Assembly: GCA_964590575.1 (NCBI GenBank)
Contig: CAZPWM010000019.1
Coordinates: 1 to 41,130 of the forward strand
Direction: 5' to 3'
DNA length: 41,130 nt
DNA from: an uncultured archaeon
GTDB lineage: Archaea > Asgardarchaeota > Thorarchaeia > Thorarchaeales > Thorarchaeaceae
Part shown: positions 1-41,130 of the stretch, piece by piece
Numbering within the stretch: the first letter of the stretch is position 1
Layout of the letters: every line of letters begins with the position of its first letter
The notes under the pieces: model-generated
The model's input: the letters and a program-made list of their open reading frames with translations, nothing else
Database searches by the model: none
What the model was told of the DNA's origin: nothing
Program-made: the position numbers and the translations under genes

Positions 1-300
1 AACAGAAGTATCTGGCAGAATTTTCAAGAGATTATCAATATCTTAAATCGCCCTGGTAAGGAGGTCTTGAAGTTTGTTTCAGGTCAGCTTGGTACTGCAG
101 GAACAATGGAGGGTAGCAATGCCATGTTCAATGGTAAGTTCAATGCAGAATTAATTGATGAAGTGCTCAGCCGCTACATCGATTCCTATGTCATATGTCC
201 AGTTTGTACACGTCCTGATACTGAAATTACGAAGGATGCAGGCGCATATTATTTGGTCTGTTCAGCCTGTGGCGCTAGGACATCTATTCGACCCGTCTAG
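1..300 (+). CDS. eif2b: Translation initiation factor 2 subunit beta (5'-truncated by window edge)
   Basis: Frame open from base 1 (NRSIWQNFQEIINILNRPGKEVLKF...); C-terminal CPVC...CSACGA zinc ribbon typical of aIF2-beta. Confidence 0.93.
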   Translation, partial: NRSIWQNFQEIINILNRPGKEVLKFVSGQLGTAGTMEGSNAMFNGKFNAELIDEVLSRYIDSYVICPVCTRPDTEITKDAGAYYLVCSACGARTSIRPV

Positions 301-620
301 TGTCTGGGGAGATATCGAGAATGGTGCAAGTCTACCTGAAAGTGAGCGAAACTCACGAGCATTATGTTGTTGCAATGTGCGATAAGAGTCTATTAGGAAA
401 GACTCTGAAACAGGGTGATTTGAAGTTCAAGGTCAGTGAGGAGTTCTACGGTGGAGATCTTGTAGATCTGAAGCTATGTTTGAAACACCTCGAGAAAGCA
501 ACAATCGCAAATATGGTTGGAAAGAGGACTGTAGAAGCAGCAATGAGTGCTGGTCTAGTTCATGAGCAAGCAGTCCTTTTCATTGAAGGACATCCACATG
601 CACAGTGGGTCAAACTCTAA
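300..620 (+). CDS. DUF424 family protein (true start possibly ATG 321)
   Basis: VVAMCDxxLLGK, VSEEFYGG and ATIANMVG motifs; usual neighbour of aIF2-beta in archaea. Confidence 0.85.
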   Translation: MSGEISRMVQVYLKVSETHEHYVVAMCDKSLLGKTLKQGDLKFKVSEEFYGGDLVDLKLCLKHLEKATIANMVGKRTVEAAMSAGLVHEQAVLFIEGHPHAQWVKL

Positions 621-623
621 TGT

Positions 624-1019
624 TTAGTGGCAATCTCCACCGCCACCGTGGCTACCGCCGCCACCACAGAGACCATCACTGTCCATTAATTCTCCTACTC
701 CTTTCAGATACGTCTGAATTGCATCACCCACCGTGGCGTTTCCACTTCGTACAACTGTTAATCCTACTTGCTGAGCCACCATGTAAGGTCTCATACCCAT
801 ACCCATAGTGATGAGAACATTTACGCCTAGGCTTACCAGTCGATTTACTGGCTCTGCGCAGCTATTGTGACCATTGTTAGGTACTGCTTCTACACTGACT
901 ATTTTTCCGTCTTCAACTGTAGAAACAATGAATGCTTTGCAATGACCAAAGTGGCCACTCACAGGACTATCAAGTCCGTTGTCCATATCCGCAGTTACAG
1001 CAATTTTTTGTGTGCTCAA
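624..1019 (-). CDS. NifB/NifX (dinitrogenase FeMo-cofactor biosynthesis-like) family protein
   Basis: KIAV...VSGHFGHCKAF and GMG motifs; Gly/His/Cys-rich tail. Confidence 0.88.
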   Translation of the reverse strand: MSTQKIAVTADMDNGLDSPVSGHFGHCKAFIVSTVEDGKIVSVEAVPNNGHNSCAEPVNRLVSLGVNVLITMGMGMRPYMVAQQVGLTVVRSGNATVGDAIQTYLKGVGELMDSDGLCGGGGSHGGGGDCH

Positions 1020-1128
1020 CTAATTTTCACCATTCCTCTTTTTAGGCCCAATACGACTAACGAAAATTGGTCAAATCATAATTATTATGCTTACTATTGT
1101 TACACAACAGTCCACGTTTTAAGCGAAT

Positions 1129-2232
1129 ATGTATGACCAAATCTGGTTGGTTCAATTGAAAGCCCCCTGTTATCAATGTGGTGAACCCTCAGTTTTGGAT
1201 GGTCTATGTACCACGTGCTATGAAAAAGATCATCCACTGATTGAGGTTAAAACACCACTTACACTACTGGCCTGCAAAAAATGTGGTTCAGTGAAGATAC
1301 CGGGTGGTTGGAAAAAAATGACAATTTCAGCTGCTGACTCGGATGATCTCTGGCCTCACCAACTGGACATACTCCTCGATACAGAAGTAAAACCTCTTGT
1401 ACGTGGAATCGAAATAACAATCGAGGAGGAGAAGCGATTAGATCGTGTTCTTCATATCATTTTAAAAATCCTAGGAAAATCTCATGAAGACCTCCCTCCA
1501 CATGAGGAACAATACAATGTTGAAGTCCGTTTCTCTTATGGAACATGTGATACCTGCGGCATGAAGAGTGGGGGGTACTACGAGGCAACGCTCCAGATAC
1601 GTGCAGATGGGCGCCAATTGAAAGAGGAGGAAGAGGATGATATTATCCGTACTGTGACTGAAATGACTATTGCACAATATGGATCTGACGATAAGGCATT
1701 CGTGACTAAAATCAGCAGTGACAGGTATGGTATGGATTTTCAAATAGGTTCTGACCATCTCTGTCGCTCCATTGCAGATGTTCTCGAATCCAAATATCTT
1801 GCCGAGCGAAAACAGAACTACAAATTGGTGGGTCAAGATAAGCGTGGCAAGGACAAATTTCGTACAACTATTCTAATCCGCCTTCACAGATTTGGGATAG
1901 GCGATTTTGTAAAAGTTCTTGACAAGCCCTGCCAAGTTATGGCAATGAGTAAAGCCGGTCTCACGTGTTTTGATTTAACTCAGAGGCAGCGATTCACGAT
2001 GAATCCAAAGAGTTCTAAATGGCGTACACTTGAATATCTTGCCTCTAAGAATGACAGACGCAAGTTTATGGTTACGACACGAGTCTATGGTCAACCTGCT
2101 CAATTGATGGATTCAGAAACCTATGAAATTACTGAGCTCGATGAATCACTTCTTGATAATGACGTTGAAGCTGGAAGTACAGTATATGGGTTGACTGTTG
2201 ATGATGTGTTCTATCTTCTCCCATCGGAGTAG
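1129..2232 (+). CDS. nmd3: NMD3 family 60S/50S ribosome maturation protein
   Basis: Four CxxC pairs, GGYYEATLQIR motif, C-terminal SH3/OB-like region; upstream of aIF1A-RIO1. Confidence 0.9.
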   Translation: MYDQIWLVQLKAPCYQCGEPSVLDGLCTTCYEKDHPLIEVKTPLTLLACKKCGSVKIPGGWKKMTISAADSDDLWPHQLDILLDTEVKPLVRGIEITIEEEKRLDRVLHIILKILGKSHEDLPPHEEQYNVEVRFSYGTCDTCGMKSGGYYEATLQIRADGRQLKEEEEDDIIRTVTEMTIAQYGSDDKAFVTKISSDRYGMDFQIGSDHLCRSIADVLESKYLAERKQNYKLVGQDKRGKDKFRTTILIRLHRFGIGDFVKVLDKPCQVMAMSKAGLTCFDLTQRQRFTMNPKSSKWRTLEYLASKNDRRKFMVTTRVYGQPAQLMDSETYEITELDESLLDNDVEAGSTVYGLTVDDVFYLLPSE

Positions 2233-2325
2233 AGCGAGGTTTCGGTACTCTTAAATGGCCTCTACCAGAATTCAGCATTAGTTGCTATTGGACGCAGTAG
2301 TCCAACGCATAACTGGAGGAATACT

Positions 2326-2667
2326 TTGTCCCGAAGAAGAGGCAGCGGCGGTAAACGACCGCAGCAAGGCACTGGTCCTGATGAACCACTGAGAGTCAGG
2401 ACTCCAAGACGTGATGATGGAGAGATGTTTGGAATAATCATCCAGATGTTGGGGTTTGATAGAGTTCGAGTTAGATGTGAGGACCAAAACATCAGAATCG
2501 GTAGAATTCCAGGCAGAATGAAGAAGAGAGTCTGGATGCGAATCGGTGATACAGTCCTTATCACACCTTGGGATTTTCAAAGTGATGAGAAGTGTGATGT
2601 TGTCTATAGATACAGAGGCAACGAGCTGGACTGGTTGCAGAATAAAGGTATTCTAAAGATGTTCTGA
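2326..2667 (+). CDS. eif1a: Translation initiation factor 1A
   Basis: RIPGRMKKRVWMRIGDTVLITPWDFQ motif; GGAGG RBS before TTG. Confidence 0.96.
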   Translation: MSRRRGSGGKRPQQGTGPDEPLRVRTPRRDDGEMFGIIIQMLGFDRVRVRCEDQNIRIGRIPGRMKKRVWMRIGDTVLITPWDFQSDEKCDVVYRYRGNELDWLQNKGILKMF

Positions 2668-2747
2668 TGCAAAGTCAATCCTTTTTTGAGAATGAAATCT
2701 TACTTCACATGATTTCACTCCAGTAGTATTTAGGATGGCAATGACCG

Positions 2748-3536
2748 TTGAAGCGAGCTGATGCGCAACATAAGAAAATAATCTCGGATCTCGACCGTCG
2801 AAAACAAAAAAGACGGAAAGACGACGATGAGTTCAAAGTAGTTGAGGGTGTAATAGATCCTCCCACACTCAAGACCCTCTACAAGCTCCTGAATCAGGGC
2901 ATTATCCGAGCTCTTCATGGTGCGATTAGTACTGGAAAGGAGGCAAACGTATACCGGGGTGAGGACGCAAATGGAAAATCGGTTGCTGTAAAGATATATC
3001 GTGTTTCTACAGCTGAAACAGATTTTATGCTTGAATATATCGTAGGAGACCCCCGGTTCAAGAGTGTAAAACGTCGCAGTAGATCATTGATTCCTCAGTG
3101 GGCAACAAAGGAATACAAAAATCTCTTGAGATATCATAATGCAGGAATTCGTGTTCCGAAACCAATAGCTATTGATCGCAATGTATTGGTTATGGAATTC
3201 ATAGGCGACACCAAAAGCAATCTACCCGCGCCTCTGATTAAAAACATCGAAATTCCCTCTCCTGTGAAAACATTCAATGAAATCATTCGTATGATTGAAG
3301 TGGGCTATGAAAAAGCAGGTCTGGTACATGCTGACCTCTCAGAGTATAATATCCTCTGGTTAGGAAAACCGGTGATCATAGATGTATCCCAATCTGTTCT
3401 AATTGGTCACGAATATGCGAAAAAGTATCTGTTCCGTGACATTCAAAACATAACCAATTATTTCACAAAATTAGGTGTCGATACAGAAGATCCTGAAGTC
3501 ATTGCAAAATACATAGTCACAGGTGGTGAAAAGTGA
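2748..3536 (+). CDS. rio1: RIO1 family serine protein kinase
   Basis: ISTGKEANVY, VAVKIY, LVHADLSEYNIL and IIDVSQSV motifs. Confidence 0.96.
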   Translation: MKRADAQHKKIISDLDRRKQKRRKDDDEFKVVEGVIDPPTLKTLYKLLNQGIIRALHGAISTGKEANVYRGEDANGKSVAVKIYRVSTAETDFMLEYIVGDPRFKSVKRRSRSLIPQWATKEYKNLLRYHNAGIRVPKPIAIDRNVLVMEFIGDTKSNLPAPLIKNIEIPSPVKTFNEIIRMIEVGYEKAGLVHADLSEYNILWLGKPVIIDVSQSVLIGHEYAKKYLFRDIQNITNYFTKLGVDTEDPEVIAKYIVTGGEK

Positions 3537-4103
3537 ATGCTTTATCATGAAACAATCAGAGTGCCAGAAGAACGGGTTGGTGTAATTGTGGGACGAAATG
3601 GCAAAGTTAGAAGACGTGTTGAGCAACTTACAAACGTCAAGATAAATGTGAATTCAGAAGGAATAGTGACTATTACAGCACCTGAAAATACTGAAGACCC
3701 TGTCTTAGCATGGAAGGCCCGTGATATTATTCGAGCAATGGCACGTGGATTCAGTCCCAAGAATGCATTCACTCTAATCGATGATGATACTCAGCTACTG
3801 GTAATCTCACTTCGTGAGGTTGTAGGACCTTCACAAAACCATATGAAACGAGTCGCAGGACGTATCATTGGAGAGAATGGTCGTACAAGAAGAGTCATTG
3901 AGCAGACTACCGAAACCAAGATAGCTATCTATGGAAAAACAGTTTCCATAATTGGAGTTGGTTCAGGTCTGGACTATGCCAGAAGAGCCATTGATATGCT
4001 CATTGCTGGGGCACCACATAGTGCGGTCTATTCTCGTTTGGAGAAGATGCGGAGAGATATGAATCGTCAACAGGCTGAGCTATGGGAAGATACAGACCTA
4101 TGA
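3537..4103 (+). CDS. KH-domain pre-rRNA processing protein (Dim2/Pno1/Krr1-like)
   Basis: Two KH GxxG loops (IVGRNG, IIGENG) and GAPHSAVY motif; follows rio1. Confidence 0.92.
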   Translation: MLYHETIRVPEERVGVIVGRNGKVRRRVEQLTNVKINVNSEGIVTITAPENTEDPVLAWKARDIIRAMARGFSPKNAFTLIDDDTQLLVISLREVVGPSQNHMKRVAGRIIGENGRTRRVIEQTTETKIAIYGKTVSIIGVGSGLDYARRAIDMLIAGAPHSAVYSRLEKMRRDMNRQQAELWEDTDL

Positions 4104-4157
4104 TGCCTGTAATACCTCGTCTAATATGACTAGGGCGTTCCTTGATGCACGAGTAGC

Positions 4158-5675
4158 ATGAGTCATTCAAAAACAATAGATGCACGCTTTGGAAGCATCT
4201 CGCCAGCTGAGTTCTTCTACAGGAATCGACAGATGGCTGGCTTTGGTAATCACACACAGGCTGTTTATTCAACAGTAAGAGAGTTGGTTGAGAATAGTCT
4301 GGACTCGTGTGATGATGCCCAAACTCATCCTTTGATAGATATTGAGATCCGAAACCTGACATCAGACACAATTATAGTCACAGTTACAGACAACGGCACT
4401 GGAGTTCCCCCAGAACAAGTTCCACAAGCTTTCGGTCGAGTGCTCTATGGAAGTAAATATTCTCAACAGCAGAAACGTGGAACTTTTGGTCTTGGCGTTA
4501 CAATGGCAGTTCTATATGGTCAAATAACTACGGACTCTCCTGTAACCATACATACAAGGACTCAAACTTCCAAAGGGGTTCTATATCGATTATTAGTTGA
4601 TGTTGAGAATAACCTCCCTCTTGTGGAAGACAAAAAAGAGCTCAAACGTGATGCCGTTGGTACTACTGTCACTATTCAACTGAAAGGTGACCTGAAACGG
4701 TCTCAGGACCGAATAATAGAGTATCTACGTCTTTCAACTATATCAACACCTCATGCAACATTCACTTTGAAGATTGATAATGAGTTACAAATGAATCTGG
4801 GAGGTTGGTCTGAAAAAGTCCCTGAACCAATCAGACCATCAGAACCCCATCCACGGTCAGTCGATATGGAGGTCCTTCGCAGACTCATTTCAAAACATGG
4901 GGAAAAGAATCTTAATGATTTTCTCTGCAGTTCCTTCCAAAAGGTCGGCCCCAGAACATCTGCGCGCTTTCTTCGATTTATGAATTTGAATCCAAATCGA
5001 ATCATTGCAGAACTCACTAGAGATGAACTATCTCAGCTAGCACATGCGTTGAGGAAATATGATGGATTCGAAAGTCCTGATAGCAAATGCCTCAGTCCTA
5101 TTGGAAAGACTGATTTCCTGAATGCAACAACCTCCGTCTTCAATGTGAAACTGGCTGAATATGCCCGTCGTGGGACCAGTGAATGGCAAGGCAATCCATT
5201 CGTAATTGAGGCTATTCTCGCAACAGGGGATGATTTTCCTAGGTCTGATATTCCAACCCTCTATCGATTTGTGAACAGAGTTCCCCTTCTCTATGATTCA
5301 AATGATGATGTCTTGACAAAAGTGATGAAGAGAGTGAGCTGGTCTAGATATAGTGTCAGCTTGTCGGAACCTGTTGCATTATTCTTCCATCTATGTTCTA
5401 CTAAGATTCCTTTCAAGGCTGCAGGAAAACAATCACTTGCTTCTATCACCGAGATTGAACATGAGGCATACCAACTTCTCAAAGAACTTGGAAGAAAGCT
5501 CGGGAAAATTAATGCTCGATCTAAAAGAAGTGCCCGTGAAACAAAAAAGATGCGAGATTTCTCAAAATCATTCAGGCAGATAGCTAGGTTCAGCACAGCA
5601 CTGGCTGGTTACGATGAAGTACCCTCCACAGATAATCTTGTAAAACAACTTTTCGAGGTTGAACCAGATGAATGA
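4158..5675 (+). CDS. top6B: DNA topoisomerase VI subunit B
   Basis: GHKL motifs ELVENSLD, DNGTG and RGTFGLG; H2TH region; RFVNRVPLLY transducer motif. Confidence 0.96.
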   Translation: MSHSKTIDARFGSISPAEFFYRNRQMAGFGNHTQAVYSTVRELVENSLDSCDDAQTHPLIDIEIRNLTSDTIIVTVTDNGTGVPPEQVPQAFGRVLYGSKYSQQQKRGTFGLGVTMAVLYGQITTDSPVTIHTRTQTSKGVLYRLLVDVENNLPLVEDKKELKRDAVGTTVTIQLKGDLKRSQDRIIEYLRLSTISTPHATFTLKIDNELQMNLGGWSEKVPEPIRPSEPHPRSVDMEVLRRLISKHGEKNLNDFLCSSFQKVGPRTSARFLRFMNLNPNRIIAELTRDELSQLAHALRKYDGFESPDSKCLSPIGKTDFLNATTSVFNVKLAEYARRGTSEWQGNPFVIEAILATGDDFPRSDIPTLYRFVNRVPLLYDSNDDVLTKVMKRVSWSRYSVSLSEPVALFFHLCSTKIPFKAAGKQSLASITEIEHEAYQLLKELGRKLGKINARSKRSARETKKMRDFSKSFRQIARFSTALAGYDEVPSTDNLVKQLFEVEPDE

Positions 5676-6720
5676 ACGAAAACCTGCCATAGAAACACTA
5701 GCATCCTTGGGCAAAACGATAATCCAAGCCATACGCGAAAACAGGTACCCCCTACTTGAGATACCTGACAGACGAACCAGCAATATTGTATACGATGAAG
5801 ACTCCAATCACTATATCCTAGGCCCGTCTCGAAGCATTCGAGATTCCAGTAATGTGAAACATGTCAAACGGTTTGCACATCTTACATGGGTTGCATCTTT
5901 TGCTAAGGAACTACTTCAAGCATCTAGAACAAGTTCACTAAGAGACCTATACTACTCTTCAGAAGCTTTTGGTGTTGGTTTTTCTGACCAGTCGGAATCA
6001 GATAGGATTGTGACAGATCTTGAATGTCTCACTGGTCTTCCCCGTGAGAGCTTTGGTATCTATCCTGAAGAACACTCCTCAATCTATGGTGAAGTGGTTA
6101 TGCGATATACGGTATCTGGTTATGAAGGAAAAGAAATAGACCTCACGATAAGTCCCGATGGATTACCTGTGGGCCCCGCTCTGATGACTGCTGAACCCCT
6201 TGAGTCAAATGCTGAAATTGTCTTGGCTGTAGAATCCGGAGGGATGTTCTCTCGATTGATTGAAACTAAGGCATGGAAACGGTTCAACGCAGTTCTGATT
6301 CAGCTTGGCGGTCAACCCCCTAGATCGACCCGGCGCCTTATGAGAAACCTACATGTTTCTCTTGGACTCCCAGTGTACATATTCACGGATGGTGACCCTT
6401 GGGGCATGCACATTGCGAAAGTCATCACTAGTGGTAGTGCGAACTCGGCACATATCAAAGACCTAACAATTCCTTGTGCTAAATGGATTGGAGTCACTCC
6501 TGAAGATATTGTGCAGTATTCTTTACCAACAGAACCTATGAACGACGCAGACCTCAAGCGACTCGATGAGCTCTCTCAAGATATTCGATACGGTGAGCCC
6601 GAATGGCAGAATCATATTCATCAGTTCAAGAAGATACGGACTAAAGCAGAGCAACAAGCCTTCAGTAGGTTTGGTATGGACTACGTAGTTGATGCGTATC
6701 TCTCAAAGAAGATTAACTAG
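5659..6720 (+). CDS. top6A: DNA topoisomerase VI subunit A (start possibly ATG 5668)
   Basis: LRDLYY with catalytic Tyr, TOPRIM E and DGDPWG, KAEQQA motif. Confidence 0.96.
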   Translation: MNQMNERKPAIETLASLGKTIIQAIRENRYPLLEIPDRRTSNIVYDEDSNHYILGPSRSIRDSSNVKHVKRFAHLTWVASFAKELLQASRTSSLRDLYYSSEAFGVGFSDQSESDRIVTDLECLTGLPRESFGIYPEEHSSIYGEVVMRYTVSGYEGKEIDLTISPDGLPVGPALMTAEPLESNAEIVLAVESGGMFSRLIETKAWKRFNAVLIQLGGQPPRSTRRLMRNLHVSLGLPVYIFTDGDPWGMHIAKVITSGSANSAHIKDLTIPCAKWIGVTPEDIVQYSLPTEPMNDADLKRLDELSQDIRYGEPEWQNHIHQFKKIRTKAEQQAFSRFGMDYVVDAYLSKKIN

Positions 6721-7754
6721 AATAGACCTACTCCTAGTGGATATGCAATAAGGAGAAACACCACAGCTCCATATGCTATCAATGCCTGTAGGAGCAATAA
6801 CAGTAGTACATTTCGTTTCTCTGTTATATTCTTAGAAAAGTGAGGCAGTATCCAATAAATCGTGAATGGTCCGACCACCTCTAGAGTTCCATCTTCTCTT
6901 GGGGTTGCAAACTTGACATATTCTATTCCCTTTCTTTTGACATACACGAGATACACAATGTAGAGCAGGAAGTTGAGCAAGAAGGGCATATACATGATGA
7001 TAGCCAGTCTGTCCATGTTACCCAGAATCAAAGCCGATGCCATTGCTGCTCCGAGTGGTAGTCTACCAACATCCCCTGGGAGTACCTTAGCTGGAAACAT
7101 ATTGAAGATGAGGAATGCAATAGATGCACCAAATAGTGCTGCAGCCACCATTCCTGCGTCTGTCTGAGCCGTTGTGATCATATGCCCATCAACATATGGA
7201 GAGAGAAGGACATAGAGTATGATAGCTGAGGAATTGATACTACTTAGACCTGCTTCGAGACCATTCATACCTCCATACATGTTGGTAGAGTCCACAATGA
7301 ACGTCATCATTAGAGGGACAATTAGAAGGGCATAGAACGGACCAAAGTTGATGGTTCCAATGAACGGAATAGACATTGTTGGATTTCCCACGCTGACTGC
7401 AATCATTGGAATAGAAGCAACCATTGGAAGAACAATCTTCGTCCTGTTTTTGAAGTTGAAGGTATCGTCAAGAAGTCCAATGAAACCTGCCATAAGGATT
7501 GAAACTAACGCAGCAAGCAACCCCTCACGAACCTCTGCCTGCTCTTGAAATGTTGTGATTCCCATGACCAATAGCAGTCCGAAGACGATTGCGAAAAGGA
7601 CTACGATACCTCCACCTTTGGGAATTTTTGGTTTCTCAGGTTTGTGCACATCGATTCCAATCATCCCCTTTTCGCGTAGCATTCTGATTGTTCCGGGCAT
7701 GAAAAGAACAACAACCACAAATGCTGCCAATATGGCAATAAGGACTGATATCAA
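6717..7754 (-). CDS. UDP-GlcNAc:dolichyl-phosphate GlcNAc-1-phosphotransferase (AglH/Alg7, MraY-like GT4 family)
   Basis: Multi-TM protein; GIDVHK, GLLDD, NMYGGMNGLEAG and FNMFPAKVLPGDVG motifs. Confidence 0.88.
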   Translation of the reverse strand: MISVLIAILAAFVVVVLFMPGTIRMLREKGMIGIDVHKPEKPKIPKGGGIVVLFAIVFGLLLVMGITTFQEQAEVREGLLAALVSILMAGFIGLLDDTFNFKNRTKIVLPMVASIPMIAVSVGNPTMSIPFIGTINFGPFYALLIVPLMMTFIVDSTNMYGGMNGLEAGLSSINSSAIILYVLLSPYVDGHMITTAQTDAGMVAAALFGASIAFLIFNMFPAKVLPGDVGRLPLGAAMASALILGNMDRLAIIMYMPFLLNFLLYIVYLVYVKRKGIEYVKFATPREDGTLEVVGPFTIYWILPHFSKNITEKRNVLLLLLLQALIAYGAVVFLLIAYPLGVGLF

Positions 7755-7945
7755 TATGGCCCACTTCCGGTGCCTGACTGCACTTCGTTTCAGTTTTGAC
7801 CTTTTCGGGCGATTTTTTATTGTTTGTGCATGCTTTCAACATCCGAAATCTATAATAACAAACCAGAAGCTCGAGCGACCAATCCCCGTCTAGTGGAATC
7901 TGAAACCACTGGACAGAGATCCCGATGAAATCATGGTGATTCGTA

Positions 7946-10924
7946 TTGAGCCTGTTGAATAAAAGGATAGGAACCCTACTGCTACTCGCTCTTTTTATGA
8001 CGAGTAGTTTCATGGCTATAAGTCCCATCTCCGAGACTTCGGAATCAGGACACTTGGCTCAAAACATGGATTTTGGGTCAATCTTTGCTGAGTCGGTAGT
8101 GAATCTATCTATCCCCTATGTCGATGATTACTATGGAATTACAGATGGAATAATTGACCCGACTGAATATACATACACTTACACGGATCCTGTGACCGGG
8201 GTAAACGTCTATGCCGAACATAACGGTACTGTATTGTATATCGGATTAGAAGCTAGAACATCAGGTTGGATTGGATTTGCATGGCAGAACTATACTCATA
8301 CCTTCAGGAGTGCTGGTTTGAACAATAGTGACGTCGTTGTTGGATATTCTCCGGGTGTAAATCTTGGTGATTATTGGAGGGTCAACAAGACAACTGATGC
8401 TGTAACTGTGCACTATATCTTGAGTTTGAGAAACGGCACAGTAATCCAAGAGGCGGACTATCCTGACATTTCATCAGTCGAACCTCTTGAAGCAGTGTCT
8501 GCGCTTCAAATGTACAAGGACGCTATTGTCGGAATGAGAATTGGTGAAACTCGTCATTTCACGATACCTGCAGATCAAGCCTACCCACAAAAAGGTCACG
8601 AACTGTACGGAGAGGACTTGATATACGATATAGTACTAACGAGAATATACAGGAACTCTGTTGGGATAGTTGATAATCCTGCTGACCAGAGCCAAATTGT
8701 ATATAGTGACGAGTATGGGATAAGTACATTCCAGCATCGTGCTGACTCAGACCAATCAAGAATCCTACAAGCTGATGGGTCAGACAATGGCACATATACT
8801 CAACTTGAGTTTGCTATTCTGCTAAACAGTACTGACATTCATGATATTCCACTATTCAATAGCACTGATATCCAATTTCCATTTGTCTTCATGTTTGGTG
8901 ATAGCGAAGAACTAAACGGACTACCAGTAAAACATACTTACTGGGCTGAACCCGCTATGGTGAACATTGAGCCCAATGCTCCACCATCTTTGGTTATTGC
9001 TAATCCTAAAGATGATGATGTTCTAGAGTGGATTGTAAATCTGCAGGTTAACGCTACAGATGATTGGGTAAAATCTGCATCATACCGGTTTGATCAGGAA
9101 GATTGGAACATTCTAAAGTTTGACTTCACCTCGGGATTCTGGGAGGCAAACGTTGACCTCTCGGAATATGCTGAAGGCGCTCATATTATCACATTCAATG
9201 CTACTGACATTTCAAATGCGACAGCTGTGGTTAGTGTAAACGTCGTAATTGACAGACCTTACACACCGCTACTTGGAATGAAAGTGGATGTCCATCGTCT
9301 CTTGGTCCCAACTCAGCATTTCGGGTCCAGAGTAGATGATAAATATACCATAGTCAACAATGGTTCAGTCCCAATAACTTCCATTGACCTATATTTACCC
9401 GATGACTATGCATCAAACTTTCTTTCAATGAATGCAGTAGACGATGATGGTAAGGATATCCTTCTTGTTCGTCTTGGAAACTCAAATGGTATGTTACACT
9501 GGAGGCTGCATTTCAATGAACCTATCGGATTTCAAGAACAATACTCTTTCAAAACCTCGATGTACATGACCTCCTTATTCTGGTTATCGCTTCCTGATGA
9601 ATGGGAGTATCAACTTACTTTCATGAAATATCCATATCTCCCTTATATTATTCGCAATGCAGAGTTCGCATTAGGCTTTGAACAAGGAGGCTCTTTGGTA
9701 CCAAATGAGGAAATTCCCGACTCAACAGACATTAACTTAGCCCCATTCACGTTGATCACTTTCACTTCGAAATTGCGGCTCTATAACACCCATGTTGTTT
9801 CTGACCGCACTACCAAAATCACAGTGAATGCATGGGGCTGGCTTTCCTACAGGGAAACAATAACGCTCATCAACACTGGTGCAAGCGCACTGCATACTAT
9901 TGATTTCACCATTCCTGCTTATTCAACATCAATCACTATCTTTGATGAGGTTGGTGTTCTTGCCCAGTCTCAAAGACTCATTGACTTTGGAGAGTTCAAT
10001 GAAACCAGTAACATCAGGGTTAATCTTGATGCTGATAGATTTGGTGAAGGTCTGAAATCCGGATTTGCATACACCTTCACTGTAGATTATGTCATTCAGA
10101 CAAGTAGTTACCAAGAACCTGTAGCAAACGGGAATCAGCTTGAAATACCGATGGCGGTCTTATCTGATGTCCTTGTTCAAGAACACATCATTGATGTTGT
10201 TTTGACCTTATCAGTTTCATTGGCTCAGGCAACTGATGGCTATAGGATGATCTATGGAGTCTTTGACACCACACTCAGATACACTTCGTACAACACAACT
10301 CGTCAAAATCCAATCTCCATACAACTAATCTACACAACAACACTTGGAGCAGCAGCTCGGCCTGCAATCTTCTCACTAATGATTGGAATTATCGGTCTCA
10401 TTTATGTGACTCTTAGAAAGATAGAATTACCCGAAGAAGTCAGAGGCCCTCGAGATGATGATGATGTCATTGACTCACAACCAAAACAGGTAGGTGCTCC
10501 TCCTGAACTCCTCCGAGAGTTTGCCAACCTCTATTCAAAGAAGACAGCTCTCAACATGGACATGGAGAAGCTTGATGCGTCTCGTAGAAGAGGCAAGGTG
10601 TCTAAGAGAGAGTACATGATTCGTGATCGGGACATGAAGCAACAGATCGAGGAGATTGATGACAAGCTACCCCGTCTGAGAACGGATATGATAAGTCATG
10701 GAACGAGATACCGTGATCTTGTAGGACAGCTTGAACTTCAAGACGAAAGAATCGAGGGTGCAAAGGCGGGGCTCCGACAACTTCTTCTACGCAAGAAGAA
10801 GCAGCGAATCAGTCGTGTAGCTTTTGAAAAGTCACGACAGGACTATCTTAAGACCATTCAAAAGGCTACCAGTGCAAGCGACCGCATCCTACTGTCACTA
10901 CAAGAAGAAGCTGGAGACATCTAG
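7946..10924 (+). CDS. Secreted, single-TM ribophorin-I-like protein with N-terminal DOMON domain (FKBP-like insert) and Ig-like domain
   Basis: Signal peptide; DOMON motif LYIGLEARTSGWIGFAW..SDVVVGY; FKBP-like DAIVGMRIGETRHFTIPADQAY; ribophorin-like KITVNAWGWLSYRETITLINTG; TM near 10355-10415; charged helical C-terminus. Confidence 0.75.
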   Translation: MSLLNKRIGTLLLLALFMTSSFMAISPISETSESGHLAQNMDFGSIFAESVVNLSIPYVDDYYGITDGIIDPTEYTYTYTDPVTGVNVYAEHNGTVLYIGLEARTSGWIGFAWQNYTHTFRSAGLNNSDVVVGYSPGVNLGDYWRVNKTTDAVTVHYILSLRNGTVIQEADYPDISSVEPLEAVSALQMYKDAIVGMRIGETRHFTIPADQAYPQKGHELYGEDLIYDIVLTRIYRNSVGIVDNPADQSQIVYSDEYGISTFQHRADSDQSRILQADGSDNGTYTQLEFAILLNSTDIHDIPLFNSTDIQFPFVFMFGDSEELNGLPVKHTYWAEPAMVNIEPNAPPSLVIANPKDDDVLEWIVNLQVNATDDWVKSASYRFDQEDWNILKFDFTSGFWEANVDLSEYAEGAHIITFNATDISNATAVVSVNVVIDRPYTPLLGMKVDVHRLLVPTQHFGSRVDDKYTIVNNGSVPITSIDLYLPDDYASNFLSMNAVDDDGKDILLVRLGNSNGMLHWRLHFNEPIGFQEQYSFKTSMYMTSLFWLSLPDEWEYQLTFMKYPYLPYIIRNAEFALGFEQGGSLVPNEEIPDSTDINLAPFTLITFTSKLRLYNTHVVSDRTTKITVNAWGWLSYRETITLINTGASALHTIDFTIPAYSTSITIFDEVGVLAQSQRLIDFGEFNETSNIRVNLDADRFGEGLKSGFAYTFTVDYVIQTSSYQEPVANGNQLEIPMAVLSDVLVQEHIIDVVLTLSVSLAQATDGYRMIYGVFDTTLRYTSYNTTRQNPISIQLIYTTTLGAAARPAIFSLMIGIIGLIYVTLRKIELPEEVRGPRDDDDVIDSQPKQVGAPPELLREFANLYSKKTALNMDMEKLDASRRRGKVSKREYMIRDRDMKQQIEEIDDKLPRLRTDMISHGTRYRDLVGQLELQDERIEGAKAGLRQLLLRKKKQRISRVAFEKSRQDYLKTIQKATSASDRILLSLQEEAGDI

Positions 10925-11045
10925 GTGGATTAAGTCTGCCTAGTATTTTCCATCATGAAACGAGTGCGTCGCTTATAATGTCCCAGAAAGCAACTCTTAT
11001 CAAACAAGATGTAGCCTAAAATTGCCCCAATGTAGGTAGTTTGTA

Positions 11046-11900
11046 ATGAATACAAGTGAATCTATTGAAAGAGCGAATCTACGTGCACGAGATTTACTAA
11101 AAGGAGAATCACGTGCGCTCGAGATGTATCAATATCTAACCGGTTCTCCCAAAGTCCAGTCTTACCTTCGTACAGCAAATCGAATGGCCGTGTCCAGACT
11201 GGGTTATACAGATCATGGTCCAGTCCATGCAGAAGTGGCGACTTGGAACGCGTTGAAGATTTTTGACATTCTTGAGAAAACGTTCCGACCAAATGTTGTT
11301 GCGGAAGGAATTGGTGACATAGACGATGCGCGTCTTATAGTTCTTGCATCAACTTACCTCCATGATATCGGGATGGTTGTGCATAGGAATGAACATCCTC
11401 AAGCGTCAATCAACTTGGCAAGTCCAATTCTCGAGGAAAAGCTCATGGACATCTATAATGATCCTGCAGAAGCCACTGATATTTTCTCCTTCATTCTTCA
11501 TGGAATCTACGCTCATGATGATGATACGCAATGTCTGACCCTTGAGGCTGGGATTACAAAGCTTGGTGATGGATGTGACTTGACCAAGGGTCGTACGAAG
11601 GTTCCATTTCAGAAAGGCAAAGTCGACATCCATAGTGTGAGTGCGATGGCAATTAACAATGTCATTCTAGAACGAGGGGAAACGAAACCATTGAAAATTA
11701 CAGTTGCGATGGATAATCCTGCAGGTGTTTTTCAAGTAGAAGCAGTCCTAGAGAAGAAAATCTCAACATCAGGTTTAGGCGACCACATCGAGATTGGTGT
11801 TCTTGTGAATGGCGACAATCTTGTCCTCTCCCATGTGAAGAGGTTATTCCGTGTCCAGATGGCTGACTCAAGTGAAGGACTTAGTCCCAAAGAGAAATAG
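11046..11900 (+). CDS. HD-domain metal-dependent phosphohydrolase
   Basis: DHGPVH, YLHDIG, AH and GDGCD motifs. Confidence 0.9.
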   Translation: MNTSESIERANLRARDLLKGESRALEMYQYLTGSPKVQSYLRTANRMAVSRLGYTDHGPVHAEVATWNALKIFDILEKTFRPNVVAEGIGDIDDARLIVLASTYLHDIGMVVHRNEHPQASINLASPILEEKLMDIYNDPAEATDIFSFILHGIYAHDDDTQCLTLEAGITKLGDGCDLTKGRTKVPFQKGKVDIHSVSAMAINNVILERGETKPLKITVAMDNPAGVFQVEAVLEKKISTSGLGDHIEIGVLVNGDNLVLSHVKRLFRVQMADSSEGLSPKEK

Positions 11901-11906
11901 TAGTAG

Positions 11907-12061
11907 CCGTTCCCCGAAACCTAGACAATCTTGGACATCGAGTCCGAGATGATGTTCGGTTCCTGCTTCATCAAGGCTGCTCTCTGTAGATTTATTGAAT
12001 CTGTTAAGAGTCTTACCTCCTTTCCACAGGCGTTTTCAATCTCCGGCAAACTGATGGCGAC
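11907..12061 (-). ncRNA. TnpB omegaRNA scaffold overlapping the tnpB 3' end; element right end ...GGGGAACGG, guide would begin CTACTACTATTTCTC
   Basis: Expected position for omegaRNA; boundaries defined by similarity to the second copy at 28476-28631. Confidence 0.75.
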
Positions 12062-13150
12062 TAGATTCAGTGCAGCGTTGAGATCCCTATCAATCACTAA
12101 TCCGCACTCTTCACAATGATACTTCCTCTCTGAGAGGGACAACTCCTTCTTTCTGTGCCCACACTGTGAACACATTTTGGAAGATGGAAATGTTCGCGAG
12201 GCAATGACAAGCTCAGAACCATACCACAGGCACTTGTACTCCAGCTGTTTCCTGAACTCGTAGAATCCTACATCAGCTATTACTCTTGCAAGCCTTCGGT
12301 TCTTCATCATTCCTGACACAAGTAAGTCTTCAATCACCACCTTACTGTGGCTCTTGGCAAGGTGGGTTGTCAACTTGTGCAGTGTGTCCTGTCGGATGTT
12401 GAAGACCCTTAGGTACATCTTTGCAAGTCGTAACTTAGCCTTCTCTCGATTCTTGCTCCCCTTCTTCTTTCGTGATAAAGATCTATGTAGCTTTTTCAAT
12501 TTCCTCAGTCGTCTTCCAAGAGCCCGTGGATTTGCATACTGAGTACCATCACTTAGTGTGGCCAAGGTCTTAACTCCCAAATCCACTCCTACGGGCTCTC
12601 CATTTACTGGTTGTGGGTCTAGGATGTTCTCCTCCACAGTGACCGATACGAACCATCGTTCCGCTCTCCTTCTCACTGTGGCAGAGAGTATCCTTCCCCT
12701 ATGGTAGCTCTTCTTCTTCTCCTTGACTCGGATCTTCCCAATCCGTGGAAGCTGGATTGCTCTTCCCTGGAAACGGATGGTCCCAGTCAGTCTGAAGCTG
12801 TCCCTGACTCCCCTTCTCTTGAAGCGAGGGAATCCTATCTTTTGCCCTGTCTTTAATCCACGATGGAAGTTCTGAAAGGCTCTATGGAGGTCTCTCAGGG
12901 CTTCTTGAGGTGCACACTTGGAGGTTTCGTACATCCATGGGAACTGGTGCTTCTTCAGGGAGTTGAGAATCTTATGCTGTTTCATGGCATCAGTGAACCG
13001 TTCGTCGCCCTGATTATTCCTATAACGATTGATCCGTTGTTCGAGACCCCAGTTGTAGGCAAAACGAGCTACTCCTGAATGTTGAGCAAGGTATGACCTC
13101 TGAATGTTGTTGGGATCCAGTTCATACCTGTAGGCTCTTTGGATTAACAT
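11921..13150 (-). CDS. tnpB: RNA-guided endonuclease TnpB (IS607-type, no tnpA partner)
   Basis: N-terminal AYRYELDPN..ARFAYNWGL; RuvC residues in GVDLG, VIEDL and DRDLNAA; CSQC/CEEC zinc finger. Confidence 0.95.
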   Translation of the reverse strand: MLIQRAYRYELDPNNIQRSYLAQHSGVARFAYNWGLEQRINRYRNNQGDERFTDAMKQHKILNSLKKHQFPWMYETSKCAPQEALRDLHRAFQNFHRGLKTGQKIGFPRFKRRGVRDSFRLTGTIRFQGRAIQLPRIGKIRVKEKKKSYHRGRILSATVRRRAERWFVSVTVEENILDPQPVNGEPVGVDLGVKTLATLSDGTQYANPRALGRRLRKLKKLHRSLSRKKKGSKNREKAKLRLAKMYLRVFNIRQDTLHKLTTHLAKSHSKVVIEDLLVSGMMKNRRLARVIADVGFYEFRKQLEYKCLWYGSELVIASRTFPSSKMCSQCGHRKKELSLSERKYHCEECGLVIDRDLNAALNLVAISLPEIENACGKEVRLLTDSINLQRAALMKQEPNIISDSMSKIV

Positions 13151-13199
13151 TCAGGTTCGGAATATGGTCCTGCTAGGAACTTTTAAGCTCATAATAAGG

Positions 13200-13275
13200 T
13201 GGTAGCCCCGGGAAGATTTGAACTTCCGTCAGCGAGGCCAAAACCCGCTATGCTGGACCGCTACACCACGGGGCT
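13200..13275 (-). tRNA. tRNA-Gln(TTG), intronless, CCA encoded
   Basis: Cloverleaf AGCCCCG...CGGGGCT-A-CCA; anticodon arm GCGGG-TTTTGGC-CTCGC; GTTCAAATC T-loop. Confidence 0.95.
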
Positions 13276-13298
13276 ATCGTGTAATACTCCTGCTGAGG

Positions 13299-13628
13299 TC
13301 AGTCTTTAGACACCAAACTGAAAGGAATTCCTCTCTCGATTATATCCGAAGATATTCGCTCCTTCCATCTCTCGAGAAATGCTGTTTCCTCTATCCGTTG
13401 TTTGCCATCCATCCTGAGATTATCAGGGAGCATGCATGCTATCCCGTCTATGACCGGATACCATCTGCCACATTTTGGACATGTTATTAACGCTTCGTCG
13501 ATTTCTTCGACATCCTCACCATTGGTCTCTAGATTGTGTGAGGAGTAGACCTCCAAATCTAGCTTACTCCTGCAGTCGCTCATAGGACAAGCAAGGATGT
13601 CCATTAACCAACTTTTCATATCTATCAC
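13299..13628 (-). CDS. Trm112 family methyltransferase activator
   Basis: LMDILACP...LITCPKCGRWYPVIDGIACML. Confidence 0.9.
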   Translation of the reverse strand: MIDMKSWLMDILACPMSDCRSKLDLEVYSSHNLETNGEDVEEIDEALITCPKCGRWYPVIDGIACMLPDNLRMDGKQRIEETAFLERWKERISSDIIERGIPFSLVSKD

Positions 13629-13761
13629 ATCTGTGGTTGGCGTCGAATAATCGATTGTCGTTAAAAATCATTCTAGCAATCACCCTTATGGATGTCAACC
13701 CGAAAGGCTATTTGGGAGACAAGCTGCGCCTCAACTAACCCGTTGGTCAGAGGAACCTGTA

Positions 13762-15168
13762 ATGGAATATAAGCATCCCTGGATACCTATGACGAAGGCA
13801 ACCGAGAAAGACATGCTAGAGTCTATCGGTAAGAAAAGCCTTGATGATTTGTTCTCAAACATACCTGAGATATTCAAACTACAACGTGACCTAGATATTC
13901 CTCATTCTCATAGTGAGATTGAAGTTACGCGAAGGATACAGGACTTGGCAGGAAAGAACAAACCCGCTGACACTGGAAGAGTCTTTCTTGGTGCTGGAAT
14001 TGGCATGCACTATGTTCCAGCGATTGTTCCCGCACTAGCAGGCAGGTCCGAGTTTCTCACATCATATACAAGTTATCAAGCTGAGGTCAGTCAGGGCATG
14101 CTCCAGACGCTTTTTGAGTACCAGAGCCTTCTGGCTGAGATCCTAGAGATTGATGTTGTAAATTCATCAATGTATGATATGGCAACCGCAGTGGCTGAAG
14201 CTGCAAGGATGACGGTCCGTGTTAAGAAAGGAAGGTTTCGATTTCTAGTTCCGGGAACAATGAACCCCGAACATTACAAAGTCATCTACACCTATACAGA
14301 GCCTGCTGATATCGAACTAGAGCGAATAGAGTATGATGAAAGGACTGGTTTAATGTCGCTCGCTGATCTTGAATCCAAAATTGATAATCAAGTGGCAGGT
14401 GTCTATGTTGAAAACCCGAGCTATCTTGGATTCATCGAATCTCAAGTGGATGAGATTAGCAAGATTGTCCACAATAATGACGCTCTACTTGTGGCTGGGG
14501 TTGATGTTCTCTCTCTCGGACTCATTCGACCTCCTGGTAATTATAGTGCAGATATTGTGGTAGCAGAAGGCCAACACCTCGGTTCCCCAATGACATTTGG
14601 TGGACCTTTGCTTGGTATTTTTGGCTGCGTAAATGATCGGAAACTCATTTACCAGATGCCTGGTCGTTTGGTCGGAATGACGAGGACAGAAGAAGAGCCC
14701 TATGAAGATGGATATGTTTTGACATTGAGTCCGAGAGAACAGCACATTCGACGAGAGAAAGCCACTAGCAACATCTGTTCCAACCAAGCACTTGCTGCAG
14801 TGACTGCTGCAATTTACATATCACTTCTCGGTCCAACAGGACTGAAACAAGTCGGTGAGACCATTGCCTACAACGCCAACTATACGGCAAAAATGCTTGA
14901 CAAGATTCCTGGAGTCAAGGCACCTGCTATCGGGCAATCCATCTGGAAGGAGTTTGTTGTACAGTTTGAACAAGGAGTCACTACGAGGGATGTACATGAT
15001 GCCCTTCTTGAACGAGGTCTACATGGTGGAAGGATCCTCGCCGATGAGTTTCCCACACTTGGAGAATCAATGTTGTACTGTGTGACTGAGGTCCACAGTA
15101 AAGAAGTCATTGATGAGATGATACAAGCAGTGAGAAATATTGTGTCTCAGGGAGGTGTCACAAAATGA
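13762..15168 (+). CDS. gcvPA: Glycine dehydrogenase (decarboxylating) subunit 1
   Basis: SYTSYQAEVSQG, PGRLVG and REQHIRREKATSNICSNQ motifs. Confidence 0.96.
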   Translation: MEYKHPWIPMTKATEKDMLESIGKKSLDDLFSNIPEIFKLQRDLDIPHSHSEIEVTRRIQDLAGKNKPADTGRVFLGAGIGMHYVPAIVPALAGRSEFLTSYTSYQAEVSQGMLQTLFEYQSLLAEILEIDVVNSSMYDMATAVAEAARMTVRVKKGRFRFLVPGTMNPEHYKVIYTYTEPADIELERIEYDERTGLMSLADLESKIDNQVAGVYVENPSYLGFIESQVDEISKIVHNNDALLVAGVDVLSLGLIRPPGNYSADIVVAEGQHLGSPMTFGGPLLGIFGCVNDRKLIYQMPGRLVGMTRTEEEPYEDGYVLTLSPREQHIRREKATSNICSNQALAAVTAAIYISLLGPTGLKQVGETIAYNANYTAKMLDKIPGVKAPAIGQSIWKEFVVQFEQGVTTRDVHDALLERGLHGGRILADEFPTLGESMLYCVTEVHSKEVIDEMIQAVRNIVSQGGVTK

Positions 15169-16730
15169 AGCATCGTAACCTTGATGGCACTAAGACACGT
15201 CAAGCAAAATGGGAGGAACCATTACTCTTTGAGAGATCTGACCCCGGAGTTATAGGACATATCTTTCCAATCACTGAACCTGATGTGGAGAAGGTAGTTG
15301 GGAAACTTGAAGACATCATCCCCAGTAATATGACTCGAAAGGAACTACCAAGGATACCTGAGGTTTCAGAACCTGGAGTAGCTCGTCACTTTACCAGACT
15401 CTCACAGATGAATTTCGCAGTGAATCTTGGCATATACCCACTAGGCAGTTGTACAATGAAATACAATCCTGCTGAAAATAACTGGGCTGCTAATACTCCT
15501 GGATTTGCTTGGTTACATCCATTACAAGACCCCACAATGACCCAAGGCGCTCTAGAGCTGATGTGGGAGTTAGAAGGCTGGCTCGGTGAAATTACCGGTA
15601 TGGATGCAGTCACACTTCAACCAGCTGCTGGTGCTCATGGTGAGTGGACTGGAGTCATGATGATGCGAGAGTATCATCGTTGCTTCACTGAGAATTGTGA
15701 ACAGAGGACTGAGATGTTAATCCCGGATGCAGCGCATGGTACCAATCCTGCATCAGCTGCTATGGCTGGATACAAAGTGGTTGTAATCCCCTCCAGTAAG
15801 GAAGGCCTGGTGGATCTAGATGCTCTGAAAGAAGCTGTTGGTCCTAGAACAGCTGGTTTGATGCTGACCAATCCTAACACAATTGGTGTGTTTGAGAAAG
15901 ACATTGGGGAGATGGCTGACATTATACATGATGCCGGTGGATTGGTCTACTATGATGGTGCAAACTTCAATGCTATTATGGGCAAGGTAAGACCTGGTGA
16001 CATGGGTTTTGATGTGGTCCACCTGAACTTACACAAGACATTCTCAACACCTCATGGTGGAGGTGGGCCTGGTGCGGGACCTGTCGGTGTTACCGAGAAA
16101 TTGAAAGATTTCCTGCCAGTCCCACGTGTAGTCAAGAAGGATGATGGCAGTTATGACCTAGACTATGATTATCCAAAGTCTATTGGAAAAGTCAAGAGTT
16201 TCTATGGGAACTTTGGCGTACTCGTTCGAGCCTACTCCTATATCTACGCACTTGGGGCAGAAGGTCTCGAACGTGCATCAGAGATAGCTGTGCTAAACGC
16301 AAACTATGTAGCACATCACGTGAGCAAGATTCCTGGATTTACATTGCCATACTCTAAGAATGCCCCTAGAATGCATGAGTGCGTCATCTCTGCAGAAGAG
16401 TTGAAGAAAAAAACAGAGGTCACTGCTATGAACGTGGCAAAGCGTCTGTTGGACTTTGGTGTGCATGCTCCTACCGTATATTTTCCCCTTATTGTTCCTG
16501 AAGCCCTGATGATTGAACCTACAGAAACAGAATCACGCCAAGACCTCGATTACTTCATATCAGTGCTTGAAAGAATTTCGAAAGAGGCTCATGAAGACCC
16601 TGAAAAGGTGAAAAATGCCCCATATTCTACATCCGTCGGTCTTTTGGATGAATACAGGGCGGCCCATCCGAAGACTCTGACACTCTCTTACAGGATGTAT
16701 AAAGAGCACCAACAAAATGAGAACGATTAG
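15165..16730 (+). CDS. gcvPB: Glycine dehydrogenase (decarboxylating) subunit 2
   Basis: PLGSCTMKYNP, AHGTNPASA and PLP lysine motif HLNLHKTFSTPHGGGGPG. Confidence 0.97.
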   Translation: MKHRNLDGTKTRQAKWEEPLLFERSDPGVIGHIFPITEPDVEKVVGKLEDIIPSNMTRKELPRIPEVSEPGVARHFTRLSQMNFAVNLGIYPLGSCTMKYNPAENNWAANTPGFAWLHPLQDPTMTQGALELMWELEGWLGEITGMDAVTLQPAAGAHGEWTGVMMMREYHRCFTENCEQRTEMLIPDAAHGTNPASAAMAGYKVVVIPSSKEGLVDLDALKEAVGPRTAGLMLTNPNTIGVFEKDIGEMADIIHDAGGLVYYDGANFNAIMGKVRPGDMGFDVVHLNLHKTFSTPHGGGGPGAGPVGVTEKLKDFLPVPRVVKKDDGSYDLDYDYPKSIGKVKSFYGNFGVLVRAYSYIYALGAEGLERASEIAVLNANYVAHHVSKIPGFTLPYSKNAPRMHECVISAEELKKKTEVTAMNVAKRLLDFGVHAPTVYFPLIVPEALMIEPTETESRQDLDYFISVLERISKEAHEDPEKVKNAPYSTSVGLLDEYRAAHPKTLTLSYRMYKEHQQNEND

Positions 16731-16786
16731 AAGCGCATCTTGACTCACCGAAAGTGTTAGAGGCAATTTGAGCTATCATAAAACTG

Positions 16787-17158
16787 ATGATAATCGAGAA
16801 AAAAGCTGGTCGGCACACCATTTACCTTGAATCAAAAAAGATTGGAAATGATCTTCTAGTTGCGATATATGGTGGTGATGCACACCATATTGGTGGTGTA
16901 GCTATAGCATATCCCTCAGAGAGTCACTATAGAAAAGCAACAACTGTCAGTGTGAGCACGCTCACCCTACCAGGTCACAAGGACTATATCGTGGCAAACA
17001 CAGCTGCAGAGAAAATCTGCAAGGTTCTTGAGGTGCCAACTGTTGTCACCGTCGGTATTCACTATGATAACGCTAGTAGCAAGGATATTGAAGAAATCAT
17101 TTCGGTAGTGAACATTCTTGTGGATGCAATTATCGAGCACTATCAAAAGGCTGAATAG
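16787..17158 (+). CDS. LpdD-like / proteasome assembly chaperone 4-like small protein
   Basis: GNDLLVAIYGG..HIGGVA, LPGHKD and GIHYDNA motifs recalled as typical of this family. Confidence 0.6.
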   Translation: MIIEKKAGRHTIYLESKKIGNDLLVAIYGGDAHHIGGVAIAYPSESHYRKATTVSVSTLTLPGHKDYIVANTAAEKICKVLEVPTVVTVGIHYDNASSKDIEEIISVVNILVDAIIEHYQKAE

Positions 17159-17190
17159 TACTCCATCTTTCAACAACATTGGTTAAATAA

Positions 17191-17472
17191 TTGAAAGTCC
17201 AGTTCAAGTCTTTTGGGCCCGTGCGAAGGCTCTTGAAAGAGAAGATCATCTACGTCGAGGTTTCTGACGCCTCAACTGTTCGGCAAGTGGTCAACAAAGT
17301 TGTTGAGCTGGGAGGAACGGAGCTTAGGAAGTTAATAATGTTCGATGACAAAATCAGCGGAAATCTGATTGTGATGCTAAACAAGAAAGACGTTGAAACA
17401 TTGGGTGGTATTGATATAGTCGTTCATGATGGTGATGAGATTGCAATTCTTCCTCATGTCCAAGGCGGTTAG
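17191..17472 (+). CDS. MoaD/ThiS family ubiquitin-like small archaeal modifier (SAMP)
   Basis: 93 aa, beta-grasp pattern, ends DGDEIAILPHVQGG (di-glycine). Confidence 0.9.
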   Translation: MKVQFKSFGPVRRLLKEKIIYVEVSDASTVRQVVNKVVELGGTELRKLIMFDDKISGNLIVMLNKKDVETLGGIDIVVHDGDEIAILPHVQGG

Positions 17473-17477
17473 GTGTA

Positions 17478-18779
17478 GTGAGTATGGGTTTCAAATACTA
17501 CCTTGAAACATATGGCTGTTCATTAAATACAGCTGACTCTGACATCATTGTAGGTCGTCTTGAGGTTATTGATGGACAACGGGTAGGGAACATTGCCGAG
17601 GCTGAACTTATTTTACTGAATACCTGTGGTGTGAAGGAACCTACTGAGGATAAAATCGTACATCGTCTTGAAGAATTAGCTAAGGGAACCACTCCAGTCG
17701 TTGTAACTGGCTGTCTTCCAAAGATATCCATTGATCGAGTTGAGAACGCCATTCCTGGATTTGCTGCGTTGTTGGGACCTCAATCCATAGAAACCTTAGC
17801 TTCAATTGTTCCGCGTATTTTCCAAGGCGAGAAAGGGATTCGGCACATCGAATCAGATAATGCTTACAAACTGAAATGGCTTACGGGACCTCCCGATAGC
17901 GTGATATGTACCATTCCTATTTGCGAAGGTTGTCTTGGAAGTTGCGCTTATTGTGCTGTGAAATTTGCTCGGGGCAAGGTCAGAAGCTACTCTATCATGG
18001 ATCTCCACCAGATAATAGAGCGTTGTGTCCATCTCAGGTATCGCGAAATTCGGTTGACCTCGCAAGATGCTGCTGTGTATGGCAGTGACACTGGCGAAAC
18101 CCTTGCGAGTCTCTTGCAATCTATAAGTAGAATTGAGGGGCCACACAAATTCCGACTAGGAATGTTCAATGCAAACATAGTGATGAGTTCCATAAATGAT
18201 CTGTTAGAATCAATGGACAATGAGCACTTCTTCAAATTCTTCCACATCCCCCTCCAATCAGGCAGTGATAGGCTTCTAAAAACAATGAAACGCCGTTACA
18301 TTGTTAGTGAGTGGGAAACTTTGGTTAAGAGGGTCCGGAAACGATTCAAGAATGCAACGATTGCTACTGACATCATAGTTGGATTTCCCGGTGAAACTGA
18401 GTCAGACTTTGAGCAGACCCTAGAATTGATTCAACGAGTAAAGCCCGCTGTCACTAATATCTCAAAGTATGGAGATCGACCCAATACCCTTGCTTCCATG
18501 TCAAAAGAAAAAGTGGAAACTTCAAGAAAGAAGCAGCGAAGTAGAACTTTGACCAAGCTTGTTGATGAAATCCTTGTAGAGTCAAATGCAGCATGGGTTG
18601 GATGGTCTGGTCCAGTCATAATCACAGAAAAGGGCTCGAGAGGTGGCATGACTGGCCGTAACGAATCCTACAAGACCGTGATTGTTCATGAAGATTTAAG
18701 TCCAGGAACTATAGTCGATGTGGAGGTAACATCATCAGAGCGAACGCATCTGATTGGAGAGCTCAGATCCTTCTCTTGA
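17478..18779 (+). CDS. tRNA t6A37 methylthiotransferase (MtaB/MiaB-like radical SAM, TRAM domain)
   Basis: ETYGCSLN, NTCGVK, GCL, CLGSCAYC and TDIIVGFPGET motifs. Confidence 0.92.
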   Translation: MSMGFKYYLETYGCSLNTADSDIIVGRLEVIDGQRVGNIAEAELILLNTCGVKEPTEDKIVHRLEELAKGTTPVVVTGCLPKISIDRVENAIPGFAALLGPQSIETLASIVPRIFQGEKGIRHIESDNAYKLKWLTGPPDSVICTIPICEGCLGSCAYCAVKFARGKVRSYSIMDLHQIIERCVHLRYREIRLTSQDAAVYGSDTGETLASLLQSISRIEGPHKFRLGMFNANIVMSSINDLLESMDNEHFFKFFHIPLQSGSDRLLKTMKRRYIVSEWETLVKRVRKRFKNATIATDIIVGFPGETESDFEQTLELIQRVKPAVTNISKYGDRPNTLASMSKEKVETSRKKQRSRTLTKLVDEILVESNAAWVGWSGPVIITEKGSRGGMTGRNESYKTVIVHEDLSPGTIVDVEVTSSERTHLIGELRSFS

Positions 18780-19767
18780 TTTCGATGTCTATGACCTTTC
18801 CAGACTCAGCACTCTTTCTTGCAGCTTCAACAATCTCCAAAGCACAGAGAGCATCATCAATACTAACCTTCGGGGTCCCACCCGTCTTGATGCATCGCAA
18901 GAAATCATTGAGTACCTCTCGAACCGGTTCGCCATAGACCTTTATCGTGGCTCCTCTCTCTGGAAGGTTTATTGTGTCTCCTTTCTGCATAGGAGCTTGG
19001 TCCAAGTGCTGTACCTTGATTATCTGACCAAACAGGTCTAGCACCAACGCTCCTTTCGTGCCTGAAACGTCCATGGACCGTCGTCGTCCAGCATACTGTC
19101 TGGAGAGATGGAAAAAGTGTTCTGTTCCAGAATCAAACTTCACCATAACAGTTCCGCTGTTGTGAATACCACCTGCAATGTTACTTTGAGCATAGAGCTT
19201 TCCGGGTCCATTGCTGATTCTTGCCATGATATCAAAGTCATGGACTCCAATATCTTCGAAGACATCACCAAGTGATTGAATTCTCTCAGGTGCTACAAAT
19301 CCTCGTCTATCGTGAATCACAGTTCGAGGTGTTCCAATTGCGTCGGTTTCAATGAGAGATAGGGCTTTTCCAACAATAGGATTATAGATTTCCGAGTGAG
19401 AAATTAGGGTAACAATTCGTCGCTTTTTCACTATCTCCGCAACTTTCTTTCCATCCTCTAGTGTACTTGCCAGAGGCTTTTCAATCAGAATTCCTTTTAT
19501 CCCGTCATAGTTCGTGGCTATGGTATAGGCAATAGAGGCATGAGTGGAGGTGGGCGTGGCAATAACAACACCTTCTGGTTTTGTTTCATCAAGCATGTGC
19601 TCAAAATCAGTGAATGCTGTCGTGCCATGGTCCTTAGCCACACGCTCAACAGTGTCTTTATCCACGTCAGCCACACCTGCTAGGACTTCCATGTCACTAA
19701 GAATACGAGCGTGAATGCGACCCATGTTACCTGTTCCAACAATCACTATCTTTCGAGAAGACGTTAT
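18763..19767 (-). CDS. Gfo/Idh/MocA family oxidoreductase (start uncertain: ATA 19767 or GTG 19746)
   Basis: KIVIVGTGNMG Rossmann motif, IATPTSTH, IEKPLA, DIGVHDFD. Confidence 0.88.
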   Translation of the reverse strand: MTSSRKIVIVGTGNMGRIHARILSDMEVLAGVADVDKDTVERVAKDHGTTAFTDFEHMLDETKPEGVVIATPTSTHASIAYTIATNYDGIKGILIEKPLASTLEDGKKVAEIVKKRRIVTLISHSEIYNPIVGKALSLIETDAIGTPRTVIHDRRGFVAPERIQSLGDVFEDIGVHDFDIMARISNGPGKLYAQSNIAGGIHNSGTVMVKFDSGTEHFFHLSRQYAGRRRSMDVSGTKGALVLDLFGQIIKVQHLDQAPMQKGDTINLPERGATIKVYGEPVREVLNDFLRCIKTGGTPKVSIDDALCALEIVEAARKSAESGKVIDIEIKRRI

Positions 19768-19924
19768 CTATCACTCCTGTTGGGTTCAGACTGACGCGTT
19801 CTTCTTGACCTTTATACATTGCCATAGTTCTCCAGCTATATTGAGATTGCATGATTTTTACAGATTCATGTTGAAAAAGCGACACTCATTATCATGACGG
19901 TCTTATATTGACCTACCCATATCA

Positions 19925-20100
19925 ATGTATGAATCCAAGATTGATACAATCCTTCAGGGACTCACTAAAAAGATAATACACATCTTGGATCACTATGTCG
20001 CGCTGAGTCCCATTACACTTCAGAAGACAACTCCCTCCCTCGGACCCACCTCGCGCAAGCGGTGCGATTTGCCTCGTCGCACCCGGGGTGGGTCCTTTAA
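19925..20100 (+). ncRNA. Candidate structured ncRNA (possible pseudoknot plus GC-rich branched hairpin)
   Basis: Complementary blocks 19933-19941/19982-19990, 19957-19964/20004-20011, 20042-20053/20084-20095 and 20061-20068/20076-20083; G-U pairs favour the + strand. Confidence 0.45.
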
Positions 20101-20196
20101 CAAACTCGTTTTGAACAAAATCATTGGCCATCATTCTTAAGCGATGATGCTCAGATATCTACAAAATGACTGACAAACTGCAGAGGTTATTCTAAA

Positions 20197-20838
20197 GTGA
20201 ATGAGAATCGAAAACCAATGGTCGTGTTTGATACCTTCGGGCCTTACCTAGTTATTGGGCAGCCTACGTGTGTGAATTCTAAAGGTAAGGATATTGCACT
20301 GGCACCTGTTTCAGCATTATGCCGTTGTGGCGGGTCAGGAGACAAACCATTTTGCGATGGTACACACTCAAAAAATGGATTTGAGGGAATTAAAGATCCA
20401 GACCGACGTGAAGACAGGGTTGTTGAGTTCAAGGGTAAAGAGATTACAATTTACGACAATCGAGGAGTTTGTTCAGCTGATGGTGCCTGCGTGAGAGAAA
20501 GCCCAGAAGTCTTTCAGAAGGACAAGAAGCCACTGTGGATATTTCCGGATGAGGGAAGAGTGAGGAAGACCGTTGAAACAATCGAAAAGTGTCCATCTGG
20601 AGCCCTCAGTTATAGCCTTGGCACTCAAAGAATACAGGACCTAAACCGCAATCCCGGAATCAAGATTGCAAAAAATGGTCCATTGGAGTTTGTTGGTTGG
20701 ATTGAGCTCATCGATGATCAACGGTCAATGCCTGAGTCCAAAGAACACTACACACTATGTCGTTGCGGAGCATCAAAGAACAAACCATTCTGTGATAATA
20801 GTCACAAAAAAATAGACTTCAAGGATGATAAGAATTAG
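20197..20838 (+). CDS. CDGSH iron-sulfur domain protein (CDGSH - divergent 4Fe-4S - CDGSH)
   Basis: LCRCGGSGDKPFCDGTH and LCRCGASKNKPFCDNSH; central CSADGAC..CPSGAL. Confidence 0.92.
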   Translation: MNENRKPMVVFDTFGPYLVIGQPTCVNSKGKDIALAPVSALCRCGGSGDKPFCDGTHSKNGFEGIKDPDRREDRVVEFKGKEITIYDNRGVCSADGACVRESPEVFQKDKKPLWIFPDEGRVRKTVETIEKCPSGALSYSLGTQRIQDLNRNPGIKIAKNGPLEFVGWIELIDDQRSMPESKEHYTLCRCGASKNKPFCDNSHKKIDFKDDKN

Positions 20839-21062
20839 AACCCTGCTTAAAGTGAGATTTCTTCCGACTCAGGGCTTAGCGGCCGCTGTACACAAGTTCA
20901 TAAGCAAACTTTCTGAGAAACTTGTTGCAGGTACACGAAAAGCGAGCAGCGTTTTCTATCGTAGGAATTATCGAGAGTTCTTTTTCAAGCATCGTAAATT
21001 TCGTAGAAGGATACTACACTAGTTTTGACGACTTGCATATCGCATTTAGCGAGTGAATAACA

Positions 21063-21605
21063 ATGGGTTATGAAGAACGTGAGCCAATTGAGGCTACTGT
21101 GGCTGAATTAAAGCCACGAATGAAGAATGTCACCATTTCTTTCAAGGTGATCAGCATCGGTGAGCAGCGAGAGATCGAGTCCAGAAGGGACGGATCCTCA
21201 CACCGTGTTTGTGATATCACTGTTGGTGATTCTAGTGGAACTGTTCAGGTTCCTCTCTGGGACGAAACTATTGATAGCATAGACGAAGGTGCTACCTACA
21301 ATCTGACCAATGGATACACCGGACTCTTTCGAGGAAATCTACGATTAAATGTTGGTAGGTACGGCAAACTCGAGCAGGCTCAAGAAGCCATCGAAGAAGT
21401 CAACATGGATATCGATATGTCTGCTGAAGAGCACGAAGATGATAGACCCCGCAGGAGCTATGGTGGCGGCGGTGGCGGCCGAGGTGGCGGAGGCTACAGC
21501 GGTGGCCGAGGCGGCGGCGGTTATAGTGGTGGTCGCGGTGGTGGCGGTTACGGCGGCGGTGGAGACCGTCGTGGCGGTGGCGGCGACAGACGTCGTAGTT
21601 ACTAG
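21063..21605 (+). CDS. ssb: Single-stranded DNA-binding protein (single OB fold) with Gly/Arg/Tyr-rich tail
   Basis: VGDSSGTVQVPLWD and LRLNVGRYG OB-fold motifs; RGGGGYS repeats. Confidence 0.85.
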   Translation: MGYEEREPIEATVAELKPRMKNVTISFKVISIGEQREIESRRDGSSHRVCDITVGDSSGTVQVPLWDETIDSIDEGATYNLTNGYTGLFRGNLRLNVGRYGKLEQAQEAIEEVNMDIDMSAEEHEDDRPRRSYGGGGGGRGGGGYSGGRGGGGYSGGRGGGGYGGGGDRRGGGGDRRRSY

Positions 21606-21648
21606 ATTCGAAATTCAGAAATTATCTAAACCAGCAATAGCTGTTTGA

Positions 21649-21691
21649 TTGTGGGCAATTGATACTGATTGCTCACAAATCCTTATTTTTT
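21649..21691 (+). terminator. Hairpin plus T-tract terminator after ssb
   Basis: TTGTGGGCAATT / GATTGCTCACAA stem followed by CCTTATTTTTT. Confidence 0.6.
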
Positions 21692-21829
21692 AGTTCAATA
21701 TTAAAAACAGAAACTGACATCTTTATCGAGATTTGCAATTTCGATTTCACATGCATATGCTCTGATAGAGAAGCTTAAGAAAGTTAGACGTGTCTAATTC
21801 TATTGTATGTGTAAATAGAAAATCCAGAG

Positions 21830-22468
21830 GTGAAAACCATGGACATGAATCTCTTCTTTCGAATCTCATTTCTTAGCTTGTGGATTAGTATTGGCATTGT
21901 AAGGGGATACTATGGCAGAAAGACAAAGACGCATGATAGTATAGTTGGTATCTCTGAGAAGTTGAAGACAGCTAAGAATGAAGTGGGGCAGGGCTTGCTG
22001 ATTCTAACAGTAATAATCACTGTCATTGGAGTCATTGGTATCATTTTGTATCTACTATCCCCTCCATGGTGGACATGGACTCATCTTCCTCTTGGTGAAT
22101 ATATTCAGTGGGCAGGAATCGTTGTATCAATTATCCCAATCTTCTATTTGGTTTGGGTTCATCGGCACCTCGATAATCAGTGGTCAATAGCACTAGAGAT
22201 TCACGAAGAACATAAGCTGATCACAACAGGTCCATACAGGAGAGTCCGCCACCCAATGTATCTTGGTGTATTTGTCTATACAATTGGTTTATGTCTCATT
22301 TCCCTTGATATTCTAGTCATCCTGTTCTTTGTGTTTACAATCTGGATCAACTATAGAAGAATTCCCAGTGAGGAGCAGATGATGATTGACCAGTTTGGCG
22401 ATGAGTATCTCGAATACATGAAAAAGTCCGGCAGGCTCATACCATCATTTCGGTCTGATGAAGATTAA
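21830..22468 (+). CDS. Isoprenylcysteine carboxyl methyltransferase (ICMT/Ste14/PEMT) family membrane protein
   Basis: HKLITTGPYRRVRHPMYLG and EEQMMIDQFGDEYLEY motifs. Confidence 0.9.
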   Translation: MKTMDMNLFFRISFLSLWISIGIVRGYYGRKTKTHDSIVGISEKLKTAKNEVGQGLLILTVIITVIGVIGIILYLLSPPWWTWTHLPLGEYIQWAGIVVSIIPIFYLVWVHRHLDNQWSIALEIHEEHKLITTGPYRRVRHPMYLGVFVYTIGLCLISLDILVILFFVFTIWINYRRIPSEEQMMIDQFGDEYLEYMKKSGRLIPSFRSDED

Positions 22469-22486
22469 GCATTAACTAAGAAGAAG

Positions 22487-22508
22487 TGGTGCGGAGGGCG
22501 AGATTTGA
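22487..22508 (-). repeat. tRNA-Leu 3'-end direct repeat, copy 1 (TCAAATCTCGCCCTCCGCACCA on minus strand)
   Basis: Exact 22-nt match to 24521-24542. Confidence 0.97.
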
Positions 22509-22614
22509 TAAGGATGCAAGATTTAGATTGTGTTAATTGGAGGTCTAAGGAACTATTGCCGAATTCATTCTAGTCTTCGTCCTTTTAGTACTGTCTGCAG
22601 TCGTTGGAGTCTTT

Positions 22615-22902
22615 TTGGTAGATGCTCAAATGACAAAACCTTCTATCGAACAAAGTCAAAGAATCTTTTGGCAATCTCTGATTATCTTTTTCTTTGGGCT
22701 AATGGTATCTGTTACATGGTATTTACTCTGGATGAGTACTGCATTGAGTTTATCTGATTCTCTTGTTTTTTCTGGATGTACATTATTAGAGGCTATACTA
22801 ACCATTTTGATTGGATTAAGGCACTTGAGGAAATATAGAGAGTACGTTCGAGTGAATCTTGAGATTGAAGAAGGGCTATCTGATATAGTATCAGCTGAAT
22901 GA
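22615..22902 (+). CDS. Hypothetical 2-TM membrane protein (cassette cargo)
   Basis: Two hydrophobic segments; stop codon lies just before repeat copy 2. Confidence 0.6.
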   Translation: MVDAQMTKPSIEQSQRIFWQSLIIFFFGLMVSVTWYLLWMSTALSLSDSLVFSGCTLLEAILTILIGLRHLRKYREYVRVNLEIEEGLSDIVSAE

Positions 22903-22908
22903 GGAAGA

Positions 22909-22930
22909 TGGTGCGGAGGGCGAGATTTGA
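22909..22930 (-). repeat. tRNA-Leu 3'-end direct repeat, copy 2
   Basis: Exact 22-nt match. Confidence 0.97.
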
Positions 22931-22959
22931 TATGGGCGTTAAACGTCAGTTATCATTTG

Positions 22960-23415
22960 ATGACAGATCACAACTATTCTAACATCTGCAAAGAATGTGG
23001 TGGATACTGTTGCGCACAAGGAGGTTCTATTGCGACTAAGTTGGAAGTAGACCGGATAATTAAGGCTGGATATCAGAATAAGTTCATTGAAATTACGGAG
23101 AACTGCTATATTACAGATTTTGGAGAGGACCTGATATGTCCTTATCTCAAGGAATCCACCTGTAAAATCTATCCTGTACGCCCCTTGCTTTGTAAGAAAT
23201 ATCCTATTTTCTCAACAGATGGTGAAGAACATTATTTGATTCATTGTCCCTTGACTCAATACCTTTCAAAGGATGATCTAGCTCAATGTATTGAAGCTGC
23301 ATTAGAAGTCCCTGAAGAACTATTTACATGTGCCCAGAGATTTATGGCTCCTTTTGGCTCAAGAATTGATGAACGAATGCGCAAATTCAAAATGGAACGA
23401 ATTGAACTGAAGTAA
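22960..23415 (+). CDS. YkgJ family cysteine-cluster (Zn/Fe-S) protein (cassette cargo)
   Basis: CKECGGYCC...CPYL....CKIYPVRPLLCKKYP; ATG 22960 preferred because TTG 22927 lies inside the repeat. Confidence 0.88.
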   Translation: MTDHNYSNICKECGGYCCAQGGSIATKLEVDRIIKAGYQNKFIEITENCYITDFGEDLICPYLKESTCKIYPVRPLLCKKYPIFSTDGEEHYLIHCPLTQYLSKDDLAQCIEAALEVPEELFTCAQRFMAPFGSRIDERMRKFKMERIELK

Positions 23416-23418
23416 GAA

Positions 23419-23440
23419 TGGTGCGGAGGGCGAGATTTGA
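23419..23440 (-). repeat. tRNA-Leu 3'-end direct repeat, copy 3
   Basis: Exact 22-nt match. Confidence 0.97.
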
Positions 23441-23455
23441 TTCTCGTAATTTTAG

Positions 23456-23815
23456 CTAAAGCACATCAGATTCCCTTTTTCTCATCTTCCTACCTACAAA
23501 GACCAACCATGTAATGTAAGGAATCCAAAGTGTCATGCCTATGGTCAGGATTCCAATAACCGGTCCTATTAGGACAACTGAGTAAATATCTAGGAACGAA
23601 TACCACAACCATATCGTTAACACAATAATGGGTAGTAAACCATTTCGATACGTCTTCCAATGAAGCGCACCATGACATCTGTGTGAACAAGTTTCTCTAT
23701 TTTGTAGCCAAGAAACTTCAGCTTTTCCACACCACTTACACACACCCTCTGTTGCACTTTTTGAATCTCCATACTGACCATACCTCGGATATCTTCTATC
23801 TTCCTCCGATTCCAT
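23456..23815 (-). CDS. Hypothetical membrane protein with CxxC...CxxxC zinc-ribbon motif (cassette cargo)
   Basis: CKWCG...TCSHRC followed by two TM helices. Confidence 0.7.
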   Translation of the reverse strand: MESEEDRRYPRYGQYGDSKSATEGVCKWCGKAEVSWLQNRETCSHRCHGALHWKTYRNGLLPIIVLTIWLWYSFLDIYSVVLIGPVIGILTIGMTLWIPYITWLVFVGRKMRKRESDVL

Positions 23816-23893
23816 ATGTATGCGTTCCCCTAAACTAACGAGTCACAGAGAGCATCTGAATTATGTTACATATCAATCTAGTTGTAAAAGAAG

Positions 23894-23916
23894 TGGTGCG
23901 GAGGGCGAGATTTGAA
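23894..23916 (-). repeat. tRNA-Leu 3'-end direct repeat, copy 4 (23 nt, the full 3' exon)
   Basis: Exact match to 24521-24543. Confidence 0.97.
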
Positions 23917-23942
23917 GGGATAGTTTCAGGAAAGTTACTATT

Positions 23943-24446
23943 CTATCCGCAGTTTTGTACTGTAATATTGTAAATGAAACGAACCCTCAGATTCAACGGA
24001 AGGTCACCAATCTTGACAATGTCATGTGGATATGTTATTACAGCTGCAACCACACAGTCCTCTCCAGGATGTATTTCATCGACATAGACTGTGTAGTATG
24101 TAAGAGTCATAGTTATCCTTGTGATATTTGTTAAATATCCGCTTGAACCACATATGCCTTGAAACACTACAATGAGTAGTTCTGACGAGAAGTCTACATC
24201 TGGAACCTCGGGGATTTGGGTGTGTCCGCTATACGAATCTAGCCACAAAGTTTCCCATGTCAGTGAATCTCTAATGGCAAAGTTATCCCGGGCATAACCA
24301 CGGCCACCAAGGTGACCAATTCTCTCAAAGGGCACCTCAATACTCGGAAGAATTCCTAGATCAGGTTCTACAAATATGAAGAACGAGGCCGCTAAGACAA
24401 TACAGATTGTAGTACCTGTTAGAAGTTTAACTGGAACTTTTTTCAT
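23943..24446 (-). CDS. Membrane-anchored protein with PrcB C-terminal-like domain (cassette cargo)
   Basis: N-terminal TM; PDVDFSSELLIVVFQG..GSSGY...ITYPHDIVKI pattern; ATG 24446 with AGGTGG RBS. Confidence 0.75.
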   Translation of the reverse strand: MKKVPVKLLTGTTICIVLAASFFIFVEPDLGILPSIEVPFERIGHLGGRGYARDNFAIRDSLTWETLWLDSYSGHTQIPEVPDVDFSSELLIVVFQGICGSSGYLTNITRITMTLTYYTVYVDEIHPGEDCVVAAVITYPHDIVKIGDLPLNLRVRFIYNITVQNCG

Positions 24447-24520
24447 GAACACTGCCCCACCTTTGACGATCCATATAACTCCTGGAAACATATAGACCTA
24501 GTGAACAGGTAAGAAAGAGA

Positions 24521-24638
24521 TGGTGCGGAGGGCGAGATTTGAATTGTCGCTCCGAGTCGTAGTGGCTCGGAGTCTCGCGAACTCCTACGAGACTAGGCCC
24601 TCAACCTAGCGCCTTTAACCTGGCTGGGCAACCTCCGC
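24521..24638 (-). tRNA. tRNA-Leu(GAG) with 30-nt intron at position 53/54 (24544-24573), CCA encoded
   Basis: Anticodon arm CTAGG-TTGAGGG-CCTAG and long variable arm; removing the insert restores the GCGAG-TTCAAAT-CTCGC T-arm (88 nt mature). Confidence 0.92.
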
Positions 24639-24773
24639 AAATGTAAGAGTTCATCTCAAGAGGGTAATTCACAGTTCGTTTTGAAATCGGTGATAAGGAT
24701 TTCGCCTTGGATATTTTAGGATGTCTTATCTAGAATCAGACATAAGACAATACTAAGTTGGAAGAATCAAAAT

Positions 24774-24868
24774 CTCGCGAACTCCTACGAGAATGCCTCT
24801 TCGTGGCGAAATACCACGAAGTCTAGGCCCTCAACCTAGCGCCTTTAACCTGGCTGGGCAACCTCCGC
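24774..24868 (-). pseudogene. 5' part (nt 1-53) of a second tRNA-Leu(GAG), carrying a different 30-nt BHB intron at 43/44 (24793-24822)
   Basis: Exon sequence identical to 24574-24638 and ends exactly at the 53/54 junction; GCCT/AGGC central helix with AGA and ATT bulges. Confidence 0.88.
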
Positions 24869-25262
24869 ATATGAATGGATAAAGGCCAACACTCCGTATT
24901 CCAGGAAAGCGCTTCCGGAGCATTGTGTTATGGAGTTCATCGATTTCCGTAGAAGTTTGAATGATAAGGATTTCTGTTGCAAGAGATGTACCGTGCTGAA
25001 AAGAAGAGGGTTTATTCGGAACAGACGGAGTCACATCAAAGTGACAGACCAATCTGCTCTCATGTTTTGAACTACTCAATTATCTTGTAGTTCCAGCCAG
25101 CCACTCGAAAAGATTTGGCTGTGTTGCCCTATTTTGGGGCTTTGATTTATTGTCATTTTTCATTTATTTTCACCTATTAACTATAGATTATATTTCGATT
25201 TGCTTTATAACTATGGGAACCTGCACAAATTTTAGAGCACTTTCAAGACTAAAATTGAGAGA

Positions 25263-25370
25263 TGGAGCCCCGGGCGAGATTTGAATTCGCGCCTCACAGT
25301 GCAGATGTCCATGAGGTCTCGCGACGTTCTGCTTACGAAGCAGACGCTATAACCCCTAAGCCACCGAGGC
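25263..25370 (-). tRNA. tRNA-Thr(CGT) with 32-nt intron at 53/54 (25286-25317), CCA encoded
   Basis: Anticodon arm TCTGC-TTCGTAA-GCAGA; BHB core CGCG/CGCG with AGA and AAT bulges; 76 nt mature. Confidence 0.92.
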
Positions 25371-25450
25371 TCGTCTCATCGCTCACCCATTTAATTCTCT
25401 AATAAAACTTTATCATGGAACCCACATGCTAAAACATTGGAGGTCTTTCA

Positions 25451-26443
25451 TTGAAGACCGGTGAGATGGGTGAACGTGATTTTCTGGCTAAGATCAGCAG
25501 TTTTGTCAATAGACCAAGAGGTGCTATGTTGGGATTTAATGACGACGCATCAGACATTCCAATTTCAGGCAAGACCAACCTTGTTGTGAATGTTGATACG
25601 TTTGTCAGGAAGACTGACTGGCTTTCAGGAATGACTCCAGCTCAAGTAGGACGCAAAACTGCTGTGATGGCTCTTAGTGATCTGGCTGCTAAGGGAGCTA
25701 AACCTCTCGCTACTATGCTCTCTCTTTGTGTGCCTGAAGACTATGATGTTGAGGATGCAAGTGAGATAGTCCGTGGATTCTCACAGTACGGTCTCAAATC
25801 CAGTATTCCCTATCTCGGAGGGGATATTGGAATGTGTGATGATGTTGTACTCACAGGAGTAGCTATAGGCACAGCATCTCCGGAAAGGATTGTATCACGA
25901 ACTGGAGCAAGGGGTGGTGATATCGTAGCAGTCACAGGTGATTTTGGGCTTACATCTGTCGCTTTTGAGATTTTAATTAACGGACTAGAAGCCAGCTCAG
26001 GACTTCATAAGGACGTGCTTGCAGCTGCCTATAGACCTGAGATCCACATTGACTTTGTGTCCTCTCTTATGAATACAGGAGCAGTGACAGCTTCCATGGA
26101 CAGTAGTGATGGTCTCGGAATAACATTACACACTCTAGCCAAGCAAAGCGGTTGTGGTTTTATTATTGATGAACTACCGGTTGCTCCTGGAGTAGAGGAG
26201 TTCTGTAGGGTCAATAAGTTGGACAAACTGAAGACAGTCATGCAGGGTGGTGAAGAATTTCTACTAGTTCTAACGATACCCCCCAAAGAGTTTGATAATG
26301 CTCAGGATATCGCTAGGAAGAAGAAGATAGGTCTCAGAAAGATTGGTTTAGCCACTGCAGGTAATCAAGTTGTTTGGAAGACCAAGGAGGGTCTCCGAAA
26401 CATCCCTTTTGCAGGATATGATAACTTCAAGAAATGGGATTAG
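25451..26443 (+). CDS. thiL: Thiamine-monophosphate kinase
   Basis: GERDF, DDA, LSDLAAKGAKP, GGD, DSSDGL and GGEEF motifs. Confidence 0.94.
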   Translation: MKTGEMGERDFLAKISSFVNRPRGAMLGFNDDASDIPISGKTNLVVNVDTFVRKTDWLSGMTPAQVGRKTAVMALSDLAAKGAKPLATMLSLCVPEDYDVEDASEIVRGFSQYGLKSSIPYLGGDIGMCDDVVLTGVAIGTASPERIVSRTGARGGDIVAVTGDFGLTSVAFEILINGLEASSGLHKDVLAAAYRPEIHIDFVSSLMNTGAVTASMDSSDGLGITLHTLAKQSGCGFIIDELPVAPGVEEFCRVNKLDKLKTVMQGGEEFLLVLTIPPKEFDNAQDIARKKKIGLRKIGLATAGNQVVWKTKEGLRNIPFAGYDNFKKWD

Positions 26444-26463
26444 AACCGAGATAGGTGAACTAG

Positions 26464-28191
26464 ATGCAAGTGGAGCGTGTCGCACTGGTTGATGGATATG
26501 TTGACGAGCCAACATGTCTTGGTGTTCCACCCTATGTGAGCATCTACCCCCGATACATTGCAGGTGCAATCTGGACAAAGTCGCCCCGAATCAAGATACT
26601 CTACCATACAATCGACCAAGTTCGTGAGAGTTTTCAGAGCGCGCAGCTTCTCTGGTCAAAGACAGACCTGATCATCCTCATCGCTGGAATGATAGTCCCA
26701 GGTAAGTATGTGGGTGGTACTCCAGTTTCAGTGAGAGAGGCTCGAGAACTGTTTTCGGCCCAAGGACTTGAGGGCATTCCCAAGATACTAGTAGGCCCTT
26801 GGGCTAGATTTGGTTGTGGTCTTGAGGGAGGTAAACTCGCACTGAGCTCTGAGGTTCTCAAACCACCGTTTGACCACATCATCACGGGCGACCCTGAACT
26901 CGTCATTGCAGAAGCCCTTGAATCTGCTGAGAGTTTCGAATCCGCCAACCTTGATTTGACGCGTAAGAATGCAGATGAGATTGAAGGTTTCATTAAAAGA
27001 GGAGTTTCAATTGTTCAACAACATTCTGGTTACTCCAATGGACATATCATTTGTGAGATTGAATCCTATCGAGGATGTCCTCGTTTTCTTAGCGGAGGCT
27101 GTTCATTCTGTGTAGAGCCATCATATGGACCGCCCCAACAACGAACTCCAAATGCGATAGCCGGAGAGATTCGTGCTCTATATGAACAAGGAATCAGAGC
27201 ATTTCGAATTGGTCATCAGGCTGACCTCTTCACATATGGCTCTAAAGAGATGAGCGAGATCGAATTTCCCACACCAAATCCGGATGCCATCGAGAATCTC
27301 TTCTCAAAGATCAGAGCCAGTGCTCCTGATTTGGATGTACTCCATATTGACAATGTTAATCCCGGTACAATTGCACGCCATCCACAGGAATCAAAGAAAG
27401 TTGCCAAATCTATCATGAAGTACCACACTCCCGGTGATGTTGCTGCGTTTGGTGTTGAATCGACAGACCCAGAGGTAATCCGTAGGAACAACCTGAAGGC
27501 TGATTTGGAAGAAGTCATTGACGCAGTCCGAATCTTGAATGAGGTTGGTGGAATTCGCGAACCATGGGGACTTCCACACCTCCTTCCAGGAATCAATTTA
27601 CTCTATGGACTGCCCGGAGAATCAAAGAAAACATTGGATTACAACATGGACTTTCTGAAACAGATTCTTTCAGAAGGTTTGGTGGTTCGAAGAATAAATG
27701 TCCGTCAAGTAATAGGCCTTCCAAGGACTCGTTTAGAACATGACACTGGAAAGAAGATCAAACGAAATCAGTTCTTCAAACATAGAGAAGAGATTCGTGA
27801 CACGATTGACATTGAAATGATACAACGTGTTGCGCCTCATGGAACGGTGATTCAATCCGTCTTTGTTGATGGTGAAACTGGAAATAGTCGTCTTCTTCGA
27901 CCTCTGGGAACGTATCCCCTGTTGTGTCATATGCCCAAAGGGACTGATGATTCAATACCAAGAAACGTCTTTGTTGTAGACCATGGTCCGAGGTCACTAA
28001 CAGTCCTTCCTTATCCGTTCAAACCTTCACAAATCTCTCTATCTCAATGGAGAGTGATTCCCGGTATAGGTAGCAAGCGAGCTGCTAAGATTAAAGCTAC
28101 TGAATCTCTGAATTCAGTCGAAGATATTTCAAAAACCCTCGCTATGGAAATCCCTGATTGGTTGACAAGAGCAATGGATTTTGGGTCCTAA
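26464..28191 (+). CDS. Archaeal radical SAM protein with C-terminal helix-hairpin-helix
   Basis: DGYVDEPTCLGVPPY, RGCPRFLSGGCSFC and IPGIGSKRA motifs. Confidence 0.85.
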   Translation: MQVERVALVDGYVDEPTCLGVPPYVSIYPRYIAGAIWTKSPRIKILYHTIDQVRESFQSAQLLWSKTDLIILIAGMIVPGKYVGGTPVSVREARELFSAQGLEGIPKILVGPWARFGCGLEGGKLALSSEVLKPPFDHIITGDPELVIAEALESAESFESANLDLTRKNADEIEGFIKRGVSIVQQHSGYSNGHIICEIESYRGCPRFLSGGCSFCVEPSYGPPQQRTPNAIAGEIRALYEQGIRAFRIGHQADLFTYGSKEMSEIEFPTPNPDAIENLFSKIRASAPDLDVLHIDNVNPGTIARHPQESKKVAKSIMKYHTPGDVAAFGVESTDPEVIRRNNLKADLEEVIDAVRILNEVGGIREPWGLPHLLPGINLLYGLPGESKKTLDYNMDFLKQILSEGLVVRRINVRQVIGLPRTRLEHDTGKKIKRNQFFKHREEIRDTIDIEMIQRVAPHGTVIQSVFVDGETGNSRLLRPLGTYPLLCHMPKGTDDSIPRNVFVVDHGPRSLTVLPYPFKPSQISLSQWRVIPGIGSKRAAKIKATESLNSVEDISKTLAMEIPDWLTRAMDFGS

Positions 28192-28197
28192 AAGATA

Positions 28198-28306
28198 TGG
28201 CGGGCCCGGTGAGATTCGAACTCACGAACTCCAACTTAGAAGGCTGGCGCCCTATGAACCTCACAATACACGAATTGTGCATAGTACCGGGCTAGGCAAC
28301 GGGCCC
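28198..28306 (-). tRNA. tRNA-Arg(TCT) with about 30-nt D-loop intron (approx. 28256-28285), CCA encoded
   Basis: GGGCCCG/CGGGCCC acceptor stem; CCAGC-CTTCTAA-GTTGG anticodon arm; hairpin insert CACAAT..ATTGTG in the D-loop; exact splice sites uncertain. Confidence 0.88.
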
Positions 28307-28455
28307 TGCCCCCAGCGTCGATGTTCTAAGGACATAAAGCTTTCCGATTGACGTACCAAGAAGAAGTGGTTGCCCGAGGTTTGGAAGAGAACCCCGGGCG
28401 TTGTGGGTGTGTGTGAAACCAGTCCAGAGTAGGTACTGGGTGTGAATTAACATAA

Positions 28456-28631
28456 AGGAGTCAAATCTTGCATTCCCGTTTCCCGAAACCTAGACAATCC
28501 TGGATAATGCAATCCTTGATTGATATTCGGTTTCTGCTTCTCAGAGGCTTGCTCTGAATAAATCCTGATGATTTCCAAAGTCTTACATCCTCTCCACAGA
28601 CAGTTAGAGTCTCCGGCAAACTGACGGTGAC
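28456..28631 (-). ncRNA. Stand-alone TnpB omegaRNA (scaffold 28476-28631 plus guide GAATGCAAGATTTGACTCCT...)
   Basis: Colinear similarity to 11907-12061 over about 155 nt, with no tnpB coding sequence upstream. Confidence 0.8.
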
Positions 28632-28704
28632 CTTGTTCGTCCCAACAGATCTTGTGGACTAACATGGAAGTCAAATGATTCATTCCCCTAGTCATATCAA
28701 ATAC

Positions 28705-28956
28705 CTAGCTCATTACAAAGGCTGGTGGGTAGATCACGAAGTACTGTACAACCACAGCAAGGAGTATGCCACTCAGGACTAATCCTTTACCTCTGCCTGT
28801 GTTCACATCTGTGAACCAAATAATCGCGCCTACTAGAACGACTATAATCGCTGAGACATTCCCAATGAAGATCAGGAACTCCCAAATCTCAGCAAAGTAT
28901 GTAGCAATCAAAGCTACAAAGTCAGACAGTGGACTGAGTATGTGGTACAGTAACAT
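28705..28956 (-). CDS. Small hypothetical membrane protein
   Basis: Hydrophobic helices around an RGKGL loop. Confidence 0.7.
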   Translation of the reverse strand: MLLYHILSPLSDFVALIATYFAEIWEFLIFIGNVSAIIVVLVGAIIWFTDVNTGRGKGLVLSGILLAVVVQYFVIYPPAFVMS

Positions 28957-29037
28957 CGCTATACCTAATCTTCTATCTTTACTGAGGCATATAAACTCGT
29001 GAGAACCGGATTCTTTACAATTACTCTATTAAGAACC

Positions 29038-29078
29038 TTTATATGCTTACAAAGTACTTTGCAATACAAAGCACTTTG
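29038..29078 (+). promoter_or_regulatory. TATA box (TTTATAT) followed by tandem palindromic operator CAAAGTACTTTG / CAAAGCACTTTG
   Basis: Palindromes at 29050-29061 and 29067-29078, directly upstream of the membrane-protein plus wHTH regulator operon. Confidence 0.72.
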
Positions 29079-29091
29079 TGTTGCGTTGACA

Positions 29092-29724
29092 ATGAATGAA
29101 GAACAAGATTTGAAAAAAATTGAACACGAATCTGTTCGTGAGTTAATGCAGGATGGATTTACTGAGATTATGGCTGGAACAATCTTTCTGTTTTTCCCTG
29201 TTATATTTGCACGACCCTATTTTGTACCAATTTTCGTTATATTTTACATCTTCTTCCTCCCTCATTTTGTAGAAGTTGTCAGGAAAAAGTATGTATATCC
29301 AAGGATAGGATATGTGAAACTACGGGAGGAAGAACCACCTAAAGTCACAGCTGGGGTTGTAATCACTGTGATTATTATGATTGCAGCAGGCATCATATTG
29401 ATCTATTCGATCTCGATAGGAATTATCTCCTCAGATTTGGTCTATAGATGTGTACCCGCATTCTTTGGATTAATCATGTGGGCTCCGTCCGTCTATCTGA
29501 AAGATAAGACTGGTCAAAGTAGATACTATCTGTTTGGTGCGTTAATGACAATAACTGGGGTTGCAGTCGCGCTTGCTGATTTCCTACCGGTGGAGATTGT
29601 AATCGTAATCTATTCACTGAGTTGGAGTGCAGCTTTCTTTGTATTGGGTATTACTAGAGCTGTTCTATTCATCCGGAAGTGTCCTGTGATCGAATCACCG
29701 GAGGATGACAGTGGTGAGCAATGA
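29092..29724 (+). CDS. Hypothetical multi-pass membrane protein
   Basis: QDGFTEI and KKYVYPRIGYVK motifs, about 6 TM; ATG 29092 lies after the operator. Confidence 0.8.
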   Translation: MNEEQDLKKIEHESVRELMQDGFTEIMAGTIFLFFPVIFARPYFVPIFVIFYIFFLPHFVEVVRKKYVYPRIGYVKLREEEPPKVTAGVVITVIIMIAAGIILIYSISIGIISSDLVYRCVPAFFGLIMWAPSVYLKDKTGQSRYYLFGALMTITGVAVALADFLPVEIVIVIYSLSWSAAFFVLGITRAVLFIRKCPVIESPEDDSGEQ

Positions 29725-30025
29725 AGATCGTGAATCAGCAATCGATATTGACAAGCTCATCCATGAGCCTGCTAGACTGATTATCATGACGCAGCTCTAT
29801 GTAGTCGAAGAGGCTGACTTCATCTTCCTAATGCGCCAGACAGGGCTTACGTGGGGAAACCTCTCCTCACATATGAGTAAACTCGAGGAAGCAGGGTATA
29901 TTGAAGTTCGAAAGGAGTTTCTGGACAAGAAACCACATACTATCTTGAAGTTAACACCAAAAGGTCGTGAATCTTTCAGGGAATATCGTAAAGCAATGGA
30001 CGAAGTCTTCAAAGACTTACCTTAG
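29705..30025 (+). CDS. Winged-helix transcriptional regulator (ArsR/MarR-like)
   Basis: IDKLIHEPARLIIM..LTWGNLSSHMSKLEEAGYI..LTPKGR. Confidence 0.92.
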   Translation: MTVVSNEDRESAIDIDKLIHEPARLIIMTQLYVVEEADFIFLMRQTGLTWGNLSSHMSKLEEAGYIEVRKEFLDKKPHTILKLTPKGRESFREYRKAMDEVFKDLP

Positions 30026-30059
30026 TAATCGTGGGAGTTCATCTCCCACATCTTCTTTC

Positions 30060-30512
30060 TTAGATGATGTAGGATATAGTGTTTGGAGTAATTTCAAGGA
30101 GTCTATAGTATACTGTAATCTGACCACGGTGATGAATGCTATGTTCTAGCATCTCAAGGATAATCTCAGCCAAGGTTGCTGGACGTTTGAAAGTATCAAT
30201 TTTCTCCTTTAAGTTCATCAAACGCACAAAATACATGTATTCGCTCACTCTTTTGAAGACATTTTCTGCAAGTTTGATGATGGCTTCTGACGTGTTATAT
30301 GTTTCAAGCGTGTAAGGAAGAGGTTCCCAAAAAGCCTCAACAATTCCTCGCATGTAATATTCTAGTGATCGGATAAGGTGAAGGGCTACTTCACCAATCT
30401 CCCTTCCTCCTGGGACTGGTTTGCTCATTATATTAATTTCAGCAAGCTGGCCTATAATTGGTAGTGTTTCATCCAAATGACGCCTAACAGCATCTCTGAG
30501 TAATTCGTACAC
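30060..30512 (-). CDS. DinB family protein
   Basis: IGEVALHL and EHSIHHRGQITVYYRLL motifs. Confidence 0.88.
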   Translation of the reverse strand: MYELLRDAVRRHLDETLPIIGQLAEINIMSKPVPGGREIGEVALHLIRSLEYYMRGIVEAFWEPLPYTLETYNTSEAIIKLAENVFKRVSEYMYFVRLMNLKEKIDTFKRPATLAEIILEMLEHSIHHRGQITVYYRLLEITPNTISYII

Positions 30513-30517
30513 CTTGA

Positions 30518-31300
30518 TTACGCACCTCTTAAACCGTCACAGAAAGCAAGGACATTCTTTCCCAGGTCTTTAAAATTATAGCCGCCTTCAAGAAGTCCGT
30601 ATCGACGACCTTCGCATCTCTCTTCTGCAAACTCGTACATCATTCTGCCTATCCTATGAAAAGCTTCAGTTGAGAGATTTCCTCCCCAGTCTTCCTCATA
30701 TTGATCGAAACCAGCTGAGGCGACTATGATGTCCACATCTGGTGCAGAGTCAAGTGACCACTTCACATCCTTCAAGTATTGGTCATCACCGTTTCCATCT
30801 GGGTTATGTATTATGAACTTCGGGTCATCACCCAAGATGTTGATATTCCCATCTCCAGTATGAAGATCAAAATCTAGAATATATGCTGACTCAATGAGAC
30901 CTTTAGCTCTCAGATGAAGTAGTGAAACTGCAATATTATTGAAATAACAGAAGCCCCAGTATGAATCACTGGATGCGTGATGCCCCGGTGGTCTGATAAG
31001 TCCAAAAGCTGGCTCTCCTTGGACCGCAATCTCAGCAGTCATGATAGAGCCTCCAGCTGCAAGGGCTGCCATCTTGTAGAGGAGCCCTGGCCTAGTAGAG
31101 TCGTATTCCTGTTTCACAGATTCCAGAGTTCGAGTTCCATGAGGACGGAGAATCTCTTCTTCCGTTGCTGGTCTTGCTTCCACAAACTCATAATCCGGGT
31201 GACTTCCCAAGATTTCGACTGCTGCATCAAGTCTTCCAGGCGCCCCAGCTGGAGTCCTGTCATATTGTTCCTGCATCAAGGGATGATAGATGATTTTCAC
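30518..31300 (-). CDS. Histone deacetylase / acetylpolyamine amidohydrolase family protein
   Basis: RPPGHHA, GFCYFNN, DFDLHTGDG, SAGFD and LEGGY motifs. Confidence 0.93.
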   Translation of the reverse strand: MKIIYHPLMQEQYDRTPAGAPGRLDAAVEILGSHPDYEFVEARPATEEEILRPHGTRTLESVKQEYDSTRPGLLYKMAALAAGGSIMTAEIAVQGEPAFGLIRPPGHHASSDSYWGFCYFNNIAVSLLHLRAKGLIESAYILDFDLHTGDGNINILGDDPKFIIHNPDGNGDDQYLKDVKWSLDSAPDVDIIVASAGFDQYEEDWGGNLSTEAFHRIGRMMYEFAEERCEGRRYGLLEGGYNFKDLGKNVLAFCDGLRGA

Positions 31301-31449
31301 AGCCTATCCACATGGCAAAGAAGGATTTGTGTTCTTGGGTCGAAGAAAAGTTGATCAAACTCGAAAAAGGATTTAGTGGGCAGATAGGCTCGCGACCCAT
31401 CCACCCTCTGATTTTAGAGGAATTATGAGAAGAGGACATGATGTCCTTT

Positions 31450-31761
31450 CTATCCAAAGAGGCTGCCAAGTCCAGCAGTGAACTCTTCTTCCTTCTCTTC
31501 TTCTTTCTCTTCCTTCTTTGCTTCCTTCTTCTCTTCAGCGGGGGCTGCACCAGTAGCTGCTGCAGGAGCAGCTGCCATTGGCATAGCTGCGGCGCTCTTT
31601 AGAGCCTCATCGATGTTAACATCCTTTAGGGCTGCTAACAAAGCTTTGACCCTACCCTTATCGGGAGTCACACCTGCCGCGGTTAGAGTATCCTCCATTG
31701 CCTTGGCTGTGAGTTTCTGACCCGCCTTGTGGAGCAGAAGTGCTGCGTATATGTACTCCAT
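31450..31761 (-). CDS. rpl12: 50S ribosomal protein P1 (L12)
   Basis: [11 protein letters not shown], Ala hinge, acidic tail ending GLGSLFG. Confidence 0.97.
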
Positions 31762-31782
31762 AGTTGTTACCTCTTGTATTAC

Positions 31783-32814
31783 TTATCCAAACAGGCCTCC
31801 AATGCCTGCTACTGATTCTTCCTCCTCATCTTCCTCAGGCTCTTCAGGTTCTTGCTGCTCAGCCGCGTCTGAGGCGGGTGCAGCCGCTGTTGATGCTGCC
31901 GCAGCAGCTGTTTGAACCTGACTAAGGATTTCGGAAGGTATTGCTTCAGGACTCTTCTCAGATACAGCCGCAATTAATGCGAACGCTTCTGAATTGGCCT
32001 TTGATAGGAATTCATTGAGCAAGTCTGGCACGAAGAATCCAAGGTGCAAAGCCAGACTTTTTGCCTCTATGTTGGCCTTTGCGATTATGAATGGTATTGT
32101 TTCCTCAGTCGGAATTCCGCGATTCACTGAGAGATTGATTGCGTACTGATGACCCGCAATGAATTTGCTAAATAGTGCTTCAAGGTCGACCTCGAAAACA
32201 TCAGGAGTAAGAACAGCCCCATCGCTGTAGGCCGCAATCAGCTTGAGTTGTAGTTCCATCGGTTCAATTCCCAAGCGTGTAAGCATCAATGCCATCGCGT
32301 TTGAAATGACACTCCCCTCCTTCACAGCAACAGTGTCAGCTATGATGTGTATCACACCACCTTTCACTCTAGATGGAATTTTGAGTGCTGCCAGTTCGCT
32401 GATGAACGGTCCAGGTACTACTCCAGTGTTCATCTCAGGAACAATGATGTCTTTTGGAGCAATCTGACCCCCTTTTGCTGGAGCTGCTGTTTTATTCTCG
32501 CTGAGGAATTTACTCAGGGCAAATGGATCTTGATCACTGAAAAGGAATACAACCGGACCTACAACGTATCCAATCAGGTCTTTTATGCCTTTTTTACTAC
32601 TTTTTTCAATTGCCCTTATCATGAGTGTATTACGTGCCATCTTGATGGCTGCTGAACCTCGTAGGTTGTCCCGGATTCCTTGAAGCTGTTTTGCTCCAAC
32701 GCCTTCAACATTCACTAGCCCAATCATTTGACTATCATTGATAGTTGTAGCTAGTTTGTCAACAGCATCCTGTTTCCATTGCGGTATAGTTTTTTCATAT
32801 ACGCTCATCTTCAA
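31783..32814 (-). CDS. rplP0: 50S ribosomal protein P0 (uL10); start probably ATG 32808
   Basis: IPQWK, MARNTL and APAKGGQIAP motifs; acidic tail GIGGLFG. Confidence 0.96.
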   Translation of the reverse strand: MKMSVYEKTIPQWKQDAVDKLATTINDSQMIGLVNVEGVGAKQLQGIRDNLRGSAAIKMARNTLMIRAIEKSSKKGIKDLIGYVVGPVVFLFSDQDPFALSKFLSENKTAAPAKGGQIAPKDIIVPEMNTGVVPGPFISELAALKIPSRVKGGVIHIIADTVAVKEGSVISNAMALMLTRLGIEPMELQLKLIAAYSDGAVLTPDVFEVDLEALFSKFIAGHQYAINLSVNRGIPTEETIPFIIAKANIEAKSLALHLGFFVPDLLNEFLSKANSEAFALIAAVSEKSPEAIPSEILSQVQTAAAAASTAAAPASDAAEQQEPEEPEEDEEEESVAGIGGLFG

Positions 32815-32822
32815 TCACATCC

Positions 32823-33479
32823 CTATGCAGACACCTCAATTGCTGGTCCCATGGTCGTTTTGACCATAATATTACCCACTCTTGCCGAGAAGCCTTTGCT
32901 ATCTACGAAGTTGATAACTGCAAGGATATTGTCTGCTATCTCTCTATCACTCATTTTGATGTGTCCCACTTTTACATGGAATGTTGGTGTATTTCTCATT
33001 CTAATACGAACAGTTCGATGGTATTGGTTCACTATTGCATTCAGATCTGCTTGTGGTGGAAACGGTCTTGGCATCTTACCTCTTGATCCCAATGCTTGAC
33101 CTAGATAGCGCCCTATCAAGGGCATTGTGTCAACAGCCGCTATGAAGAAATCGTAGTTCTTTGCTAGTGTTTTTCGTTCTTTCTTCTCTTCGCCAACCTT
33201 TGGGATATCATCTTTCGAGATGACGCGCTCTGCTCCGGCTTCTGTGACTTTCTCAGCAAACTCACCGTCCCCAAAGGCGCAGATTTTTGGCGGTGGAATT
33301 AACGGATTAGGAAGGACAAGTTCCTGGTTCAGCCGGTTCTCTGGCTTTGAAATGTCAAGCTCTTTCTTCCTGAAGTTAACCACTACATCAAAGCTCTGTT
33401 CAAACTTGATTTTTCTCTCACTTCCCTTTACACGGGCTTCAGCAACAGCTGCCTCAATTCTATCAATCGAATAAGACAT
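32823..33479 (-). CDS. rpl1: 50S ribosomal protein uL1
   Basis: FEQSFDVVVNF, LGSRGKMP and VKTTMGP motifs. Confidence 0.96.
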   Translation of the reverse strand: MSYSIDRIEAAVAEARVKGSERKIKFEQSFDVVVNFRKKELDISKPENRLNQELVLPNPLIPPPKICAFGDGEFAEKVTEAGAERVISKDDIPKVGEEKKERKTLAKNYDFFIAAVDTMPLIGRYLGQALGSRGKMPRPFPPQADLNAIVNQYHRTVRIRMRNTPTFHVKVGHIKMSDREIADNILAVINFVDSKGFSARVGNIMVKTTMGPAIEVSA

Positions 33480-33485
33480 TCAACA

Positions 33486-33986
33486 TCACTCCCTAAGTGG
33501 TTCATCCAGCTGAGCATCCCATGTTCCTGCTCGGACTTCTGCTTGGAACTCCTTAGCTGTCTTACCCTCGACTGTAACGCCCATCTGACCACAGCTACCT
33601 GTTATTATCATGACCGCAGTTTTCATTGTGAGGGCGGAGAGGTCATCTGCTTTTCCCTTTGCAATACTTTTCAGTTGGTCTAGGGTGATATTGCCAACAA
33701 TGTTAGTGTTGGGTTCACCAGAACCTTTCGCTACACCGACTGCTTTCAGTATCAATGCACTGGTTGGTGGTGTACCAACTTCGATCTCAAAGCTCTTGTC
33801 ATTAGGATTGACAATGATTTTCACAGGTACCTTCAACCCGGCATAGGGTTGTGTGATTTCGTTGATTTTTGTTACAACTTGGAATATATTCACACCTGTA
33901 GGCCCTAGAGACGGACCAATAGGAGGACCACCGCTGGCTTTCCCTCCTTCAACAAGTGCATCAACTATAACTGGTTTTTCGCTCAA
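33486..33986 (-). CDS. rpl11: 50S ribosomal protein uL11
   Basis: GGKASGGPPIGPSLGPTGVN motif; TTG 33986 follows a GGAG RBS, so the longer ORF-track start is likely spurious. Confidence 0.95.
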   Translation of the reverse strand: MSEKPVIVDALVEGGKASGGPPIGPSLGPTGVNIFQVVTKINEITQPYAGLKVPVKIIVNPNDKSFEIEVGTPPTSALILKAVGVAKGSGEPNTNIVGNITLDQLKSIAKGKADDLSALTMKTAVMIITGSCGQMGVTVEGKTAKEFQAEVRAGTWDAQLDEPLRE

Positions 33987-34224
33987 TTTTAGCACGACTC
34001 CTGATGCAGTACACACGGTGCGTACACAACACATCCGATAGGGTCGACCAGCAGGACAAAACTCATGGCATATCCTGTTAGGTCTACTGCATTCTTCGTC
34101 ACTTTTCTTCACCCCAGACACGACGTCGATGCGTCTATGTCAGATTAAGAGGATAAAATCGCACGGGTATGATTTGGTTTTAAGGATTACGACAGAGCAA
34201 AGTTGAAGAGACGCCAGGATGAGT

Positions 34225-34920
34225 CTACTCATTTTCTTCTGGCTCGTGAGTCCAGAATGAGTCTTCATCATCAAATGCATCTTTATCAGTGGTTTCGGCT
34301 TCTTCACCAACATCTTCGACTCGTTCTTCTTTCCTCTCTGCGCGTTCTACAATTTTCGCAAAGTCTGCATGGACCCTGACTGGTATTGTGTATGGACTAT
34401 CCAACAGCTCCAGGATAAGTTCCTCTTTACCAGCGTCTACACGCACAACCTTTGCTCGTTCACCTTTGAACGGTCCAGAGATGATTTCTACTACATCACC
34501 TTCTGAGATGCCTTCAGCAGCAGGTGGAGGTGCTAGGAATTTATCAATCTCTTCAAGGCTGACCTTCCCGCCTACTCGACCCCTCACATGGGGGACTCCA
34601 GAGATTGCAATTTCCACATCTCTGAATTCGGTTGTTTCGATGAAAACATAACCCCTGAGTGTTTCAGGAACAAGTATTGCTTTCACTCTTCCAAGCAATT
34701 GGTTTGTTGAAACAAGTAGTGGGTCTCCAGTCTTCTTTTTCTTCTTCTTACAACTGTTCATGTGATCCTTCGTAGCCTTTTCAGACGAGAATTCCTCTGA
34801 GCAGAACGGACATTGCCATACATCAGTTTCACCAATCACTGCTGTAGTGATCAGGTCTGTGACGCTACGTTCCTGTCCGATTGTTGTACGCACTGCGTAG
34901 ATACTTGTACTTGTTTCCAA
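34225..34920 (-). CDS. spt5: Transcription elongation factor Spt5/NusG with zinc-finger insertion and acidic tail
   Basis: IYAVRTTIGQE and LRGYVFIE (NGN), GDVVEIISGPFKG (KOW); TTG 34920 after GGAGGG (alternative start 34935). Confidence 0.94.
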   Translation of the reverse strand: METSTSIYAVRTTIGQERSVTDLITTAVIGETDVWQCPFCSEEFSSEKATKDHMNSCKKKKKKTGDPLLVSTNQLLGRVKAILVPETLRGYVFIETTEFRDVEIAISGVPHVRGRVGGKVSLEEIDKFLAPPPAAEGISEGDVVEIISGPFKGERAKVVRVDAGKEELILELLDSPYTIPVRVHADFAKIVERAERKEERVEDVGEEAETTDKDAFDDEDSFWTHEPEENE

Positions 34921-34962
34921 GGGGAAACCCTCCAAATGGTAGAAGCTTCATGTTACGACAGA

Positions 34963-35166
34963 CTAGCTAGTTGGTCCTATACCCCAGTTGCCTGTAATCG
35001 TGATCATAATAATCTGGACTATGAAGCTGACCATCCCTATAAGGACCATAGCAAGTAGACTGACTCTGGAGCTCATCCAGAGTTCCTTCCTGGAAGGCTT
35101 TGTTGCCAGTTTCAGAATGCGTCTGCTATCGTTGATGAAGTCACCAACACCCATTTTTTTTTTCAC
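34963..35166 (-). CDS. secE: Protein translocase SecE / Sec61 gamma (start possibly ATG 35154)
   Basis: RILKLATKPSRKE followed by a TM helix; located between ftsZ and spt5. Confidence 0.93.
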   Translation of the reverse strand: MKKKMGVGDFINDSRRILKLATKPSRKELWMSSRVSLLAMVLIGMVSFIVQIIMITITGNWGIGPTS

Positions 35167-35256
35167 GTCCTTAAATATTACTGCGTTAGCAGTAATGAGA
35201 TTCGGTTGGAGTCAGCCTTGGTTCTCTTTTAACATTTGCTGAGTATCCAAATTCGA

Positions 35257-36399
35257 TTACGTGAGCTTTGGTATACCAAGGTCGCTCTTCAAGTCCTCGA
35301 CCAAGGGCGTGAAAGGTTCTGCATTGTCAAAGACATAAGGGGAGCTCACTCCTGAAGCAATAATGGTCACTCGAAGACGGTCTTCCAGTTCCGGTACAAT
35401 GAGTGCACCATAGATGATCTCAGCTCCTGGATTGACCTGTTCAGTAACAATTTCGATTACGCGCTTGGCTTCTGATAGCTGGAGCTCCGCATTTCCACTG
35501 ACATTCACCAGTATATTTCTAGCATTTTCGATTGACACATCAATCAATGGGTTTCGAAGTGCATTGATGACTGCATCCTCTGCCCTATCTTCTCCACTTG
35601 CCTCTCCAAGAGCAATGATTGATACACCACCATTCTTCATTGTGGTTCGCACATCAGCAAAGTCTAGGTTGACAAGTCCTGGCTTAGAAATTAGCTCAGC
35701 AATTCCCTTTACGGCCCGTACGAGGACTTCATCTGCAACCATAAACGCTTCTGGCAGTGAAAGGTCTGGAGCAATCTCCAGTAGTTTTTCATTCGGAATA
35801 GCAATGAGAGTGTCTACATGCTCCATCAGAGCATTTAGTCCACGGGTTGCGTTCTTCTTGCGTGTGGCTCCTTCCACATCAAATGGCAAACAAACAATAG
35901 CTACAGTCAGTGCTCCATTTTCCTTAGCTGCCTTTGCTATGTGAGCAGCTGCTCCCGTTCCAGTACCTCCACCCATTCCTGCAGTGATGAACACAAGATC
36001 TCCACATACTGCATCTTTGATGTCCTCATAGGTTTCTATTGCAGCAGCTTCTCCAATATCGGGATTGTTGCCTGCTCCTAATCCTCCACAGGTTTCCTTT
36101 CCTAGGAGCAACTTGTGATGTGAGTTGCAGAAATAGAGATCCTGAGCATCTGTATTTACAGCAAGGGTCTCAGCTCCCTCTACACCAACTTCCATTAAGC
36201 GAGTTATTGCATTATTTCCGGCTCCCCCAACACCTACAACAAGTATTCTTGCAGTCACCAACTCCAATAGATCTGCAAGTTCTTCGTCTGTAGTGGCTGA
36301 TTTTGGAGTCCTTTTCACCTTTTTAACTGGTGGTTCACGTTTTCCGCCTGATGATTTGAGGACCTCTTCTAGTAACGGGTGCATATTATTCTCACTCAC
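35257..36399 (-). CDS. ftsZ: Cell division protein FtsZ (FtsZ1-type context)
   Basis: GVGGAGNNA, NTDAQ, GMGGGTGTG and NLDFADV motifs. Confidence 0.97.
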   Translation of the reverse strand: MSENNMHPLLEEVLKSSGGKREPPVKKVKRTPKSATTDEELADLLELVTARILVVGVGGAGNNAITRLMEVGVEGAETLAVNTDAQDLYFCNSHHKLLLGKETCGGLGAGNNPDIGEAAAIETYEDIKDAVCGDLVFITAGMGGGTGTGAAAHIAKAAKENGALTVAIVCLPFDVEGATRKKNATRGLNALMEHVDTLIAIPNEKLLEIAPDLSLPEAFMVADEVLVRAVKGIAELISKPGLVNLDFADVRTTMKNGGVSIIALGEASGEDRAEDAVINALRNPLIDVSIENARNILVNVSGNAELQLSEAKRVIEIVTEQVNPGAEIIYGALIVPELEDRLRVTIIASGVSSPYVFDNAEPFTPLVEDLKSDLGIPKLT

Positions 36400-36462
36400 A
36401 TCTAGATGATGTTATATCCAGGTAGAATGTGAATACAAAGTAGAATATGACTGTGGTAATAC

Positions 36463-37473
36463 TCAGTTACCACGACGACTTCTCTTAGGTTTACCCCCCG
36501 TTCTGCCGCTTGTTCTCTCTCTTGGTTTACTCCTGCTTCTGAAGGTCTTCAATACAGAATCGATTGAAACTTGGTGTCGTCGAAGGAGTCTAGCAGTTTC
36601 ATCAAGTGTTGGCTGACCATTCTGCGCTCCAGTTTTAGTAATTGTCAGTGCTGCGACTGCGTTCGCTACATGCAGTGCCTGTTCTATTCTCTCAGACCTC
36701 ATCCACGCAGTGACAAAACCCGCAGCAAAAGAATCTCCTGCACCAAGCGTGTCAACTACTGGCACCTCAAAGACTTCGGATGTGCAGTACTCGAACCCGT
36801 CAGTGGCTATAGCTCCTTTTTCTCCCATCTTGAGCACAACTATGCCTGGAAAGGTCTTTGCAAAGGCTCTAAGAGCATTCTCGCTTGGATTGATATTGAA
36901 GTATTCCTTGAGTTCCATCTGATTCAAAAAAAGAAGGTCCGTTTGTTTCAATATTTTATCATAATTCAAATCTATCCCTGCCCGACCTGGGTCTAATGAT
37001 AGAATCATTCCATTTGATGTAGTAACTTCAGCTACCCGATCAATCAGCATTGGGAATGAACCGGCAACATGGATTATTTGGGCATCCAGTAGGTTTTCCT
37101 CTTCGAACACACGTTTCTCCAGGAACCGATTAGCCCCTGGTTCAACTATTACGATCCGATCCCCTTTCGAGTCGTGTGCATGCATAAAGATGCCAGTGCG
37201 TTGTTTTTCCAGAACTAGAATACAGCTAGTGTCTACGCCAATCTTTGAAATATCCTTCACTGCGAGTTGGCCATACTCGTCATCACCTACACAGCTGACA
37301 AGCATTGTCTTGACGCCTAATCGTGCACTCTGAGTTGCAAAGTTTGCAGCTGACCCACCATAGGTGATTCGACCTGTTTCACAAATGACATGGTCATTTA
37401 CCTTCGGTAGCATGGTCACTTTCATATCAATATCGACATTGATTCTACCAATTGCGACCACTTCGCCAGCCAA
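36463..37473 (-). CDS. PfkB family carbohydrate kinase with basic C-terminal tail
   Basis: GGSAAN, VGDDEYG and DTLGAGDSF motifs. Confidence 0.92.
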   Translation of the reverse strand: MAGEVVAIGRINVDIDMKVTMLPKVNDHVICETGRITYGGSAANFATQSARLGVKTMLVSCVGDDEYGQLAVKDISKIGVDTSCILVLEKQRTGIFMHAHDSKGDRIVIVEPGANRFLEKRVFEEENLLDAQIIHVAGSFPMLIDRVAEVTTSNGMILSLDPGRAGIDLNYDKILKQTDLLFLNQMELKEYFNINPSENALRAFAKTFPGIVVLKMGEKGAIATDGFEYCTSEVFEVPVVDTLGAGDSFAAGFVTAWMRSERIEQALHVANAVAALTITKTGAQNGQPTLDETARLLRRHQVSIDSVLKTFRSRSKPRERTSGRTGGKPKRSRRGN

Positions 37474-37485
37474 GATATCCGCCTC

Positions 37486-38409
37486 TTAAACGATGAGCGC
37501 AAGTATTGCTTTTTGCGCATGCAAGCGATTTTCAGCTTGGTCAAATACGACCGAGTGAGGACCATCCATCACCTCTGAGGTTAGTTCCTCGTCACGGTGC
37601 GCTGGTAAACAGTGCATGACGATGACATCGCTTTTTGCCTTGCCAATTAGGGTTTTATTCACCTGAAATGGCATTAGAGCATCCTCTTTCTCTTTGGCCT
37701 TTTCTTGACCCATGCTGAAGAATGTATCAGTATAGATTACATCAGATCCCTTTGCTGCTTCACTGGGATCGTTTACAACCTCCAGAGTTGTTCCAAACCT
37801 CCTACTGAGTGCAGTTGCCTTCTTCATGATATCATCTGAGGGTGTATACCCATCCGGAGACCCTATGGTGACATCCATGCCCATTATAGTACAACCCTGC
37901 ATGATTGAATTACTGACGTTGTTGGAATCACCAACGTATGCTATTTTGAGCCCTTCTAGCTTGCCCTTATGTTCTTCTATCGTTTGCATATCCGCCATTA
38001 TCTGACAAGGATGTAATAGATCTGATAGTCCATTGATGACTGGTACTGTGCTGTACTTTGCCAACTCAGTGACTTCATCATGTCCAAACACTCGTGCCAT
38101 GATTACATCACAGTATCTACTTAGGACTAAAGCTGTGTCTCCGATTGTTTCCCCCCTTCCAAGCTGAGTCCCGCTTGGTTGTAGATAGAGTGCATGGCCA
38201 CCAAGCTGAGTCATTCCCACCTCAAAGGACACTCTTGTCCTAGTTGATGACTTCATGAAAATCATGGCCAATGATTTGCCTTTCAGAAGCTCGTGTGGTT
38301 CGCCTCGTTTCTGTTTTCTCTTCAAATCATGTGCTGTATTCAACACTTGTCTTAGTTCATGTCTTTCAAAATCTGCAAGATCAACGAAATTTCTACCTTT
38401 CAGGTTCAA
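37486..38409 (-). CDS. argF: Ornithine carbamoyltransferase
   Basis: STRTR, HPCQ, SMG and HCLP motifs. Confidence 0.96.
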   Translation of the reverse strand: MNLKGRNFVDLADFERHELRQVLNTAHDLKRKQKRGEPHELLKGKSLAMIFMKSSTRTRVSFEVGMTQLGGHALYLQPSGTQLGRGETIGDTALVLSRYCDVIMARVFGHDEVTELAKYSTVPVINGLSDLLHPCQIMADMQTIEEHKGKLEGLKIAYVGDSNNVSNSIMQGCTIMGMDVTIGSPDGYTPSDDIMKKATALSRRFGTTLEVVNDPSEAAKGSDVIYTDTFFSMGQEKAKEKEDALMPFQVNKTLIGKAKSDVIVMHCLPAHRDEELTSEVMDGPHSVVFDQAENRLHAQKAILALIV

Positions 38410-38475
38410 TAGTTACACCTCAGAGCTTTCTATCGCGCCATCATAGGTGAGTCGTATAAAAAACTGCCCACTAGC

Positions 38476-39387
38476 TCAATTCTCAGCAATGAGCCTCTCA
38501 GCAAACCACTCAGGGTCGAAACGCTTGAGGTCTTTATAGTTCTGACCTACTCCGACATAAACCACAGGCTTTCCAGTTACAAATGTAATTGAAAGAGCAG
38601 CTCCGCCTGATGGATCCGCATCGACTTTAGTAAGAATCGCACCATCAATACCTATCGCATCGTTGAACTCCTTGGCCTGAGATAGAGCATCATTACCCGC
38701 TAGAGCGTCTCCAACAAAGATCTTCAGGTCTGGTTCTGCTACACGTACTATTTTCTTCATCTCTTGGAGGAGATTCTTGTTACTTTGCATCCTACCAGCT
38801 GAGTCAATCAAAACAATATCAATACGTCGGGCTTTTGCATGGGCAATTGCATCATATGCAATTGCTGCAGCATCAGAACCATAATCCTGCTTTATTACCC
38901 GTATCCCTAATCTCTCAGCATGTTTCTCTATTTGTTCGATGCTTCCAGCACGAAAGGTATCACCTGCCGCAATTACTATCGAAAAACCACTATTTTTGAA
39001 GATGTCCGCAAGCTTAGCAAGGGTTGTTGTCTTGCCCGTGCCATTGACTCCTACAAATAGAATTGTTGTAGTTTCACCCTTCTCTTTCTTCTCCTTTGCG
39101 AACTCTAATATGTCAAGTGGATACTCAGGTGTGAGAACTTCAAGAATTGATTCATGTATTGCAGACTTGAAGACTCGACTAATGTTCTCAAGTCTTCCTG
39201 CTCTCCTTCCAAGCACCTTTTTCTTTGTTAATTCACATATATGCTCTGCAACTTCGACTGCCACATCGTTCTGAATGAGAACCATTTGAAGTTCCCAGAC
39301 TGCGTCTTTGAGATTCTTCTCATTAAGCTCTTTAGTCGTGGTTTTTGTTATAGCGGTGTCGAGTGCTCCCTTGAGCTTCTCAAACAA
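38476..39387 (-). CDS. ftsY: Signal recognition particle receptor FtsY
   Basis: GVNGTGKTT, DTFRAG, DSAGR and TKVD motifs. Confidence 0.96.
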   Translation of the reverse strand: MFEKLKGALDTAITKTTTKELNEKNLKDAVWELQMVLIQNDVAVEVAEHICELTKKKVLGRRAGRLENISRVFKSAIHESILEVLTPEYPLDILEFAKEKKEKGETTTILFVGVNGTGKTTTLAKLADIFKNSGFSIVIAAGDTFRAGSIEQIEKHAERLGIRVIKQDYGSDAAAIAYDAIAHAKARRIDIVLIDSAGRMQSNKNLLQEMKKIVRVAEPDLKIFVGDALAGNDALSQAKEFNDAIGIDGAILTKVDADPSGGAALSITFVTGKPVVYVGVGQNYKDLKRFDPEWFAERLIAEN

Positions 39388-39391
39388 TCAA

Positions 39392-39841
39392 CTACTCCTC
39401 CTCAACGGGGGGCATTGTACCCTGAACCTGTGCTGCTAATTCCTGAAATTGTGCGTTGAGGCGCGAAGCATGAGTAAAAAGTCTCTGGTACTCCTGAGTG
39501 AGCGCTTCGTATTGTTTTTCTAAACTCGTTACAGCCTCAATTATAGCTGCTTTCGCATCTGAAACATTCTGTTCAATGCGAACTCCGTTGCCAATCCCAC
39601 GAGTTACTTTGTCTGGATTCACAAGTTTAGCCTGAACGAAGATGCTACCTCCAACATTCATCAGCATCTCCTCACCTTCATTCCTATTCTCTATCTCTTC
39701 TAGGACCAATAAACCAGAACGATAGTTCGTGATGTATACTTGGACCATTTCGATTCGTTGCTGCAAAAGACTGAGACTAGATTCAGTCAACTGTTGCTCG
39801 CTGTATATCTTTTCAAGAGTAATCCGTGGATCTTCAGTCAT
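39392..39841 (-). CDS. pfdA: Prefoldin alpha subunit
   Basis: Coiled coils flanking MNVGGSIFVQAK..GIGNGVRIE hairpins; conserved gene context. Confidence 0.92.
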   Translation of the reverse strand: MTEDPRITLEKIYSEQQLTESSLSLLQQRIEMVQVYITNYRSGLLVLEEIENRNEGEEMLMNVGGSIFVQAKLVNPDKVTRGIGNGVRIEQNVSDAKAAIIEAVTSLEKQYEALTQEYQRLFTHASRLNAQFQELAAQVQGTMPPVEEE

Positions 39842-40083
39842 TAGAATTCGGTCTCCAATCCTAGTATCTTTCTAAGTTCCATATTTGTGACTTCTTCGGG
39901 TTTGATCTCTTTGATCTCAGTAATTTCAATATCCTTACGTTTCACCCTGTGTCGGCTTCCCAGCTCCGAGAGAATTTTCTCCCTGACATGAGCGTCCTTA
40001 TCAGCAAGCACTTCTCGCCTAAAGGTGAATCTTCTCTTGCTCTTCTTGTAAGCGCCTGTTGCACGCCAAATTTTCGAACTCAT
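39841..40083 (-). CDS. rpl18a: 50S ribosomal protein L18Ae/LX (eL20)
   Basis: EKILSELGSRHRVKRKDIEI motif. Confidence 0.93.
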   Translation of the reverse strand: MSSKIWRATGAYKKSKRRFTFRREVLADKDAHVREKILSELGSRHRVKRKDIEITEIKEIKPEEVTNMELRKILGLETEF

Positions 40084-40099
40084 CCAAGTAACACCTCAT

Positions 40100-40765
40100 C
40101 TATACAAATCCCAAGACCTGACTTATGTGTGCCAATTCGACACCTGTTGTGTCAGTTCCTGCAATCATACCATCAATATTTGCTATTGCACCCAAACTTA
40201 TGTACGGGCTTCCTCTGTTCACGGTTCCAACCTCTACGTGTACTTTTAACAGCTGTGCTAGGAGTTCAATCTCACCACTGGTCGCCATTGGGTGTACTAT
40301 TGCTCCTTGGTTTGTCGCTATGGTATTTGCCCCAACAATTGGTAATTTCGCTAGACTACCAGAAACAACTTCTACTCCAAGCGTGTCTGAAATCTTTTTT
40401 CTGGCTTTGAAATCGAAATCCGGATGACACATAGCTCCGTTGTCATTAGCAATGATAATATTCCCTAATGCAGTCATTTTGTCATCTAACCAGTCAACTG
40501 CGACTTCTGAAGCACTCCTTAATTGTGCAAGTTCCTCGTCGGATGTTGTATAAGGCACAAGAATTCCATTAGACGTGGCTACCGAAACAAGTCCCACAGC
40601 ATCCAGAGTGGCTATTGTTCCTTGCACCAATGGAAGATTGAACGTCTTCTCTATAACATCTAGGTCCTTCTCTGACATGTTAGAGCTGACAAATATAAAA
40701 CGGTCTGTAGCGATTCCATAGGCTCCAACGTTAGAATCGCCCTCGAAGTCTGTTCGGGCGATCAA
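40100..40765 (-). CDS. eif6: Translation initiation factor 6
   Basis: ALGNIIIAND, GTVNRGSPY and TTGVEL motifs. Confidence 0.95.
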   Translation of the reverse strand: MIARTDFEGDSNVGAYGIATDRFIFVSSNMSEKDLDVIEKTFNLPLVQGTIATLDAVGLVSVATSNGILVPYTTSDEELAQLRSASEVAVDWLDDKMTALGNIIIANDNGAMCHPDFDFKARKKISDTLGVEVVSGSLAKLPIVGANTIATNQGAIVHPMATSGEIELLAQLLKVHVEVGTVNRGSPYISLGAIANIDGMIAGTDTTGVELAHISQVLGFV

Positions 40766-40771
40766 TCTGGA

Positions 40772-41130
40772 CTATCCCTCCGCCAGATAAACGCGCACAA
40801 GATTATCTGAATTCTTGGTCGCTCGGATTCTTACTCTTCGTGGAGGCTTTTGAATACCTCTTGCCCAGATTCGTTCATTGACCTCGGGTTGAATAAGTAA
40901 TTCTTCAGGTTTCATATGCCTCTCCACAAATTCGCGGAGAACCCTGACTGCTCTATTAGACCTGCGAAGTCTGCTTCCCGTCCAGTAAGCTTTTCTCAAC
41001 GGTACAGTGTAAATCCGCTCGTCTATGATTTCTTCTTCCTCTTCAGGCTCTTCTTCTTCTTTTTTAGGTGCCTTAACTTTCTCAGCGTCAGCAGGTGCCT
41101 TATCAGTCTCTTCAATCTCTTTGGTTTCTT
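40772..41130 (-). CDS. rpl31e: 50S ribosomal protein L31e with acidic N-terminal extension (start beyond window edge)
   Basis: Frame is open upstream of 40999: ...EEEEPEEEEEIIDERIYTVPLRKA...RAVRVLREFV..VNERIWARGIQKPP. Confidence 0.94.
   Translation of the reverse strand, partial: ETKEIEETDKAPADAEKVKAPKKEEEEPEEEEEIIDERIYTVPLRKAYWTGSRLRRSNRAVRVLREFVERHMKPEELLIQPEVNERIWARGIQKPPRRVRIRATKNSDNLVRVYLAEG

Follow-up and report, generated by a model that had tools for sequence, protein, structure and literature searches.

Single-gene cassettes separated by tRNA 3'-end repeats downstream of tRNA genes in a genus of Thorarchaeota

The integrase of integrons, IntI, is a tyrosine recombinase with an extra domain. 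In the accretion-mobilisation of streptococci, cis-mobilizable elements (CIMEs) are att-flanked units devoid of recombination genes, which accrete in tandem at the 3' end of a tRNA gene, the integrase being supplied by a neighbouring or incoming element. Work by Williams in 2002, and Islander, are said to deal with tRNA-targeted integrative elements and genomic islands; integrated mobile elements of Thaumarchaeota were reportedly treated by Krupovic in 2019, and gene capture in archaeal chromosomes by She in 2001 and 2004. In the sections available of the respective papers, attC-based integrons are reported in Archaea and are enriched in Asgard MAGs (PMC9668308), tRNA-targeted elements measure 9-23 kb (PMC9897764) and tandem integration at tRNA genes is covered for archaea (PMC8371274). 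Among known organisms the Asgard archaea are those most closely related to eukaryotes, and the gain and shuffling of accessory genes in this group are poorly known.

In silico analysis of the window, i.e. the whole 41,130 nt stretch of Thorarchaeota DNA under study, established that the 22-mer TGGTGCGGAGGGCGAGATTTGA occurs as exact matches at 22487, 22909, 23419, 23894 and 24521, all on the plus strand and with start-to-start spacings of 422, 510, 475 and 627 bp, while zero matches were obtained in 100 dinucleotide-preserving shuffles. These five unmutated copies and their spacings are precisely those of the original prediction, which was also right in assigning the fifth copy to the 3' end of an actual tRNA-Leu(GAG) gene (minus strand, 24521-24638, tRNA positions 55-76 including CCA) and in placing one compact gene, in either orientation, in each of the four intervals, as evident from the ORF listing and Pfam. 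The features of the region are as follows.

19747..22486, no strand assigned: probable older part of the variable region, with small-gene families that recur elsewhere in relatives
20197-20838, within the probable older part: CDGSH protein
21063-21605, within the probable older part: SSB-like protein
21830-22468, within the probable older part: ICMT-like protein
22487..22508, minus strand: repeat copy 1 (O1), exact 22-mer, the most distal recognisable copy; spanned by X2 and X4 contigs
22509..22908, plus strand: cassette 1 (distal), ORF 22615-22902 (+), 95 aa, two hydrophobic segments
22909..22930, minus strand: repeat copy 2 (O2), exact 22-mer; spanned by X3 and X4 contigs
22931..23418, plus strand: cassette 2, ORF 22960-23415 (+), CxxCxxCC/YkgJ family, PF03692
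23419..23440, minus strand: repeat copy 3 (O3), exact 22-mer
23441..23893, minus strand: cassette 3, ORF 23456-23815 (-), 119 aa
23894..23915, minus strand: repeat copy 4 (O4), exact 22-mer; spanned by X2 and X3 contigs
23916..24520, minus strand: cassette 4 (tRNA-proximal), ORF 23943-24491 (-), PrcB_C, PF14343
24521..24542, minus strand: repeat copy 5 (O5), tRNA positions 55-76, the putative primary insertion site
24521..24638, minus strand: tRNA-Leu(GAG) gene, 118 nt with encoded CCA, from sequence reading, the RNAfold cloverleaf and ARAGORN after in-silico removal of the insert
24521-24543, minus strand: exon 2 of tRNA-Leu(GAG)
about 24544-24573, minus strand: T-arm intron of tRNA-Leu(GAG), 30 nt
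about 24574-24638, minus strand: exon 1 of tRNA-Leu(GAG)
24774..24869, minus strand: 3'-truncated second tRNA-Leu(GAG) body, positions 1-53, ending exactly at the T-stem/T-loop boundary

Neither ARAGORN nor Rfam reported a tRNA in the intact sequence at 24521-24638, owing to a 30-nt insert between the 5' strand of the T stem and the T loop. RNAfold produced a cloverleaf with this insert located in the T arm, and upon removal of approximately 30 nt in silico ARAGORN recognised an 88-nt tRNA-Leu(gag). The intron is non-canonical and its 3' edge lies at most 1 nt from the repeat boundary, which amends the original prediction. The truncated tRNA body at 24774-24869 contains a different 30-nt insert, placed after the anticodon stem, and it is to this body, together with 24870-24979, that the tRNA gene of relatives corresponds in synteny.

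The protein encoded by cassette 1 could be assigned to no Pfam family, and none of the cassettes compared holds a relative, while the YkgJ family of cassette 2 was encountered in 18 distinct contexts, mostly between repeat copies. The cassette 3 protein combines a cysteine-rich, Zn-ribbon-like N-terminus with membrane segments, has no Pfam match, and possesses a paralogue (29% identical) at C57:852-1136, in another tRNA-fragment array of the same genome. The cassette 4 ORF, with a likely start at 24446 and an N-terminal membrane or signal segment, has homologues in the cassettes of four other loci (L047, L048, L042 and L110). In GC content the cassettes (35-41%) fall just short of neighbouring genes (44-46%). 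Judged from sequence comparison, 19747-22486 is probably an older stretch of the same variable region; its small-gene families are found at other positions in relatives, some of them between repeats (SSB in L107), and the best local alignments for repeat remnants to the left of O1 scored 14-18 against a shuffle 95th percentile of 17, which is not significant.

The scan for similar arrays at other tRNA genes that the original prediction had proposed identified them in the same genome on C4, C174, C57, C6, C22 and C10, and the 22-mer (allowing at most 2 mismatches) is present in 2-18 copies per genome in all 28 species genomes of this genus. The same architecture was seen in MAGs from many studies. 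In other genera of the family 2-6 copies were found, mostly on separate contigs, and the expansion is centred on one genus. Exactly one ORF (of at least 60 aa) is present in 100 of the 119 distinct repeat-to-repeat intervals (84%), with two, three, four and zero ORFs in 9, 4, 2 and 4 intervals, respectively; the intervals have a median length of 603 bp and are filled by their largest ORF to a median of 80%. An interval may be occupied by a single gene of anything from 60 to 832 aa, with median gaps of 70 nt on its upstream and 24 nt on its downstream side whatever its length, and multi-gene intervals are operon-like, such as that encoding an OLD-like ATPase and a HEPN AbiV protein. The ORFs represent 64 protein families. 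Of the cassettes, 65 are oriented towards the tRNA and 54 away from it. All arrays lie downstream of tRNA genes and share a single orientation, and their recurrent neighbours are housekeeping genes (NAD kinase, ribosomal S3Ae, PGM and ABC/CbiQ), among which no conserved gene of unrecognised family was found. In internal copies the tRNA-derived part measures 22, about 27, about 33 or about 42 nt and in one case includes a piece of intron, as is expected for element-borne att sites. The repeats beside YkgJ have pairwise identities of 0.84 and 0.90, as compared to 0.68 for the adjacent spacer and 0.63 for third codon positions, albeit part of this conservation could reflect use as promoter or terminator rather than recombination.

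Comparison of the tRNA-Leu(GAG) locus across relatives, one of the checks originally suggested, established that cassette content and order vary. Between a conserved GFO-type oxidoreductase gene and the tRNA gene, 19 syntenic loci contain 0-4 recognisable cassettes per site, representing 25 ORF families, with shared families in differing orders: in L040 YkgJ lies closer to the tRNA than the thioesterase cassette does, whereas in L052 the thioesterase cassette is the closer of the two, and L079 represents an empty site with zero cassettes. At strain level, the metagenomic contigs L184 and L195 have flanks that are 99% identical and differ by a single 574-nt cassette adjoining tRNA-Leu(CAG). The distal site of this L184 cassette has 4 of 22 mismatches to the 22-mer, and the longest unbroken identity between its two sites is 12 nt; this imperfection indicates that the site arrived with the insert and was not copied from the target. 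L157, 92-95% identical, has an empty site where L184 carries 2.4 kb, and contents between conserved flanks also differ for the pairs L184/L222, L154/L183 and L112/L158. The predicted accretion order, with the newest cassette nearest the tRNA, fits the L184/L195 insertion. In relatives, the distal repeats are more degenerate than the proximal ones, or truncated. Cassette proteins are approximately as diverged as backbone proteins, so that many cassettes are old residents of the genus rather than recent captures, and cassette turnover, as read from these comparisons, may be slow. Horizontal transfer of cassettes between species was also considered and is unsupported, the cassette identities tracking or resembling those of the backbone and the GC difference from neighbouring genes being small.

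As the original prediction stated, no integrase is encoded in or next to the array, as determined by a Pfam scan of the ORFs in and beside it, and the same applies to all arrays examined. PF00589 had no match in this genome (91% complete) and is present in only 8 of the 28 genus genomes, serine recombinases (Resolvase, PF00239) occur in 8 of 28, neither of these in 17 of 28, and the SSV-type integrase PF16795 in none of 28; the search for a recombinase also covered RVT_1. The XerA model NF040815 gave for this genome a single 16.6-bit N-terminal match, to a 232-aa protein without a catalytic domain, and Cas1 (PF01867) had no match here. A tyrosine-recombinase HMM built from the genus matches, which recovered all control loci, matched neither this genome nor the array loci nor any of 114 listed 22-mer-bearing metagenomic stretches (664 kb), so that the proposed orphan XerC/D-like integrase co-occurring with the arrays was not found by PF00589, XerA or the genus-derived HMM. 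The 22-mer does not occur within about 1.5 kb of any of the 20 integrase loci found in the genus, and tblastn of the ORFs of such loci against this genome matched only neighbouring genes. Among unannotated cassette ORFs, the commonest (9 copies, about 245 aa, ending inside the repeat) was rejected as a recombinase candidate, being a multi-pass membrane protein. No contig with the 22-mer was present in IMG/VR, and the excised circles that had been anticipated did not appear as terminal direct repeats or circular contigs among the 114 listed stretches. The MAGs are incomplete, and integrase absence is consequently weak evidence. The gene-capture reading originally put forward is thus borne out in part, the intervals acting as independent single-gene units, while no circles were seen and no recombinase was found in cis or in trans.

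The explanation which we favour, with moderate confidence, is that these are att-flanked cassettes without an integrase of their own, added at the tRNA 3' end by site-specific recombination in trans. The unit would consist of one gene (rarely a small operon) flanked by approximately 70 nt on the upstream and 24 nt on the downstream side, together with a tRNA-3'-like site extending from the T loop to CCA and thus of 22 nt or longer. Entry would occur by conservative recombination between the site carried by the unit and its identical counterpart in the tRNA gene, whereby the tRNA would be regenerated and a displaced copy of its 3' end left on the far side, and where we infer a circular intermediate as well as the position of the crossover and the kind of enzyme involved. 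Successive insertions would move older cassettes outward, and copy-to-copy recombination would delete and reshuffle them. The enzyme, acting in trans and not array-encoded, would most likely be a tyrosine integrase from a transient element, be it a virus, a plasmid or an integrative element, which MAG binning may have missed, as with CIMEs or attC clusters lacking an integrase.

Of the other explanations, the one we hold least probable is that the arrays are misassembled at the 22-mer or that the copies are 3' halves of split tRNA genes. Many MAGs do break near arrays (in G020, 11 perfect copies lie close to the termini of small contigs) and the 3'-less tRNA body at 24774-24869 would suit a split gene. 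Nevertheless, misassembly of strain variants, named in the original prediction as a potential flaw, is ruled out by contigs from three other samples, as the Logan contigs of runs X2, X3 and X4 cross O1, O2, O4 and O5, four of the five junctions, without a difference (O3 being spanned by no listed record with 31 letters on both sides), and the MAGs of many studies agree. Pairing of the trailer of the truncated body with the leaders of the four copies was rejected, as the duplex energies are no better than those of shuffles (z -0.90 to +0.65). In a 151-nt contig of X6 the end of cassette 1 is followed, after a single repeat copy, by the start of cassette 3, which amounts to an exact deletion of cassette 2, albeit a weak observation at a depth of 2.4 and with 21 letters on one side of the joint. 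Direct repeats of at least 22 nt can sustain deletion and unequal exchange, and homologous or microhomology recombination between repeats, or with incoming repeat-bearing DNA, could delete, duplicate, reorder and occasionally add cassettes; the X6 contig and the absence of a recombinase from the searches fit such an enzyme-free process. We nevertheless deem it unlikely, as it leaves unexplained both the linkage of a new gene to a tRNA 3' fragment and the 84% of one-gene intervals, as well as the confinement of arrays to a single orientation downstream of tRNA genes, and as the 12 nt shared by the L184 sites is short for RadA-type exchange.

Erosion of tandemly integrated, multi-kilobase integrase-bearing islands, each reduced to one gene, was another reservation attached to the original prediction, and has precedents: tandem integration and decayed elements accompanied by scattered partial tRNAs are known both in archaea (PMC8371274) and in Prochlorococcus tycheposon islands (10.1101/2020.12.28.424599), in the portions of these papers available. 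The degenerate distal repeats of relatives agree with it, but random erosion would not yield one intact gene in 100 of 119 intervals with margins of 70 and 24 nt, none of the arrays contains integrase fragments, and the recent L184 insertion is already a one-gene unit of 574 nt; erosion is in our view very unlikely. More improbable still is target-site duplication, whereby a casposase or Cas1-like integrase or a transposase would cut the tRNA gene with a 22-nt stagger and the insert would need no site. The order of leader-like tRNA body, repeat, newest insert and repeat would resemble CRISPR or casposon insertion; however, the tRNA-derived length varies between copies, the L184 distal copy is 4 of 22 off target despite 99% identical flanks, Cas1 was not found in this genome and no inverted repeat was reported flanking the cassettes. 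A dedicated host-encoded platform, with the tRNA 3' end as both attI and attC and a recombinase of neither the tyrosine nor the serine family, is doubtful, if better placed than the foregoing alternatives. It would account for arrays in all 28 genus genomes set against sporadic or missing known recombinase families, for near-perfect repeats although the cassettes are as old as species splits, and for expansion concentrated in one genus; against it, no candidate gene was found, the recurrent neighbours of the arrays are housekeeping genes, and with incomplete MAGs the integrase absence it draws on is weak. A broader proposal, which we advance tentatively, is that of a true integron analogue, a chromosomal platform for the capture, stockpiling and reshuffling of single genes with tRNA 3' ends as universal site, served by a recombinase of an unrecognised family or a co-opted host activity; the same reaction might then generate T-arm introns and 3'-truncated tRNA bodies, tying cassette traffic to the origin of disrupted archaeal tRNAs.

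The arrays represent a genus-wide hotspot in which dozens of unrelated small genes are held, one per slot, behind tRNA genes, with a cargo of membrane proteins, small enzymes and defence-type modules that changes even where flanks are 99% identical. Mobile DNA as a driver of archaeal tRNA gene disruption is an old idea, and a tRNA body cut exactly at the repeat boundary, combined with a replacement gene carrying an intron at that boundary, makes it directly testable here.

In agreement with the claim that this architecture is undescribed, literature searches found no sub-kilobase single-gene cassettes bounded by tRNA fragments; supplements, especially that of the tycheposon paper, may hold small elements, and conceptual kin do exist in tycheposon islands, CIMEs and integrons. 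The arrays of trans-mobilised cassettes that we favour differ from casposon and CRISPR integration in that Cas1 was not found in this genome, repeat length is not fixed and the distal copy is imperfect. Like CIMEs, they consist of att-flanked units without recombination or transfer genes, whereas CIMEs belong to bacteria, usually hold several genes and can be traced to recognisable ICEs or IMEs; an autonomous donor with a same-site integrase was found in none of the genus integrase loci, IMG/VR or the 114 listed metagenomic stretches. With tRNA-targeted islands and integrative elements, as far as the available text of the sources describes these, they share an intact tRNA at one end with the displaced 3' fragment as direct repeat, and an identity block from T loop to 3' end whose length varies between elements. 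Those elements, however, are kilobases to tens of kilobases in size and carry or carried an integrase, as compared to a median of 603 bp, one gene and no integrase or fragment thereof in the present arrays. The tycheposon islands of Prochlorococcus, in the part of that paper accessible (10.1101/2020.12.28.424599), similarly lie beside particular tRNA genes, displace older material outward by successive integrations, have partial tRNAs separating units and 'plug-in' cassette cargo, and mostly lack an active element. Tycheposons, however, encode a recombinase of the tyrosine or rarely the serine type as well as a replication module, neither of which was found in the arrays examined here, and have cargo of up to 10 kb or more, and their partial tRNAs are scattered rather than placed between nearly every gene, while smaller cargo-only units are possible there.

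The differences from integrons concern the site, a tRNA 3' end in place of attC, an imperfect inverted repeat that folds into a single-stranded hairpin; the enzyme, with no IntI found (PF00589 absent from this genome and from the vicinity of the repeat across the genus); and the cassettes, which here have mixed orientations (65/54) and each seemingly their own upstream region, whereas integron cassettes are co-oriented, mostly promoterless and served by one shared promoter. In keeping with this, attC-like folding was rejected for four 111-nt junctions folded as DNA (z +0.18 to +1.50 versus shuffles), and no inverted repeat was reported. The resemblance is nonetheless considerable, as integrons, in the part of the literature available (PMC9668308), likewise consist of cassettes a few hundred bp long that mostly hold one ORF and are each delimited by a recombination site, have one primary site with the newest cassette proximal, commonly occur as integrase-less arrays, and carry accessory cargo that includes defence-type genes and is largely of unknown function. 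Should the enzyme be found, these arrays would show that the problem integrons solve, the capture and storage of single genes, has been solved a second time and independently, with one of the most conserved sequences of the cell as docking site.

An exact search of the window located five mismatch-free copies of the 22-mer, all on the same strand and starting at 22487, 22909, 23419, 23894 and 24521, and no match was obtained in any of 100 shuffled windows. The four intervals delimited by these copies each harbour a single ORF with little other sequence, two of the four ORFs being matched by Pfam (CxxCxxCC and PrcB_C) and two remaining unmatched. ARAGORN called only a tRNA-Gln in the window, and Rfam assigned three tRNAs, none of them at the fifth repeat copy. 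Reading of the minus strand, RNAfold and ARAGORN following in silico removal of an insert established the following gene at that position:

24521-24638, minus strand: tRNA-Leu(GAG) gene

The sequence represents a class II tRNA with an acceptor stem, a 3-bp D stem, GAG in the anticodon loop, a long variable arm and an encoded CCA, in which the strands of the T stem are held apart by the T loop plus 30 extra nucleotides. RNAfold reproduced the cloverleaf, and deletion of approximately 30 nt in silico led ARAGORN to report an 88-nt tRNA-Leu(gag). The placement of the T-arm insert together with these folds assigns the repeat to tRNA positions 55-76, and the exact search, the ORF calls and the tRNA fold upheld the original prediction of five perfect copies, a genuine tRNA at the fifth and single-gene intervals. 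A non-canonical 30-nt intron (24544-24573) lies between positions 53 and 54 and abuts the repeat boundary, from which its end is separated by one base at most. In relatives the same tRNA occurs as alleles without the intron, with similar introns or with an insert elsewhere in the T loop.

A second, incomplete copy of this gene was found nearby:

24774-24869, upstream region to 24979: tRNA-Leu(GAG) body truncated at its 3' end, the anticodon stem being followed by a different 30-nt insert

In many relatives a sequence 81-92% identical to 24774-24979 adjoins the tRNA 3' end directly. As this stretch is syntenic with the relatives' tRNA gene, the 3' part of the ancestral tRNA-Leu body would then have been lost in the window, with the break exactly at the T-stem/T-loop boundary, that is, at the repeat boundary; the complete tRNA-Leu gene with the T-arm intron lies 120 bp downstream of the truncated body. 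The junction past this body resembles the start of the repeat in inverted orientation (pair I22), which is suggestive of strand exchange at the T loop and of a tie between cassette traffic and tRNA gene disruption. A further 5' fragment of tRNA-Leu(GAG) is present on another contig of the genome (C174:690-719). Two intron-bearing tRNAs were also noted on the minus strand of the window, one at 25266-25370 whose variable region carries a 34-nt insert and whose anticodon reads CGU in the Rfam alignment, the other at 28201-28310 whose D-arm region contains an insert and which is matched by Rfam in part only. A TnpB/IS605 OrfB gene (11921-13150) directly adjoins tRNA-Gln, and TnpB end sequences (11913-11970 and 28482-28631) belong to a multi-copy repeat family present on many contigs of the genome.

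A scan for 3'-end arrays at further tRNAs of the window genome revealed the same layout downstream of other tRNA genes, each interval holding one or two genes, on the following contigs:

C4: array at tRNA-Leu(CAG)
C174: array at tRNA-Leu(UAG)
C57: array at tRNA-Glu (ARAGORN, permissive intron setting)
C6: array at tRNA-Thr (same setting)
C10: array at tRNA-Met (same setting)
C22: repeat series with no full tRNA gene adjoining

A paralogue of window cassette 3, a 94-aa gene, is carried by the array on C57. Pooling of the loci of the genus, at least 114 metagenomic stretches and the window genome provided 119 distinct repeat-to-repeat intervals, with a median length of 603 bp and a median coverage by the largest ORF of 80%. 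Of the 119, 100 contain a single ORF of 60 aa or longer, with two ORFs in nine, three in four, four in two and none in four. The start codon lies a median of 70 nt from the upstream repeat and the stop a median of 24 nt from the downstream one, and 65 are oriented towards the tRNA as compared to 54 away from it. The cassette ORFs constitute 64 protein families, and genes that fill an interval alone range from 60 to 832 aa. In one multi-gene interval an OLD-like ATPase/TOPRIM protein is encoded together with a HEPN AbiV protein, and among the other cargo are beta-propeller, TPR and LVIVD proteins, hydrolases, ketopantoate reductase and an Mrr-like nuclease. Defence-type cargo was observed in arrays of relatives, namely the OLD-like AAA/TOPRIM protein at L103:443-2887 (the interval that also encodes HEPN AbiV) and L165:4425-6107, and the Mrr-like nuclease at L111:2798-4165. 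Among 86 distinct repeat copies the flank beyond CCA is purine-rich on the plus strand, corresponding to a T-rich trailer on the tRNA strand, at tRNA-linked and internal copies alike. The other flank of internal copies is not conserved, and the tRNA-derived stretch extends there from 22 to approximately 42 nt, once with an intron fragment. Some cassette ORFs (L131:986-1723 and L163:1812-2549) extend into the repeat and use its terminal TGA as their stop codon, so that the protein ends in ...GAEGEI; the repeat can therefore provide the 3' end of a reading frame.

Allowing up to two mismatches, the 22-mer occurs in each of the genus's 28 species genomes, in 2-18 copies and commonly in close series. 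Among 201 genomes drawn from the phylum, it was present in 43 of 43 members of the family; those outside the genus have 2-6 copies, chiefly on different contigs, a number about accounted for by the tRNA-Leu genes themselves. The syntenic site, from a GFO-type oxidoreductase to tRNA-Leu/ThiL, was compared across 19 distinct loci, of which 13 contain at least two repeat copies and six only the one belonging to the tRNA, and more mismatches were found in distal than in proximal copies. The 37 cassettes at this site contain ORFs of 25 families. Both content and order vary among the loci, as the original prediction of cassette gain and loss would have it: an acyl-CoA thioesterase cassette lies on the distal side of YkgJ in L040 but on its proximal side in L052, the GNAT, PrcB_C, SSB-like and CDGSH families and several unnamed small genes likewise shift position, and at one empty site (L079) the oxidoreductase directly adjoins the tRNA. 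A remnant of a repeat copy, its first 15 nt, persists in L049 in the gap between YkgJ and GNAT. The window encodes an SSB-like OB-fold protein (21063-21605) with a repetitive Gly/Arg-rich tail and at least four close paralogues in the genome; a homologue in genus genome G016 (L107) sits between two repeat copies.

Cassette proteins diverge between species about as much as backbone proteins do (mean identity 72% for YkgJ as compared to 69% for the backbone; r = 0.97 between PrcB_C and backbone identity over six pairs), and many cassettes are therefore old. The repeat copies flanking YkgJ nevertheless have pairwise identities of 0.84 and 0.90 over 18 contexts, above the adjacent spacer (0.68) and third codon positions (0.63), and so are either constrained or repeatedly renewed. 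The end of the T loop plus TAT lies approximately 30 nt 5' of the YkgJ start codon and has a TATA-like look; judging from this and the T-rich trailer, part of the repeat conservation could be regulatory. A recent insertion was identified at contig L184. Two contigs from different metagenomes, L184 and L195, have 99% identical flanks at tRNA-Leu(CAG) but differ by a single unit of 574 nt, encoding one ORF of approximately 150 aa, which is present in L184 and absent from L195. Content between conserved flanks was also found to differ in three further pairs of contigs (L184/L222, L154/L183 and L112/L158). A third contig, L157 (92-95% identical to L184), has an empty site as opposed to 2.4 kb in L184.

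The window genome (3.4 Mb, 194 contigs, of which C19 holds the window; estimated completeness 91%) gave no match to PF00589, no Cas1 and no RVT_1, and the XerA model produced a single N-terminal match of 16.6 bits to a protein without a catalytic domain. Across the 28 genus genomes, PF00589 matches were present in eight, small serine recombinases in eight, SSV-type integrases in none, and matches to tyrosine and serine recombinases were both absent in 17; unless binning accounts for it, such scarcity of tyrosine recombinases is unusual among archaea. An HMM built on 17 tyrosine recombinase domains from the genus recovered all control loci and had no match in the window genome, in the array loci or, among the stretches listed, in the 664 kb surrounding 114 metagenomic stretches with repeat copies. 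No recombinase match was obtained among the cassette ORFs tested, no repeat copy lies near the integrase loci of the genus, and IMG/VR contigs contained no 22-mer. The orphan XerC/D-like integrase proposed to accompany the arrays was thus not encountered in the window genome by PF00589, the XerA model or the genus HMM. These searches are consistent with one another, though their outcome is an absence of evidence, and episomes are often missed by MAGs.

The arrays share with classical recombination at tRNA 3'-end att sites an identity block of variable length, an imperfect distal site at a fresh insertion, regeneration of the tRNA, a single orientation and the proximal placement of new units, but differ in having one gene per unit, up to six units in a row and no integrase. 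It is this combination of att-type features with single-gene grain and no integrase which leads us to favour, by a modest degree of confidence, movement of the cassettes in trans by a putative recombinase. A dedicated host system employing a novel enzyme is a less probable explanation, exchange without any recombinase is rather unlikely, and derivation of the cassettes from eroded islands is improbable. Duplication of the target by a staggered cut is very improbable, as the L184 unit is bounded by the perfect copy of the tRNA and by a distal copy differing at 4 of 22 positions; with flanks so similar in L184 and L195, this imperfect copy must, on sequence grounds, have come with the insert, which favours a cassette-borne site over target-site duplication. 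Least credible of all is an artefact or a split tRNA. Misassembly at the 22-mer is unlikely because Logan contigs from three other salt-marsh runs show no differences over the region and bridge the junctions at the first, second, fourth and fifth copies; for the third, no bridge with 31 letters on each side was present among the Logan records listed. In MAGs of the genus, assembly breaks are frequent at arrays and several ThiL contigs stop near the tRNA, which suggests strain heterogeneity in cassette content; in one of these genomes (G020), 11 perfect copies each lie a few hundred bases or less from the ends of small contigs.

This cassette architecture is not described in the available text of publications that treat mobile elements of Asgard archaea (PMC8813620, PMC11529989), archaeal tRNA gene fragments (PMC9897764), archaeal tyrosine recombinases (PMC8371274), archaeal Tn7-like elements (10.1101/2025.07.27.667033) or archaeal integrons (PMC9668308). 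Its supplements aside, the paper on tycheposons comes nearest in concept to these cassette arrays built on tRNA fragments.

Follow-up and report, generated by a model that had tools for sequence, protein, structure and literature searches.

One-gene cassettes separated by copies of a tRNA 3′ end, and an orphan tRNA 5′ part, at a tRNA-Leu gene of a Thorarchaeial genome

INTRODUCTION

Genomic islands that target tRNA genes are the closest described counterparts of the locus reported here. The Islander work (PMC4383910) recognises the anticodon loop, the T-loop and the T/acceptor junction as sub-sites at which islands cross over in tRNA genes, and counts only four arrays of at least three islands, each with its own integrase. 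Nearest to our case in the literature searched are thaumarchaeal integrated elements whose att sites are short (PMC6563490), tycheposon islands in which partial tRNAs are scattered (a preprint) and Asgard elements at tRNA genes (PMC8813620). Integrons have also been reported in archaeal genomes (preprint 10.1101/2022.02.06.479319).

The locus described here resembles tyrosine-integrase islands of the Islander or tycheposon type in that an intact tRNA gene is accompanied by displaced 3′ fragments in direct orientation. A boundary at the T-loop sub-site, a cargo that varies between relatives and the occurrence of newest and oldest copies side by side are likewise shared with Islander-type islands. 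In contrast to these, neither the cassettes nor the genome yielded an integrase, and the units are small (about 0.3-1.5 kb, with one ORF), whereas islands span many kilobases. The literature that we searched held no description of such integrase-less one-gene tRNA arrays.

A second thread concerns introns within tRNA genes. Reportedly, Randau and Soll proposed that tRNA introns protect attachment sites from mobile elements. PMC4033280 and PMC3293823 cite this protection hypothesis.

Here, we analysed a window of 41,130 nucleotides, positions 1 to 41,130 of contig CAZPWM010000019.1 (assembly GCA_964590575.1) of an uncultured archaeon of the Thorarchaeaceae. The genome (G000) comprises 3.4 Mb in 194 contigs and is 91% complete, and the sequencing runs that hold this DNA are salt-marsh metagenomes. 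Forty loci from the same genus were fetched as the comparison set.

RESULTS

Copies of the tRNA-Leu 3′ exon separate single-gene cassettes

A tRNA-Leu(GAG) gene with a 30-nt intron between nt 53 and 54 lies on the minus strand at 24638-24521 (Table 1). Its structure was read by hand; neither ARAGORN nor Rfam at the gathering score called a tRNA-Leu(GAG) at these positions. Downstream of the gene, the window holds four extra copies of its 23-nt 3′ exon, including the CCA. Five copies were thus observed where the number expected in shuffled sequence is 0.00, and no degenerate copy of the exon was found elsewhere in the window. The initial annotation had identified the repeats as the 3′ exon of the intron-bearing gene, which our comparison bears out at 23 of 23 bases in one copy and 22 of 23 in three, the sole mismatch of the copies at 23419, 22909 and 22487 being tRNA nt 54. 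It had also placed all breakpoints at the 53/54 splice site. This is correct for one of the four downstream repeats, while the other three break at 54/55, with an A instead of T54.

Table 1. Features of the tRNA-Leu(GAG) locus in window coordinates
Feature	Position	Strand	Remarks
Most distal repeat copy	22487..22509	-	22/23 bases, A at nt 54; followed by a pyrimidine tract
Cassette a	22510..22908	+	Single ORF 22615-22902, 95 aa, no Pfam family
Repeat copy	22909..22931	-	22/23 bases; start of the next ORF abuts it
Cassette b	22932..23418	+	CxxCxxCC-domain ORF (listed 22927-23415, 162 aa)
Repeat copy	23419..23441	-	22/23 bases
Cassette c	23442..23893	-	Single ORF 23456-23815, 119 aa, no Pfam family
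Repeat copy	23894..23916	-	23/23 bases
Cassette d	23917..24520	-	PrcB_C-domain ORF 23943-24491, 182 aa
3′ exon of the active tRNA-Leu(GAG)	24521..24543	-	nt 54-76 with encoded CCA; putative attachment segment
Intron	24544..24573	-	30 nt at 53/54; hairpin conserved in 4 other species, with compensatory changes
5′ exon of the active gene	24574..24638	-	A-type allele, 65 nt
A-type leader/promoter region	24639..24703	-	Ends in a 13-nt motif (24691-24703) that recurs at 24962-24974
Spacer	24704..24773	-	About 70 nt between orphan and A-type module
Orphan 5′ part (nt 1-53)	24774..24868	-	B-type tRNA-Leu(GAG) allele; own 30-nt insert 24793-24822
B-type leader/promoter region	24869..24974	-	With 13-nt motif; colinear with B-type loci of relatives
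tRNA-Thr(CGU)	25263..25371	-	T-arm same as tRNA-Leu; 32-nt intron at 53/54; no array

The window's four intervals measure 422-627 bp and hold one ORF apiece. For cassette a, no DNA relative was found in the 27 other genomes of the genus, and for cassette c none within the genus. Cassette b recurs in the tRNA-Leu(GAG) arrays of 13 further genus genomes, and cassette d has DNA relatives at 66-77% in six genomes; one of these relatives lies in another tRNA-Leu array, whose fragments have a different boundary. Since cassette content differs among species, it turns over, and turnover is not restricted to the position adjacent to the tRNA. The CxxCxxCC ORF has its start codon 2 nt from a repeat (22909-22934), and a GGAGG is present on the reverse strand of that repeat about 13 nt upstream of the start. 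Several other cassettes share this layout of ORF and repeat, and 53 of the 77 cassette ORFs face that way.

Are such arrays a common feature of the genus? The 22-nt segment was found in all of the other genus genomes (27 of 27), often clustered, and at least two copies of it occur in 38 of 80 metagenome loci. Exactly one ORF of at least 60 aa is present in 58 of the 68 inter-repeat intervals of the genus; the median interval is 628 bp long, and the single ORF fills a median of 82% of it. The ORFs run against the tRNA in 53 cases and with it in 24. Their cargo includes GNAT acetyltransferases, a thioesterase, a cupin, hydrolases, an SSB and an OLD-type ATPase with AbiV, and many of them belong to no Pfam family. 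Per-position base counts gave about 90% pyrimidine at positions +1 to +9 after the copies, in a sequence that varies from copy to copy.

Further arrays, built from 3′ fragments of other tRNAs, are present in this genome on contigs C6 (25916-30279), C10 (19792-24790) and C22 (27524-30558). With the array on C4 (7541-8438) included, the fragments are spaced 335-3900 bp apart. On C10, the strand of the copies bears no anchor tRNA, and an Rfam search at E values up to 1 found none for the C6, C10 and C22 arrays.

An orphan 5′ part and two allele types

Upstream of the active gene stands a second copy of the 5′ exon (24868-24774). As the initial annotation had reported, this copy stops at G53 and is followed by an A, like the start of the intron. 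[quoted passage not shown]

Two allele types occur at this locus in the genus, and each stands alone in other species. In the B-type, the leader is long and an insert follows the anticodon stem; in the A-type, the leader is short, this insert is missing, and half of the alleles have the 53/54 intron. A shared 13-nt motif, present twice in the window, precedes both types. The window is colinear with B-type loci as far as nt 53; its colinearity with A-type loci sets in at the second motif. The orphan would therefore be the displaced front of a B-type gene and, as far as sequence comparison can tell, is the relic of an allele replacement. In one B-type locus (L039, G008:C261), the anticodon-stem insert exceeds the others in length by about 65 nt, as though it enclosed a second insert.

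The colinearity with an allele type that stands alone elsewhere speaks for the earlier proposal that 24544-24773 represents an inserted module of promoter, 5′ exon and intron. In terms of junctions, the structure can be read as a 230-bp insertion at 53/54, as a 200-bp insertion with a flanking 20-nt direct repeat of the exon end plus A, or as a 271-bp insertion at the 13-nt motif. The spacer of about 70 nt (24704..24773) has no relative in the genus or the metagenome loci; its 10-nt likeness to the intron start of another allele was too short to count.

A second orphan (in G004) consists of an inverted A-type front, whose end is no more than 1 nt away from where its neighbour may carry an intron. 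A third, located on contig C174 of G000, is a 5′ fragment of a second tRNA-Leu(UAG) allele at 690-731 (+), which breaks off in the anticodon loop and has an intron-less gene beside it. This contig of 3.6 kb also holds a degenerate 3′ fragment at about 1690-1730 (-) and a complete intron-less tRNA-Leu(UAG) at 2526-2610 (-).

Could the orphan function at the RNA level, either as an alternative 5′ exon through a 230-nt intron, or with orphan and repeats joined in trans? The 65 of 65 identical exon letters, an intact intron hairpin, a promoter region that has been kept and the same A after nt 53 would all suit this route, as would a long-transcript fold in which the 5′ end of the orphan pairs with the shared 3′ end, although a single minimum-energy fold is weak evidence. 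However, the same tRNA has a complete gene, the repeats also occur behind intron-less genes, and the trailer of the orphan is not complementary to the leaders of six repeat copies (z -1.25 to +0.76). We therefore regard an RNA route as highly improbable, and trans-splicing of the orphan or the repeats finds no support.

An error of assembly or binning that merged the alleles of two strains into one contig would be a more trivial source of the orphan. The locus is indeed heterogeneous in populations, since four allele copies lie on small contigs of one genus genome, and an intact B-type allele at about 90% identity was found in another run. Nonetheless, two other runs yielded contigs that read from the active gene through the spacer into the orphan with 0 differences (X3, 24610-24838; X5, 24610-24848). 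Three of the repeat junctions are also bridged by contigs of other runs, while for 23419-23441, between cassettes b and c, there is no bridge of at least 31 letters among the records listed. As gene, orphan and repeat junctions are bridged in this way, the structure is not an assembly artefact in our view, and the chance that it is one can be considered negligible.

The genome with four alleles (G020) carries tRNA-Leu(GAG) genes of the A- and B-type, with and without a 57/58 intron, on contigs C176, C187, C210 and C307 of one bin; the locus seems to differ between co-occurring strains. Upstream of the orphan, a contig from an RNA library (X20) matches exactly, and only, the intergenic stretch 24914-25162, which is 70-83% conserved in the genus with no reading frame kept; no RNA reads were found over the tRNA-Leu gene itself. 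This stretch may be a non-coding RNA or a long leader, or the match may reflect DNA carry-over. Two small ORFs in this region, 24930-25070 (+) and 24831-25079 (-), were discarded, as the DNA is kept in relatives and the frame is not.

The 53/54 insert as an intron

A related insert is found at the same position in four other species and in five metagenome alleles, and its hairpin covaries, with four compensated pairs in five sequences. A-type orthologs without the intron exist as well (L015, L020 and L032), and the exons without the insert give a normal tRNA. Apart from the gene at 24638-24521, this genome contains no complete tRNA-Leu(GAG) gene; it also encodes two splicing-endonuclease paralogs (tRNA_int_endo, EndA). 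We take these to form a heterotetrameric, two-subunit enzyme of broad specificity. Based on the intron-less orthologs, the conserved and covarying hairpin, the lack of another complete gene and the EndA paralogs, the 30-nt insert is most probably a real intron. Its minimum-energy fold stacks the T-stem on the intron hairpin and leaves the 3′ site unpaired; a canonical bulge-helix-bulge is absent. The ends of the 32-nt insert in tRNA-Thr(CGU) resemble those of the tRNA-Leu intron, which hints at a spread of the intron between tRNAs that share a T-arm.

Does the intron set the boundary of the repeats?

Among the non-anchor fragments, 48 of 75 start at nt 54 (22 fragments) or nt 55 (26 fragments), and the remainder fall into smaller classes further 5′. 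A complete tRNA-Leu gene heads 27 arrays, and in four of these it has the 53/54 intron. In 18 of the 23 tRNA-Leu arrays without this intron, the fragments nevertheless start at nt 54 or 55; three of these 18 arrays are headed by genes with a 57/58 intron, and others by genes without any intron. Within this genome, the copy on C4, behind a tRNA-Leu(CAG) whose intron lies elsewhere, also starts at nt 54. Conversely, tRNA-Thr(CGU) (25371-25263) has an intron at 53/54, yet nowhere in the genome was a further copy of its 3′ end found. The 18 of 23 arrays and the array-less tRNA-Thr indicate together that the boundary belongs to a T-loop attachment site and not to the splice site.

These results weigh on the proposal of the initial annotation that the intron defines, marks or protects the insertion point, as do the two cassettes of the window that are unique in the genus and are nevertheless carried by an intron-bearing gene. 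Arrays are also not confined to tRNAs with 53/54 introns, since relatives show the same boundary at intron-less genes, an outcome that the initial annotation had itself put down as speaking against its proposal. Thus, we drop the notion of an insertion point defined by the intron; an ordinary T-loop attachment site accounts for most of the link to the splice site. The view of the repeats as products of a DNA crossover at the T-arm, offered in the same annotation, fares well in this comparison.

In its stronger form, the idea of Randau and Soll holds that an intron at 53/54 or 57/58 separates or splits the attachment site and thereby blocks the insertion of elements. Introns at both positions do fall at or within the 22-nt site, and the hypothesis is already in print. 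Yet four of the five anchors with a 53/54 intron and all three complete genes with a 57/58 intron head arrays; two cassettes of the window array are unique in the genus, whereas the intron is common to four other species; and copies of the repeat appear to act as sites whatever sequence lies on their left. We consider such protection improbable at this locus.

Search for a recombining enzyme and for intermediates

No match to the tyrosine recombinase family was found in this 91%-complete genome, and an XerA-type dimer resolvase is accordingly not detectable. No SSV-type integrase, reverse transcriptase or Cas1 was found in the genome either; one serine recombinase is encoded on another contig. 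In the genus, a tyrosine recombinase is present in only 8 of 28 genomes, and none of 12 integrase loci carries the site. None of the four window cassettes encodes an integrase, none of the 75 genus cassette ORFs matches a recombinase family, and none of the 135 larger ORFs near the site in the 80 metagenome loci is an integrase. The 22-nt pattern has no match on viral contigs; a single exact match of the 18-nt core on a viral contig was dismissed as a random match within a coding sequence.

At the repeats, neither an excised nor an empty form was seen in contigs of other sequencing runs. Three joints listed there had short sides (24-31 letters), did not fall cleanly at the repeats and were taken as other tRNA genes or organisms. 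The fragment on C4 has A57, whereas its tRNA-Leu(CAG) anchor has G57, so the distal copy arrived with its cassette, and the crossover lay 3′ of nt 57. No site copy is present directly after nt 53 of the orphan, though conservative site-specific recombination should leave one there. The orphan junction would thus need an extra event or a crossover within the last exon bases.

Elsewhere in the window, a TnpB/OrfB_IS605 gene (11921-13150, -) adjoins a tRNA-Gln (13200-13275, -). Its 3′ flank (11907-12061) is repeated at 28476-28631 with 71-93% identity, near a weak 61-nt tRNA match (28201-28261, -); the second stretch may be a decayed copy of the TnpB element.

DISCUSSION

Based on the anatomy of the repeats and the recurrence of their boundary in relatives, we think it probable that the repeats are attachment-site copies left by the repeated insertion of integrase-less cassettes, with the break at the T-loop boundary and the orphan as a displaced B-type front. 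The 22-23-nt repeats would be copies of the tRNA-Leu segment from the T-loop to the CCA, and the small, mostly one-gene cassettes would have been inserted repeatedly and site-specifically behind the tRNA gene. [quoted passage not shown] The pyrimidine tract after every copy resembles a terminator and is expected if each copy, now pushed downstream, once formed the end of a functioning tRNA gene, terminator included. The break at nt 54/55 would be the usual T-loop crossover of tRNA-targeting elements, the same with or without an intron in the anchor. We infer that the recombination was site-specific; the enzyme presumably acts in trans, from transient elements. The 30-nt insert at 53/54 would be a genuine intron of allele type A. 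For the orphan, we suppose a sequence in which the B-type front was displaced as an A-type module of promoter, 5′ exon and intron recombined at the T-arm junction.

Compatible with this repeated insertion, recombination at the T-arm could itself install introns and 5′ modules, so that intron positions follow attachment boundaries. The 53/54 intron, like others, would then be the seam of a promoter and 5′ exon module, or would have been imported with it. The orphan of the window ends at nt 53, the intron position of its neighbour, and the independent orphan of G004 ends at most 1 nt from the possible intron positions of its own neighbour. Downstream fragments in G015 and G017 retain the 3′ part of a 53/54 intron, and boundary classes of fragments also occur at other intron positions seen in tRNA-Leu genes. 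Caldiarchaeum offers a precedent in which a displaced 5′ fragment coincides with intron gain (PMC3293823). On the other hand, only two orphans conform, as the third (C174) ends in the anticodon loop beside an intron-less neighbour; the commonest boundary, 54/55, is 1 nt off the intron; tRNA-Thr has an intron of the same family and no array; and the shared overlap expected of a tyrosine recombinase is seen at no junction. Exchange of modules at the T-arm may bring or create introns in these few cases, and we hold this to be possible, with considerable doubt.

The repeated insertion of cassettes behind the tRNA gene, our preferred reading, leaves arrays that are integron-like and integrase-less, given the one-ORF intervals and the lack of an integrase in cassettes and genome. 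We speculate, very tentatively, that Thorarchaeia practise an integron-like shuffling at the 22-nt site from the T-loop to the CCA, driven by an enzyme other than a recognisable integrase, which would also move 5′ modules and leave the introns at 53/54 and 57/58 as seams; this further step is rather unlikely. If the arrays are what we take them for, archaea of the Thor lineage of Asgard gain and lose single genes at tRNA hot spots without a resident integrase, which would be a route of gene flow new for the closest prokaryotic relatives of eukaryotes.

In summary, the array is a real and well-supported structure, and its unusual features are the integrase-less one-gene cassettes and the swapped tRNA fronts. 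Integrons, with IntI, attI and attC, likewise have compact single-ORF cassettes divided by a short separating site, and their sets differ between relatives. In contrast to integrons, the separator here is a 22-nt tRNA segment in direct repeat, and not a folded attC of imperfect inverted repeats; no IntI-type integrase adjoins the array; the ORFs are of mixed direction (53 against and 24 with the tRNA, as given above); and the array is anchored on a functional tRNA gene. In the split, trans-spliced tRNAs of Nanoarchaeum, Caldivirga and Desulfurococcales (PMC3218864), a 5′ part also stands apart from the 3′ part; unlike there, a complete gene exists here, and the halves have no complementary flanks.

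Closest to the orphan is the tRNA-Thr(GGU) of Caldiarchaeum subterraneum (Sugahara et al. 2012, PMC3293823), where a 5′ fragment with its own upstream region likewise precedes a complete gene, an extra intron lies near the end of the fragment and alleles vary in the population. The copies are 1.8 kb apart in Caldiarchaeum, with a recombinase gene in between, and 135 bp apart here (24639-24773), with no ORF; the junction falls in the D/anticodon region there and in the T-arm here, where the host is an Asgard archaeon. The locus is thus the second natural case, after Caldiarchaeum, of a displaced tRNA half and an intron at one recombination junction, and with it the origin of non-canonical tRNA introns and split tRNAs becomes testable by population sequencing.
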